From Setoptus koraiensis (Eukaryota; Animalia; Arthropoda): a DNA stretch of 64,000 bases. The notes under the pieces are model-generated. The model was not told the origin of the DNA. It did no database searches and saw only the letters and a list, made by a program, of their open reading frames with translations. This document shows positions 1-64,000 of the stretch, piece after piece (positions within the stretch are counted from its first letter, which is position 1; each line of letters opens with the position of its first letter). The stretch is taken from assembly GCA_048013815.1 (NCBI GenBank), contig CM106585.1, forward strand, positions 20,212,001 through 20,276,000. The letters are read 5' to 3'. The position numbers and the translations under genes were made by a program.

Positions 1-21
1 TCTCATGCCCACCTTTTCTGG

Positions 22-82
22 TGCTCACCTGTTCTCGCGCTCACCTGTTCTCGTGCTCACCTGTTCTGGCGCTCACCTGTTC
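22..82. repeat. 16-bp tandem repeat (GCTCACCTGTTCTCGY-like), 4 copies
   Basis: CACCTG recurs at 26, 42, 58 and 74, an exact 16-bp period. Confidence 0.9.
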
Positions 83-2502
83 GTGCGACCCACAATCAGT
101 TGTCGCTGTACTGTTTGTCTGTCATTTGGTCGTTTGTTTGTGTGTCATTGGGCCCGCAGTTGAAATTGAATTGAAACCGAGCTCGCGCTATGAAAACTGA
201 CCGCAGTGCCACTATAATGATTACACTAATGGTGAGCCGGCAGCGGCAATGACGCCCACAACGACAACAACAACACCAACAACACCGACAGCGAAAACAG
301 CAACAACAACGACAACAACAACAACAACAACAACAACAACAGCGACATCGACAGCGAGCGGCTCTGTTTCGGGGGGGGGGCACGCTCCCTGTCGGCAGAT
401 TATTGAATTGTCCGTGGGCCCCTTCATGATATGCGGTCCATATTGGCAGCACAACAAACTCGAGAGAGAGATTGCGCTCGTGTGCCGGCCACGCGCTCGC
501 GGCTGCTCGACGTGGCCGGCACACGAGCGATAGAGCAATATAGCGACCAAAATAGAAAAATGGGGCCCCAGACGGATATTTATGAGCTGCTGGCTGTTTC
601 CATTGTTGCTGTTGTTGCAACTCTGGCCAATTTACTGCTGCGCACATACTTGATAACCGGCCAACAATGGCCGGCCCGTATGGCCCCGGTGGCCCGTCCC
701 GAGCACGGTGCTACCTCGCTGTTGGACTGAATCCAAGATAAACGCACCTCAACAGAAGCCTCAAAGCGCCATGAGCGCAATATAGCGGCTGCTTAACACA
801 CCAGAACACCAGAACACCCAAACACAAAAAGTACAAAAATACGACTGCGGCCGGCGCATGGATTCAGCCGTCCGTGGGCCGCTATAACCGTTATAACCGA
901 CCGTTAAATGGTCGCTGCGTAACCTGGCGGTGGGGCCCAAAACACTTTTGGCAAGACTGGCTGTGAGCGGCACAACGAGCGACCCCGGCGGCCATTGTAG
1001 CATCATGCTATCAAGATAGTAATTGCCATCAGCCACGTACAATGTTTACACGGGCGGCCGGAGCGGTTTCGTTTTCATCATTTATCTGGGCATCTCTAGC
1101 CCAGATAAATTTGTATCTAGACTCTGCGGGTCATAGATACAAATCTGCACCTAGCGGCCATTTTGACACGTCGGCGCCATTGTGTTATCATTATTATTAT
1201 TATTATTATTACATAACGGTGTATATTTATATTTTGTATATACTCTCAGAGTATTACTCTGCTCAACGGCATCTGTCGTATAATGGACTCCAAATCCTAT
1301 TGTGCACAATGCGCACAGTCTGTATCCTGTGCATCAGCATCTACATGTCTGTATATCACACAATGCACGATGTGCTGCTCGCCGGCGCGCACATGGTGCA
1401 ACTGTGCTTGCGCCGCGAGCCTCGCGGGGCCCCAGCGGCCACTGCACTGGTAAGTTGCCAGTGGTAACTGTAGTTACCACCGGCCACCAGTTAGTAACTA
1501 GTGGTCAGTTACTGGAGTTAGTGGCCGATCCGCTGTAATAACGGGCAGTTGTGACAGAGAATCGGTGCGATATGGCAACACGATGATAATGATGATGGCA
1601 CGCCAAACTTGACAATAATTGTGTTTCGCATGCTAGATGGCGCACTGGCCGGTTGTAGTTTTTGGTCGGGCTCTGACCAAAAAACTGACCAGTGGGTGCG
1701 GACGCAAATATCCCAAGAGCACCCGATACAATTTGTATCATACAAGTGCGCCTAGGGTCGTTCGCGAGTCGCGACCTGGTGCGATAATTGCCAGCACACT
1801 GGCTGCTGCCACTGCGCGCATTGTGTCGGGGGCTCTGTATCGCTCAATGCGACGCTCTAACAAAGTGTGAGGCCCCCTCAACTTGAGACTGTCCACGCCG
1901 AGAGTGAGAGCGAGAGAGCAAAATTGGATCGGCGAATAAATTAGCATTCGCATCGAGCCGTCATCTGAGTGATTTGCGGGCGGGCGGAGCCGGTCGCCAG
2001 TTTGCGGGCGCAAGCCCGCGGAGATTCAACGATCCAGCCCGCGGAGATGGAGATTCAATGATACAATTTGGCGATGATGGCGCGACGATGGCGCGATGAG
2101 CCCGCATGAGGGGCCCGTCATGTGATCGTCATGGCATGAGCATGAGCATGCAATAATGATATTGTTACACTTAATCGCTACACACTTTTAACGCCGACCA
2201 CTGACTAACGACCCAATCACTGTCGCCCCAAACAGGATTCCAATGGGACGCGGCCGCACGTGTACACATATACAAATATAAACTGGCGCACGGGATATTT
2301 GAGGCGGGCAATTTGTTTGCAAGTGGCAGCAGCGTTGCCTCGTTGTAATTGCCGCCGGGCCGCAACTAATAATAATATTATTACATAACGGGAGAGCTTG
2401 CTGGCCACCATCGCCGGTGTTGTTATTACACGATTATGCCATATGCTGGCGTGTTTATCTTGACTGCAAACGACAAGTGGTTACCTAAGCAGTGACCCAG
2501 GC

Positions 2503-2615
2503 AACAACCGCAACAACCGCACACAACCGCAACAACCGCACACAACAACCGCATACAACAACCGCATACAACAACGCCGACGACCGCACAAAACAGCGGC
2601 AACAACCGCGCACAA
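2503..2615. repeat. Degenerate ACAACCGC(A) minisatellite
   Basis: AACCGCA at 2506, 2515, 2525, 2534, 2547 and 2560; GACCGCA at 2582. Confidence 0.8.
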
Positions 2616-3289
2616 CGACGCCAACAACAAGAGAAATAGCTTAACAAATCAATTAACGCAAGCAAACAAAAAGGAGCGCTGCAACCGCCGCCGCTTGTTC
2701 ATATTAATGAGTGCCAGCGGCCCCTTAATTGGCCGCCACTGTTACGCAATAGCAACGCCGGCAGCAGCAGCAGCAGCAAACATACGAAAGTGGAACACAC
2801 ATACAGTTGCATTATGTGTAATTCATCATAGAATGCATATATAAACTATATAACGTCAAGCGGACAGAGAGAGCAGCAGCAGCAAAGAAAGAGGAAGCGC
2901 CGCGTATTAATAAGTTGTATCAATAAGAGTTGTCGGGGGCCCATTTTCATCATCGCTTTTGGGGCCGCGCCATCATGATAATAGTGGCTCGCTGGCAACT
3001 GTAATAGCGCCTAGTTGTGTGAATAGCATATCATATTTAGGGTATTTACTGGGTCACTATGGTTTTAGTGGCCGAAGTGACGCCTCAGCGAACCCTCTGG
3101 CCCACTCTGTCGAGCTCACTGCGGCAGCTCTGTGACTGTTTGTAGCCGACTGTTGTTGGCAACAATCGGCAAGCAAAAACAACAACAACAGCAACAACAA
3201 CAACAACACAATAGTGCACGCGTTTACACGGCAACCGCCACCGTCACCGTCGTCGTCATCGTCATCATCACAGTCGAAACTCAACAATT

Positions 3290-4159
3290 ATGCTCAATAA
3301 TACATTGAATTGCCAGATAGACAACAACAGCATCAACAGCAGCGACCACAACAGCAACAGCACCAACCACAACAGCACCAACAACCACAACAGCAACAGC
3401 ACCAACCACAACAACAACATCAACAACAACCACAACAACAAAAACAACAACAGCCCCGGCGGCAGCAGAGACAAGCCAACAAGCGACAAAGATAAAAACA
3501 AGTGCAAAGACAACAACAATACAAACCTGCCACGAGCCACCACCACGACTAACGGCGCTGGGGCACCTGGCGACACAGTGAATAAAACAGATAAGGGCTC
3601 GCTCGCGAGCGCCACAGTGAGCGCCGGCTCGGCCATCAACAACATCAGTGCACAATTCAGTGGCCCGCCAGAGAGCTCGTTGCAACGACAACAACAACAA
3701 CAACAGCAACACCGACAACAGCAACAGCAACAACAACAGCAACAAAAACAACAACTACAACTACAAATAAACAAAACAACGCCGGACAACAACAGCTCGC
3801 GGTTGACAGTGGTCGTCGACGAGCCAGCGGCCAGCAGCACACACGGCGCCCAGGTGACCTCTGGCTGGAGCTTGTTGGGCCAGGTAGACCAAGATCAGAC
3901 TCGTGGCAGCGAATGGACACAGCGGGCAGCGCATCATCAGTTTAGTTTATTGGGGCCCGCCGAATCGTCGCTGGTTGTGGGGCCCGGCGCAACCAACAGC
4001 AACAAACAAGACAAGACTAGGTACGGCGACACAAATGGCGCTAAGACTGCCGTGAATAGCCAGCCCACTCCTGTCCACAACAGCAGCAACATCAACAACA
4101 ACGACAACAACAACAACAACAACATCAACAACAGCAACAGCAGCAACACCGACAACAGC

Positions 4160-4194
<35 letters not shown>

Positions 4195-7100
4195 AAACAA
4201 CAAAAACAACAACTACAACAACAACGATAACTACAACAACAACTACAACAGCGGCGCCGATAAGAGACAATTTGTTGCGTCGTCGGCCATACCGAGTTTC
4301 AGCATAGACATAGACAGTAATATATCGTCGCCATCGTTGCACAGCGACCTATGCCAAGTGAATGCGGTGCACCAGCAGCAACAGCAAAACCCGCACTGGT
4401 CATGCGATACCAGTAACACCAGGCAACCAGCGACACATCTTGCGACAACTGTGGGCGCCGGATGCGCCAACAGCCATCCAGCTAATCCCGTCGGCCTGAG
4501 CAGCGTCGGCCCGAACAGCGTCGGCCCGAAAAATACCGGCCCGAACAATATCGGCAATATAGCGGCGCTCGGGCACGCCCCAAACAAGCAGCAGCCTCAA
4601 GCGGCGACCAATATCCAACAGCTCGCGCCAGGCCCCAAGGGTCGCGTCGTATCGGCGGGCAGCGTTGGCGCCCCAGAAATTGTGACGGGCGGCCCGCCGC
4701 AAACTCACACAGCAGTCCTAGCGGCCAATAACAGTGTTAAAAATAATACAATTTTAAATAAATCAGTAGCAGCAACAGCAGCAGCAGCAGCACCGTACAG
4801 CAAATCAACGACAAACAGCTCGCTTGCGAACAACAACCCCAGCGCCCCCAACAAGAAGCCAAGCGGCCAATTGCAGGGCTGCGGGCCGCCGGCGGTCAGC
4901 TCGGCCAACACACTATCCATTTATATCAATGGTAACTATCGGTCCAATTCGATTTTTTGCAACCGTCAGGCGCCCTCGGCCAACAGTCAATCGCCGTTCA
5001 ATTCCACCACTCAGTTTATATCGTCGCTGGTCAACAATCCAAGCCGGACTATATCGTCCACCTTGCAGATAGCCAGAAACAGCAGCAACAGCAGCGCCAA
5101 CAGCAGCAAAAAGTGCCCCAAGACCAAGACAAACTCTAATGAGACCAGCAACACCAGTGACACCACCAGGCGACGCTCCACAATTGGTTCGCGCTTTAAA
5201 TCGAGCAAAATATTGCGCAATTTTAGTATTCGGGCAGGAAAATTTACTCAGCGACAACAGCAGCAGAATTGTGATGACGACGACTGTCAATTAGACCAGT
5301 CACAAGCCAACAGAACGCCATTGTCTCAGGAATCCAAGACACCCTTTTTGAGTGCCTCTACATGCTGTTCGCCGGCCGGCGATCATTCGCACCAGCAGCA
5401 GCATCAGCAGATAAATGATGACGAGCTGGACGACGAGAACGACGACGACGATCATAATCAGTCAGCAACGAGAGATAAAGACCACGAAGACACAAGTCAG
5501 CTCATCAAAAATAAACAACAACAAAGCAAACAATTGGCCGCCATCAAGGTGAGGTGCCAGCAAACGGACAACAGCACATACACGTTGCAAAGTTGTTGTG
5601 GTGATAATGATATAACTAGTCAGTATAATAATAACGAAAACAATAACAATAATAATAATAAGGATAAAATTAATTCAAATGCCACATCGCCCTATGACGA
5701 GCGCCAAGACCACGAAGACGACGATCAGTCGGACGACGATAACCAAAACGCAGCCAATCAACAACCACATCAAACTTACAAATTGAATCCCTCATCTATG
5801 TTCTTACGCAAAGCTATGCGTTATTATAGAGTATGGATCTATTGCACTAATTTGGCTATATTGTTAGGTACTATTATATTTATATTGGCCACTATTTACG
5901 TATTCTCAGATTATCGCATCAATTTAATAGTAAACAACAACGAGTCGCCGCCAGCTGACACTAACAGCAATTACAATTACATAAACAATTTTACAAAGTG
6001 GCCTCGGCTCACTTATAATTACAACGCAACAACAATAGACATCCAAACTAGTGGTGGCAGCGGCAGAAGTGCTGGCCACTACGTCGATTACAACAAGCAA
6101 CGCCATTTACCTTTTGCATTTCCAACAAACAACGTTAACCAAAATCACACCACCGCCGGTACAGAGAAAAATTCCATCGAGGCCAGTGTGGATATAAGCT
6201 ACTACGAGCCGAGCTTCATTTACGCTTACATAGCCATCACGATTCAGGCGGGACTCCTACAGGTAAGCGACACACGACTGACCCCCCCAAAAACAGATAA
6301 TACCCGTTCGAAATCGTCTACTGACCCACTGATCCATTCTGCCAGATTCGCTCTGATTTTATCTCGTATTCTCTGTCTCTGTCTCGCTACACTAATCCGT
6401 CTCGTGCTTTGTCTCACAGTCGCTCGGCTGCTTTGGGGCCATTCGCATGAAAGAGAAACTACTGCTCACATTCTGGTATCTCATACTGGCTCTCATGGTT
6501 GGCGATCTCTGCATCGGCCTCCATTGGCTATATCGATACGATATTATCACTCACGAACTGCGCCAACATCTCACCAATAGGCTCCGTTTCAATTATGGCC
6601 TAAACGTCAAATTGTCCAATTACAATCCAGTATTCGATCCAGGTCACTCATCGTCGGCCGGCATGATGATGAGCGACTCGGCGCAAAACACACAAAACAC
6701 ATTTGAGGCCAAATCAATACTAGCATTCGATGATCAAGATTATACATTAGCGGCATCGCAACCGGAAGTAGCAACGGCGTCAAAAAATCAACCAGAAAAC
6801 AGCTACGCCGAGCAGCAATTTTTGTTGCTGGATTCCATAATGATCGAGCTAATAGACAAAACTTTCACTGTAAGTAACTCAACACATTCTCACAATTCTT
6901 GTTAGTTTTAGTCTCGCCGGGACACAAACTTTTCTGTCCAAGTTTTTTTTTTCAATCGAGAAAACGGAGATATTTTCAAACTGAATTCAGATTTTTTTCA
7001 AGTGAATTTTTCACACTGTGAGTGGATTCATGAATGATTGTGTTCATCGAACCCGAGAGAGATTCCTCGTGTGCCAACGAACCTGATGAAAGACTTGTCG

Positions 7101-10100
7101 ATCGGGGTTTACGGAACCGGAAGTCATTTTCAGATTTTTCGTATCTTCACGAATCATGTCGAAATTCGTTTTTTTCTTCCAGTTTCGCGTCTCGTTCTTT
7201 CGGTTTTGTTTCAGAAAATTTACTCTAAACTTGGAACGAACGCTTTAGAAATCGCATTTTATTCAACAATTTGCTTCTTTCTGACTCAGAAATTCTGAGA
7301 CGAAGTGCCACTGACACAGCGCGCCTCTGCTTCTTGACGTGAAATTATTTTCTTAAACTTTGTTATCGCAGAACGATTTTCTTTGTCCGTTGCGAAATCA
7401 ATCAAACAAGTTGAATGATTCCAAGTGAAAGTTTCCAACTGCCGTAGTGATCGGGCACGCTAACTCATGGGGTTTTCGGCCCCCTTCAGAAGAAATAAAA
7501 TAATAAAGATATAGAAATAAAAAAATAAAGCCAAGGCCGATTTCGACCCAGTTACGGCTTGCATGGCTTGCAATTGGCCCATCGGAATTTCGATCTCTGT
7601 AGCCCTGTCTCACTAGTGTGGCGACACCTGTTCACTGATATAACCAATATAAATGACTAACCTATTACCATTACCTATATGTATTTGCATTTATTTTGTT
7701 TGTTGTTGACACATTCAGAACATTATGGATAGGATACAGAGGGAGTCGCACTGTTGCGGAATCTCCGGCCCATTCGACTACCACGATAGTGTCTGGTATA
7801 GACAGATTCAACATTACAATTACGTAACTAACAGCAGCAGCAGCAGCAGCAGCAAACAAACAGAAATGAGTGATAGCAACAATGATACGACCAGCCAACA
7901 ACGACAATTACATTTACATGATAACGTGCCAATTGTACCTGCAAGCTGTTGTCGAGTGGCCAATGTGGCGCCAATCAATCATGCAAGTGCCCACACGAGT
8001 AAATCAGCACACAATTACAACAGCAACAACAATAACGGTAACCCGTTGAGAGAGAGCGACATTAGTCTTAAATCGGCCTATATGAATTTAGTGAACGGTC
8101 ATCAGCCGTACGCCACAAAAATAGATTATAGGCAACAACAAATGCAGTTTCTGAATGCCTATTCGGACAATTCGGAGCACGCCGTGGAACAGCGTGGGCC
8201 AGCGCCCAACGATTCGGAGCGTCCAATCAGTGATACAGACAGCGATATTGTCGATGGTTTGGCCTCATCGGCGTTGCCGGCCTCCGCAACTCAGCGCCAA
8301 TATGCAAATAATGTCGCCGAGCAATCCTTGTTGGCCAGCAATAGTTACGCGCCACAACTAATGCCACAACAACAACAACAAGATGGCGACCTCGATCAGC
8401 CGATGGCCGTCAACAGCTACGAAGATTCGGCCCGATACGGAGAGCAGCATTCGGCGGCGGAAGACACTTCGGAATTGCACTTTGTCGAGACACTAGACAA
8501 TTCAGACGACAACAATAATAATGTTAATTTGTTTCCGCAAACAGAACAGGGGCACGATGCGCTCAAGTTGAGCGGGCCCCTGTCGCTGCGCCGAAAACAA
8601 CTGGAGAGCCACCGAAAATACAAGAGGCACCACGAGGCGGCGGCCGAAAATGGTCCCGACGACGACCACAATGACGACAATGATAAGTCCGACGGCAATG
8701 ATAACTTTGACAACGACAACGATAATTCCGACAACGACCAGGCCGGCCCGGCCGCGAGGAGGTGCGCCGCTGTAGAAGACGCGGCCTCGCTTCAAGTGGC
8801 GGCCCGCTGCAGCGACGAGCCCGGCCCGAGAGAGGGCGCGCACCGGCCGTCGGCGGGCGGCCTGTTCAACGGAAGCGCCTTCTATTGGCCCAACCAGTAT
8901 CAGCTGAACCTGAGACAGTATCAATTGCTCACCTATTACGATCGCCAAATGGAGAGGAAATCGGCGGCGAAGAGGCGAAAACGACGGGGCCACAACCGAC
9001 GACGGGCGAACAACGGGCACGAGGCAGCAAGAGAAGAGGCAGCGTCGGCGCAGAAATTGGGGCCCGGGCGGAAGTTGCGATTGGCGCGGTACGCGCCGGA
9101 CAGCAAGCAAGCGGTGGCGGCCGTTAGTCGGCAGCAGCAACAGCCGGCCGCCATTGTGACCCTGCGACTGCAGCCACCTCAGCGGCAACCACAACAACCA
9201 CAACCACATCAGCAACAACAGCAGCAACAACAGCAGCAACAGCAGCAACCACAGCAACCGCGCCAAAGACAGCGGGCCGGCCCGACCGACCGCACGGTGG
9301 ACGTTTGCCTGCCGAGAAGCTACACGGACAAACAGTCCATTTACGTGCGCGGCTGCCACAGGCACATTCAGGCCTGGCTAACGACTTCCGCTAATATTAT
9401 GCTAATTACGGGCTTTTGTGTGCTGACATTCTTGAAATTGTGCTCGGTGTGTTTGTTGCGCTACGAGATACACGAGATGATAAGAAAAATCAAAGTGCTC
9501 AAAGGCATGGCCACCGAATACAATGCCCTACACGATCTAGAGGCCTACCTACCCCGTCCCTCGATTTGTGCTCAAGCGGCCGAGCTGACGCCCAGCGGCG
9601 TTGCGCCGGCCGGTTCCGGTGGCGCGGTTGGCGCGGGCGGCCCGTGCCCAACAGTGCCGACAGGCTCAACAGGCATGGGTGCGGCTCAACAGACCGGCAC
9701 CGGTGGTCCGTGCGGCGCCGTGCCCACATCGTCGGGTCTTGCCACCCTGGGCAGTTCCACTTCGAGCTGCGCCACCAAGGCCATGGCGGCGCTGTTGTCG
9801 CCGACGGTGCACCAACAGCAGCAACAGCAACCATTTATGTCGCGCAACCATTATTCATCCACCTCAAATTCGCACCATTCGTCGGGGGCGCCCTTTTTGC
9901 CGCCCTATCACAATTACCCAATGTCCAACATGATATCTAGGCGTCACACCGCGGTGTCGGTGTGCCCGTCGGTGGCGAGTGCCGCCGCCGCTGCAGCAGC
10001 CAATCACTTTATGTCGCGCCGGGGCACCTTCGTGAATCCCATGTCGGCCCTGCAATCGCATCCGCTGTTGGGCAGCGGCAGCAGCGCCGGCGGCGCCGGC

Positions 10101-10676
10101 CACGCCTGCTGCTCCGTTCTGGCCGGAGCGGCCGGTCAGTCGGCCGCGACCCTCCATCACGCTCATCATCATCATCATCAGCAGCATTCTTCGTCGTGTT
10201 CGTCGCAACAACACATCAACCATTTGGCGGACGGCGCGGGCCTGTGCGGCGGAAACTCCGTGGGCGTGGGCGGCGGCGGCGGCGGTCTGGGCGCAAGTAG
10301 CAGCAGCAGCATATTGTACAACAGTGCCACCAGGCTGACAAACAGCCATCAGACGCTGCTGCTGAATGCCAGCGGTCAATTGCACAACCCGGCCGCGCCA
10401 ACGCCCCCGCTGACAACAACCTCGACACAATTGGCTTGTGCCCGAGCTAGATCGTCTTCGCAATTGTTAGTTCCGTCTACGGCCGCGTCCATAATTGTCA
10501 ATCACTTTCAAGCGCAACTGCAGCACCACAAACAGAAGCATACGCTGTCGCAAACCACAATTGACCACCGCCAGACCAGTGCAAACAACAAATCATCGCA
10601 ACGTGCCTCAACCACAAGCCAACAACCGCCGAAGGACAGCAGCGCCATTGGTCAGCAGCATGATCAAATCAACTGA
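3290..10676 (+). CDS. Giant tetraspanin-family protein, 3 exons: 3290-6262, 6420-6869, 7719-10676 (about 2,126 aa; start uncertain)
   Basis: Phase-0 junctions CAG|GTAAGC (6262), CACAG|TCG (6420), ACT|GTAAGT (6869) and TTCAG|AAC (7719) join three ORFs in frame. TM1 is VWIYCTNLAILLGTIIFILATIYVF; TM2/TM3 span FIYAYIAITIQAGLLQ-SLGCFGAIR..LLLTFWYLILALMVGDLCIGLHW. The tetraspanin CCG motif is at 7752-7760, PASCC at 7938-7952 and YVRGC at about 9343-9356, followed by TM4 IMLITGFCVLTFLKLCSVCLL. Confidence 0.85.
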
Positions 10677-12556
10677 CTCGCTCGGTCAGTCACATTAAAC
10701 ACTGATTACAATGTACAATACAATTACAACGGACTGACCAGGTCGGATAATGAATAAATAAATGAAAAGGACCATTTATTGACGTGAACTGATTGTCACA
10801 ATTGTTGTTTATTCGCTCGTTTTGGCGTTTCATGGCTCTGCGGTTCGACTGTCGCCGTTGCAGTTTGACAGCCCGAATCTAACGGTCACTGTCCAGCCCG
10901 GCGACTACCGGCGAGCCGGACGGCCGGCCGATTGAGCCAATCGAGCCAATTGAGCCGATGCCAGCTATTTAGGTGACGCAATCAATCCAGCCTAAGCGTT
11001 TGCCAAGTCGCGCTCGCTAAGTCGTTAGACGTGTCGCTTGTTACGAGCGCGCTCAGTGGCCCCCTCGCCTGTCTGTCATTTCATCAATCACTGCCAATGA
11101 CTCGAATTGGACTCGAATCTGGCTGTGTGAGTGGATGGCGCATTGCGTTGGGTTCGCTGGCTAGGTTAATTGGAGGTTGGCTGCGATTGTGTTAGCAAAC
11201 TTTGCCAAGCAAAGGAAACGGGGCGAGCAGAGACAGCTTTTATCCGTTCGCTGTTGGAGTGAGTTGGCCGTTTGAGTGAGCTCGCTGTGTGTATGCATGT
11301 GTGTCACGACTAATACGTAACGACTAAGATAAAGGGATAAAACGAGTGACGGGGGAGCCTTCGTTTGCACACAATGCAACAGAGCGATGTGTGCTTCGGA
11401 GGATCGAAATTTCTAGGCGATATGTTGTTTTAGTTAAACGCTAAGGCTGTTTTGTTACTGTTGCACCATTTAAAAATGTACCCATTCATTCGTGTGTATG
11501 CATAAGAACATTAATTAGGAATGCCTCGCCTGTGTCTTGGCACACACAAAACGAGTTGAGACGGCATCTATTTCGAATGGCGACAGAGAGGGAGATGGCA
11601 GCGTCGCCAGCCAGCCAGTCAGCCATTTGCGATTTCAATATCAAGCGAAGTGACTGACTAAATAGTAATCCTTGCTTGTTATCCAAATGATAAAAAATGT
11701 ACGCCACATGGGTGTACGTATAATAATATGATATATATGTGACACATGAGTCGAGTATGAGAGGAATATTTTCAAGTATTTGCCATGACAAGCCATGTAC
11801 GCAGCAAACACGCTAGAGATTGGCGCTAATGTAATAGCTGCGAATTGGAGCTCGATGGGGTGGGGATCCGAGCGAGGGCATAGAGGCGCCAGCGGCGCCG
11901 GAATGAGTCACTGATAATGGAGGCCATCGTTCATCTCGCTGAGGCTGTTATGATGTCGTTTAGCTGTTAGCTCGTATCAAATTATTATTATTATTGCTTG
12001 TAATGCTGCTTGTTTTTTAATTATCATCATTCATCATAACAAATTCGTGCGACTTCTCGATAGTTAGCAAACGGAGTGAATTGGTAGACTCAAATAGTAA
12101 CAACTGCAACAAAGATACAGATCAGCAAACGAAAGTGACTGAACAGAGCACAGTCGGCAACAATTAAAAGCAATCAATAATCCATAGTTCACCAGTTCAG
12201 TAAAATCAGCCAATTTGCATATTCGTTCGCCAAGAAAATAGTAAGAAGAAATAAGTAAGTAATTCAATAATTGTCATTGTTGTCGCTGGCAGTGCTGTTG
12301 TCGTCAAATAATGCAGGAGCAGCGCGAGCGGGCAAAGGCAAAATAATAAGAATAAGAAGAAACAATGAGTTCAATTGAAGACGAAAGACAAGCAACAAGA
12401 AAGAAGAACGTCGCCAATCGGATCAGCAACGGCTCAAGCAATGGCTCACTTCCGGCGGCGCCCGCCGTTTTCGCGCGCGCGCGCGCCCCCATTTGCCGGC
12501 GGTGCGGCCGGGCAATGAGTGGCCGTCGCCGGCGAACAGTGGCGGCGGTGGTTTAG

Positions 12557-12614
12557 CGCGTCCATCGCGTTTATCGCGTTCATCGCGTTCATCGCGACTA
12601 TTGCGTTTATCGGA
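12557..12614. repeat. 9-bp tandem repeat (ATCGCGTTY-like), about 5-6 degenerate copies
   Basis: Sequence reads catcgcgtttatcgcgttcatcgcgttcatcgcgactattgcgtttatcgg. Confidence 0.7.
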
Positions 12615-14646
12615 GTGCCTATCGAGGGCCACTTGTGCGGCTTCCCTAATTGACCGATTGCTCAATATTTAGCATACTATCAACGCATACCATAGAGCAT
12701 AACATAACTGCAATATTATGGTTGCGTAATAGTTGGCGCAAATTGATTTGCGCCAACTATTACATAATACCAATCGATTAGGAGCACCGACCGAAGCGAA
12801 TGGCCGCCAAACTTATCCGAGTGCATCATCGCATTACTAACACCGCATTCATTTATCCGCTGTCCTGAGCCACCATGTTTACAATGTTGTTGTTCGCGGT
12901 GCAGCGTGGCCAAGACCGCCCGGTGCCCGTGCGCAAATAACTCGAATCGTTGGCCGTGAATCACGACGACACGACACGAATCGCTTCGCTTCAGTAGGTA
13001 CCGCTACATCATTTGAGTCAATTATTTGTGCCAGCCATTTTGCTGGCATATGACAATATTATACACATATATTCTCTGCACTAGGCCCGCAGAGATTGTC
13101 CGATGAAAATGTTGCAATGTTAATTATGTGACGCAATATGCATGTTTTATGCATGTTACATGCATGCAGCCTGCATATCCTGAATTTGAGAGTTTGTTGA
13201 GTTCAGTTTGTGCGACTGTTTGTCGCCATTTAGCCAAGTCGCAATTGCTGAGTGTGTGTGTGCGCTTGACATGGGATTTATTTGCATTAAATAAGCAATT
13301 AGATTCGACAGATGTATTTGTTGTTGCTGCAATGTTGCCGCAACGCAGCGCATAGGGTCCCTGGATCGACAAGCCGCGCGCCGTCGCGACCCTATGCGCC
13401 CCCGCGCGCGCAATTGCCGCCCGCCAGTTGCTCAGCCAACGGCAAACAGTCGGAGCAACTAGTAAACCAAACATCTAGTGAGCATCGACATGAAGCAGAC
13501 ACACGATATCCCAGCGACATATCTCACACACGGCCCCCCATTTGAGCGCCATCAGTGAGCGGCGGCATGATGAACAATATTTGCAAAACCTTTGCAAACT
13601 TTTGCATGCCACAATCTCATTCCTGGGCGCTGAGACTGCAGTCGCAGCAATAGGAGAATGAGTGTGTGTCGAAAATAATTTCACACAATCTCTGCTGCAA
13701 CGAATAGCTGGCTGGCTGGCTAACTTTTGAAACTGAATGATGTGAAAATTCAGTGAAATTGAAAATTTGCATTCGCTCGCAACACAAACACAATCTTGTA
13801 GCGGCAGTTTACAAGTTTACAAGTGAAGTGGCGAATTTGGGGCGTTGTCGCCCCAAGTCACAGCATCCCTCAATAGTTGTTTGTTTGTGTTGTCCCATGT
13901 GCCAAATGACAACCAACAGTAGGCAAAGTGATTAATTTACTGTGTGTGTGTGTGTGTGTGCCATTCGCTGCTGATGCCATCGCCAAACAAACCTACAGAC
14001 TATTAGTCGCTAGAAGCGGTAATATTTGCAGTCGCTAGTTACAACTCGCGACAGCCGCAGCAACGGCAACATCGAGCGGCTCGATCATTGCGAATCATTG
14101 AGTCACTTCTCTAGCGCTTCTTTTCCTCTTCGTCTTCGTTCTCGTCTTCGTCGTCTTGCCTTTGCCTGTGTCGTCTAGCCACCAATCTTGTCAACGAATG
14201 CTCTGCGTATCGTCGTGATAAAACGATGACACATGCATGGCAGCTTACGCACGACGCAAAGTATCGATCTTAGCGGGCCTCTTTAGTCTCTCTATCTCTC
14301 TGTCTTGCTCTTGCTCTGTGCCTTCAGCTCGATCTTATCCACATCGATAATTTGACATATGCCCAATCTGCCATCCAATCCGAGCTCTCTATTCACCAGG
14401 CCGCAGTTATATTTGTTTGTATATGGTTATATAATTAAAGTTACATCTCACTCACGCTCTCCGCAGCGATGACTAATCAATGCCAAAGAATACATGTCCC
14501 TGCCGAAGAATAATACATGTAGACGTAATAAAACTGCTGCAACGACAACATCACCACAGACATAGACAGCATCAAACAGACAAATAGACACCACGCAAAC
14601 AACTTGAGAGGTCTAATCTTGTTATTTTATTTATTGAATAAATCTT

Positions 14647-15374
14647 ATGCTATTTGCAAGACCATTTAGTAGGATGGCCTCACCAAAGATAACATGCCAT
14701 GGAGCCGGTTTAGTGGCAGGTGACGCCGGCAGAAAGAATAATTTCACTGTGTTCGTCCAACAAGGAAAAATTGGCGGAATATCAGTCGCATTCGAGGGTA
14801 ATTATGACACACCTTACAATACACACACACAATATCATAAAAACTTGTGATGAACTTGATTTAGCTCATCATTCAACTTAACTGATAAACAAACTGTTAA
14901 AACCATTCACACTCCGTTCATACAGGACCATCCAAGCCAGAAATCACATTCAAAGACAACAAAGACAACAGCGTTGAGGTCACCTATGTGCCCAAGGTGG
15001 GCGGCGACTACAAGATACATGTCAGCTATGAGGACAAACCAGTTAAGGGATCGCCATTTTACTTGAAGATCACCGGCAATGCTGAAAATACCAAAAAATT
15101 AGTGGAAAAGATCAGCTGCTCTGGTGAGGCGCTCAGTCAGGGCAAAGTTGGTACTGTTAACGAGGTCACTGTCAACTGTAAAGACGCTGGTATCACCGGT
15201 GGTCTCAGTATCGCCATGGAGGGTCCAAGCAAGCCAGAGGTTTCTTTCGAAGATAACAAAGATGGCACATTGAGGGTCAAGTACAAGCCACAACAAGCTG
15301 GAAAGTATCGTCTTCATTTGAAATTTGGCGAATTCTCAGTACCAGGCTCGCCATACAACATTACAGTATCCTAA
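14647..15374 (+). CDS. Small filamin/ABP280-repeat protein with two Ig-like repeats; exons 14647-14797 and 14926-15374 (ATG 14674 is an alternative start)
   Basis: Phase-1 intron GAGG|GTAATT...TACAG|GA restores SVAFEGPSKPEITFKDNKDNSVEVTYVPKVGGDYKIHVSYEDKPVKGSPF. Second repeat is SIAMEGPSKPEVSFEDNKDGTLRVKYKPQQAGKYRLHLKFGEFSVPGSPY. In-frame TGA lies upstream at 14635. Confidence 0.85.
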
Positions 15375-15630
15375 ATGATGTTTTTCAAGTGCCTCTGTCG
15401 TCTTCTATAATTAGTCGTTCGTTATCATTTATATTGTTATTATCACCATTATTATATTTGTTGTTTTGTGCAACACTAACAATTGTGAACACCACGAACA
15501 ATCAAGTCAATCCTCATCGGTAATGTGCCTATGTAAAACAAAAGCAAAAATAAAACAACTACAACATAATAAATCAACTGATGATGACAATTTGACGTGT
15601 TGAGCTTGCCTACGATTATTATTAAATGTA

Positions 15631-16044
15631 TTAAATAAAGAATGTGTGCTTGTTTTTAACACCACGATCCTCATCAACAAGATGCTTTTGCTCTTTCTTT
15701 CTTCTTTGTCTTTTCCGTAACAATGTTTCGTTGTAGTTCCTACATAGTTGCTCTTTACCTAACAGTTGACGTTCCTTATCTGGTGTGAGTTCGTCCTTTG
15801 GCAATTCATAATGTACACCGTCTACCAGACGTGAATTGATCATGTGGAAAACAAATTCATTGGGATTTCTATCTAAGGCTTTGTTCTTAAGCTGCTTGAT
15901 TCTCGTTTCTTTGGCATGATGATCTTCGGCTCTTTTCTTATAATCTTTCTTCTTTTCCAAGTAGCCCAATTTCTGTCTGTGTTTCGGTTGTCTCCTCTCT
16001 TTGTGTATCCGCCGAGCTAATTTATCTGCCTTCTTGAAAGACAT
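15631..16044 (-). CDS. UTP11: U3 snoRNA-associated protein 11 (short form, 137 aa)
   Basis: R.HKER.QP..R.KLGYLEKKKDYKKRA.D and KALDRNPNEFVFHMINS match the UTP11 N-terminal signature. Confidence 0.85.
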   Translation of the reverse strand: MSFKKADKLARRIHKERRQPKHRQKLGYLEKKKDYKKRAEDHHAKETRIKQLKNKALDRNPNEFVFHMINSRLVDGVHYELPKDELTPDKERQLLGKEQLCRNYNETLLRKRQRRKKEQKHLVDEDRGVKNKHTFFI

Positions 16045-16364
16045 TGCGCCGCCTTAAAAAAAGGATTTGTTACTGTTCAATAAATTAGGTTTAGCCTCAG
16101 TTAGATGAAGATAAAACTATCCCATGGACCATTGGTATTTTGCCAAATGATATTCCATTCGAGTCCACGTGCAATAACAAAATCAATTCGACGATGTGCG
16201 CGAAATTCAAAGAATCTTAAAATTTCCTAGACATTATTCGACATGTGTTGGGCGCGTGGGTCCATTGCAATTATAATATCGCCAGACTGTTTATGGACGA
16301 GGAACAACACATGTCGACTCATGTTGCCATTTTATATTGGATTACATAATTATTATATGTCGCC
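16045..16364. promoter_or_regulatory. Putative bidirectional promoter between UTP11 and AlaRS
   Basis: Only 320 bp separate the divergent start codons; inferred from geometry alone. Confidence 0.5.
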
Positions 16365-17690
16365 ATGGCGGGGGTCAGGCTGTCACACCGACTGAGACTT
16401 CAATTTATCGATTATTTCGTCAAGGAACATGGACACGAACACATTAGATACAGTTCTGTGATACCGGAAAAGGATCGGTCAATCGAATTTGTTAATGCTG
16501 GCATGAATCAATTCAAGCAGTTGTTTTTAAACGACGCCGGACAGAACCAATTATTGAAGAGGGCTTGCAACTATCAGAAATGCATCAGAGTTGGTGGCAA
16601 ATTGTGCGATATTAATACCGTTGGACGAGACTTCAGGCACCATACGTTCTTCGAGATGTTAGGCAACTGGTCATTTGATGATTATGGTAAGGAGGAGGCT
16701 TGTCGATGGGCCTGGCAATATCTCACCGAACATCTCAAGTTGAAGAAAGAGCGTCTGTTTGTTACTTACTTTGGAGGATTAACCAAAGATGAAAGTGATA
16801 CAGAGACCAGAGGTATATGGTCCCGGTTAGGATTGGACGCTGAACGTATCATCGAGAATAGACAAGGCGACAACTTTTGGGAAATGGGCTCAACTGGGCC
16901 ATGTGGTAAATCTACAGAAATTTTTTATCTAATTGAACCCTGTGGGCGAGATATAACTCAGCAAAACATTGATAACTCATTAGAGATTTGGAATATAGTT
17001 TTTGTCAATCAAAGACGACTTGAGAATGGTGATCTTATAGATTTAAATAGAAAATTCATAGACACTGGTATGGGTTTGGAAAGGATAACGAGTGTGGCTC
17101 AAAATGTTAGCTCCAATTACGACACAGACCTATTCAAGCCTCTATTTGACATAATTCAACAAAAGACCGATTGTAAACCGTATTCTGGCTCAGAGAAAAA
17201 CGAATTGGATATCAACTATCGGATAATAACTGATCATGCCAGAATGATGACCATTAGCCTGGCAGATGGTCTAGAACCTGGCAGAAGAGGTGCAGCAAAC
17301 GATCTGCGTAAGGTGATAAAGAGATCTTTCTGGATAGCTGAGAATGCATTTAAATCAAACCGGGCCAAATATCTTATGTTCGATCTAGTCGATGGTGTAG
17401 TTGAAACGCTAAAAGATGCCTATCCAGAGTTGGTGTCTAGAGTCTCCCATATCCGACGGACTTTGCAGAGAGAGTATGTCAGATTCGAGTCGAATAATCA
17501 AATCATAGAAGACAGATTTCTAAGTCTAGTAGATGCTGAACCAAAGCACAACAGGATATTTGATAGCAAACTGGCCTATTTGCTCTATAAGGAGAACGGT
17601 GCTTCATTGGAACAAATTGATAGTTTATGTAAAAAGTATAACAAGTTAGTTGATTGGGAAGCCTTCGAAGTGTGCAGGTCGAGTGCTTGA
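16365..17690 (+). CDS. AARS2: Alanine--tRNA ligase, aminoacylation module only (441 aa), probably mitochondrial type
   Basis: Motifs NAGMNQFK, QKCIRVGGK, HHTFFEMLGNWSF, NFWEMGSTGPCG, EIWNIVF, IDTGMGLERI and YRIITDHAR. Stop at 17690 is followed by AATAAA at 17697. The mitochondrial assignment is inference. Confidence 0.8.
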   Translation: MAGVRLSHRLRLQFIDYFVKEHGHEHIRYSSVIPEKDRSIEFVNAGMNQFKQLFLNDAGQNQLLKRACNYQKCIRVGGKLCDINTVGRDFRHHTFFEMLGNWSFDDYGKEEACRWAWQYLTEHLKLKKERLFVTYFGGLTKDESDTETRGIWSRLGLDAERIIENRQGDNFWEMGSTGPCGKSTEIFYLIEPCGRDITQQNIDNSLEIWNIVFVNQRRLENGDLIDLNRKFIDTGMGLERITSVAQNVSSNYDTDLFKPLFDIIQQKTDCKPYSGSEKNELDINYRIITDHARMMTISLADGLEPGRRGAANDLRKVIKRSFWIAENAFKSNRAKYLMFDLVDGVVETLKDAYPELVSRVSHIRRTLQREYVRFESNNQIIEDRFLSLVDAEPKHNRIFDSKLAYLLYKENGASLEQIDSLCKKYNKLVDWEAFEVCRSSA

Positions 17691-17953
17691 TAGGGGAATA
17701 AAGTTATTCACAGCGTTCGTTTCAGTGAAATCAGCCAAAGTTTCGTGATCAAGACTTACGGTCCCTGATTATTCAAGCATTTCGCGCGTTTCAATTCGAA
17801 TTCTGCACTGCTCTGGGAACTGGACAGCTGAACGAATACACGTGCAGTTCATGCGGCTATTCATAATTTCTTTTCGCAAGAATCAACTGCGTGAATTTAT
17901 TGTCTATCAACATATAATTATATATTTGTTTGATGTTATATTGATCTAAAAAA

Positions 17954-19645
17954 ATGAGTCTCAACAACTCTTTGTCCAATATGTACAAGCATAAAATTGG
18001 AAAAGCTAAGAACACTTTACCCCCACCCAAGGAGGAGGAGAGAAAAGCAAAGCGCAATAAACTGGAGGAGATCGCAACCAAGAAGCCTACAACAGGCTTA
18101 AAAATAGAACGCCTTGGTCTGAGAGAAGCAACTTATTCTACAATAATCAGACACTGTAAAGGTTTGATTGCCAGACATGATATGCCCAACAGGTTCAGAT
18201 GTATATTGATTACTGGTCCTCGAGGCGTTGGTAAAACAACTTTAATCAATAGTATAGCGCTCCATACACAGTTGCCCCTTATAGGTTGTGATCGCTATGT
18301 AGATCATAATACAAAACAATATATCAGATTGTTGTTTCAGTCTGCAATAAAGCAGCAGCCTTGCTTGTTATACTTCGACAATGTTGATAAAGCATTCAGT
18401 CAAGCTAATATAACTTCGGGAGTCGCTGATGAAATTGAGAACAATATCTGCGACCTGATGGGCAAGAGTCACAAAATATTCATTTTGCTTGCATCGAGTG
18501 AGCCTCAAGCTGTTGACAAGCATTTGGGCGAAAACTTGCTTGAAAAAATTGAACTTCAGAGCCCTTACTACGAGGGGAGAATACAAATAATCAAGAATCT
18601 AGTGGAGGAGATGAAAAAACATAACAACTTACTTTCCCAGTTAAGTGAAAACGATATCCAGCATATTGCCAGGAGGACCAATCTATATTGTCCACGTGAC
18701 TTGGCATTACTCATTCAGACGGCCATAGGTTTCTACGATTCTCGGGTTCAGGCATCAACAGACAACGTAAATATGAGTGATTTCAATGAAGCTCTACGTC
18801 AAGTTGTTCCTTTCTTGAAACAAGAAGGATTCGAGCAGATACCGGATGTCACTTGGGATGACGTAGGAGGGCTTGACAATGTGAGAGAATTAATCAGATC
18901 TTCCATTCTGAATACTATTCGTGAACCCGATGGCTCCGATATTGACTACGGAGCTGGCATATTGCTGCATGGTCCGCCCGGTTGCGGTAAGACCCTCGTG
19001 GCCAAAGCAGTAGCCAACGAAGTAGGTCTGAACTTCATCGCAGTCGATTCCACCGACCTCATGAATAAATTTTTAGGAGAAACTGAAGCAAACATTAGAC
19101 GGCTGTTCGCACGAGCGAGACAGTGCCACCCATGTATGATATTCCTTGACGAGATAGACGCTATTTCGGGTAGTAGACCCGACCGTGATTCTAATCATCC
19201 GGGTGTGAACTGTGTTCAAGCTCTTCTGACATCAATGGATGGTTTCAAAAATAGAGGTTGTTTTGTCATGGCTGCCACCAACAGACTGGATTCCATTGAT
19301 CCGGCCATCAAAAGGAGTGGTAGATTTAGCGATCAAATCTTCATTGGTTACCCTTCGGAGAGTGACAGAGAACGCATACTTCGAGCTATTATGAGGAAGC
19401 ATCCCACTAATACTAAAATTGACGTCAGTATAATAGCCAAAGAGACTCCTCATTTCTCGGGGGCAGATTTGAAGCAGCTCGTAAGGAAAGCACGAGGATT
19501 TGCTTATGTCGAAGATCGACCTGTCGAAATGAAAGACTTTGAGAGATCCAAGCAAACAATCATGGAGCAAAACAAAGAGATAGGATGTAGAAAAAAGTCT
19601 GTTGTGAATTCTCGAAAAAGCAAAACGCTAAATGAGGCGTTTTAG
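17954..19645 (+). CDS. NVL: Type II AAA+ ATPase, NVL/Rix7/smallminded-like (divergent)
   Basis: Two AAA modules: D1 GPRGVGKT; D2 IPDVTWDDVGGL..GILLHGPPGCGKTLVAKAVANEVGLNFI..MIFLDEID..ATNRLDSIDPAIKRSGRF. AKAVANE.GLNFI is typical of NVL. Confidence 0.7.
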   Translation: MSLNNSLSNMYKHKIGKAKNTLPPPKEEERKAKRNKLEEIATKKPTTGLKIERLGLREATYSTIIRHCKGLIARHDMPNRFRCILITGPRGVGKTTLINSIALHTQLPLIGCDRYVDHNTKQYIRLLFQSAIKQQPCLLYFDNVDKAFSQANITSGVADEIENNICDLMGKSHKIFILLASSEPQAVDKHLGENLLEKIELQSPYYEGRIQIIKNLVEEMKKHNNLLSQLSENDIQHIARRTNLYCPRDLALLIQTAIGFYDSRVQASTDNVNMSDFNEALRQVVPFLKQEGFEQIPDVTWDDVGGLDNVRELIRSSILNTIREPDGSDIDYGAGILLHGPPGCGKTLVAKAVANEVGLNFIAVDSTDLMNKFLGETEANIRRLFARARQCHPCMIFLDEIDAISGSRPDRDSNHPGVNCVQALLTSMDGFKNRGCFVMAATNRLDSIDPAIKRSGRFSDQIFIGYPSESDRERILRAIMRKHPTNTKIDVSIIAKETPHFSGADLKQLVRKARGFAYVEDRPVEMKDFERSKQTIMEQNKEIGCRKKSVVNSRKSKTLNEAF

Positions 19646-20047
19646 GCCTAATTTAACATCAATTGTACACATATGTCGGGACAGTCAGAATGGCAGAGGC
19701 TCCCCGGTAGATTTTTATAAGTGTTAAGATTTCCCAGTGTTAATAGGAACGAATAAATTCTATTAGGATTTTATATCCAAATTGTCTTTATTGATCTCAT
19801 TCTCTAAAGATCCATCATTTAGATCAACAAAGAAGAGCAATTACGGAGCTGATGATGATTGTGAAGCATTCGTGGTGGAATGTTAACAAAATATCGAACT
19901 TGCGCTCATTTAAAATTGGCGGCATATGATTTCGACCATGTCTTTCGTTCGTTGCATGGTGGTATACGCTAGATGCATCAGAACAAGTTCATTTGCATTC
20001 CAATGACATTTCGAAATCACTCCATGAGATGAACTATTACTGTCATT

Positions 20048-20557
20048 ATGATCACAAATAAATTATTTATCAACATGTCCTTTAGGGAGGGTGTTCCATC
20101 ATTGCTGGGGTTCCTGAGGTCATTGAATGGAATAACCGAAAGAAGAGTTGTTGGACAGCCTCACACCCTTTCGAGGCTTCGATTTGTCAAGATAGTACAG
20201 CGCCAGGATGAGACAGAGGCAGAGAAATTATATAGGAATAAATACGAGGCTTTGCAAAAATGGAATAACGATTACTGGACCGAAAACAACCAACGCTTTC
20301 ACAAGGAAAAATCAGCTTATATTGAGAAGCTCAACGGTGTATCAATGAATACTAGCGATAATGAAGAAATTATATCTCATGACCGACTGGCGCCCTTCTA
20401 CAGAGATTTTCTCGAAAGAAATAGAACGAAGAATATTGACTACAACAAACTTTGGTACAAACTACACACTAGGCTGCTGATCAGCGCCATGAAAGCGAAA
20501 TTTTCTCGCCTAAGACAGTCAAAAATATCTCTTGCTCATGCGGACGATATAAGATAA
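20048..20557 (+). CDS. COA8: Cytochrome c oxidase assembly factor 8 (APOPT1)
   Basis: VGQPHTLSRLR..ETEAEKLYR..LQKWNNDYWTENNQRFHKEK..FYRDFLERN..YNKLWYK matches the COA8 pattern. Confidence 0.8.
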   Translation: MITNKLFINMSFREGVPSLLGFLRSLNGITERRVVGQPHTLSRLRFVKIVQRQDETEAEKLYRNKYEALQKWNNDYWTENNQRFHKEKSAYIEKLNGVSMNTSDNEEIISHDRLAPFYRDFLERNRTKNIDYNKLWYKLHTRLLISAMKAKFSRLRQSKISLAHADDIR

Positions 20558-21296
20558 TCAGCTACTCATCAATCAAATGGATTGTTAGGAAAAAATACAT
20601 AGTGATAATCGTTAATTCTAGCTAAAGATATTCTGACAAGATTGTCATTTTTTGTGTTAGAAATGTTGATTAAATAAAAAAACTAGAAACGCTCAACATA
20701 TCCCTTGTGATCGGGGCCTCTTTTCACAATTAAGGAGAAACGGATGCCGAGGGATTGATGAGGTGATAAAGGAAATATTGATTACAAAAAAGTTTATTCT
20801 GTATCATGTACCACTTACTTTTCAATTAATACATGCGTATATGTTGCATGATTTTGGCGATCATTGGATACTCAAGTGAATGGTTGTACACAAAATCAAT
20901 ATCAAGTTGCACTATATGTTGTGGTGCTAAATCAACTAGGCTTAAAATGGAATAAATTGATGATAAAACTCTGAATGTTGAGCTGAGTAGTAGAGTTAGT
21001 TTGGACACTGTAACTCGAACTGTACATTTTTGACTCAGTCGGCCAGCATCACCTAGATTTGTTGTTAGATTCTTTGACCGTAGTTAGAGTGGCTGTAGTG
21101 GAAAGAGAGAAAAAGTAATCTTAATTCATTATTTGGCAACAGTCTCTACTGATCATGATTGCTGTCACAAAAATCCAATTCCAACCTATTAATAACAACA
21201 AGATAGCGGGATGGACCTCCTCTGGCGAAACTTTAGCAAACCTCCATGTTAGAATTAACTCGGCATTAACTCTAGATTATATTAAAAGAGAATATC

Positions 21297-21848
21297 ATGT
21301 ACAAACGAAAGCATACTAAATTGCAAAGTGCCACTCGGCTTGATTATTTGACGGAATCGAGTGACAATTTCGAAACAACAAGCGTCAGGTGGATTCTAGT
21401 AATTATAATATTTCTTCTCGAGCATTTAGAAAAACTACATAAATTATCAAATTATTGTCAGGTCGTGTTATATGAACATCGTTATATATATTGTATACAA
21501 ACAAATAATACAATAGAGGATCGCACTTCTTTGTCTCTCGTTTGGTTAGTAACTGGGTTTAGTTATATCAAGCGGTATACAGTTTCAGAACTTATTCATT
21601 GTTGTAACTGCATCAATTATTACGAGCCACCAATTGAACTGGCAAAGGCTAGCATAGTTGGACACATTTTGCGAATGATACACAGGTATGATACACTTGC
21701 TTTAGGGCCAAATGATAAGGCAGTAGAGCTTAATCGGATAAAGTATCGGACAATTAGAAAAGAAACAGACCTGTGTACAAGAGATGATTCAAATTTCAGA
21801 ATTGTATTACCATTACTCAGAAAAGTGTTTCGATCAGGACCCCCTTAG
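21297..21848 (+). CDS. Hypothetical protein (183 aa), unrecognised
   Basis: A 183-codon ATG-initiated ORF in AT-rich DNA. The antisense frame I translated is interrupted. No recognisable motif. Confidence 0.3.
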   Translation: MYKRKHTKLQSATRLDYLTESSDNFETTSVRWILVIIIFLLEHLEKLHKLSNYCQVVLYEHRYIYCIQTNNTIEDRTSLSLVWLVTGFSYIKRYTVSELIHCCNCINYYEPPIELAKASIVGHILRMIHRYDTLALGPNDKAVELNRIKYRTIRKETDLCTRDDSNFRIVLPLLRKVFRSGPP

Positions 21849-22163
21849 TTATCGTATAAATTGTCGCCTGCGATTTCAAATATATATTAAATGAACTTTT
21901 TGCTGCATCCAGTGAGCAACCCATGTGATAATAGTTAAAAAGTTATAATTTTTTCTCTAGAAAGTTATTGAATGTCAAGGTCGTTGTTAACTTAAATTGG
22001 CACAAACAAAATTATGGCAGGATTGTCTATTTGCACAAAGAGTCAATAGCTTTTAAGAACGAGAGAAGAGTTTAGGAACAATTATTTTTAGAAAAGATCA
22101 ACAGCAGCAATAAGTGAAAGATTTTATAGATTTAATTAGTTGGTTACTAACAAAAAACGCAAG

Positions 22164-25100
22164 ATGCCACCGAGTAGTGAAAACTTCCAAAAGTGCAAAC
22201 TGTTTGCGCTGCTGATTTTGCTGACAATAAACCCTTATGATTACTATGTGAGTGCATCACAGTATAGTTTAGAGGTCCCCAAGAGTGAAGTTTCATCGCA
22301 CATAACAAACAGCATCATTGAGAGTGATCAATTAATTACTAGCCAGCAACAACAATTGAAATACCAGCAAGTGGACATGAGTAACGATATTCATATGGCA
22401 CCATCATCAAATAAACAAGTAGCGACGAATAGTTTACGGCGAAACTTGAGCAAGTTACAACACCAAAAAGGAGCCCCACTTGGTCGAGCAAACAAAATTA
22501 CGACAAGTACCGATGCAAAGGTAACATTATTGTCAGCAGAACCAGCGAAAAGCGAGGAACACGCCGATAAGTGGACAGTAGAGATACGAGGTGGACCTCA
22601 AGAGGCAAATCAGGTAGCCAAAACGTTGAATTGTATCAACTTAGGTCTGGTGAGTTTTTGTACAACATTCTTTCAAAAAGAGCGACTGAGTTAAATACAA
22701 CTGAGTTTAACACTTATTATCATTGTCACTGTCAAGAGCAGGTCAAGGGCTTTCAGCACATTTATTTGCTGGAGAAGAAAAAAGGCAACAATGTGTTCAC
22801 TGTGAACGATGAGATATTAGAGAGAGATAAAAGAGACTTCAGACAAACAGCAGAATTATTGAGATCTCATAAGAATGTCGTCTGGGTTGAGCCACAAACA
22901 ATATTGACTCGCGTAAAAAGATCGCATGTAAATATATCAGATGTCATAGAGCAAGCCAAAGCAAATAGATTGTTACTCCGTCATCCTCGGTCTTTTTCAT
23001 TCGACCATCAATATGTTTCGACAGCTTCGGCATCAACAGGCTTAAACGAGCGACAGCAGCGTCTTGGTCCAGAGTCGTTGTATGACACCTCATCATTGGA
23101 CTCATCCAACATTAACTTGCAACAGTCTTACATAACCTCGCAGACAGCCAACAATAATCAAAGACAAATGCCCTCACCGATGCCGGTGATTGCGTCACCA
23201 TTGAATTCAGCTTTACCAGCAACAAGCTTTATGCCAGCTCATCTTAATCATCATCAACCAACATTCCATCCATCAATACAATACTCAACTCAGCAACTGC
23301 AGGACCCACAATCAATTAAATTGTTGCAAGAGAGTCAACAAGCAGATCAATTTACTATGCAAAGTGAAAGAAAACTGTCGAATGGGCCTTTTATTCAGAT
23401 GGCTCCATCACCTGCCGCGATGGAGCCATATTTTGTTAACAACAACCAACAGCCGATACAATCACCTCCCAATCATCATTACTACCAGCACGACAAAAGT
23501 CTGATTACTAATACATTTCAGCCGCCCCAACAAGCTCAACAAGCCGCCGTTTTGGCGCCCCCAACAATCGCCGTGCCATCCACCACTCCCAGACCAATAT
23601 CAGTGGCTCAGTTGCCGGTTGCAGTTGCTCAAAACAAAAACGGCAGCCAGCCAACTGATACGACCGATAGATTGTCGATGACAAAATCAACCACAACCAC
23701 TGGCGACAACAAGCCAAAGATCAATCAAGACTTGGTGCCAACTAAGATACCGTCCGCGATAGGCAATCACCATATTGGCGGGGAATCTCGGGATATCTTC
23801 TCGCGTGGCTATTCGCCAAGTGGTGTCAGCAATGAGGACAGGGTCAAATACGATGACGAATTGTGGATGCATCAATGGTATATGCAAGACAATTCAAATA
23901 ATGCCCACATGCAAAGTGGCATGCATCTACATGTTCAAGATGTCTGGAATATGGGCTACACTGGCAAAAATGTTGTCGTGACCGTCATCGACGACGGCAT
24001 TGAATGGAATCATACTGATCTCATCAGAAACTATGACCCATTGGCCAGCTACGATATGAACAACAACGATCCAGATCCGTTTCCCCGTTACGATGCCCAC
24101 GATACCAACAGTCACGGAACTAGATGTGCCGGTGAGATAGCCATGGTGGCAAACAACAAAAAGTGTGGTGTTGGTGTGGCCCCAAATGCTCGCATTGGCG
24201 GCATCAAGAGCTTAGATGGTGACGTGTCGGATATTATTGAGTCAATGTCACTGATACACAATCTAGATCATATAGATATTTACAGTGGCTCGTGGGGTCC
24301 CAAAGACGATGGAATGACCTTGGAGGGACCAAAACAAACCACAGCGCAGGCTCTCAAGGACGGCATTGAACGCGGTCGCCAAGGCAAGGGAGCCCTGTAT
24401 GTTTGGGCAAATGGTAATGGTGGAATATCGGGCGATAATTGCAATTGTGATGGTTATGTCAGCTCTTTATACACCCTGGCCGTTGGTAGTGTCACACAAA
24501 AGGGCCAATTTCCTTTCTACGGAGAACGGTGCGCTTCTACGTTGGCTGTCACTTGCAGTAGTGGATCCTTTTCAGACAAGAAAGTGACAACAACAGATTT
24601 GCATAACAGGTGCACGACAGACTATTCTGGTGAGTGTGCTGTTATATGATCTCGCCTAGCTATCCAATCATCATCAGTAGCGGCCATTTCGAAGCACTTG
24701 TTTCTATTGCGAATGGACAAATCCTCTCATGTTTTGTCTCTTCTTTTTTCTCTAGGCACATCGGCCGCGGCCCCTCTTGCGGCGGGAATACTAGCGTTAG
24801 TATTGGAGGCCAAGTAAGTGATAGGACGATCTTGTGGTTTTCGAATCAATAGTGTCCTGATTCAATCATCTAACCATTCTCGCTCGTAACTTGTTCAGTC
24901 CAAATATCACCTGGCGAGATGCACAACATCTTGTGGCATGGAACTCGGAATACTATCCACTCAGAGACAATACAGGCTGGTTTAGGAACAGAGCCGGACT
25001 CATGTTCAACAACAAATTTGGCTTTGGTCTCATGAATGCAAAAGCATTAGTTGATAGCGCGCTCACCTGGCAAAATGTTCCGCAGAAATCCATTTGCACT

Positions 25101-26051
25101 ATTTACACTCGTGAATACGTTCTACCGGAGGGTTTCTCCACAGGTACCGAAGTTGAACTACCCTTCTACACGGATGGCTGCGAGAGGAAATATTTTGATA
25201 TTGTCCGCGAGAAACAAGGCAAACCAATTGATTACTCTACTTTCGATATTGCCTCCAATCTACAAAGTCCTGATGATAAATATCAAGCTCAGCCAATTAA
25301 TTATCTGGAGCATGTTCAAATTGTGTTGACAATCGAATATCCGGTCAGAGGAGACATTGATATTTTTTTGACATCGCCATCTGGCACTACATCTAACATT
25401 CTCACCTATAGACCAATGGACAAATCGAGATTGGGCTTCACCGACTGGGCCTTCATGAGTGTCCATTTTTGGGGTGAGAGGCCCCATGGTACATGGATTT
25501 TGAGAGTGCGAGATAAGAATCGAGGACAACTCAAAATGAACAGAGGTTACCTAGTCAATGCGACCTTAATACGTAAGCTATATACAACTCTATGTTAGCT
25601 GTTTATTCTCCGTTTAGATTTGCTCACTAATATGATATATAACTTTTATGGTAATTTTTATTATATCATCTACTATACCCACCCTAATATAGTTCACGGA
25701 ACAACGACAAAACCAGATCACATGAATAAACCAAGAATTTACGATGGCGAGGATCAAATAAAGGATACTTTGGAAAAGTCAACCATGCATTTGGTAAGTT
25801 CATAGTCATTCAGTTCATGAAATAAACCTCGCTATAAGGCGATAGTCAATTCTATTGAGAGCCTGTTATGACTGATGCTTTGTATTCCGTTGCAGGACAT
25901 GAATGGACGCGAGACTTATGACGAGAATCCATGGGATCAAAACATGTATCCCAACGAAATGTCACAGGTTTCGAGCGAAGTGGATGAGGAAAAATTGGTT
26001 ACCTCTAGAATGCTTGACAGTGCCATTATAAGCTCCCTAGACAGTCATTAA
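22164..26051 (+). CDS. PCSK1: Neuroendocrine proprotein convertase PC1/3-like; 6 exons: 22164-22649, 22742-24629, 24756-24813, 24899-25572, 25693-25793, 25896-26051
   Basis: Hydrophobic signal (LFALLILLTI), prodomain ending RVKR, catalytic D (VIDDG), H (SHGTRC), oxyanion N (WANGNGG) and S (G|TSAAAP across the intron). HLVAWNSEYYPLRDNTGWFRNRAGLMFNNKFGFGL is PC1/3-like. P domain has RGD. All GT-AG junctions are phase-consistent. Confidence 0.88.
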
Positions 26052-26216
26052 CCTTACTTAGCGACAATAATTTAATCGCTGAAAAGAACTATATAAACCT
26101 CTCAAATAGATTGACCTCGACTCAATTTTGTATTTGATGAAGCTTTACAATAAATAATAAATTAATATCTGTATTTATTGAAAACATCTCATACCTTGTT
26201 TTACAATATCTTCCAC

Positions 26217-27656
26217 TCATCTGTATCCTTGATTCTGATTATTGTCAGATAGTTGGCCCGGTAGCTGAGGATGACCCAATCTTATCCTTTTGGCATCCTG
26301 TTGTATCCTATTGATATTTTGCTGATGTTGTTGTTGCTGCTGATGGTGATGTTGCTGTTGTTGATGTTGGCTCTGTTGTTGCTGTTGTGGGTGGGACTGT
26401 TGTTGGTGATGATGTTGAGGATGTTGCTGATGGATCTGTTGTTGTTTTTGCTGTTGCTGTTGTTGTTGCTGGTGGTGATGCTGTTGTTGCTGTTGTTGTT
26501 GCTGTTGTTGTTGTTGTTGCTGCTGCTGCTGTTGTTTATTATCGACTTTTTCCTCTCGTTCCTCATCAGTTATAAACTCCCTCTTGGGGTAGGGTATAAT
26601 ATTGTTAGGGCAACCAGCAAACACATCAGATTGAGGAAGAGGTTCCTCTTGAAAGTATGGATCTTGCATTGCAGTTTCCGAAGTTATCCTCCTAACTGGA
26701 TCCATGAGCAACAGTCTAGAAAGCAGGTGGAATTCTGGTGAGTCTTGTCTTATTTTATGCTTTTCCATATATTTCACGAGAGAACAATTGGGATAGTTTT
26801 TTCTCATAAAATCACGAGTTAGGGTGCCGTGCTCAGGCATCTTTTTGATATCCTCCCAATCTTTATCACTTGGATATCCCATAATATTGAAAATTCTGTC
26901 TAACTGATCTTGATGGTAGGGATTAGATGTTTTGATGTCTTCCTGCCGACAGTGAAAAATGGGTTCGGATGTGAGTAGCTCGGCAAAAATGCAACCTATG
27001 GCCCAGATATCTATGGCTTTGGTATAATGTCTTGCACCAAGCAAGAGCTCAGGAGCTCTGTACCAGAAAGTAACCACAACAGGATCTAAATCGGCAAGAG
27101 GTTTCAGGGGCGAATTGAATAACCTAGCGAAGCCCATATCGGCTATTTTGACGCGTCCGCGTTCTAAACCCTCGCCCATAACTAATATATTGGCTGGTTT
27201 GAGATCACGATGCAGGACCCAATTGGCGTGCAAATAATGAATACCGTCAAGTATTTGATAAAGCAAAGATTTGACCATAACCCTTGGCACAACGAATGTT
27301 GGATTTTTTTTCACTTTTTGTGCTCTATGAAATTTTATGATATGCCACAGATCATGCTCTGCATAATCAAATAATAGCCAGACTTTTCTGTCTGCTGATA
27401 GGAAGACTCTTTGGAGATTGATAACGTTCACATGTTTCAATTCTCTGAGAAGTGCAATCTCTCGGCATGCCGACATTGATATACCGGTACCTTCAATTTG
27501 TTTCAGCGCATATTCTCTAGTCTCTGATCCGTCTTTTCTTTTTGCTTTATAGACATGTCCGTAAGTACCTCGTCCAACTTTACATCCTTCATATTCAAAA
27601 TAGTCTTCCACTTTAGCCCGATCTTTCGCTGATTTTATCTTGAACTTTTGATCCAT
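26217..27656 (-). CDS. CDK8: Cyclin-dependent kinase 8 (Mediator kinase), intronless, poly-Q/H tail
   Basis: [74 protein letters not shown] at 27656; the ORF track starts at an upstream TTG. Confidence 0.95.
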
Positions 27657-28547
27657 TGTGACAGTTTTGTGATTAAGTTGCAATCCTTAGTGAGAATCAA
27701 TTGAGTGAGTCTTATCCAGTCTCGGATGTAGTAAAAATAAATAAAAAATACTATCAAATACATGTGTAGATATAAATCATTTTTGTGAGACAGTCCAACA
27801 TGTTGCAATGAAACTGTGAACTAATTAGCTACTTGTGTCGTAAAGATGTATCCATAGGCAATGTTGTAGTCAACTTGTGGGTTGATACCATCTAATGGAG
27901 AGAGTTGAGACAGAAGTGATAGATGCACAACATTACTGTATTTTGAAAAATAAGAAAATTGATTCATTTTGTCATGACGTAATCATTATTCGATCATATG
28001 ATTAATAAAAGAAAAACTTTATTGACGCATGCGTCGTCAGTTACTATGGGAGATGACCTTTTCTGTCGCTCCCGACATTGGAGACATTCTGGCTTTCGCA
28101 GTCCACTCGCCGCCACCTACCTCCCGTGCAGGAAATAAACAACAAATGAATTGTCATAATCGCGCCAATAGATTCCACCTAATTGATGAGATATTCATTG
28201 GTGACGGAATGAGATCTGCTAACAATTGTAAGAGAATCTCACATATCTAGAATGTGTATTCTCAATCGCTTCGAAGAGTCTACGGCAGGGTGTCGAGAAA
28301 AGGCCTCCAGTTGGCCTCCCTGTGATTGTTGATAAGTTTGAAATTGGCGCTTGAATTAGGACATTCTTTTGGTTATGGCTGTATAAATTAACACATGTCA
28401 ACTTTCACTTGCTCTTCTTGCAAAAAATCTCGGCAAAAAAAAATCATATTTTGAGGTGAATCCTAGTTATACCAACTGGAATGAGATGATGTTTTACATA
28501 ATATATATTGAGCTTATCTACTATAAAGTTATATCAAACAAATTTTC

Positions 28548-30753
28548 ATGATGGGAAAGCCCAAACTTCCGGAGATGTGGCTCATACTATGCCTCATAGT
28601 AGTCCGTGTGATATCCGTTTTTATCAATTTGATATATGACTGCGACGAAACTTATAATTACTGGGAAATAGGACATTACTTAATATACAAAAATGGATTC
28701 TTAACCTGGGAGTACTCGCCAAAATTTGCATTGCGTTCATATTTCTATATCTGGTCGTACATCTGGCCCTCCTACCTGATAACATGCATATACGCTAGAA
28801 TAAATGAGATTATCCTGTTCTACTTGACAAGATTCTTTATTGCCTGTTTTGGGATATTCTGTGAAGTGTATTTTTGCGTGTAAGTTTGCCAAGTTTTTAA
28901 AAGATAAACTCAATGCGCCTTCCATCAATACTATCTTAACAAGTTTCAAATATTTCTTCCACTGCCAATATTATCAAACAGAGGTATAGGTCGATGCGCC
29001 GGAAGTTCAGTTGCAAGATATTGCATCATGTTCTTGATGCTATCGAGCGGGATGTTCTTGGGATCAACGGCATTCTTACCAAACACCTTTTCTATGCACC
29101 TGACAATGATAGCTTTCGCTGCTTGGTTTTGTGATCATTACAGAAGAACTATATTTGCCGCTGGACTGTCGATACTCGTAGGATGGCCTTATGCGGCGTT
29201 AGTCTAGTAAGTTTCAATCATGATTTTTTGTTCTGCTCAGAGGTCGTATAGAAAAGTCGGTAGATAATTTGTTTGATTCTTTCTTATTCCTCTAGTCTAC
29301 CAATCGGCATATCTTTGTTGGTCAAGAGGAGGAAGCAACTATATTTCATTGTCATCACGCTACTCTACGGATTTCTCATAAGTGTAAGTAAAGCATACTC
29401 AAATCTAAAAAGCTATTGTCATTGTTATGAAGGTAAATAGATCAAATAATAACTTTCTCAATCTTCTAATTCTATATTGCTACAGCTACCGATAATAGCA
29501 GTTGACCGGTACTATTATGGCAGATTTGTAGTCTCACCATTGAATGCCGTGGTCTACAACGTCCTCAATTCGAATGGAGGTCCGAACCTCTATGGTGTCG
29601 AAAGTTGGACTTTCTACATGATTAACCTAACATTGAATTTCAACCTAGTTTTTTGGGCCAGTCTCCTTAGTTTGCCTATGCTGGTAAGATATTACCATTC
29701 ATTTTTCATCAATGACTTAAATAATTCTGCTAGTTGTTTGACCCTTTGCTTACTTTTTTCTCGTTACAGATATTGAGTCAAATATTTCTATCTACAAGAA
29801 AGCATAAAATGATAGATAGTAGCCATTGGATATGTGTGATAAGTTTGATGATCTGGCTGACAGTCTTTACCTTGCAAGCTCATAAAGAAGAAAGATTCAT
29901 GTATCCCATTTATCCATTGATATGTGCATCAGCAGCTTTCACAGTGAGGATAATCGAGCAATTTGTTGTTGGAACGAAGCAACCATATTCATCACCTGTT
30001 TTCAAGTTTATTGTTATAATTTGTTGCTTGACATTCTTTGGCCTCTCATTATCTCGAGTGGCATCCATATATTTTGGTAAGCTAAATGTTTTGAATTTTA
30101 TCTACAGAAAAAGGCAAGGGTGGTTGACAGGAAATTTTAAAATGCTGATTCCCCACAATTTGTTTCAATTCTTTTTACTTTTCTGTTCATCAGGCTACCG
30201 ATCAACATTTTCCGTCTACTCTGATCTCAAGAAGCATGACACTGACGGGTCAATACCAATCTTCATGAACCGAACGCAGAACACAGCTGAAACAATTAAT
30301 GTGTGTCTAGGGAAAGAATGGTATAGGTATCCAAACAGTTTCTTCCTACCGAACTCCTCACGATATAGGACAAGATTTATAAAATCAGAATTCCGTGGTC
30401 AGTTACCTAAACTATATGAAAACAACATGAGAAGCTTAGAGACTAGAATTATTGCCGAAGATATCAATGATATGAACAGGGAAGAGGTTTCGCGCTACAC
30501 CCCTCTGAGCGATTGTCACTACCTCATAGATAGTGACCTCGAATATCCATCTCAGTACGAGCCCAACTATTCACAAGACTCTGATACATGGCAAATATTA
30601 TCGACTTATAAGATACTAAATCCGCCCAACTCAACGATACTATTTCGTTCCTTCTATATACCATCTATATCCGATAAGAAAAATCACCACTTGAACTTTC
30701 ATTTACTAAGAAACAAAAATTTATTTGACATCACCCGTAATAAATCTGCGTAA
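28548..30753 (+). CDS. ALG9: Alpha-1,2-mannosyltransferase ALG9; 6 exons: 28548-28879, 28982-29206, 29296-29383, 29486-29683, 29770-30076, 30194-30753
   Basis: DCDETYNYWE, WEYSPKFALRSY, AFLPNTFSM, GWPY, HKEERFMYPIYPLI and CLGKEWYRYPNSFFLP..FIKSEFRGQLP; GT-AG junctions are consistent. Confidence 0.92.
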
Positions 30754-30782
30754 TGAATCGTCAATGTATTTCAGTCTATAGT

Positions 30783-31991
30783 CTACATTGAGGACGAGCG
30801 TTGAATACTTTTGCCTTTTCTTGGTAGGCTCTCTAACAGATCGTGGATCCTAGTGAAGTCGTATTTACGGGACCAACAATACACAAGTATATCTTTGAGT
30901 TCTTTTGGAGCGTGCAAGTTGATTAGTGGTTGCTTAATATAATTTCCTACTTGCCAGATAGTTATTTCTGGAGAGAGATTCCTATATGGTAGGTCACCTA
31001 AAATCAATTCGTACCAGATTGTCCCAAATGAATAGACATCTGTGGCAGAGGTGAAGGGCAAATCATTGCACTCGGGTTCATGATAGGCAGTTAATTTTCG
31101 CATGAGCTCCGGAGCCAAGTAACACAGCCACCCTTTTGGTATGGCCAACCAACCTTTGCGGTCGGGCGGGCACAGTTTTTTAAGAGAAAAAAATCCAAAA
31201 TCTGTTATGCAGATTTTTCCATGGTCGTAAAAAATATTTCTAGTCTTTAAATCTTTGTGTACTATTCCTTTAGAATGCAAGTAAGCCATACCTAAACAAA
31301 TTTGTTGAGCGATAGGAACAATCATCTCTAGATTTGGCCTGTTGTGTTGTTCATTTGTGGTAATAAATATATTCTTATTAACATGTATGTGCTTATAGAG
31401 TGTATCACCTTTGCAAAAACTAGTAACAATGGCTAAATGAGGGGGTTTCATGCAGGCACCCATGAACAAAACTAAATTGTCGTGCCTCGTCCTCCTGAAT
31501 GTGCTCACTTCTTGTGTAAAAGTATCTAAAACTTTGGAATCTTCAAGATGGTTATCAGACACATCTAAACATTTAATGGCAACATCTCCGTGCCAGTAGC
31601 CTTTGTATACTTTGTCTGAGCAGAATGTTCCTGTACCAATCTCTTCTAATATCTCTAATTCGTGATATGGAATCTCCCATTCATTAGTATTAAGAGAATT
31701 TTGTCTATTTGTCCAAGAATTGCCACCATCTTCATTATTATTCATGGCTCTGGTGAATATATCTACAAATTCTGACGGTAGACCGCATGATGGTGGTGCC
31801 TTGTTAGCGCAATCACGGTGACAAAGATATTTGCAATCTTTGCATTTGTATCCATAGAACATAGGCCTCTCACATAGATTGCAATGACAATTGGTTGACA
31901 TCTTGAAAGTGGTGCTAAACCTATGTTGGATGGTGTGGCGCATCATTTTTAAGTCTGTTTGTATAATTTGATGTGTTTTGGGTAATATCAT
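30783..31991 (-). CDS. ksr: Kinase suppressor of Ras (C1 domain plus kinase domain, 402 aa)
   Basis: C1 domain HRF...CNLC...GYKCKDCKYLCHRDC...C; kinase EWEIP, WHGDVAIK, FRRTRHDNLVLFMGACMKPPHLAIVT, HKDLKTRN, DFG and WLCYLAPEL are KSR-specific. Confidence 0.9.
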   Translation of the reverse strand: MILPKTHQIIQTDLKMMRHTIQHRFSTTFKMSTNCHCNLCERPMFYGYKCKDCKYLCHRDCANKAPPSCGLPSEFVDIFTRAMNNNEDGGNSWTNRQNSLNTNEWEIPYHELEILEEIGTGTFCSDKVYKGYWHGDVAIKCLDVSDNHLEDSKVLDTFTQEVSTFRRTRHDNLVLFMGACMKPPHLAIVTSFCKGDTLYKHIHVNKNIFITTNEQHNRPNLEMIVPIAQQICLGMAYLHSKGIVHKDLKTRNIFYDHGKICITDFGFFSLKKLCPPDRKGWLAIPKGWLCYLAPELMRKLTAYHEPECNDLPFTSATDVYSFGTIWYELILGDLPYRNLSPEITIWQVGNYIKQPLINLHAPKELKDILVYCWSRKYDFTRIHDLLESLPRKGKSIQRSSSM

Positions 31992-32552
31992 TTAAAGAGG
32001 ATTTTCAGAGATCATAATTGCTCTTTGACAACTTCATTGACGTGTCATCATGATAGTGATAAAATGAGATATGTTATATATGTAAGATCGGAAGAGGACA
32101 AATTCATTCTGTTTAATGTTTTGGTGGAGATTTTGTTACGTCATGATAATTAATGAGGGTAATTACATAGTTACTTTACAATAGCAATTGATAGCAATAA
32201 AAAATGAAATGATTTGATTGTCCGAACGCAATATTTTAGCTGCTAGAGAATTCTCTACGATGATGATAACAATGTGATGATGCTGAAACGCGGCTGCTGC
32301 TGTTGATGAGATGTGCTTGGTTTTGACCGCAAGCTAATCAAGATAGTCTCTTATAATTATAAACTTGACAAGATTCTGGTATGATCTTATGAAAAATACT
32401 AATACTTGATGATTCACAATACGGATTTTCTACATTTGCACAATGATCAAACAACTTTGTATTAGTAACAATAACATTTAGCTATCCAGCCGACAGTTTT
32501 TTGCGTGAATCATGCATGGGTATATACAAAATCTGTTAACGTAGAATAGGTT

Positions 32553-32752
32553 AAGATCATACTTTTAGGGATCATTTCTATAGTTTGATCAGTGTGCCTG
32601 AACACAATTCAGATCACACAGCACCCGCGGTGATGAGCGACGCGGAACCCTCTTGAGCGTGATGCTCGGTAGACTCCGGTCCACCTAGATGATCGTCCTC
32701 CCAGGGCCCCAAGTTGGGACCGGGAGGGGGAGGGCTTCCGGTTCTGAGCGGT
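32553..32752 (+). ncRNA. U3: U3 snoRNA (box C/D)
   Basis: 5' AAGATCATACTTTTAGGGATCATTTCTATAG (boxes A'/A), box C' TGATGA (32631), box B GAGCGTGA (32655), box C GATGATCG (32688), box D CTGA followed by GCGGT; about 200 nt. Confidence 0.92.
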
Positions 32753-33231
32753 CATTTTCAGTGACTACCCATCTGGTTAACCTTGTTCATAATACTCTCA
32801 CTAAACACCCGCAAAGGGCGGGCGACAATTCGCCGTGTCCACACCTTTACATTGGTGCGGCTAGCTGCGTACTCCCTTCGGAAACATACCCTCTCGTGAT
32901 ATGCCCTTCTCGTAATAATCGCTCCATTCTTCATTGCCTGCGTTATCCGCGGCAGGTACCCTCCCTCGTATCTTGTGCCCTCTTGTTACCTCTCTCCCAC
33001 TCCCTCCCCATCTCCGCTGCGGCAGCGGCGCTGTCTATTTTTATTTCAAATGAGCCGCTCCACATACTGCTAGAGGGGCACGTGCTTTTTCATCGATGCA
33101 CATGTGAATGTTTATCAGTTTGCAAAAAGCAAGAAAACTTACAGATCAATTCGCCAACTAGATCGAAATATCCAACAACTTCATCTGAAATAAAAAGGAT
33201 TGTAGATAAATTCCCACATTCTCAGTCAGCA

Positions 33232-33423
33232 ATGTACCTGATGTACTACCTAAATGAAAACGGTGACAGGATCTATACCTTAGAAAAAGTTGATCCAGAG
33301 GGGAAGCCAACGAAAAGCGCTCATCCAGCACGTTTCTCACCAATGGACAGCTACTCGCGGGAGCGAATTACTATAAAGAGGAGATTTGGTCTTTTGCCAA
33401 CCTGTCCCGAAGCCAAGAAATAA
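33232..33423 (+). CDS. NOP10: H/ACA snoRNP subunit NOP10 (63 aa)
   Basis: [56 protein letters not shown]. Confidence 0.95.
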
Positions 33424-33546
33424 TCCATAATTGAAATAATAAGAGATAATTAGATAAAGAATAAATTGAGAAGGCTATTTTTTCCAACAATTTATTGAAA
33501 ATATTCAACATATCGAAAACTCATAAATTTTCTGTATTTCTACTGG

Positions 33547-35430
33547 TCATTCGGACTCCGTTTCTTCCTCAAAATCCTCACTATCCTCGAACTCCAGACT
33601 ATCGTCATCACCCTCTGTTTCGTTTCCATCTTCCTCAGGTTCCCCGTTTTCGTCATTTTCGTCATCATCCTCATCTTCATCATCATCACCCTCTTCATTC
33701 ATGGAGATTTCCTCACCTTCCTCGTCATCACCCTCCTCATCCATCGAGGTTTCCTCATTTTCCGCATCATCTTCGCTTTCCTCCCCTCCTAAGCTTTCTT
33801 CATCTTTCACGTTGCCATTACTTTCTTCTTTGTTCACAACCTCAGTTTTCCTCTCTAACTTCGCAACAAAGAATCCATTAGTTAGGCAATCTTGATCAGA
33901 CCTGATGCATTTGGGCGCAAACTCATATTCACCATGACCTCGGTGGGGCCAGTAAGGAACAATTTCAGCCACCTGCCATCTTTGGCCGAACTTCGACTCA
34001 TCTAGGGACATCTTGATTACTTGCTCGTTTTCCTCGGTGGCTGTGGAACATGTGCTATAGACTATATTATCCGCATGACCATCGTCAATGGCGTGCACTA
34101 GTAGGGCTACTTGAAAAGCTTGCAGTTTCTTTAGTCGATCTATTGCCTCTGTTGATGATTTATAATCAGGCCTATTGTGTATTCCGGATCCGGAGCAACT
34201 GGGGTCGATTAAAATGGCGTCAAACTTTGCTTGTTTGTTACCATCTAAAAGTTTCTTTATTTTGACAGATGAGAAATCTTGACATGCCAGCTTAGCACAT
34301 CTAACACCTTGTATCTTCAATAGATGCTCAGCTGAGGCTAGACGTCCCTTGTTGAGGTCGAAAGCAAATATCTTTCCTTTGTTGTTCATTTTAGCAGCAA
34401 TGGCGGATGTCTTCATTCCAGGTGCACAGCAAGCATCTAGAATCGTCATGTCCGGTTTGACTTGCATCGCTTCGACAGCCAAAAAACTTGCCTTGTCTTG
34501 CATCACTATTTTACCCTTCTTTATAAGATCGGAAGATTTTATCTTTCTTACAGATGCCGATCTTACAAGGATGAGATCGTTGGGGAAATGGAAATCTAAC
34601 ATAAATTGATTGTCGGGCATTAATTTAAATTTGTTGCAAAACTTCTTAAATTTGATTTTTTCTTTGTCGTATACCAATTGTGTGAGGCCCAATGCCTTAA
34701 GATCGTGAACAACGCTAGAAATGGTCGACTTCAAAGTATTCACCCTGAGGTACTTAATATCCAGAGAGCCTGCATCGGATGATTGGTATTGAGAAGCCAA
34801 ACTATTATATTTCTTCTCGATGGCCGGTTTTTGGGCGAGTAATTTGGCGGCGTAAGTTGTTTGCGCTACCTCTTTGAGTCCTTTACCAAACAAGAGGTCT
34901 CCTACTATAATTTCCAATAGGAATGGGTTTATGTTGCTGTACAATTTCATCAATTTAAGTTCATGGATCAATTTCTTAATAACTGGTAAGTTTTTGACGG
35001 TGTTCATAACAAGAGCATAAATGTGCTTAACATTCTACGGAGATTAGGGGTAAAAATCGTTAACATAATTAGTTGGATGAAATGTTCATGCTTTACTTGA
35101 AGATAGAGTATATCGATTATCCTAAAGGAGAATTCTACTTACATAGCTTTTAAAATTCTTGACAACTATTGAACCGGCTGAACCTCCTTGCTCGCTCATC
35201 ATTTTCAAGCCATCGGCGGCAAGTGTATAAGTCTTGGGTAAATGCCCAACATCTTTGGCTTCTTTAGGTGGCTTTGCCTTTTTCACGGGAAGGGGTTTAG
35301 AAGTGAGCGATTTGTTGACTTCAGACCAATCCTTGCTCTTCATCTTTCCACCTTTCTTCTTCTTTTTGATGCCTCTCTTGTCTTTGTCAAGTGTGTGAAT
35401 TTTAGGCGTACGTCCGACTTTTTTCGCCAT
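33547..35430 (-). CDS. NSUN5: 28S rRNA m5C methyltransferase NSUN5/Rcm1; exons 35430-35143 and 35034-33547 (591 aa)
   Basis: Phase-0 intron TAT|GTAAGT...CGTAG|AAT restores YTLAADGL..GGSAGSIV..NVKHIYALV. Motifs YLRVNTLK, QDKASFL, LDACCAPGMKT, DPSCSGSG and VYSTCS..EENE. Confidence 0.9.
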
Positions 35431-36876
35431 TTTTATAAACTAGAATATTTCTGTGAAGGCCTCTGGGTGATAATTGAATAAATCAGAAAAAAGTTGGAAA
35501 GTTAGCCTATTCTCGAGACACGACATGTGGTTAGTGATTTTTCGTCATGTCGTGAGTGTACCAAAATTGAGTGAAGCACGTGTTTCTCACACGATATCGA
35601 GCGGCTAATTTGAAATGGTAAATGATTTGCGCTGGATATGTTAATGGAAAGTTCGTTAATGGTTCTCGGTGGGCTTGTCTACCACTGTATTTGTTATCAA
35701 ATGTAGACTGAATTTATCACGACCGGATCAATATTTGGTTACGATGCAACCAACGATTAATTGAATTGAAAAAACGGAACAGCCAACATGTAACAGGAAA
35801 ATTGCCAACATTATTGTTTGTTGATGAGTTGAATTTTTGAACTATTGGACAGATGTTGGAGGTTGCAAGTTTAGTAAGCTGTTTTGAATTCGACGAGATA
35901 TGCCGACCTTCCCAAAAGACCTATTGATTGTGTGATCAGAGCAATACAATCTCACCATCTTAGATTCTTTTTCGACTCGTGGGGGTAAACAAAATTCTAT
36001 GTTCATTCCCCAAGGAAGCATATATCACATTTCGTTCGCTGTGGACCGTATTGAAATCAGCATGACAAATCAAATACTTCCGTTTGAGGTGTGGACTGAG
36101 TTTGTCATTTTTCACTAGTCCACTCTTGTCTTGTTTGCTTCAGCATCAATTAAGATAGAGAATGCAATGTTTGTGGTTGTTCTCGAGGCTGATGAGACGC
36201 GAGTTCGTTTCCGCTAGCCAATGGAAACCATTTCGGACAATCGTCATCCTGCTTGAAAAAGTTTCCACTGGTCTGGTGACATGCCAATTGGCAGTTCGTT
36301 TTGGCGGGGGCGCACGCACAATACATAGTGTACGTAGGCGCAATTGTGTGCCGAGTAGATTATACCGGCATAATATCGTCTTGTGACACAAGCGAGTTTA
36401 TCGTGAGAGATTTAGCGAGATTAGTGCAGCTAAAAACGAATTATATTTCTAGATTTTTCGTCAACTTTTTTATTATTATTAATGTGGTGCGTTATCAAAA
36501 GAAATGAATCAAGACAAATTGTTTCCGCTAGCCATGCACACGTCGTTGGGTCGGGGGCGAGGGGGTGCATTGAGGCCCACGCTGCACGTTGGCGAGCGGT
36601 CAGGTTACAGCTAGCAAGCGCGGCAAGTGGATAGCGCGCGCCTCTCTGCGGCGCAACCGGGTTTGACGGGGGTGCGCGCGATCGCTAGGCGCCTGGCTGG
36701 CTGGTTGTCCGCCTAGCCAGGTTGCATAGACCCGTCTGACGTGTATTTGTGTGTGTGTGTGTGTGTGTGGGTGCATTTGGTGGGAACGACAGTGCAAACA
36801 CGACTATATGCTCACATATACTCTGAAATGTATATATATTCATATATATTCTCTGAAGCTTTGCTTACATACGCCA

Positions 36877-36927
36877 ACACACACACACACACACACACGC
36901 ACACTCACACACACACTCACACACACA

Positions 36928-36973
<46 letters not shown>
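36877..36973. repeat. (CA)n microsatellite, interrupted
   Basis: About 95 bp of CA repeats. Confidence 0.95.
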
Positions 36974-36975
<2 letters not shown>

Positions 36976-37283
36976 TATATATAACGTACGTATATATATG
37001 TACATACACACATACATATATGGCTAGTTTGACGTAAGTTTGTGTGACGTAATAAATGACCTTGAATTTTCGAGTTAGTAGGAGGCCAGGGCTCTCTCGC
37101 TGGCTGGCTCTCGCTTGCTGGCTCGCGCTCCCTTTCTCTATCACCGTTGATTCATACATTTTTTCCTCCTACGCTCCTACTTAAACTCACATTGAATTAG
37201 TTCATCATCTTAGACGGGCTCCTAAGCTCGCACACACACATCCGCCACCTCTATTTGTATGTTTACTTTCCAGCTAGCTAACT

Positions 37284-37348
37284 GGCTCGCTCGTTGTGGG
37301 CTCGCTCGTTGTGGGGCTCGCTCGTTGTGGGGGCTTGCTCGTTGTAGG
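37284..37348. repeat. GCTCGCTCGTTGTG(G)n tandem repeat, 4 copies
   Basis: The G run joining successive copies grows 3, 4, 5. Confidence 0.85.
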
Positions 37349-39110
37349 CTGGCTTGGTGGCTCACTCGTGGGCCGGCTCTGGCTGACAAGCTGGCAAGCG
37401 ACAGACTGGGGAGCGAACAGACAGCGCAGCACAGCACAACCAGCCGAATAGAGAGCCAGCCAACAACCAGATAGGCATATAGAAGAGGTAGATTTAGTCT
37501 GGCCGGTTAGTGGGGCCGGCCAGCATGTTCTCTTGTTACTGTTGATGCTAAAGCGTGAGCAATTTCGTTGGTAGGTGGGAGCACGTCAGTTGTCGGGTAC
37601 ATGGGCACACAACAACATGCGCAGTTATTAGTGATGAAACTGGAGTACCTATTGCTGCAGCAACCAGCCGTGCCAGTTACGCTGCTGCTAGTAGCTGGCT
37701 GTGTGGGCTGTGGGCACACCGGTGCAACTGTCTGAATGGTCTGACAGACAGAGGGGGCGGGGGTCGGCGGGCGGGCGGGTTACGTACCTAGGTTACGTGT
37801 CGAAAGATATGCTCACCAAACATAGAGAGACACACAGAGATGAACTGACTGAGATTCACAATAGTCCAATTCGCAATATGACGTCATACTTGTCTTTAAT
37901 TTGAGCCACTGTTGTCGTGCGTGGACAAAAAGAGCGCCTAATGAAAGGAAAAACATTTATTATTACTATTGTTTATTTTACAAATACATATGTATACCTG
38001 AGCATATTCATATATATATGGTACGCAACACATCTATGATATATTGTATAGTGTGTGACGTGCATAATTAGGTTTTGCATCATTATATCCATTGATGACT
38101 GGATGCGATACATTCGCCTAGACGCTCTCTATCATGGGCGTTTTTTCTCTTTCTCTGCGCTCCCATACATGGTGACATACATGTATTGGCGCCGCTCGAG
38201 TCGGCGGGCCGCTTATTTTTTATCGCTCCAGCCGCTGGAGTCCAGCGTCGTCAGGTATAGATCGCTATACAATCTCTCGCAAAGTGCTAATCACATAGCG
38301 ACTTTTAAAGTCTTCTCGCGCTGCTGCTGCTGCTGCATGCAAAATGTGATTTCAATTGTTCCAGTTCAACGCGCGACCAATGTAACGCAATTTGTGCCAC
38401 ACACACTGACCAGGCCGATTTCATCAATTTGAGCGCGTGAGTTCATGCGCTTAATCAGCGTCAGCTGCCCTTGCCATGGGTCAAGTGGCGCGTTATGTCA
38501 TTCAACTGATGTTGCGCAACAACAATGGCCAAAATAACTACATCACCGCCGACGACAACAATAATAAAACACGCACAATTCACGGGGGACATGCTTATTC
38601 ATAGATTTCAATCGCATTTGTTGTGCCCGTTGTTACTCCCACACACTTGCTCGTTGTGTCGTAAACAAGTATACAATTATCAGCAATGCTGCTGGTGTCT
38701 CTGCGGACGCCCGCCCGTGTCGAACCCACGCTGCCACTGGCATCATCGTCAACCGGCTCCCCCGCCGTCATTGGCGCTAACAACTCGTGCCGGCAACTCG
38801 CGCAACGTGCCGCTGGGAGCTTACACTTTTTGCCGCCTCTTTCCGTGCAGACTCAAACTGCTATTGCCGATTGCGGTTTGAGTCTCAGCGACACAAAGGC
38901 AAAGAAGGATTTATATCGGGCCAAAAGTGCTCGGTGTTGCACCCGACACTTTTTGTCACATTTGCCGGCCCCGTTTTCGATGGCCGCTCGTCTCGCCGGC
39001 GTTTATGTCGCCGCTTAGCATTATTGTATTGAACAACTATTGAGTGCACATCTCAAGCAACAGATCATCGCTAATTAACTGGCGGGCACCGACGCAGTGC
39101 ACGCAGCCGG

Positions 39111-39187
39111 CGACTAGACAGCCATTATGCTACGATTATACGCCGGCCAGACAGCCATTATCCGGCGATTATACGCCGACTAGACAG
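39111..39187. repeat. 33-bp tandem duplication (about 2.3 copies)
   Basis: AGACAGCCATTAT...GATTATACGCCG starts at 39116 and 39149; AGACAG recurs at 39182. Confidence 0.8.
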
Positions 39188-40017
39188 TGACTGCACACAG
39201 ACTGCACAGTGGGTCCGGCGATATCACCAGGCCGGTCGGCCGGCTAAATCCTCTGCGCTCGCCGGGTAACTCGTGCTCGGCAGCAAAGCCAAGACCACGG
39301 CAGCCGTAGCCAGCGCAGTCCCTTCATTACGGGCCCACGGATAAGAAATAAAATGTTGCCCGGCGATAAAATTCCCCCAGAACACCGAGCTGTGCGCCGC
39401 TCCGTGGCCCAACAACAATCAAAGTGTCACGTGAAAGATACATTGCCCGGCTCTGCCCGTGCAACCGGCCACAAAATATACTATAATATAATGAGATAGG
39501 CAAACGTGGATTTGTGAATGAATTTTAGCCCCAACATTGGTACAGTTGTTCAGTTGCCAGCGAAACAGTTAGATTACTGCTGGCGCGTGTATCATTAGGC
39601 TGAGGCCAGGTAGCCTGAGCACTATGGTCGCAACACTATAGCGGGTACATATAGCGAAGCACTGGTCGTCGTCGGCGTCGTCGGCGCCGGTGTTTGCATA
39701 GCAGGCTGGCTAGACGGGAGTAGTAGTGGGAGTTGGCGAGCTAACTAGATAAACTCGTTTTGTGTGTGCGTGTGTGTGAGTGTGTTTGCGTGCGCGTGTG
39801 TGTGTGTGTGCCTTTTAATATATACCCCCCACTAAATTTAGTGGTACTGGGTACGTTTGGTGTGGGAGACACGGAGCTCGAGCCAGCGAGCTGCAGGAGA
39901 GGCACAGAGTTGCATAACCTTGAAATATACATTTCACTTCATGCTTTCTTGCGCCGTCTCACTGGCGCCAAACCGGCCAACATGTAGCGAGGCCGCTCTA
40001 TTTGGATATTTTGCAGC

Positions 40018-40061
<44 letters not shown>

Positions 40062-40120
40062 GCTGTCGTTGTTGTTGCTGTTGTTGCTGTTGTTGCTGTT
40101 GTTGTTGTTGTTGTCGTCGT
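40018..40120. repeat. (TTG)n/(CAA)n trinucleotide repeat
   Basis: Long GTT run with GCT interruptions. Confidence 0.95.
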
Positions 40121-43100
40121 TGGTGCCGATACACGCAGCTTGAGGAACCAGCTCTCGGCACTCTGGTTGCTCGTTACCACCAACGCCGCCACCGCCACCT
40201 CCACCTCCAACTCTACCGCCATCTCTTCTCGACCATGATGGTGATACTATTTTTAACGCCCCTCTAATGTGTGCGTGTGCGTGTGTATGTTTGTGCCAGT
40301 GTGCATGTGCATGTATATAAATTATTACATAATAGCAGCAACACCACGAGTTGTGTGCCGCTAAATAGATGATGGTATTACGCATGACCATAAGCAGATG
40401 ACAGACGAGATTGCTCAATTGTTTGCTATAAGCGTACCTCTCTCAATTGAGACGGCTATAAGTTGTTGACGAAAGTGAGTTTGGCAAGTTTGTTGGCCCG
40501 TTGTAGTTATAAATGCTGTTGCGCCGACTGCAACAACAGCAAGTTTTAGTTTTATCAATTGTACAAATCAGTCCAAACAAGTGTTTGGCGCTACAAGAAA
40601 AAGAACAAGTTGTCATTTTTATTATTATTATTGTTCCATATCACATAGAGAAAGTCGCCCACTTCTTGCATTCATACATACACATTGTCGCTAGCGAGCG
40701 ACGCAAAATAATGGTGATATAAGACAAAGTATGAGAGACACACACAACATTGTCGCGCGCTATGTCATTCGCCTTCCGGCCGGCAAACTAGTCGCAACAA
40801 CAACAACAGCGTCATGTACAATGGGTATTGTCTGATTAATACCATCGATAATACACACACACATAAGTCTCAAGTATGATGCTTTAGCAAACCAATTTGT
40901 TAGTTAGTTAATTAGTCAGATTATTAGCCAGTATGAACTCCGCCAAACGAATGCCTTCCACATACACGCTCGCAAGAGACGATGATGTCTCCTCCGACTG
41001 TCTCTAATGATAATATCGCTTTTTAACCAGCCAGCTAAAGTCAAGCTAACTATCCAAATTTTCAAAGGAACTAACTCGTGTCAAACGACAACTCGCGCCA
41101 ATTATATAATATGCGAACGTAATCGACATAATCATGATGATCCTTGCGAATAATGTTCATGTCGGTTGAGTTTTTTTTCTCAAAACAAGACCGGAAAGTT
41201 ATAATAGTCAATAGTAATTCCACGTCCACCATCTTTACTGCCGATCGTGTTCCAAGAAACAACAGCCACCGGACATGAATTTTCAGGTGAGTGCCAATAG
41301 TTATCATTATTATTACATAGTTACTATCTCTCAGCAATGTAGCAAGAGTGCTATTGTGCAACACCGCGCGCAAAAACTTGTGGCATTTTCCCATAATACA
41401 AAGCGTTGGAGTAAGAATCACACATTGATGTTCGGTCCTATATCACGCAGCACTGATTGTCGTTGGCTGCAGTATTGCTGCCAGCTTAATCGATGACACT
41501 GCAGCAAAAGTTTTTTTTAAACCGGATCTCTATAAATACTCTGCAAGCAAACAAACATCACGGCGTCGTTATTGTGCGAGGGTCTTGATTATTGTGCGAG
41601 ACATGGCAACATAAGCATGTGAGAATTTGTTTGCATTCGCAGTGATGTCATTAGTGTTTCTCTGTCCTCTCTCCCCTATTTTATCCCTGTCGAGCTACAC
41701 AAACAAATAACAAGTGTGTATATAAATACCATATTTATATATAAACGGTGATGGTAGCTGTTGTAGCTGTTTATAAGCAATTGTCAACAACACTTACATC
41801 AGACAGGACATTTTTGTGTTCCAGCCTGGAACTTTCCCCCCCATCCGGCTCACCTGATCTTTCTATGCCCGATGTGGCCGGAATCTGACGTTATACTTGA
41901 TTGATACAACAATAAGTGAAAGCTACTGCCTAATCCTACCGCCGACTTAATCCCGCTCTCTAGAAGCCATCTTGGTGTTTGCATGGTGCTATTATTAATT
42001 AGTGGTGGTAGTTCAATTAGTGCTGTCTACTGGACGCTTGCTTCTGGCATAAACCAGTACCGTTTATTGCTCTGCTGTGACGTCAGCATAATCGTCCGAC
42101 ATGGTCTCTTGATTCGTTTAGACGGCTATTGCTATAAACGGCCAGTCCGTCATTATCTGAATACGAGCGAACAACAGACGGGCTTGGGCGCGATTAAAAT
42201 TAAAGAACTTTCGCTTCGAACTTTATCATGATTGTTAATGATGAGAATGTGGATGCTTAATGTGTTGTGTGTGTGTGTGTGCGTGTGTGTGTTCGTGCGC
42301 GCGCGAACAATTCTATAAAAACTCATCTGGGCACCTCAGACATTTGCCACATTAACAGTTACATCGATTTGGTGCCCGAAGAATAATGGAACCGCTCACG
42401 ATGTCTCTTAGAACATCTAGACTTAACGCGCGTTACGTGTGTTTGTATTATAATTCCGAATCAATTGATTGGTGCACACAAACGATTGAAAATTCTATTT
42501 GTGGCTTAATAATGCAGCGCCAAACAGGTGCGGGTTATTTTTACTTTCCGCTTGACATTCTCATACATAGGCCGCCAGAAACTGGATATAAACACACAGA
42601 TTATTATGCCTTTGCATATCATGTGAGCGAGCACTATTTGATGTAGTTGGCTCGGTGTGTCGGTCGGTTTGTTGGCGTGAGCATTGAGGTTTGCTAGTCA
42701 ATTGATCAATTGATGACTGGAAACCCTGGCGACTTTTGTTCGTCTTGTTTTGTTGTGTTTGTTATATGTATGTGTGTTGTTGTGTTTGTATTATTATTAT
42801 TGCTAATATTGCATGTAGCAGAACGAACATGATGATGGTATGGATCCGATGGCAGTTATTGGTGATAGTTTGCAGTATATCACTTGTTGTCTGTGGTGTG
42901 CGTGTGCGCTAATGGAGAGATATCCATCCATGAGAATTATAATTTTTGTTATTGCTGCCTATCTTGTCCTTCTTTTCTCATTGGCTCTTGTGAATACTAT
43001 ACTCTTGTGAGCACGGCGAATACACAGTGTACACATACATTCGCATACATTGTGAATTACACACTCAGGCGACCGGCACAAAGGCAATTAATTTTGAACT

Positions 43101-44520
43101 CTTTTGAATTTGATTATTGATTACGACGGGCTTGCATTCTAGGGCTATTATCGCCATCGTTGTACAAATCATATTTTGCATTCTGTTCGAGCGTGCAGCG
43201 TCCAATGCATAGGTGCAGTCCAGGCTCCCTTTTCCATAATTTACATGATAATACCGATAATATTTGTGTGTGTCTCGGGGAAATTAAACGCAACAAATAA
43301 ATAATAATAAATAAATGATAATGATGAGACAGGAATAAATTCTTCTTATTCTCCTTCTGCAAATTGCCGATATCACCCGTTGGCAGCACCAACGCTAGTC
43401 ACATCCAGCGTGAAGCCGGTCTGGTTCGGTTCGCTCTTCCTTCCCCCACCCCGAAAGCGTTGCCAACTTTGTGCAACTCACGCTCAATACTATTGAGTCA
43501 GTGGTGTACCAATGGGAACAGACAGACAAAAGAATTGATAATCCCGCAAAATGTGCACTTGTGTGAACAGGATTGAGCTTGCGAACGAGTGCAGCCACTT
43601 GCAGCCACTTGCAGCGCCACTGGTGCACCACTAACTAGCAAATTATGGTAATGTTTCAATGATACACCTAATGCGCTAATTGTGGGCTCATGATGTGCAT
43701 CGCTGCTGCTTGTGTCACGGCCAAAGTGGCGGTGATGCAGTGGCTGTTGCATTATGCGCTTAACCGTTTGCCCAGCGACAAGCTCGCACGCTGCGCGCGA
43801 TTCGCAGCCCACTCTCGGTAAACTTGTCGGCTAGGGGCGCCCCATTCGCGCGCGCGCGCGCCAAAATCATCACTGTGTGCAACGTGCGAGCCCGAATTCT
43901 ATTCTCTCCAGCCATATAGTTACAGAACAATCAACAGTGTTCGGTTTGCTCTCACACGGTTTGTCAGCCACGCTCAAACAAGAAGCCCAAATATGCGGAG
44001 TTTTATTTAGCCATTTCAACTAGCTAGGCCGCTTTTATCGAAGACACATATAAAAGTCAAAATATAAGCATAATGAGTCAATATAAGTATATATAAGTCA
44101 AGTAAGGTGTATATATAGTCGCGCACGGTAATGGGTACGCAAATAGCCAAGTTGGCACAGCGGTGGGTCGAGATGCAACTCGCTGCCTCCCCCGAACCGA
44201 GTCGTGTTCGGGGGAAGAACCGGAGCGCGCATTTTGCAATAAAAATTCGAGCGCACGTAACACGAGCAATGCTGCTGCATTGTGCTGCGTGCGCAGACGC
44301 GCCTTCTCGGCGCCGGAATCGGCCGAGTTGTGTCATCTGTTGTTGTCTTGTACTACGAAGGGAGCTATTAATAATATTCTATTAGTTATTCTCGCTAATC
44401 TAGCCGACTATAATTAGCCGACCCGTGGACGCGGTGAACATTCGATAGTTCTTTTCGAGCCTTCTTTTTCCGTCGATTCCAGTCGATTTTGTTCAGATTT
44501 GCAAACAAACACAGCAACCA

Positions 44521-44602
44521 GACACACAACAAGAACAACCGCCGCACAACAAGAATAACCGCCGCACAACAAGAATAACCGCCGCACAACAAGAATAACC
44601 GC
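44521..44602. repeat. 20-bp tandem repeat GCCGCACAACAAGAATAACC, 4 copies
   Basis: Three identical copies and one degenerate copy, directly abutting. Confidence 0.92.
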
Positions 44603-47600
44603 TTCGCTCTCACCAACCAAGATGGGCCGGCTTCAAATTTGGATTTTGCACAACCGCTTTGTGCCGCTTTAAAACTGGCTCCCCCGATCTCCCACGGTGT
44701 CGGATCTCTGAAACTGGCCAGCGCAGCCACTTGGCACCTGTCCTGCGGGGGACACCACAGCTGATTTTGGCGTAGGGAACCGATTGATCGGCATTCGAAT
44801 AGATCTTGCTGATGCAAAGGGTCTGCGGAGGGTCTGTGAAGGTTCTTTCTCTTCGCCGAGGCTTCGCAACCATTTACGACTACACACGATTGGGCCAAGA
44901 GATCTCTATGGAAACCTGCGTCTCGTTGTTCGCCGCGATAGATGGCAACAACGAAAATTGTATCTGTCAGGACCATTAGCTAACTACATCAAGTTGTGCT
45001 TGCTCACAAGATATGCAAAGGCACAACAATAATAATAATCTGTCTCTCTTCTCATGGAGAAGCTATAATTTATTACGATGTATTATAGCTTGCCATGTTG
45101 TTGTTCCCGGGACTGTTGCGAGACCGAGCCAATGCTCACAGTTGTCTCTCATCGCAATGCCAACCAATCACACCAATACCTTTTCCGATCGGGCTGTTTG
45201 CGCGTACCGCTTGTAAGAAGCCATTAAATCAGTAGTTGCTGGCTCGCCGTGATCGCTCGCAACCGCAGACACACATCAAATTTTCAGACAAATTATTAGC
45301 AACATACGTAATGACTTCTGATATTTCATTACGATGTGTGCGCTATCATCACAGACATAACTATCAGAATGGAATTGCATCATTATTTTTTTGATAGCCC
45401 CCGCTTCTAGTTATAACTCGACTGACAATGTGAATTGAATCATCTGTGTGTACTGGTGAGAGGACACACACACACACTCAAACTAGCTAGCTACTAATAA
45501 ATACCCGCACAAGGGGTTTCGAAATCCAATCTTGAACAACAACAATCCATATTGTCGGCGTAGTTGGCCACTACAGAGCCTGACAATCATGTAGAGTTGT
45601 TGCGAAGAGGAACCACGGTGTTGGTTACTCTCGCGTTCTCTGCTTTTGGGGTCCAAACGAGAGAAACGAGGCCGTTCTCACATACTCAAGCCGGCTCGTG
45701 ACAGTCTTCCTTATCTGCCCCCCCCCCTCTCTTCACTCGCTCTGCATCCAACTGAGGCATCCAACTAAAACTAGAAACTAGCTAGCTAGAAACATGCCAA
45801 CAATCACTATTGCCCAACATGATTCTGCCCGTCCAATTGGCTGCATGCGAATGAGGTGAGAATGAAAAATATCTCCGATATTGAATTACAAAAAAGGTCT
45901 TGGGAGATGGAGATGATAATCATTGTTTTTGCATGCGCATGCATAGCGAGAGCGCTTGTCGAGATGCTAATTGATTGAAAGCGGTACCTTGAGAATTGTT
46001 TTTTTCCATGAATATTGATTTCACATCAATTATCGGCTCACATACAATTCATGTCAGATTGCTAGACACAACAACTACGTATGACATATATCATGTCGGA
46101 AGCCAACAACACAAATCTTGTTATCACCGCAATTATTATCATTATAATCATCGAAATGATCATTATCACGAATACATTGGCGGGATGAGCAGGCAACTTT
46201 TGCCTTGCAGCCTAAGACATTGGCAGATTTGCACACGGTACACAAATACACACACTGATTTGATTACTGTTTGCAACAGAACCGACTGACAACCAAACTA
46301 TGGTCTTTGAAAATTTACGAGAATCGAATCAATAAACAATCACTGTAATTGCACTTGATGCAATCTAGAATAAGAATTTCCGCTTAAGTCACTAGTACGA
46401 GTGTTCCAATGTGACGAGTGTTTGTGTGTGATGGACCAAGGATCATTTTGAACATACCTGAGCCTGATGCTATCACGACGAATGGCTCATCTTGCAAAAA
46501 CTTGACGGAATATCGTGAATAGCTACTGTATTCCGGTTGTATTTGTATAGATATAGAAGCCAATTATAGAAAATTGGTTAAATAATTAACTGGGCTGTCT
46601 ATTTAGCGTCCGATATGCAACAGCAGATATCAGCTGAGAATGGTCTCATTTCATAATTATACCCTGAGCTCATCTCATACTGACGCTGGCACCCTGTAAA
46701 ATGATGCGGGCGCTCGGGACAGATCACCAAGTGCGTCGGTTTCATCTCCATTGTTTATACCAAACTTAGTTGAGATTTTCTCCACAGAGCTTCTTCTCCT
46801 CAAACAGATATGAACGAGCGAAAGCAACTCCCGAAAGCATCTAGACAGATATGTATCTGACTGGGGGGACTTGGATGTTATTTTTGACAAACTTCCTCCA
46901 TCTGAAGTATTGTTTATGCTTGTGCTGTATCGGGCGAGTGCCGTAGGCAGCTCAACAGCAAGCGCATCAGTGCTTGTTATAGAAGTGAATCATTCAACGA
47001 GAGAAAAAGAGAAAGTAAACACTCATTAGGCAGACGTGATTTTATAATTAGGTAATCGCGAGCATATAGTGATTGAGTCAAGTAAACTCACGAGCTCAAC
47101 TTGATTCAAGGATCACCACCTTATAACTATTGACAATCATACAAACAACATGAGCCGCGCGACAGGCGACAGGGCAACAATAGCAGCAGCAGCAGCAACA
47201 ATAAATAGACTGCGATCATTAGAAAATCAAGTTTATCTCTTGTTGAGTGTTCCCGCTTTTTCAAGCCCCTTCCTCCTGGCAATCGGCACATGCTGTCAGC
47301 TTTGAATGTATTCATTCGATTTTAAATCGATTGACTTGTGCCACCAGAACTAACTGAAATAGCTATTTGGGCTGAAATTTTCACAATTAGATTCACCAAG
47401 GTGTCTCATTCAACCGACAACGCACACCGACATAAACACTTGCTCGTTGGGATGAATTCTTCTCTGGTTGTTGTAGTATGTAATGCTTTACAACAGAATT
47501 TGAATCAAACAGTCCATAAGTTGTGGCTGTATGTGTGCCGAAACGTGATTGTGTGATGAAGTTGTTCTATCAGCTAGCTTAGAGGAAACAAACATCTATC

Positions 47601-50600
47601 ATATGTGTTATTCGTTTGACGTTCAGACAAATTTCTATCCCAGCGCCAACTTGATTACAAAGCGCAGAAGAAGAGGAGAGAAGAGAAGAGAAAAGGAACA
47701 AAAAGAATACCACTTACCTATAATAGATTACACAGATGCCAAATGTAGAAATCATCCAAGACTGATCAATGATCATGCAACTTCATCTGTTTGCGATGAT
47801 CTCGGCTGCAGAGTCTGTAATGATCTTGTTGTGCTGGCATGATTATGATGAATATTGTATAACCATAACGATAATCACACGCTCAAGCGGCCCTGTTCGC
47901 GAACAGCGCCGCCAGAATCAACTGCCAGAAATTCATCGTATGATACGTGAGATACGTGAGATGATATCTGTCATTGGCCTCAATCGTATTAATTTAGGGC
48001 ACAATAGACATAATTGCAATCCATCTGCTGTGGGAGAGAATCTATACGTTGTTAGCAATACTTGGCTGTGATATTGTGAGGATAGGTGAATTTCAAAACA
48101 GTTGCGCGATGAGTGTTGTGGTTGAAGTGAAGACATGCAGACAGCATCAAATTAGACAGCGAGACCCGTTCTACGGCCAGCACTCTTGACCAATCAATCA
48201 TAGTGGCAATGTCTGTTGGCCAGCGCCACAACTCATATTGACTGCTTGGGCATAAAGCGCAATCACTAATGGATTCATGATAAATCACCGAGAGAGAGAG
48301 AGAGAGAGAGGGGCTCACAGTGCACAAAAGCGATGACAATGGCCAGAGATGATTATTATGTAATTTTAGTTGTGGCGGTTGTTGATCGCAGTAGGTCGCT
48401 CCGACGGAGCGACTGCAAGCTAAAGATATGGTAATGTAATTAGCAGTAATAATCAGGCAAGAGTTGCCTCTCGAAAAATATAACTTTTTATTAACTAAAT
48501 CACTACCGGTAAAATATAGCTAGTTGTTGCGAGCCATTATTGGTGGAGCTAATTAATTCTTTTGCACATATTTACCCTGCACAACTGCTTACAACTGTTG
48601 TCAGTCGGGTAGCGGCGCTTGTGGCAAGCATATAGCATATATATTGAGAGAGTCGTAGACGATCATCATCATTGATCAGTATTCATCACCGCAGAATCGC
48701 ATCTCAATAGATATTTGGCTAGATATTGCGAGGCTAACGAGGCTTCTCTGAGCCTGATTGGAGGTTCTTGTTCGACATGATCGTTCGCCACATACGCTCT
48801 TCTCAATGAGTAGAGATGGGAATATGTTTGTTTGTGTGTGTGTGTGTGTGTGTGCCTTAAATGATAGCCATAAACCTTTGTAATAACGAGCTACTGGTAT
48901 TGAATGCCCAAAACCATAACCATTATCTTACTGATTGCATTAACGATCGTGGAGATCCTCTGGCAGTGCCATCATCACCACCATCGACAGAAACCATCAA
49001 AAAGCTACTTGTTGTTGTTGTTTCGTATGGCTCAGAGCAAACAAACTTGGCAGCAAAAAAAAGAAGAGATGAAAAAAGAAAAGTGTTCGTGTGTGTGTGT
49101 GTGTGTGTACAACAGATAAACATTGGTATCATTAGTATCAAGTTAATGATGATGTTCATCATCGACAACGAAACTGGTTGACGTGTAATTGTTACGCACG
49201 TCATCATTGAATAAAGGAATAGAAATAGAGATAATCATCATTAGATGATGTTAGTCAGTTTACTTAGTGTCTAATTGTCACAGTTGGCACACACTAACCA
49301 ACTAACACACACACACACAAATTGGCGTACGACCTCGAAACATCATCATCACAAATCACCTGTTTACATCTCTAGCTATAGCTAACTATAGTCCATCGCA
49401 ACAAAACAAATTTATGGCCACTGTCTCGCTAAAATACATTACAATTTTAGTGGCGAGCATGTGTCGAATTGGGTTGTGTCTCATCCGATCCATTCATTCA
49501 ATTACAGGCTCACAATTTGTTGTTGTTGTTGTTGTTGGTCACTTGTGACCAACAACGACGTGTTTTGTTGTTCTGTCACCTGGCGACAGTGGTCGCCTTA
49601 TGTTTTAGGCAATTAATCTACAGGTTGCCGACAACAAGGCGATAATGACAGATACAACCAACAGAGACAGCTCTGACAAGTTTGACACACGCACACACTG
49701 ACACGAATTCGACAGCTCATTTCGAAAACAAGTGTTACGTGCAACTCGCACGTTGCACTTGTTATGCTAATGTTGTTGTCATGCACCCAAGGCTTGTTGT
49801 TTGGCCGGCACGCATTTGAATGCCGGCACGAGTGAAATTGGCGTCTCGAAATCGCATCCGGTGCTCACCTGTTTCTGTTACAAGCACAGATAGTCTATCT
49901 AGAGATGGATGAGCAGTTTTATGCCGGTGAAAAGTTTTGGGGCGCCACCAAAGCGTGTTTCGATGCGGCTCTTATCTCGCTGGTGCGATGCGGAGGAAAC
50001 GGGCGTGTCCACGGGACACTCACCCGATCGGGAATATCGAGTGAGAACTTCGGGATACTGGCACTTCAGATAACTATTAGATGAGGAAATGAAATGAAAT
50101 CATTTATGCCGGCACATTCTTGTGCAATTGCGCGCAAACGCAACTGTTGTTACTTTATCGGTTGGTGATGATTTACGGTGATCAATTTGTTTGACGAATC
50201 GTTATCGTCGGTTCTGTTCGAATCATGTTATAGCACCACCAGAGAGGTGATCATCATTAAGATTGAGCTAACTGCCACTGAGCCAGCCCGACAGAGAGGG
50301 AGAAAGTTATCACCAACTGTCTAGTGTTCATTTTACAACTGGCAGCTTGTTGTAAAATTGTGCACTACCATTGGATATGCCACAGAGAATAGCTTTGGCT
50401 CCACCTATTATTTATCAGTGAGAGTCTCTGATAGCGCCACGTTTAGTTGGCCACAATCGCGAGTTATCAGCAGTTGCTCAGGTAGTAAATTGCTTCGTAT
50501 CATCAAATGATAGTTGACTACTGTTAGTGGTTTAGGTGGCAACGACAACAATAGCAGCAACAGCAGCGACAGCTCTAGCGGCAGCGCCAGCCATAGCAGA

Positions 50601-51401
50601 AAGTAGCTGAGACTCTGAATGCCAAACATGGGCAGATATTGACAGATAGTCCTGTCAGATAATATTAAAAGTATTCAGCGCAACCATCGATCAGTCTCAG
50701 TTTCTTTTTTAGCATAAATGAATCGAATCGGATCAAAAAATGACGATCAACAACAAAAAGGCAACACTGTCAATGTTGCTGTTATCTGTTTAATAATAGC
50801 GGTCGATCATGAACATAGTGCACACAAGAAAGTTATCTCCCTATCACCCGTCCTATTCGCCACTTTCTACTCACCTGCCTGTCCTATAATTAGCCCGCTT
50901 GTGACTCTAGAGACCTCTTTTTGTTTTCTATATAAAATTTTTCTAGTTTACAAGTGAGCGAGGCTTGCAGAAACTCACACACACCGAGCACAATAGCACT
51001 TGATCGCACTTAATACTCATTTTCATTTATTACAACACTGTCTGATAAATGAATGATTTTTCTCAACAACAACAACAAACAATCACCATCGTGAATCATA
51101 TAATCGGAAGAACATTAGTGATCTGTCACTCAAATCACACAAAACTGTAAACAAATCAAAGTGGTGGCTGACACTACAACAATACGCGACTCGAGCTGCT
51201 CTAACACACACACATTTACAGAGTACTTACAGTGAAGCACCCATAGTTAGATAATAATCATAATTGCTTGATTGCTGTTCAGCATAAATGAAATTTGTGT
51301 GAATGTCTAGCACGAATGTTGAGCAAACTCGACCACTTTGATCAACACTAGAAGCTAGTTAATCATCTTTGACCATCATCAATGGTCACCGCAAGCCAAT
51401 C

Positions 51402-52462
51402 ATGATGATTGTTTCTCATCATCACTACCAGGCAGACAAAAAGAAGAACGACGAAGAAAGAGAAGCAGAACAACAACAAGTGGGGGAAGTGGACGAGACA
51501 CAGACAGAAACAGGGGCAGAGGCAGAGGAGGAAGAAGGAGAAGGAGAAGTGGAAGAGGGAGCAGAGGAATCAGAGAGGCCACAATTCAATCTCATTGGAA
51601 CAGGCGAAGAACATCATCAACAAGTAAGTCATAGATACTGAAAAAGTGATACTTCTCTTCGGCATGCTTAACTAGCTATGACCACTGTACCAACTGGCCG
51701 CTGGCATACTATGTGTGTGTGATTTACCAATATCGGCGACCACGGCCAACAACAGGTTGTTGCTTATGATAACAGCTCAATTAGTTAGTCACGGTCAACA
51801 TTCTTAATCAATCATAATCATATCTTAGTTAGTGGCTGTATGCTGTATGCTTGCATTGCTATGCTAATTCCTTCATTCTCATTCGACCATCACCAACATA
51901 AAGAGCTGCTATTCATCACGTATAAAAATTATCACGTTTATCTCTCAAAACTAACTCCGTCCTGCTAAGTGACCGGCTAACTAACTGACTAACTAATTAA
52001 TAACCAGGGCTCGCCTGTGTGAGCACAAAAGAAAAATAAGAGAAGACCCGAACATGCCGACTACTACGCTCGACTCAACTGAATTCTCTCCCTCTCTCTC
52101 GCTCGTTTTTGCATGCTAATCTGCTCAAATCTACATGAATTGATGGTGCTCTAACCAAACCGAGTTCCATATCTCATCAACAGTATTGGTGAGATATTTA
52201 AGCATTGAGTAGCTACATGTTAAAAGTAACAAACTTGTAGCAATTTTTATTATTACATAGTGAACCAATTGCCGTTCACTTGCGCAACGATTTTGTCCGA
52301 ACAAGTGTACATGTGCGCTGGATGGAACAGGTAGAGAGGGAGAGACTATGATCATGACGATTATGAAATGATCACTTTCAATTGGCCATCTTCTGTTTTT
52401 GTCTAACTAAAATTTAATTCATTTCAATTGATTACATAACCATACGGCACATACGCTCACAC

Positions 52463-52512
<50 letters not shown>

Positions 52513-55500
52513 ACACGTTTACTACACTAATACCACTATACTATAACCACTAAACTGGCTGGTTAGCTGTTGATTTGCAGCAAACAATTTTGTTGTAGTG
52601 GTGATGTTGATTGTTGTTGGTCGTCATTACCGATGGTGTTGTTCTCTCTTGTTGGATGATCGAACGATACCCGTCTATTTACAACTATTCTTCAAACGAT
52701 TCATTTCATCGATAACTAATTCATCTCCATTCTCACTCCACTCGTCCGTCCGTCCGTCAACCACTACAACTCACAAACCACTACTTGTACCACTTATAAT
52801 ACACCACTACTACTACCACTAAACTACTACTATTATTTGGCAGCTCAATATAGATAGCCAGTATCAAAGTAGCAGAAAACAGCAACTACAACTTCAATTA
52901 TCATGTGGCAAAACTGTCCAATTGAATCAATTTCCAATTTTCAATGGAGATGATGCAAACTATTCAGCATATAATAATAGTAATATCGATTGTAACTATA
53001 CATTTATAAATTCAGTGATTGAGACATCAACAGATGATATTAATAACAATAGTTACAATAGTAGTAGCAGTAGCAGAACCAACAGCGAGCCAACAATCAA
53101 TAGTGATCATCAACCATCATCAACTAATCCAGAGAATGCGCTTCACAGGCGCCAGTCGCTATTAAAAGATTTTAATTTCCAAGATGATCAGCATCATTTT
53201 CTCCATAATCAACAACAGCAGCTAGATACGGTAGTGGTACAACAACAGTACAGTTCACCAGAGTCACCATTACTATCGCAGTACAATCATTATTATTATA
53301 ACAATCATTATCATCATCGTTCCATTGAAACAAACTCAATCAATACTAATTTGGATTCTACAGCTACTTCGTCTGTGTCAAACGTTTCGGACAAAGACGC
53401 AGCGTCGTCACGAGATATTGAGACACACGATATTGAGACACATCAACTCAACAATCAGCAACACCAACAAACTATATTAGCGGCCGCTGCGGAGACTGAT
53501 TCAAAGGTGGCAAATTATATCGATAAATTGGACTTGTTTGATGGTAATAGTGGCAGTGGTGAATTTGCTTCATCATCTCCACTGTCGTCGTCTATATCGT
53601 CTTCATCCTCGTCGTCGTCGCCATCGTTGTCGTCGCCGTTACTATCATCGTATCCAGCCTCAAATCAATCGTCGCCGGCCCTGATATCGCAGCGATTTAA
53701 TAGCAAAAACAAAGGATTAGTAAATCAATATCTGTCGTCATTCTCGTCGGCTGTGCCATCGCCATCGCCGACTGCATCAAATCAAGACGACTTAATATTG
53801 GACGAAGTAGCTAACGGTCAACACAACAAACCCATCATCACCGATATAAAGTCCTATCATTTAACTGATGATCCGTACAGTTTACGATTTGACCAATCGC
53901 AATCACAACAACAACATCTTCCACAAACAACAACAAACAACACAGAGAACAATCTGTACTATACTGATTTATTTGACGAAAACGAAAGTCAAATGTCCAT
54001 AAATTCAAACCAAGACCAATCTCCCCAGAGCAGCCAGCAGCATCAATTGCAACAAACGCAACAAGTCCAGGATGTCCATTGGCATTATCAGAGTGGCGAA
54101 ACGGCCGAATCGTTACCTAGTCTACACAATCAGTCAAACGATAACATATCGACCTCTGGATATCCCCAGCAGCGTCAGCGCCAGCATCCGAACCAGAACC
54201 ATTTACATCAAATGTATAATCAACAGCAACAGCCGAAGCAAGAACAAATCGATTCGGTCGATATAGACAGTAAGCAACACTTACAATCACTTGTATCAAA
54301 CATTAATCAGAGTTACGTACACAGCAATTCACCATTAACTGTTCATCAAGTATCATCGTCCCATTCGATATTGAATCCCCAACAACAGCAGCAGCAACAT
54401 CATAACCAACAACACCAGCAACACCAACAACATCAACAGCACCAGCAACATCAACAACATCACCAACATCACCATCAGCAGCAACAACAACAGGTAGAGG
54501 ACACACCGACAATACCCAGTCGAAACGAACATAGCACGATATTGCCGCGGCATCAGTATCATCACACTATGTTACCTCATCATGCTAGTCGGCCTGCATC
54601 ATCATCATCTTCGTCACATCATCCTCATCAAACAAATCAACTAGTTAGCCAGCATACGCACGTTGAGTCTATATCTCAAACGATTGATTTTAATCTTCAG
54701 GAAACACAAACGTATATAACTTCATCAGGAGACCATGGTGGACAAATGAATCTCAATTTGCACCATGCACCTATGAGCGGTAGAAGCGAAACTACAAATA
54801 TACAACAGCAACTGGACAACAACAATATTGATATTATTGCAACAGCAACATCGACAGCATCGTCCAACTGTCAACAACATCAACAACTGCATCAATCGTC
54901 ATATCATCATAATCAACTCATTCAATCTGATCAAGCTGGAAATATATCGTCTTTAGTTCAGCAGCCACCGAATAGTCAAAATAATATAGTCTCTAAAGGT
55001 AACAGCAGTACCAGTTCTACCATTCATCATATTCCGCTCCTACAACCTGGCGCCCCTTGCCAGAATCAGACATCTAGGCATCAGCAGACTGGCCCCGATT
55101 TCACACCTCAATTGGATTTGCCAGCGGATGAGATGCATCAGGCCTCCAATCAATCTCAGTTTTCATCTTCCGGTCAGCAACATCAACAAAGTTTGACTTC
55201 ACATCATCATGGCCACCAGTCGAGCTATCAGGAATATCATGTCCATCATCACAATCAGCAAAGTGGTAGTGCGGATCAACAAAATCTTCAAATCCAACAC
55301 CGTCAACACGGCAACCTATATCATCAGCAACACCAGCATCAACACCACCATCATCATCATCCATATCAAATTACTAAGCGTCAGAAGGCCCCGATAACTT
55401 CCAATACACAATACTCATTTTCAGGACCTCAATGCAGTTTTAATCAGAATATCAAGTTGCAACAGCATCGGACACCAACATCAGTCAATCTACTACATCA

Positions 55501-56347
55501 TCATCAGGAGTCCGTGATATCGCCACCTTTTGTGACCGATGTCCAATTAGATAGACAAACATCGTTTGTAGTTCCATGTCCAACCGGCAGACGTCAAACA
55601 GGATCTCTTCCTTCGAGCCGCTCCCAACCAATTGTGGTCTCTTCAATGCTTCACGCATCAAATGCTTCTAACCTATTGGAAAGCCAAGAATCACCTGTTT
55701 TATCTGGAACGGACAACGCTGGCAACACTATCTCAACACCAGCACCATTGTCAGGCAATGTTTACCTAGACCATGCAACTGGATCAAGTAGTCAGTGTGG
55801 TCGTTCATCAGATCTCAACAATGGTGATACAACCACGCCAGCGCTATCCGTGGCAACCTCATCATCATCTGCGCAAATGAACCAGTCACAAATTCAACAA
55901 CAACAACATCATCAGCAACAACAGCAGCATCACCAACACCACCATGCGCCTCAGCCCATATTTATGCAAAATGAGTGCAAGGTTTGTGGCGATTTTGCTG
56001 CCTGTCAGCATTATGGTGTTAGAACATGCGAAGGGTGCAAAGGTTTCTTTAAACGATCGGTTCAGAAAAATACCAAATATGCTTGCTCTGGCACAATGGA
56101 ATGTATTATTGATAAGCGAAGGAGGAATAGGTGCCCATTTTGTCGCTTCAAGAAATGCTTAGCCGTTGGCATGGTCAAGGAGGGAGTCAGAACGGACAGT
56201 CTAAAGGGTAGGAGAGGCCGTTTGCCTTCGAAGCCAAAATCCCCATCAACATGTCAAGCTCACCTAACGACCCAGGACAGGTCAAGTGAGGCTTTGCAAT
56301 TGACAGATAATCAATCCTTACAAGGTGACAACTTTAATAGAAACTAA
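51402..56347 (+). CDS. Hr38: NR4A/Hr38 nuclear receptor without ligand-binding domain; exons 51402-51623 and 52844-56347 (about 1,241 aa)
   Basis: [35 protein letters not shown]...[27 protein letters not shown] plus the NR4A A-box [19 protein letters not shown]. Phase-0 donor CAA|GTAAGT (51623) and acceptor GGCAG|CTC (52844) supply an ATG to an ORF that the track starts at TTG. Stop at 56347 with AATAAA at 56352. The first exon is less certain than the DBD call. Confidence 0.88.
52458..52510. repeat. (CA)n microsatellite
   Basis: About 50 bp of CA repeats in the Hr38 intron. Confidence 0.95.
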
Positions 56348-56451
56348 TATAAATAAATAAAATATACCAGACTGTTTTTTTCCTTTTAGTAACATTGTGA
56401 AAAATTCTTTTATGTCTTGAGAATCTCTAATTATTAATTTAACTGGACTCT

Positions 56452-57249
56452 TTATTCCTTCCTACAAACATTGTGAAAAACTTCTAATACTTCAGGCAGT
56501 TCTTGAAGACTCTCAATTAATTCTAAGGTATCGTCGAAATGATCATCTGACAACTCGATTCTCCTGTGGGGCACGAGTTCAGTGTATGAGGCTACAACAT
56601 TTAAGTTTTGCTTCTCTAAATCTACTTTGCAGTGGTTAATTCTCTCTGGTTCCACTGCGAAAAGCCAGGTTTCGTCCTCTTCACTTGGATGAACTTCCTC
56701 TGCGTTTGAGTTAATGGCTGCCTCTTCTGCAGTTTCAAAATCTATCGTTTTGCCATCTTTGGTAGTATTTGAGGTCTTCACAAAACCTTTCTCACTGAAT
56801 AACTGTAATAAGGTATTCTCAGTCGCCAGCTGAGCTGCCGATTTTTTCATTTTCTTTTTACAGTCGCGCCTAAGAACACCATAGTTGTCTGTTTCACACC
56901 TTAGAATTAAAACGCTTCCACCAGGACCAACGACTTCTAATAACTTTTGTTCTATTTTAATGTTTGCCGACCTCTGTATTGCTCTGTCCATAGTGGCTTT
57001 GGGTATATTTAATTTGGTGGCCTCATTTAAAACATCTGCCAAGGCTTTGTTTAATCTGGGATCTGTCTGAAGATTGTTTTGAACAACTGCACGCCTGACC
57101 ATGTTGACATACCGGGAATATAGTTTAGATTTATTAAGGTCATTTGCGCCCTTAGTTGACTTGATATTTTGCCATTTAGAATGTCCAGCGTATCTTGATT
57201 GGCACAGATAAATGAACCGGTGCATCGGCTGACGAGCGAGTGAGTTCAT
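56452..57249 (-). CDS. TACO1: Translational activator of COX1 (YebC/PmpR family)
   Basis: Basic presequence, then AGHSKWQNIKSTKG, N.KLNKAL..A.KLNIPKATMDRAI, EVVGPGG...ETDN and C-terminal EVFHN. Confidence 0.9.
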   Translation of the reverse strand: MNSLARQPMHRFIYLCQSRYAGHSKWQNIKSTKGANDLNKSKLYSRYVNMVRRAVVQNNLQTDPRLNKALADVLNEATKLNIPKATMDRAIQRSANIKIEQKLLEVVGPGGSVLILRCETDNYGVLRRDCKKKMKKSAAQLATENTLLQLFSEKGFVKTSNTTKDGKTIDFETAEEAAINSNAEEVHPSEEDETWLFAVEPERINHCKVDLEKQNLNVVASYTELVPHRRIELSDDHFDDTLELIESLQELPEVLEVFHNVCRKE

Positions 57250-58036
57250 GGCTGGTATATCTGAATTTGACAGTTATCATTACACAATAATTGTGATCTA
57301 CACGTAGTTTACTATTGGTTCGTCAAATATACCTATATCACATGTTTTCTCTAGCAAATACAACGTGTATTTTCCATTCTGATCACAATGCTCTAGACGC
57401 GAAATTTAAAAGTGTGGAGGTGGGCGTGGTAGGGCATGATTAAAACCCGATGGCGTCGCGCCCATTTCAATCTTGCTCTTCTCTTTTTTCAGTATCGGCG
57501 TTTTTTTAGGTTCAAAATGGTTCCAAGTTAAAAGGCCATAACCACCAATGTCCTATTATCCGTAGCAAGAAAAATCTTTAAAACCATTGAATATAAGAAG
57601 AGGCTGAAAACTTTGTTTCACTAGCGTCCCAGAATATGTAGCTCCCACATGAGGGGCAAACATTCCACGGGCATTGATCACATAGGGCAGCTATAACTTT
57701 TGATGAGGATTATCTCATCGCAGTTTGTCGATCTCATATTCAAAAATTAGAATTAAAGTTTCAGCCAGACGCGCTATAAAGGAACGCAGTCTGACTAACT
57801 CTCACCCCTACAAATATAATCCACCCGATTTCAATTCTAATAGCACAGTGGCTAGCGTTACACCTGGAAAGTGGAAATTCAGAATTGGTTTGAATTTGAA
57901 CTATTTTTAGACAAAGTAAGTTATTTTCTGCTACAGTCCACTCGACTGTCGACACGCGAGATAATTGAATCCTCCGACACTGTCCAGTTTTCGGTCAATT
58001 CTCATCTATATTAATACTTCAACAAACAAGTGGGCA

Positions 58037-58768
58037 ATGTTTTTCGTTCAATTCATATACGTCAGCGGTATCATTTACATAATTTATCTGTGCAATGAAA
58101 TCGTTGCTAGTCATCACAAAGACCCCGCCTCATCCCATCATGTCGATATACTGAGCGCTCACTCAAATGAACATGGGGCGCATTCAAGAAACACCAATCT
58201 GAAGAATCGCTTTAATTTAAATATTAGAGAATTAAATCTACTGATAGATGCCGTCAGAGGGGATATGATAATGATGGGAGGTTTGGCCTTTGGGGCCTCA
58301 GAGGAACTCAAAAGTATCTACAATGGCGATGAAGAACATGGTCCCACTATTGACGAGGCAATGAAACTTTACCGAGACGTGGCCCATCTAACGTATTTGA
58401 ATGCAACGTTAATTTTGGATAGTTTATATATGCAGAAGGCTTACCAAATGAACAGACTGGGTGAACAAAATTCCTCTAATGATGTCAAGTATTTTGATAG
58501 CGCTAAAAGATGGGAACAGAACGAAATATCTCAACGTAAAAAACAAGTCCTGAAACCTTTACGTGAGATCTTACGAGCACTCCAAAGTGAGGACGAAAAT
58601 AGCAAGCTTGATAATTGGTTAAATAGTAATACCAAGGACAACATCTTGGATGATGTTCAGCCCTCCAAGTATGGTCCGTATCCACTGTTTCGTAAACTGA
58701 TAAGGTTGGTTCGACACAACTATGTGCACGACATCTTGTCCATAAAAGCGATAGAATCTAGTAATTAG
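58037..58768 (+). CDS. Hypothetical secreted protein (243 aa from ATG 58037), unrecognised
   Basis: Intronless ORF with a hydrophobic N-terminus (MFFVQFIYVSGIIYIIYLCNEIVAS) followed by a His-rich segment and a full-complexity body. Confidence 0.65.
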   Translation: MFFVQFIYVSGIIYIIYLCNEIVASHHKDPASSHHVDILSAHSNEHGAHSRNTNLKNRFNLNIRELNLLIDAVRGDMIMMGGLAFGASEELKSIYNGDEEHGPTIDEAMKLYRDVAHLTYLNATLILDSLYMQKAYQMNRLGEQNSSNDVKYFDSAKRWEQNEISQRKKQVLKPLREILRALQSEDENSKLDNWLNSNTKDNILDDVQPSKYGPYPLFRKLIRLVRHNYVHDILSIKAIESSN

Positions 58769-59372
58769 ATAAAATAAGTTTGAATAAGTTATTGTGGGAG
58801 CATCAGGGATGAAATCAAAAACTAAATACAAGTCGTCGAGTTGGACTGTATCTTCCCATGACTCTCTTTGATAATCTCTATGATTTAAACCGAACAGCAA
58901 AAAGAGCTCTCCAGATAGAAAGAGAAGTTTTGAGTAGCGAATAAAGGAAAAGATTATGATCAGGAGAGAGAAAAGAGCGACATGCCGGCGATTCGATTAT
59001 AGAAAGTAAATTATAATTTCAGCCAGCATAAAATCTTTTTGATTGATTTGGACTGTTTGGCATGTGCATTTCATAGTGAAGCGCTTGACCGCCGGCAGAA
59101 GCAGCGGCAGTGCTTCGGGAGAAAATGTCTGTTCGCAGCACTTGTTGGTCATCGCTTATTCTTTCTCCGCTCCAAGCCATATGTTTCTTCGCCAATCAAT
59201 ATCAAGTTTTTTCTGTTTACATTCAACAAGAGGAGAGGCGCCGTTCGCACGTCAAACAAAATACAATTCATGGCATTAGTTTAGCAAAGATTATTTGCTT
59301 GCGATTTAATGTGCGTTCATCTACTGATAAATTGATTATTTAATGAATGACAAATAGCATCTCACAACAACG

Positions 59373-60926
59373 ATGGCTTTACCACCGGCACCAGTTCCGT
59401 ATGGATCTACTGAATTGCACCGACATTGCATGGCTTTTTATCCAAATCAACAGAACCCTCTCCAGATCAAAGCCGTCAAAAGCTTCATTCAAGGTGGTCC
59501 AGATCCACTGGATTTCGTAAATATATACTCAAATAAAGGAAATGGTAAAAGTATACCAAGGCATTGGCATTATGTGAGCTTTGGCTTAAGTGACCTCTAT
59601 GGAATAGGAAGTTTACCGATCAGCAGTTTCCTTGGTTTCTCATATCCGTAAGTAAAAGACATTTATGTTGTGTCCTGACTTGGTATCATTTTTCGGAATT
59701 ACCAAGTTAATATTACCAAATTGATATCTAATGATGTAATAATTGATGATGATTTATTCTCATAAATATCCAGATCAAGTGATAACGGCGAGAAGCTCAG
59801 TGGCTTTGGATTTGAACTGACATTCAGACTCAAGAGGGATGACGATGAACCCGAGGGCACTGATCCACCAATATGGCCAGCCACTGTGATGCAGGCTCTA
59901 GCTCGATATGTATACCAAACCAAAAATACGCTCTGCTCTGGCGACCATGTATCATGGCATTGCTCTTTGGATGAAAGTGAATCCAAGATAGGCCACATGC
60001 TCATGACAGATGACCCTCAATTGAAGCAGATCAACACGGCTTACGGAAGAGTAAAATTTGTTCAGATTGTCGGTGTCTGCGACGATGAACTAAAAGCAGC
60101 CCAACAATGGGAAGGTAATTCTATCATCTCTATAATGTCGAGGAAAGTTGAAACTGGAGGACCCTACCTCATCACAGATATGCGACGTGTTGAGACTATT
60201 TACGATCAAGATACCACTCAGAGCGAGATAGAAGAGGGAATAAGTTCGAATGGCTCCAATCTTAGTGGCGTTAGTGCCAAGTGCAAATGGAGCGAAAAAG
60301 AACCTAAGTGGTTGGTCAAGAGAACATTGTCTAGTGGTAGCGAATACGACACAGCAAATGAACGTGCGGATCTGATTGCCAATGGACAATCAAGTAAATA
60401 TCATAAATCAGGCCATGGTAGGAAAACAGCAAGTAGGAGCGCAAGTAGAAATGACAGCCGGTCAGAGTCGCGAATGTCCTTCTCACATGACCAGAATGCT
60501 AGAAATCAATCGAGAATGTCATATGAGAGCGAGACAGGGGCATCGGAGAGTGGCGAACTCCTGAACACTATCTACCTCAACAGTGTACACTTGAATTTCA
60601 ATATGGAATCCGGGCGGTTACTACCGCTAGTTCTTGAGGGCCGTCTAAAACATAATAGACATTTTACATTCAAAAGTATCAACGGGGACATAGCTATAAC
60701 TTTTGTTACGGACTTGATTCAGGGAACTCATGCATCGCTCAACTCTCCTTTCGCTAAGCATGGCCCTTGGCTACAGATATTCATATCGGAAGAGGTTAGA
60801 CAAGAGATGCTGGATGACTTGAAAGAGTTGACCGAACAAACTTCCAAAGTAGATCTACCGAAAACCTATGGTCCTTGGCATATAAGTTCTGACCGTAAGA
60901 TGACAATTACAATAGTCACGGATTGA
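59373..60926 (+). CDS. SUFU: Suppressor of fused; exons 59373-59647 and 59774-60926
   Basis: YPNQQNPLQ, GGPDPLD, HWHYVSFGLSDLYG, SGFGFELTFRLKR, WPA.VMQALARYV and GSNLSGVSA; phase-2 intron CC|GTAAGT...CCAG|A. Confidence 0.95.
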
Positions 60927-61189
60927 TGAGACTGAGAAAACAAACTCGTGTGGCTAACCAAATGTAAATAGATATACAAATCATTTTCCACCGATCAATA
61001 ATCATATGTAATCTCATTTGAGGTTCAGCTTGATGTGACTACTATAGGAATTTAAGACAAAGATAATGCGAATTTTGTGGTCGGCATGTATCCGATTTTT
61101 TTAAAGATTAAAGTAACTTAAGTACTATTTCTTTTAGACTCTACAGTGTATAATGTTTTCTTTCTCAGTAAATGTACATTTTAAAACGA

Positions 61190-64000
61190 TTAACGATGAT
61201 TGGATGCCATCATAACGCTATTTGCAAAAGGTCGCGCTCTTTGTGGCTTTCTTCCGTCTCTATTTCGTCTAGGTTTTTGTGCAAATGCAGATCCAGTTTC
61301 AAGGGCTTGAATGAGATTATCCATCACCTTACGATCGTCATCTCCGCGGCCTTCACTGGTAATATCTACAAATTGCAACTTACGTTGCCTCTCTATCTCT
61401 CGCTTTTCTTTCTCAATGTTGGCCCTTCGAATTTTTTCCTCTTGCTCCTTGAGCTTGGCATTCTCTTTGAGAGCTCCAATGAATTGATCTTTAAACATTT
61501 TGATATCACTAAAAAACTCGTCCATTGTAAACTTTTTGGGATCGAACACGTAGTAAGTTGAGAGATTCTGATACAACTTATCCATCTTGAGTAACATAGT
61601 TTGCAAAACTTTGTGCTCATCTTTAGCAAGAGCTAAAAACTCAGTCATGACTATTCCAAAGCGATCGTGTTCATTATGAGGCCGGAAATTCTTCAAATCT
61701 TTCTCCAAATCATTAATAGATTTTCTCATTGTATCTAATGACTTCTGCAATTGCTCTGGCGATATACGACTAGCACGATCTATTTGATGTATCTCCTCAT
61801 AGAAGTTTAGAGCTTCCGGGGCTTTTTCTTCGACAGTAGCTGCAAGGAAGTGTAATAATGTTGTTCTATTATCTTCTGCTTTAGTAGTGACTAGCTTTGG
61901 CAAATAACTTATTTCAAAACCTATCGCTTGGCCACGCTGTGAGCCTGAATTAAGACAATTTCCAATCAACAATACATATTTTAGGATAGTAGAAAATTTC
62001 TTTGACTTTTTGATTTCTTCACAAGCTGCCGTAGCTGCGGCTATTTCAGGTTTTATATCATTGACTATTTCTTCGAATCTCAACTTGAATATTATAGATG
62101 TTAGCCGGGGTTCTAAGCGTTTTATTGCCCCGAGGTTTAGAGCAAACTGTTCGGCTTCATGGAGTTCCTTTATCTGATCGCGATAGCCCTCGAGTCTCAT
62201 AAGTTGCCCTTGTTGGGGCATATACCTTATTAATTGTTGGAGAATGGCTGCATCTAAATATTGTTCATTTACGGATATTATATGATTAGCAATATCTTCG
62301 GCTGATAATTTACTTGATCCCAGAGTTATCATAAGATTCTGCGCTGCTTTCTGGTCCAGCACTTTGAGCTCCTTTGACCTTTTGAGAGTAGCCGTATTTT
62401 CAACTCTTCTGTGACTTTCTTGTCGTTGTATTCTAGATTTTGGATCAGAAGAGAACTTAGTAGACAATGCATCAAGTATATCATCTGTTGCTAGTTCTGT
62501 TTCATCAACATGAACCCAAAAGGCTTTTTCAGTAAGATTATGCAGAGATATTTTTTTCCAGTTTGTTCGTTTAACCGGTGTCTTGAGATCCCATTTTGGC
62601 TTGGGTTTCATCCCGAATGGCATATGTTCCGGATCTTGCTGACTATTGGAACCTGGAGTTCCATAACCTGGCATTGGTGGTGGCCCCATGGCACCTCCTG
62701 GAGGTGGAGGTGGTGGAGGCGGTGGAGGACCTATGGAACCGGGTGGTCCATTTGAAAAGTTTGGCATCGGAGGTGGTGGAGGGGGAGGCGGAGGCGGAGG
62801 CCCGGCTGGACTCATACCAAATTGCGGCGGGGGTGGTGGCGGCGGTGGAGGTGGCGGTGGTAAAACTGAGTTTGGTACATTAATATTTTGAGCCTTGTTG
62901 TTTAAATTCTCTGAACCATTTGTAATGGTAGGTCCATTTGTTATTTGATTGTGTTTTGGTGGTGTAGGTGGATTCTGGATATATTGTTTGGCGCTGAGAG
63001 CCTGAGACAATTGAGCATTTTTTGCCTCGATCACCTTCATATTCTCACTTAGAGAGTCTAATCTGGCTTCTAGATCCTCTTTTTCTGTAAGTGCTTCTTC
63101 TAATTTTCTGCCCAACTCAGATGAAATCATCTGTTCTTCAAGTTCTGATACGATGTTGTCAACTTCAATCTTGAATCTTTTGGTGTAACTGAAATCCGGG
63201 TCGAGACCGTTCTTATGAAGTACTATTTGTGAAATGCATTCCTCAATCAGCTTATAATAAGCAGGTCGCGCATATGGATCGTCTCGTATCAAGAGAAGAT
63301 GTTGTAACATGGATAATAGATGACACTCTGCCGGTGTTTCTCGAAGAGAACTGAGCAATAAACTAAAGCACTCTGTCGGATCATCCATTTCAAAACGAAT
63401 ATATCCGAACCTTTGCTTGAGTTCCTCGAAATCCTCCTCTTTCGCATTGATGAATATTTTCGTTTGGAGAGCCAAATTATTGGAAATTGTCGGTAGCTGC
63501 TCTCCAGCTCTGTTAGCCGATCCCGTTCTGATTGTTCCAAATTGCGGACCATCATTGAGCTGATCTACTGCAGATATATCTTTGGAAAATTTCTCTAATA
63601 GTGTACCAAGCCCACATCTAATGATTTCGTTTCTCAGATGAAGTCTGAAATCTAAATCATCAACACTGGACAATAAGGCGTTAATGAGTTGCATACAAGA
63701 TATCACTAATGAATTGTTGTCGGATATCATCAATCCAGCAATGATCTGTGAGAATCTCTCACGACATTCCAATTCTGAAATAATTGTCAATGCTTCAAGG
63801 ACTTTCTCGTGTCCAGAAGGAGGCACCAAACTCACGGCGGCCATCAATTTGACGGCGTCCATCATAACATCAGGATAATTAACATCTATACTGCGGGCGA
63901 GTATTGTCAAAGCTTCAGGATGATCGAACATTTGTTTCAAACCAAACGAGTTGTTCATGAAAGCCTTGAGACATTTTATACATTCCAATTGAAGCTCATG
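61190..64000 (-). CDS. dia: Diaphanous-related formin (5' partial: GBD/FH3, FH1, FH2, DAD)
   Basis: ECIKCLKAFMNN (frame open to the window edge), poly-Pro FH1, FH2 with AQNLMITL, GNCLNSG, GFEISYLPKLV and TLLHFL, and DAD-like VMDNLIQALETGSAF..RR. Confidence 0.93.
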   Translation of the reverse strand, partial: HELQLECIKCLKAFMNNSFGLKQMFDHPEALTILARSIDVNYPDVMMDAVKLMAAVSLVPPSGHEKVLEALTIISELECRERFSQIIAGLMISDNNSLVISCMQLINALLSSVDDLDFRLHLRNEIIRCGLGTLLEKFSKDISAVDQLNDGPQFGTIRTGSANRAGEQLPTISNNLALQTKIFINAKEEDFEELKQRFGYIRFEMDDPTECFSLLLSSLRETPAECHLLSMLQHLLLIRDDPYARPAYYKLIEECISQIVLHKNGLDPDFSYTKRFKIEVDNIVSELEEQMISSELGRKLEEALTEKEDLEARLDSLSENMKVIEAKNAQLSQALSAKQYIQNPPTPPKHNQITNGPTITNGSENLNNKAQNINVPNSVLPPPPPPPPPPPPQFGMSPAGPPPPPPPPPPPMPNFSNGPPGSIGPPPPPPPPPPGGAMGPPPMPGYGTPGSNSQQDPEHMPFGMKPKPKWDLKTPVKRTNWKKISLHNLTEKAFWVHVDETELATDDILDALSTKFSSDPKSRIQRQESHRRVENTATLKRSKELKVLDQKAAQNLMITLGSSKLSAEDIANHIISVNEQYLDAAILQQLIRYMPQQGQLMRLEGYRDQIKELHEAEQFALNLGAIKRLEPRLTSIIFKLRFEEIVNDIKPEIAAATAACEEIKKSKKFSTILKYVLLIGNCLNSGSQRGQAIGFEISYLPKLVTTKAEDNRTTLLHFLAATVEEKAPEALNFYEEIHQIDRASRISPEQLQKSLDTMRKSINDLEKDLKNFRPHNEHDRFGIVMTEFLALAKDEHKVLQTMLLKMDKLYQNLSTYYVFDPKKFTMDEFFSDIKMFKDQFIGALKENAKLKEQEEKIRRANIEKEKREIERQRKLQFVDITSEGRGDDDRKVMDNLIQALETGSAFAQKPRRNRDGRKPQRARPFANSVMMASNHR

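Follow-up and report, generated by a model that had tools for sequence, protein, structure and literature searches.

Tetraspanins are usually regarded as small proteins of 200–350 aa, in which short tails and a small EC1 loop together limit what can be bound. CD53, TSPAN15, TSPAN10, CD63, and TSPAN7 measure 219–355 aa, their tails ranging from a few residues to a few dozen, and Peripherin-2 and ROM1 combine an enlarged EC2 loop with a functional disordered C-tail. We describe here a gene of the eriophyoid (gall) mite Setoptus koraiensis whose predicted 2,126-aa product exceeds the usual tetraspanin size six- to tenfold. It lies on the + strand of a 64,000-nucleotide stretch of contig CM106585.1 (assembly GCA_048013815.1, positions 20,212,001 to 20,276,000), hereafter the window, and all nucleotide coordinates below are window positions. 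The gene is a genuine tetraspanin, that is, a real and conserved mite gene with a canonical core; size is not a defining trait of the family, and it is in size that the protein departs from the usual range, the two tails accounting for 847 and 404 aa.

Gene Model and Splice Junctions

Direct translation of three phase-0 exons of 991, 150, and 985 codons (Table 1) gives 2,126 codons without a stop. The first-pass annotation had proposed three such exons, a product of about 2,100 aa, and an intact four-TM scaffold with CCG, PxSCC, and GC motifs; translation, the GT..AG introns, and hydropathy confirm this description. An in-frame stop codon is found upstream of the gene at 3212–3214, and a polyadenylation-type signal lies past the gene's own stop codon (10674–10676). 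Both the gene and its post-TM4 segment are single copy in their own genome.

Table 1. Features of the S. koraiensis tetraspanin gene (window positions).
Feature	Position	Strand	Evidence or remark
Exon 1: N-tail, TM1, EC1, initial part of TM2; 991 codons	3290..6262	+	stop-free frame; donor GTAAGC at 6263
Cytoplasmic N-tail, ~847 aa, N/S/Q/T-rich	3290..5830	+	N 17%, S 13%, Q 10%
N-tail island IYING..RSNSIFC, RxxS type (aa 544–557)	4919..4960	+	nearly invariant in 13 relatives (alignment A3)
Pre-TM1 segment YKLNPSS (aa 830–836), then MFLRKAMRYYR	5777..5830	+	columns Y830–Y851 mostly invariant (A3)
TM1, conserved Asn and juxtamembrane Cys	5831..5905	+	hydropathy; N854 invariant, C852 nearly invariant (A3)
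EC1, ~102 aa (family median 16)	5906..6211	+	anchored family table; aligns to P0003, P0006, P0016 at 40–45%
Intron 1, 157 nt, phase 0	6263..6419	+	GTAAGC...CACAG
Exon 2: TM2 end, short inner loop, TM3 (6456–6533), EC2 start	6420..6869	+	PF00335 20.5 bits
Intron 2, 849 nt, phase 0	6870..7718	+	GTAAGT...TTCAG
Exon 3: remaining EC2, TM4, C-tail, stop codon	7719..10676	+	985 codons without stop; PF00335 34.7 bits
CCG-to-PASCC segment of EC2	7752..7952	+	C12, C13, C77, C78 invariant (alignment A1)
Main EC2 insert, ~450 aa: acidic N/D run, basic RRKRR cluster, polyQ, two extra Cys	7953..9305	+	sequence; AF2
EC2 island (Y/R)WPN..LN..YQ, then predicted long helix	8880..9047	+	A1; helix 398–443 pLDDT 84–90
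C..PRSY...RGC, final two conserved EC2 cysteines	9306..9356	+	C530, C546 invariant (A1)
TM4	9378..9461	+	hydropathy; AF2 pLDDT 88–93
Most conserved cytoplasmic segment, helix past TM4, KVLKGMATEYNALHDLEAYLPRPS	9462..9608	+	72% identity to P0016, 68% to F. setiger
C-tail motif RRHTAVS	9939..9959	+	invariant in A1; in 5/5 full-length mite-like relatives
C-tail motif RRGT	10017..10028	+	conserved in relatives
AATAAA polyadenylation-type signal	10753..10762	+	read from sequence; ~80 nt past stop codon

The sequences of relatives support both splice junctions, junction 2 being conserved and junction 1 colinear with intron-less relatives. Intron 1 is absent in the relatives examined, where open frames continue uninterrupted through QAG.LQAIGCFGAIRMKE. 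The position of intron 2 is conserved: ORF-style relatives all stop right after ..DKI(L/F)T-VS, which corresponds to read-through of a GTAAGT donor, and one relative locus (L021) has ACT directly followed by GTAAGT at the point matching the intron 2 donor. This locus and another, L022, are 100% identical over their shared gene part (1,804 nt) and hence uninformative for dN/dS. An Rfam search of positions 1–16500, intron 2 included, found nothing.

Core Architecture and Family Membership

Hydropathy places TM1 at about aa 848–872, TM2 across junction 1, TM3 at aa 13–38 of exon 2, and TM4 at aa 554–581 of exon 3, so that the N-tail measures ~847 aa, EC1 ~102 aa, EC2 ~665 aa, and the C-tail ~404 aa, in agreement with the initial estimates of ~845, ~100, ~670, and ~405 aa. 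TM2 is a confident helix in the AF2 model. The TM2-TM3 loop is very short and both ends of the protein are probably cytoplasmic, with basic residues flanking the cytoplasmic sides. The CCG, PASCC, and GC motifs start at nt 7752, 7938, and 9351, with an additional Cys at aa 530 of exon 3; these EC2 cysteines are invariant among mite relatives, and all six are found in 23 of 24 family members. The TM3 Gly-Asp and the Cys residues near TM4 are invariant or nearly invariant (alignment A2), and the Cys residues near the TM helices are putative palmitoylation sites. For the part of EC2 within exon 3, AF2 gives short helices at aa 2–39 with pLDDT 51–66, a value obtained with exon 3 alone, EC2 being split between exons 2 and 3.

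The PF00335 scores in Table 1 are those of exons scored separately: exon 3 is above the curated Pfam cut-off of 32.1 bits and exon 2 below it, and relatives score 41–92 bits. NCBIfam returned a chance-level match only. Against solved structures, the family profile matched CD53 (1.9e-14) and also TSPAN15, TSPAN10, CD63, and TSPAN7; single exons searched against PDB sequences gave only E ~0.2 to CD53, CD81, and Sm-TSP-2.

Relatives of the S. koraiensis Protein

A search of 1.84 billion proteins with exon 2 as query gave 140 matches, the best at 72.9 bits and many of them long. There is a pan-arthropod clade of long tetraspanins, with a median of 519 aa and labels that are mostly "uncharacterized", as in Anopheles, Pediculus, Microplitis, Bemisia, and Ischnura; the member from Fragariocoptes setiger is named "Tetraspanin". 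Other annotations within the clade are inconsistent, such as "Tetraspanin 5D", "CD63 antigen", "CD82-like", and "CD37-like". The only leads to the C6a tetraspanins (Drosophila Tsp5D, TSPAN4, TSPAN9, and C. elegans TSP-21) are a Carabus clade protein named "Tetraspanin 5D", the six-Cys pattern, and the grouping of Tsp5D with TSPAN4/9 (PMC4433240).

The 153 complete members have median lengths of 68 aa for the N-tail, 16 for EC1, 147 for EC2, and 168 for the C-tail, versus the sizes given above for S. koraiensis, and only two of them (P0014 and P0145; 2,248 and 2,266 aa) are longer than its protein. A mite-like subgroup has the expanded layout, with F. setiger at 1,283 aa and others at 1,050, 1,336, 2,248, and 2,266 aa. 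EC1 spans 47–135 aa in this subgroup versus 15–21 aa elsewhere, and an EC1 above 40 aa is exclusive to it; EC2 spans 339–990 aa and the N-tail 191–847 aa (191–554 aa in the relatives). The islands of the subgroup, namely RSxSIF, KLNPSS, KVLKG..YNAL..YLPRPS past TM4, RRHTAVS, and RRGT, are all at the expected places and are common to P0007, P0014, P0016, and P0058. With relatives of similar build and size on record, the S. koraiensis gene is no isolated case; it stands at the extreme of an arthropod subfamily that is still unstudied.

With whole exon 3, a word-index search gave nothing at E ≤ 0.001, in a setting where low-complexity words took up all 8,000 candidate places and where proteins much longer or shorter would also fall outside the length filter. 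Metagenome relatives were found by a scan with an alignment of conserved blocks; a metagenome scan with P0014 as query found nothing. Our literature search on long or giant tetraspanins, or on eriophyoid tetraspanins, returned nothing relevant. The first-pass annotation had regarded already described orthologues of similar size as an objection; such proteins do exist in databases (the 2,248/2,266-aa pair and the annotated 1,283-aa protein of F. setiger), and we found no paper that describes or discusses them.

Probable Translation of the Expansions

Every segment is free of stop codons in frame +1; in the five remaining frames there are up to 28 per segment of 70–280 codons, with just one frame of one segment stop-free. 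Given that stops make up 3.3–5.4% of codons in frames +2 and +3, exon 1 would be open by chance with a probability below 1e-14. Periodicity of the codon-position composition extends over the whole length, and non-repetitive stretches are likewise stop-free in one frame only. The open frame had been taken at first as an argument that the expansions are translated, and comparative evidence now favours this as well: the expansions are probably translated because islands inside the N-tail, the EC2 insert, and the C-tail are conserved among relatives. In the 2,248/2,266-aa pair, no splicing is needed for the giant loops because one uninterrupted open frame encodes them.

That the locus is a tetraspanin copy in decay or without function, its frame open through repeat composition only, might be suspected from the weak Pfam scores (20–35 bits) and from the loss of three motifs kept by relatives (RRQST-like, LRRIAS, and a terminal RRSIH), but we hold it to be very improbable for a sole copy in the genome with intact splice sites, all core motifs and cysteines in place, a TM4 block 68–72% identical to relatives, and the frame-specific openness of its non-repetitive stretches. 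We reject a pseudogene on the frame-specific absence of stops and the single-copy status. No RRSIH-like ending was found past the stop codon in any forward frame, and given the three lost motifs, motif use in S. koraiensis may differ from that of its relatives.

Exon 1 contains just three Met codons, at aa 1, 837, and 843. A start at the Met of MFLRKAM, near 5799, had been raised as a way to a much shorter protein; this short start (Met837, nt 5798) is unlikely because conserved islands, at aa 544–557 and 830–836, lie upstream and would be removed. The conserved pre-TM1 segment starts 7 codons upstream of Met837, and the pattern RS.S[ILV]F is present in 21 mite-like proteins. Compared with relatives, aa 829–991 of exon 1 show 37–45% identity when aligned whole, and 60–81% when only pre-TM1/TM1 is considered. 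The N-tail has no conserved anchor in relatives over its initial ~325 aa, for which the evidence for translation is the open frame and the absence of another Met.

The model could be over-extended, the N-terminal few hundred codons being an untranslated leader, or cryptic in-frame introns trimming the expansions. Nothing in relatives corresponds to these ~325 aa, a GTGAGC stands at 3617 inside exon 1, and CAA-type repeats also occur in non-coding DNA just upstream. We nevertheless judge such an over-extension improbable: 543 codons are stop-free before the first strongly conserved island, where the other two forward frames have ~3% stops; aa 1 and 837 have no Met between them, yet the motifs at both islands must be translated; no GTAAG donor was found within the exons; and in a relative a protein just as large is encoded by a single open frame. 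Weak or non-consensus introns could still lie inside the exons.

Composition and Predicted Disorder

The low-complexity fraction of the expansions is 0.44–0.49 (~45%). AF2 pLDDT is below 50 for 876 of the 991 residues of exon 1 and 826 of the 985 of exon 3, a low confidence that comes from shallow alignments (5 and 14 rows), with the exons run separately; these residues include the N-tail apart from a polyQ helix, EC1, and the main EC2 insert except aa ~398–443. The models, thus, support expansions that are largely disordered. The N-tail contains CAA/ACA-type tandem arrays, and trinucleotide-type arrays are found both within exons and in the DNA immediately preceding the gene; in a 264-kb genome sample, about 1 in 5 long open frames has a low-complexity fraction of at least 0.3. 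The expansions are barely alignable between relatives, with short conserved motifs embedded in them, several of the RRxS/T type, and blastp of the main EC2 insert against relatives gave no match outside the islands.

Proposed Interpretation

We favour, with a probability of about 0.7, the reading of a single-copy gall mite gene for a genuine tetraspanin in which slippage-prone, nearly free-evolving spacer, carrying a few docking or phosphorylation motifs, has enlarged the tails and loops. The core is canonical: the TM helices number four, the inner loop is short, both ends are placed in the cytoplasm, and EC2 has its six conserved cysteines (CCG, PxSCC, C, GC); by analogy with other tetraspanins, it would act as a membrane scaffold grouping partner proteins. 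All four insertion-tolerant sites, namely the N-tail, EC1, the variable part of EC2, and the C-tail, are inflated, probably by slippage of CAA/CAG/AAC-type repeats, with sequence that is low in complexity and predicted to be largely disordered. The inserts are probably translated and evolve almost freely, with selection keeping short islands: the cytoplasmic segments hugging TM1 and TM4, sites in the tails, and the helical EC2 island. From the shape of the motifs, we infer candidate basophilic-kinase-type tail sites, RSNSIF, RRHTAVS, and RRGT here, and RRQST, LRRIAS, and the terminal RRSIH in relatives; the tails would most likely be long flexible tethers presenting phospho-regulated docking motifs.

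One may also see the expansions as adaptive modules and not near-neutral spacers, for example, the ~665-aa EC2 as a brush outside the cell or an element for adhesion or spacing, and the tails as condensate-forming hubs selected for length and composition. The same four sites are expanded in every mite-like relative, with an EC1 above 40 aa there only; EC2 has a conserved WPN island and a confident helix; the extra cysteines of the EC2 insert are even in number; and the expansions are kept despite a streamlined genome. Against this, relatives do not align outside the islands, their EC2 and N-tail lengths vary several-fold (339–990 and 191–847 aa), the composition is that of trinucleotide slippage, and low-complexity inflation is also seen in unrelated genes of the same genome, which makes adaptive modules unlikely in our opinion. 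Equally tentative is a lineage-wide process of gall mites, in which translated disordered inserts at permissive sites would inflate proteins several-fold in a streamlined genome, being co-opted here as phospho-regulated cytoplasmic tethers and as an extracellular spacer around the conserved helical island; if this were true, the largest tetraspanins known would be a functionally new kind of membrane scaffold.

The gene and its relatives indicate that the four-TM scaffold tolerates an EC1 of ~100 aa, an EC2 of 665–990 aa, and tails of 400–850 aa while short motifs stay conserved, the expansions marking the permissive sites of the tetraspanin fold. The mostly low-complexity expansions reveal no new mechanism; the comparison does define an unstudied pan-arthropod subfamily, mosquito members included, and provides a clean, comparatively supported example of proteins paradoxically inflated in an animal genome that ranks among the smallest.

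Comparison with Known Tetraspanins

The P0014/P0145 pair (locus L023, contig Ga0058701_10000187) closely resembles the S. koraiensis protein in layout, with RSNSIF, KLNPSS, GCFGA, CCG, PxxCC, WPN, GC, KVLKG, RRHT, and RRGT in the same order, the same four sites expanded (N-tail 536–554, EC1 135, EC2 990, C-tail 479 aa), and a TM4 block with 57% identity. Both L023 and the window have a UTP11-like gene in the neighbourhood, and this partial synteny backs orthology. Unlike the S. koraiensis gene, L023 is intron-less, a single frame of 2,266 codons containing the full ordered set of motifs; its N-tail is shorter, its EC2 longer, and it retains both the RRQST-like motif of the N-tail and the RRSIH at the C-terminus.

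The protein of F. setiger (KAG9509420.1/A0ABQ7S7M9; P0007), an eriophyoid mite like S. koraiensis, is 81% identical in the pre-TM1/TM1 block and 68% identical in the TM4 block, and shares the RSxSIF, KLNPSS, RRHTAVS, and RRG motifs; its N-tail, EC2, and C-tail measure 422, 368, and 326 aa, but it is ~840 aa shorter and its EC1 has just 59 aa. The pan-arthropod clade, exemplified by Anopheles cruzii XP_052867947.1 (910 aa) and Pediculus E0VFW9 (607 aa), with crustacean and sea spider members too, has TM blocks at 35–55% identity, the six EC2 cysteines, and a long C-tail, whereas its EC1 is normal, its EC2 mostly 83–270 aa, and the mite tail motifs are absent.

Human CD53, the best structure match of the family profile, shares the four-TM family and the CCG/PxxC cysteine framework; like TSPAN15, TSPAN10, CD63, and TSPAN7, it is far smaller, and the likeness is at the family level. 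Peripherin-2 and ROM1, which give weak profile matches (2.5e-6 and 1e-4) and are not close relatives, offer the parallel of a scaffold that accommodates an enlarged EC2 together with a functional tail at the C-terminus, their own enlargement being modest (~350 aa in total) and folded.

Gene Model and Genomic Surroundings

On the + strand, positions 3290-10676 translate into three long stop-free stretches of 991, 150, and 985 residues (exons 3290-6262, 6420-6869, and 7719-10676), with an in-frame stop at 3212-3214 upstream of the first ATG and an AATAAA about 80 nt 3' of the stop codon; the gene is present as a single copy in its own genome. The first-pass annotation had proposed splice junctions at 6262/6420 and 6869/7719, which are indeed canonical and in phase 0, and a four-helix scaffold with CCG, PxSCC, and GC motifs, with which hydropathy and motif positions agree. 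The sizes it gave for the cytoplasmic tails and outer loops were reproduced in a protein of 2126 aa (N-tail ~847, EC1 ~102, EC2 ~665, and C-tail ~404 aa), and its tetraspanin assignment was borne out by Pfam: with exons scored singly against a cut-off of 32.1 bits, exon 3 reached 34.7 bits and exon 2 reached 20.5 bits.

Features of the window gene, its surroundings, and the metagenome locus L023
Feature	Position	Strand	Remarks
Intron 1	6262/GTAAGC...CACAG/6420	+	canonical, phase 0
Intron 2	6869/GTAAGT...TTCAG/7719	+	canonical, phase 0
TM1	~aa 848-872	+	hydropathy
TM2	spans junction 1 (exons 1/2)	+	hydropathy
TM3	exon-2 aa 13-38	+	hydropathy
TM4	exon-3 aa 554-581	+	hydropathy
CCG	nt 7752	+	EC2 motif
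PASCC	nt 7938	+	EC2 motif
GC	nt 9351	+	EC2 motif
N-tail island IYING..RSNSIFC	aa 544-557		conserved in relatives
N-tail island YKLNPSS	immediately before Met837		conserved in relatives
EC2-insert island WPN..LN..YQ			conserved in relatives
C-tail block	after TM4		68-72% identity to relatives
C-tail motifs RRHTAVS, then RRGT	downstream of post-TM4 block		conserved
RRKR cluster	8973-8984 (exon-3 aa 419-422)		within confident predicted EC2 helix
CAACAACCGCA-type and (CAA)n repeats	2480-2640 and 3174-3208		non-coding, just 5' of start codon
128-aa ORF	14988-15374	+	filamin-type Ig repeat look (GSPF...ITG, GSPY...ITV endings)
UTP11-like candidate, basic 137-aa ORF	15631-16044	-
UTP11-like candidate in L023	L023:14583-15041	+
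L023 tetraspanin ORF	L023:4796-11596	+	intron-less, EC2 ~990 aa, largest member seen

In both the window and L023, the tetraspanin is followed a few kb downstream by a basic ORF that we read from its sequence as UTP11-like; the two copies are 58% identical and oppositely oriented. The 128-aa filamin-type ORF probably belongs, as a single exon, to a larger gene.

Are the Expansions Translated?

Frame +1 contains no stop in any segment of the exons; in the other five frames, segments of 70-280 codons hold as many as 28 stops, and a single frame of a single segment is stop-free among them. If stops were as frequent as in frames +2 and +3, a stop-free exon 1 would arise by chance with a probability below 1e-14, and GC and A contents are periodic by codon position across all exon segments. 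No GTAAG donor was found within the exons, for a window-wide rate of 0.58 per kb, and GTGAGC occurs in them once, at 3617.

Comparison with relatives supports, on four lines of sequence evidence, the earlier proposal of a tetraspanin of about 2100 aa whose expansions would be translated. First, conserved islands are found inside each of the N-tail, EC2, and C-tail expansions. Second, Met codons in exon 1 are limited to aa 1, 837, and 843; translation of the conserved sequence preceding Met837, the alternative start that would give a much shorter protein, must therefore begin at Met1 or in an unseen exon further upstream. None of the relatives offers a comparative anchor for the first ~325 aa of the N-tail. 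Third, the ORF-style predictions of 13 aligned relatives read uninterrupted where the window gene has intron 1 and are colinear with its spliced form, and all 13 end just past "...T-VS", i.e., by read-through of a GTAAGT donor exactly at junction 2, where L021, a locus with a relative, reads ACT/GTAAGT. Fourth, L023, a 51-kb metagenome contig, encodes a relative of 2266 aa in one unbroken open frame, with all motifs in order from RSNSIF (aa 280) through RRSIH (aa 2262).

Intron 1 (157 nt, 6263-6419) is missing from all 13 relatives and from L023, with frames reading through; it may be a gain in the window lineage or reflect repeated loss elsewhere, intron loss being a known trait of the clade. 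Intron 2 (6870-7718) is, at 849 nt, long for an intron-poor genome, its L021 counterpart measuring ~94 nt; it gave no Rfam match and holds no missing homologous exon.

Nature and Possible Role of the Expansions

The expansions are 44-49% low-complexity, versus 0-21% in most neighbouring ORFs, and no alignment beyond the conserved islands was obtained between relatives by blastp with SEG masking. When exons 1 and 3 were each folded alone by AF2 with the relatives as alignment, pLDDT was below 50 at 876 of 991 residues in exon 1 and at 826 of 985 in exon 3; the confident parts were limited to TM1, TM2, TM4 with the helix after it, a polyQ helix, and an exon-3 helix (aa 398-443) adjoining the WPN island. 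Given shallow alignments and separate folding of the two exons, this supports, without proving, disorder of the expansions. By its shape, the RRKR cluster is a candidate furin-type site in an extracellular loop; dibasic runs also occur in the wider EC2 insert of relatives.

The expansions hold CAA/ACA/CAG-type arrays, and the CAACAACCGCA-type and (CAA)n repeats directly upstream of the start codon are of the same type as those building the N/Q/T/H-rich coding expansions. In a 264-kb sample (the window plus 20 sampled loci), 8 of the 38 stop-free frames of at least 300 codons had a low-complexity fraction of at least 0.3, which suggests that coding sequences of this genome are often inflated in this way; the fraction is 0.43 in the Hr38 ORF of the window. 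Most likely, repeat slippage lengthened the spacers between islands where the structure is permissive, and the spacers are near neutrality; that their length or composition is adaptive is conceivable, if less probable.

Judging from family membership, the core would act as a tetraspanin membrane organiser. The cytoplasmic segments flanking TM1 and TM4 are the best-conserved parts and suggest an intracellular partner that is itself conserved. Nearly all tail islands have the shape R-R-x-S/T or R-x-x-S (RSNSIF, RRHTAVS, and RRGTF in the window protein; RRQST, LRRIAS, and RRSIH in relatives) and, from this shape, are putative basophilic-kinase or docking sites along long flexible tethers.

An Arthropod Tetraspanin Subfamily

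With exon 2 as query, a full HMMER search returned 140 matches, many of them long, with TM2 and TM3 distant from the N-terminus. Among them are Fragariocoptes setiger KAG9509420.1 (1283 aa, annotated "Tetraspanin"), Anopheles cruzii XP_052867947.1 (910 aa), and a set of proteins, almost every one of them labelled "uncharacterized", from Pediculus, Microplitis, Bemisia, and Ischnura. A second search, with the Pediculus protein as query, extended the clade over insects, crustaceans, and a sea spider. Loop and tail lengths were measured in 153 complete members anchored on the four TM blocks, with medians of 519 aa in total, 68 for the N-tail, 16 for EC1, 147 for EC2, and 168 for the C-tail; long tails are therefore already a family trait. 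Within this set, a mite-like subgroup is enlarged at all four sites, and an EC1 above 40 aa is restricted to it; the window protein has the longest N-tail and is second in total length after P0014/P0145.

Lengths (aa) in the window gene and its mite-like relatives
Protein	Total	N-tail	EC1	EC2	C-tail
P0058	1050	191	47	339	365
P0007 (F. setiger)	1283	422	59	368	326
P0016	1336	236	105	557	330
Window gene	2126	847	102	665	404
P0014	2248	536	135	990	479
P0145	2266	554	135	990	479

The window gene is an extreme case within a tetraspanin subfamily that already exists but is undescribed. Orthology to Drosophila Tsp5D or to TSPAN4/9 is only an annotation lead. Six EC2 cysteines are present in 23 of 24 short members, and the profile of these 24 matched, among solved tetraspanins, CD53 (1.9e-14), followed by TSPAN15, TSPAN10, CD63, and TSPAN7.

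What the first reader, a model, noticed from the sequence alone, without database searches (positions are those of the whole stretch)
51402..56361. Hr38/NR4A with no ligand-binding domain and a >1,100-aa disordered N-terminus
The DBD and A-box sit at the extreme C-terminus (from 55976), followed by about 33 aa, TAA, two AATAAA (56352, 56356) and the convergent TACO1 stop 104 bp later. No LBD-coding ORF exists in the rest of the window (seen). NR4A receptors normally carry a C-terminal LBD with AF-2 and the RXR/USP dimer surface, and can bind DNA as monomers through the A-box (established). This protein would be a monomeric factor driven only by a huge Q/H/S/N-rich activation region plus an acidic first exon (inference). 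I recall LBD-less receptors being reported in an eriophyoid mite, so novelty needs checking.
Basis: partly seen in the sequence, partly recalled or inferred. Interest (0 to 1): 0.72.

Follow-up and report, generated by a model that had tools for sequence, protein, structure and literature searches.

The report
Mite Hr38 receptor without ligand domain
This is a real, well-conserved gene for an Hr38/NR4A-type nuclear receptor that keeps its DNA-binding domain but ends 34 residues later with no ligand-binding domain; the same loss was already published for Hr38 of the gall-mite relative Aculops lycopersici, so it extends a known case.

Summary
A two-exon gene (51402-51623 and 52844-56347, + strand) encodes about 1,241 aa. 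An NR4A-type zinc-finger DBD with its T/A-box lies at 55976-56242. It is followed by a 34-aa tail, a TAA, two AATAAA signals, and the stop of a convergent TACO1 gene 104 nt further on.

No ligand-binding domain (LBD) is encoded anywhere in the 64-kb window, by Pfam, by tblastn with 115 NR4A LBDs, or by a custom LBD profile. A syntenic contig from a close relative shows no unassigned conserved coding block downstream.

Two other compact-genome relatives also have Hr38 ORFs that run past the DBD into Q/H-rich tails without an LBD. The eriophyoid Fragariocoptes setiger keeps a genuine NR4A LBD in a separate last exon, so the loss is derived. The DBD is under strong purifying selection.

The protein most likely binds NBRE-type sites as a monomer, activates through its long N-terminus, and cannot pair with USP/RXR through an LBD.

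Greenhalgh et al. 2020 (eLife) already reported that Hr38, E75, DSF, HR4, HR51 and SVP of Aculops lycopersici lack a predicted LBD. This scan had already noted an LBD-less dsf gene elsewhere in this genome.

Novelty: new member of a known kind; interest is low to moderate.

The parts
51402..51623 (+). Exon 1: start codon and 74 codons, acidic (E-rich). The N-terminal MMIVSH resembles MMILSH near the N-terminus of Fragariocoptes HR38.
   Evidence: ATG at 51402; donor CAA|GTAAGT at 51623/51624; reading through the donor hits a stop after 5 codons. The MMI[VL]SH resemblance to P0004 was seen by eye and is weak.
51624..52843 (+). Intron 1 (1,220 nt, phase 0), containing a (CA)n microsatellite at about 52459-52510.
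   Evidence: GTAAGT donor; pyrimidine-rich acceptor TTTGGCAG at 52843; in-frame TAA at 52820 just upstream of the acceptor. Fragariocoptes HR38 also has a 5' intron of about 1.3 kb before its large exon.
52844..56347 (+). Exon 2: 1,167 codons plus TAA. It holds the Q/S/H/N-rich N-terminal region, the DBD and the short tail.
   Evidence: uninterrupted ORF; first in-frame ATG only at 53993. Q/H runs at exon-2 residues 513-550, 827-839 and 1018-1034.
55976..56242 (+). NR4A-type DNA-binding domain (two C4 zinc fingers, P-box EGCKG) with the T-box and A-box ([10 protein letters not shown]).
   Evidence: Pfam zf-C4, E 7e-29. PDB matches: NR4A2 1.6e-47 and the NGFI-B DBD 1cit 1.8e-44, against 2.5e-29 for the next subfamily. 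Alignment A1. pN 0.07-0.14 against pS 0.86-0.91 versus relatives.
56243..56344 (+). 34-aa C-terminal tail that replaces the hinge and LBD. It may be a vestige of the hinge/helix-1 region.
   Evidence: no Pfam family. In A1, MAFFT places it in register with the helix-1 stretch of relatives, at low identity.
56345..56347 (+). TAA stop codon.
56352..56361 (+). Two overlapping AATAAA polyadenylation-signal hexamers (at 56352 and 56356).
   Evidence: A similar TATAAATAAA motif sits at the very start of the syntenic contig L004, next to its TACO1 stop.
56286..56291 (+). GTGAGG donor-like site inside the tail coding sequence (phase 1).
   Evidence: it is the only GTRAG between the DBD and TACO1. The window-wide density is 1.5 per kb, so one in this stretch is unremarkable. 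Its phase differs from the phase-0 intron of Fragariocoptes.
56452..57249 (-). Convergent TACO1/YebC-family gene (265 aa). It bounds the Hr38 3' end.
   Evidence: It is 84% identical in DNA to L004:16-828.

Best explanation
The locus is the Hr38/NR4A orthologue of an eriophyoid (gall/rust) mite. It has lost the exon(s) for the hinge and ligand-binding domain and now ends 34 residues after the A-box.

Shown here:
- The gene has two exons and encodes about 1,241 aa.
- The DBD is NR4A-type, complete, and under strong purifying selection.
- No LBD is encoded in the window or in the syntenic DNA of a close relative.

Inferred from established NR4A biology:
- The protein binds NBRE-like sites (AAAGGTCA) as a monomer through its P-box and A-box.
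- It activates transcription through the long disordered N-terminal AF-1-like region.
- Its output is set by expression level and modification, not by a ligand.
- Without an LBD it cannot form the LBD-mediated USP/RXR heterodimer and has no AF-2.

The loss is derived within Eriophyoidea, since Fragariocoptes keeps the LBD in a separate last exon. It is part of the wider simplification of nuclear receptors described for these miniaturised mites.
For: Architecture:
- Pfam finds only zf-C4 in the 1,141-aa ORF.
- tblastn with 115 NR4A post-DBD regions finds no LBD in 64 kb.
- An NR4A LBD profile built from 168 sequences, run with --max against all six frames of the window, L001 and L003, gives a best E of 1.2. 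The Fragariocoptes locus L002 scores 7.9e-52.

NR4A identity:
- PDB matches to NR4A2 and the NGFI-B DBD reach 1e-47 to 1e-43, against 1e-29 for ERR and NR5A.
- The A-box [10 protein letters not shown] is intact.

Selection:
- DBD pN is 0.02-0.14 while pS is 0.84-0.91 (saturated) among the four related loci.

Relatives:
- P0002/L001 and P0121/L003 have ORFs that continue 170-180 aa beyond the DBD as Q/H-rich sequence with no LBD.
- In L003 a convergent gene starts 36 bp after the stop, and the next 10 kb holds unrelated genes.
- Fragariocoptes HR38 (P0004) has a true LBD: PF00104 at 30.6 bits, and the DHR38 LBD 1pdu at E 4.7e-22. It sits in a last exon after a phase-0 intron 39 aa past KPKS.
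- In a DBD tree the four sequences form a clade (96/99) and the three LBD-less ones group together (83/86).

Synteny:
- L004, from a close relative, aligns over TACO1, an orphan ORF, SUFU and a formin.
- The only other conserved block is 91 bp at 59100-59190.
- The orphan ORF has its own 230-aa homologue, so no hidden exon lies downstream.

Context:
- The window has no N.
- PMC7738191 reports no predicted LBD for A. lycopersici HR38. In that work, tBLASTn of the whole genome with T. urticae receptors found nothing outside the existing gene models.
- General NR4A properties (monomer on NBRE, constitutive activity, RXR heterodimers) come from PMC8583700.
Against:
- The Fragariocoptes orthologue does splice to an LBD exon from about the same place in the protein. 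A long intron to an exon beyond the window's end (more than 7.6 kb away, across four genes) is therefore not formally excluded.
- The rest of the genome could not be searched for a separate LBD gene.
- DNA binding, monomer status and activation by the N-terminus are inferred and were not tested.
- The N-terminus shows no significant similarity to known AF-1 regions.
Confidence: 0.8

Rival explanations
1. The gene is a canonical Hr38. Its LBD exon lies beyond the window, or is too diverged to recognise, and is reached by splicing from a donor in the tail (for example GTGAGG at 56286) across TACO1 and the following genes.
For: The Fragariocoptes orthologue has an intron 39 aa after KPKS followed by an LBD exon. 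A good donor-like hexamer exists at 56286. No RNA data were available.
Against: - There is no LBD signal in any frame of the 64 kb, although the diverged Fragariocoptes LBD is detected easily.
- There is no unassigned conserved coding block in the 7.6 kb downstream when compared with a close relative.
- The donor phase (1) does not match the Fragariocoptes intron (phase 0).
- GTRAG occurs 1.5 times per kb by chance.
- Two relatives read straight through into non-LBD tails.
- An intron longer than 7.6 kb spanning four genes would be unusual in so compact a genome.
- The published whole-genome tBLASTn in A. lycopersici found no stray receptor pieces.
Confidence: 0.08
2. The LBD survives as a separate gene elsewhere in the genome (gene fission). 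It could act in trans, in the way DBD-less NR0B proteins do.
For: Nothing direct. It cannot be excluded because only this window and a few contigs could be searched.
Against: For A. lycopersici, tBLASTn with T. urticae receptor proteins found only overlaps with existing gene models. No LBD-only NR4A fragment appeared among the closest database hits.
Confidence: 0.05
3. The locus is a decaying or truncated pseudogene, or an assembly artefact, and not a functional LBD-less receptor.
For: Half the protein is low-complexity sequence. The tail has no recognisable motif.
Against: - The ORF is intact over 1,167 codons with a matching 5' exon.
- The DBD has all its cysteines, the P-box and the A-box.
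- pN is far below pS.
- The same architecture is kept in two other species that have diverged to saturation at silent sites.
- The window has no N, and the TACO1 side is collinear with an independent assembly.
Confidence: 0.04

Closest known systems
Aculops lycopersici HR38 (Greenhalgh et al. 2020, eLife 9:e56689; PMC7738191)
   Same: An eriophyoid mite Hr38 orthologue with a DBD but no predicted LBD (PF00104/cl11397 absent). It sits in a compact, intron-poor genome where E75, DSF, HR4, HR51 and SVP show the same loss.
   Different: The species is probably different. This genome has two pieces and at least about 47 Mb of windows. That fits Setoptus koraiensis (PMC11920263) and not the 32.5-Mb A. 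lycopersici.
Fragariocoptes setiger HR38 (P0004, GCA_019968535.1)
   Same: Closest named relative. It shares the eriophyoid-specific DBD substitutions (KRSVQK, KEGVRT, F/Y in GDxAAC), a very long Q-rich N-terminus, and a 5' intron of about 1.3 kb before a giant exon.
   Different: It retains a real NR4A LBD in a last exon after a 133-nt phase-0 intron. The window gene stops at about that position.
Canonical NR4A receptors (Drosophila DHR38; vertebrate NR4A1/Nur77, NR4A2/Nurr1, NR4A3/NOR-1)
   Same: The DBD is about 80% identical, with an intact P-box and A-box. The expected behaviour is monomeric NBRE binding and ligand-independent, AF-1-driven activity.
   Different: There is no LBD. That removes AF-2, the co-regulator surface and LBD-mediated USP/RXR heterodimerisation. 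The N-terminus is three to four times longer. The second zinc finger (D-box region) has diverged: [10 protein letters not shown] against CLxNKxCPVD.
NR0A receptors (Drosophila Knirps, Knrl, Eagle) and C. elegans ODR-7
   Same: Nuclear-receptor zinc-finger proteins that work without an LBD (recalled from the literature, not tested here).
   Different: Those are separate, old lineages with their own DBD types. Here the DBD is unambiguously NR4A, and the loss is recent and lineage-specific.

Membership tests
NR4A (Hr38/NGFI-B) subfamily of nuclear receptors | C4-type double zinc-finger DBD with P-box EGCKG | tested here: met
   Pfam PF00105 at 100.5 bits. All conserved cysteines and CEGCKG are present in alignment A1.
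NR4A (Hr38/NGFI-B) subfamily of nuclear receptors | C-terminal extension with T-box and A-box (…[12 protein letters not shown]) that allows monomer binding to the NBRE | tested here: met
   The sequence is invariant with canonical NR4A apart from one V-to-G change in KEGV. The binding itself was not assayed.
NR4A (Hr38/NGFI-B) subfamily of nuclear receptors | DBD closer to NR4A than to any other subfamily | tested here: met
   PDB phmmer gives the four NR4A entries at 1.6e-47 to 1e-42, with the next (ERR gamma) at 2.5e-29. All the closest database hits are NR4A/HR38.
NR4A (Hr38/NGFI-B) subfamily of nuclear receptors | C-terminal ligand-binding domain (PF00104) of the NR4A type, with AF-2 and the USP/RXR dimer surface | tested here: not met
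   No PF00104. No tblastn or profile hit in the window. So it is an NR4A orthologue by descent of its DBD, not a canonical two-domain NR4A receptor.
NR4A (Hr38/NGFI-B) subfamily of nuclear receptors | N-terminal AF-1 activation region | tested here: inconclusive
   A long N-terminal region is present, but it has no significant similarity to known AF-1 regions. The best alignment covers the DS..FEDLKLLDFP motif at E 3.
LBD-less eriophyoid nuclear receptors (as described for A. lycopersici HR38, E75, DSF, HR4, HR51, SVP) | Orthologue of a normally DBD+LBD arthropod receptor with no PF00104 or CDD LBD | tested here: met
   The criterion is the one used in PMC7738191.
LBD-less eriophyoid nuclear receptors (as described for A. 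lycopersici HR38, E75, DSF, HR4, HR51, SVP) | Genome of an eriophyoid mite | tested here: inconclusive
   The DBD forms a 96/99-supported clade with Fragariocoptes setiger HR38. The genome is compact and intron-poor. Two pieces and about 47-49 Mb fit Setoptus koraiensis. The species name itself was not available.
NR0A (Knirps-like) receptors | Knirps-type DBD and kni-box | tested here: not met
   The DBD is NR4A-type. Only the DBD-only architecture is shared.

The most novel reading that the evidence does not exclude
LBD loss in Hr38 may not be an ancestral feature of all eriophyoids. It may instead have happened after the split from the Fragariocoptes lineage, or more than once if this genome is the conifer-feeding Setoptus. 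The truncation falls about where the ancestral hinge/LBD intron lay. That would make these mites a natural series (LBD kept, 170-aa Q/H tail, 34-aa tail) showing that the conserved core function of an NR4A receptor needs only the DBD, the A-box and the N-terminus.
Probability: 0.3. Interest if true: 0.45.

Novelty: new member of a known kind. Interest (0 to 1): 0.3.

Why it matters
NR4A/Hr38 receptors are immediate-early transcription factors. Whether their LBD binds a ligand, and how much it contributes beyond USP/RXR pairing, is still debated. A lineage that has kept the DBD and A-box under strong selection for a long time while discarding the LBD is natural evidence that the DNA-binding and N-terminal functions are sufficient there.

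It also shows that the simplification of nuclear receptors reported for one miniaturised mite extends to other eriophyoids. One phytoptid, Fragariocoptes, still has the Hr38 LBD, which gives a bracket for dating the loss.

The basic fact is already published, so this is confirmation and extension of a known case.

Tried and rejected
According to its data paper, the probable source species has only DNA runs deposited.
- Same-species or near-identical Hr38 proteins in the 5.8-billion-protein collection, searched at two length ranges. None was found, and the best hit is 85-87% identical in the DBD only. The top-scoring C. brenneri hit (P0001) appears to owe its score to low-complexity Q/H matching.
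- A. lycopersici HR38 sequence or gene id in the eLife supplements: no occurrence in the 200 files held.
- SRA run ids of the Logan contigs in the paper library: nothing relevant, so the species of L001, L003 and L004 remain unnamed.
- The only unassigned + strand ORF downstream (58037-58765) as a possible cryptic LBD. It has no Pfam hit and no Atlas hit. The AlphaFold single-sequence model is unusable (pLDDT 39), so no fold search was run. It does have its own 230-aa homologue in the syntenic contig, so it is an independent gene.
- A relic of the Fragariocoptes donor site in the window tail. Candidate GTs are in phase 1 or 2, not phase 0, so the idea that the gene was truncated at the old exon boundary stays a positional coincidence (34 against 39 aa).
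- Similarity of exon 1 and the N-terminal region to other NR4A N-termini: nothing significant.
- The joined exon 1 + exon 2 protein was not submitted to any search. Exons were handled separately by reference. Only residue counts were pooled.
- The costly representative-protein search was not used, because the claim does not rest on an absence of relatives.
Full report
**What is there**

The + strand carries a two-exon gene.
- Exon 1 (51402-51623) starts at an ATG and encodes 74 mostly acidic residues. It ends at a strong donor, CAA|GTAAGT. Reading through that donor hits a stop five codons later.
- A 1,220-nt intron with a (CA)n run follows. It ends at a pyrimidine-rich acceptor, TTTGGCAG|CTC, at 52843/52844, just after an in-frame TAA at 52820.
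- Exon 2 (52844-56347) is open for 1,167 codons. Its first in-frame ATG comes only at codon 384 (53993), which argues that the start codon is supplied by exon 1.
- The model protein is about 1,241 aa. The 1,118 residues before the DBD are 48% Q, S, H and N, with Q/H runs of up to 29 residues.
- The joined protein was never sent to a search tool. The exons were treated separately by reference.

**The DBD**

Pfam finds one domain, zf-C4, at E 7e-29. From the first Cys codon at 55976 to KPKS at 56242, the sequence has every conserved cysteine, the EGCKG P-box and the NR4A T/A-box [13 protein letters not shown].

Against solved structures the best matches are NR4A2 (1.6e-47), the NGFI-B DBD of the NBRE complex 1cit (1.8e-44), NR4A1 and Nurr1. 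The next subfamily, ERR gamma, scores 2.5e-29. All the closest database proteins are NR4A/HR38. The NR4A assignment of the DBD is secure.

**The 3' end**

After KPKS come 34 residues with no family match, then TAA at 56345-56347 and AATAAA at 56352 and 56356. The stop of a convergent 265-aa TACO1/YebC gene lies at 56452, 104 nt further on.

**Is an LBD hidden somewhere?**

Four tests say no.
- tblastn of the post-DBD regions of 115 NR4A proteins, including the diverged Fragariocoptes one, gave no LBD match better than E 0.04 in the 64 kb. The single stronger hit (E 2e-7) falls on the DBD/A-box itself.
- A profile built from 168 NR4A LBDs was run with all filters off against every stop-to-stop frame of the window. 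The best E was 1.2. The Fragariocoptes locus scored 7.9e-52, though that sequence was in the profile. Independent controls are Pfam at 30.6 bits and the DHR38 LBD 1pdu at 4.7e-22.
- A 10.6-kb Logan contig (L004) from a close relative is collinear with the window from the TACO1 stop onward, at 75-88% DNA identity. The only conserved blocks are TACO1, an orphan ORF, SUFU, a formin, and one 91-bp piece at 59100-59190. The orphan ORF (58037-58765) has its own 230-aa homologue there. Nothing downstream looks like an unassigned conserved exon.
- The window contains no N.

It is the only GTRAG between the DBD and TACO1, GTRAG occurs 1.5 times per kb across the window, and it is in phase 1.

**Relatives**

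*Fragariocoptes setiger* HR38 (P0004, 1,717 aa) shares the lineage-specific DBD substitutions. These are S in KRSVQK, G in KEGVRT, K in F/YKKC, and F/Y in GDxAAC.
- Its gene has a 5' intron of about 1.3 kb and a giant exon holding the N-terminus and DBD.
- A 133-nt phase-0 intron then follows, 39 residues after its SNPKS (the KPKS position).
- A last exon encodes a genuine NR4A LBD.

The eriophyoid ancestor therefore had the LBD, and its absence here is a derived loss. The truncation point (34 aa after KPKS) lies near the ancestral exon boundary (39 aa). No relic donor in the right phase was found, so this remains a positional observation.

Two further proteins come from unnamed compact genomes: P0002 on L001 and P0121 on L003.
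- Both read 170-180 residues beyond the DBD into Q/H-rich sequence with no LBD.
- In L003 a convergent gene starts 36 bp after the stop. The next 10 kb holds Mat89Bb, dUTPase, an M16 peptidase, HSP90 and an aminotransferase.

In a DBD-only tree the four sequences form a clade (96/99). The three LBD-less ones group together with moderate support (83/86). That fits a single loss after the Fragariocoptes split, but 88 columns cannot settle it.

**Is the gene functional?**

Among the four loci, synonymous sites in the DBD are saturated (pS 0.84-0.91), while pN is 0.02-0.14. The LBD-less form has therefore been maintained by selection over long times. This argues against a pseudogene.

**Mechanism (inferred)**

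NR4A receptors bind the NBRE AAAGGTCA as monomers. They are regarded as constitutively active factors controlled by expression level and modification. NR4A1 and NR4A2 can pair with RXR (PMC8583700).

With an intact P-box and A-box but no LBD, this protein should still bind NBRE-type sites as a monomer. It should rely on its N-terminal region for activation. It cannot make the LBD-mediated USP/RXR heterodimer and cannot present an AF-2 surface. None of this was assayed.

The second zinc finger (D-box region) has diverged in the LBD-less sequences, CSG[TS]M[ED]CI[IV]D against CLxNKxCPVD. The meaning of that change is unknown.

**What is already known**

Greenhalgh et al. 2020 (PMC7738191) state that for E75, DSF, HR4, HR38, HR51 and SVP of *Aculops lycopersici* "an LBD was not predicted". 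They add that tBLASTn of that genome with *T. urticae* receptors found only existing gene models.

An earlier follow-up in this scan reached the same conclusion for the dsf gene on the other piece of this genome (s1-338129). I did not re-test that locus.

**Which species**

The scan holds this genome as two pieces with 773 windows. That fits the 47-Mb, two-chromosome assembly of *Setoptus koraiensis* (PMC11920263) and not the 32.5-Mb *A. lycopersici*. This is an inference from assembly statistics only.

**Limits**

There is no transcript evidence for the 3' end or the splice.
- The rest of the genome could not be searched.

**Verdict**

It is a new member of a published kind. The useful additions are that Fragariocoptes retains the LBD and that at least two other lineages share the loss.

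Noticed in passing
window 58037-58765 (+), with L004:1435-2127: An orphan gene of about 243 aa with an N-terminal hydrophobic helix. It has no Pfam or Atlas match. Only one homologue turned up in the 5.8-billion-protein word search (P0226, 66% identity), and it lies in the syntenic position of a close relative. The AlphaFold single-sequence model is unusable (pLDDT 39).
   Followed up: partly
window 59100-59190, with L004:2908-3004: A 91-bp non-coding block, 75% identical between the two species. It lies between the orphan gene and SUFU, about 180 bp upstream of the SUFU start, and could be a promoter element or a small RNA.
   Followed up: no
window 59373-59651 and 59886-60926 (+): Suppressor-of-fused (SUFU) gene split into two ORFs. 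The same split is called in L004 (90-aa and 398-aa products), so it is probably a retained intron and not a frameshift.
   Followed up: no
L002:5375-5401 (Fragariocoptes setiger HR38): Retention of the 133-nt intron after the hinge would add 9 codons and then a stop. That would give an LBD-less isoform much like the protein encoded in the window. It is a possible evolutionary route to the loss.
   Followed up: no
window 56075-56105 (second zinc finger); same region in L001 and L003: The D-box and second-finger stretch has diverged in all three LBD-less Hr38 proteins (CSG[TS]M[ED]CI[IV]D) relative to LBD-bearing NR4As, including Fragariocoptes (C[LS]xN[KR]xCPVD). Their DBD branches are longer in the tree.
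   Followed up: partly
window 52459-52510: A (CA)n microsatellite of about 50 nt inside Hr38 intron 1.
   Followed up: no
window 61190-63988 (-): A formin-family gene, a single 932-aa ORF running off the window, with three poly-proline FH1 runs. It is 88% identical in DNA to L004.
   Followed up: no
L004:1-16 against window 56348-56363: The syntenic contig begins with TATAAATAAACAAATT directly next to its TACO1 stop. That resembles the TATAAATAAATAAAAT that follows the Hr38 stop in the window. In that relative, the Hr38 3' end may lie only about 15 nt from TACO1.
   Followed up: no
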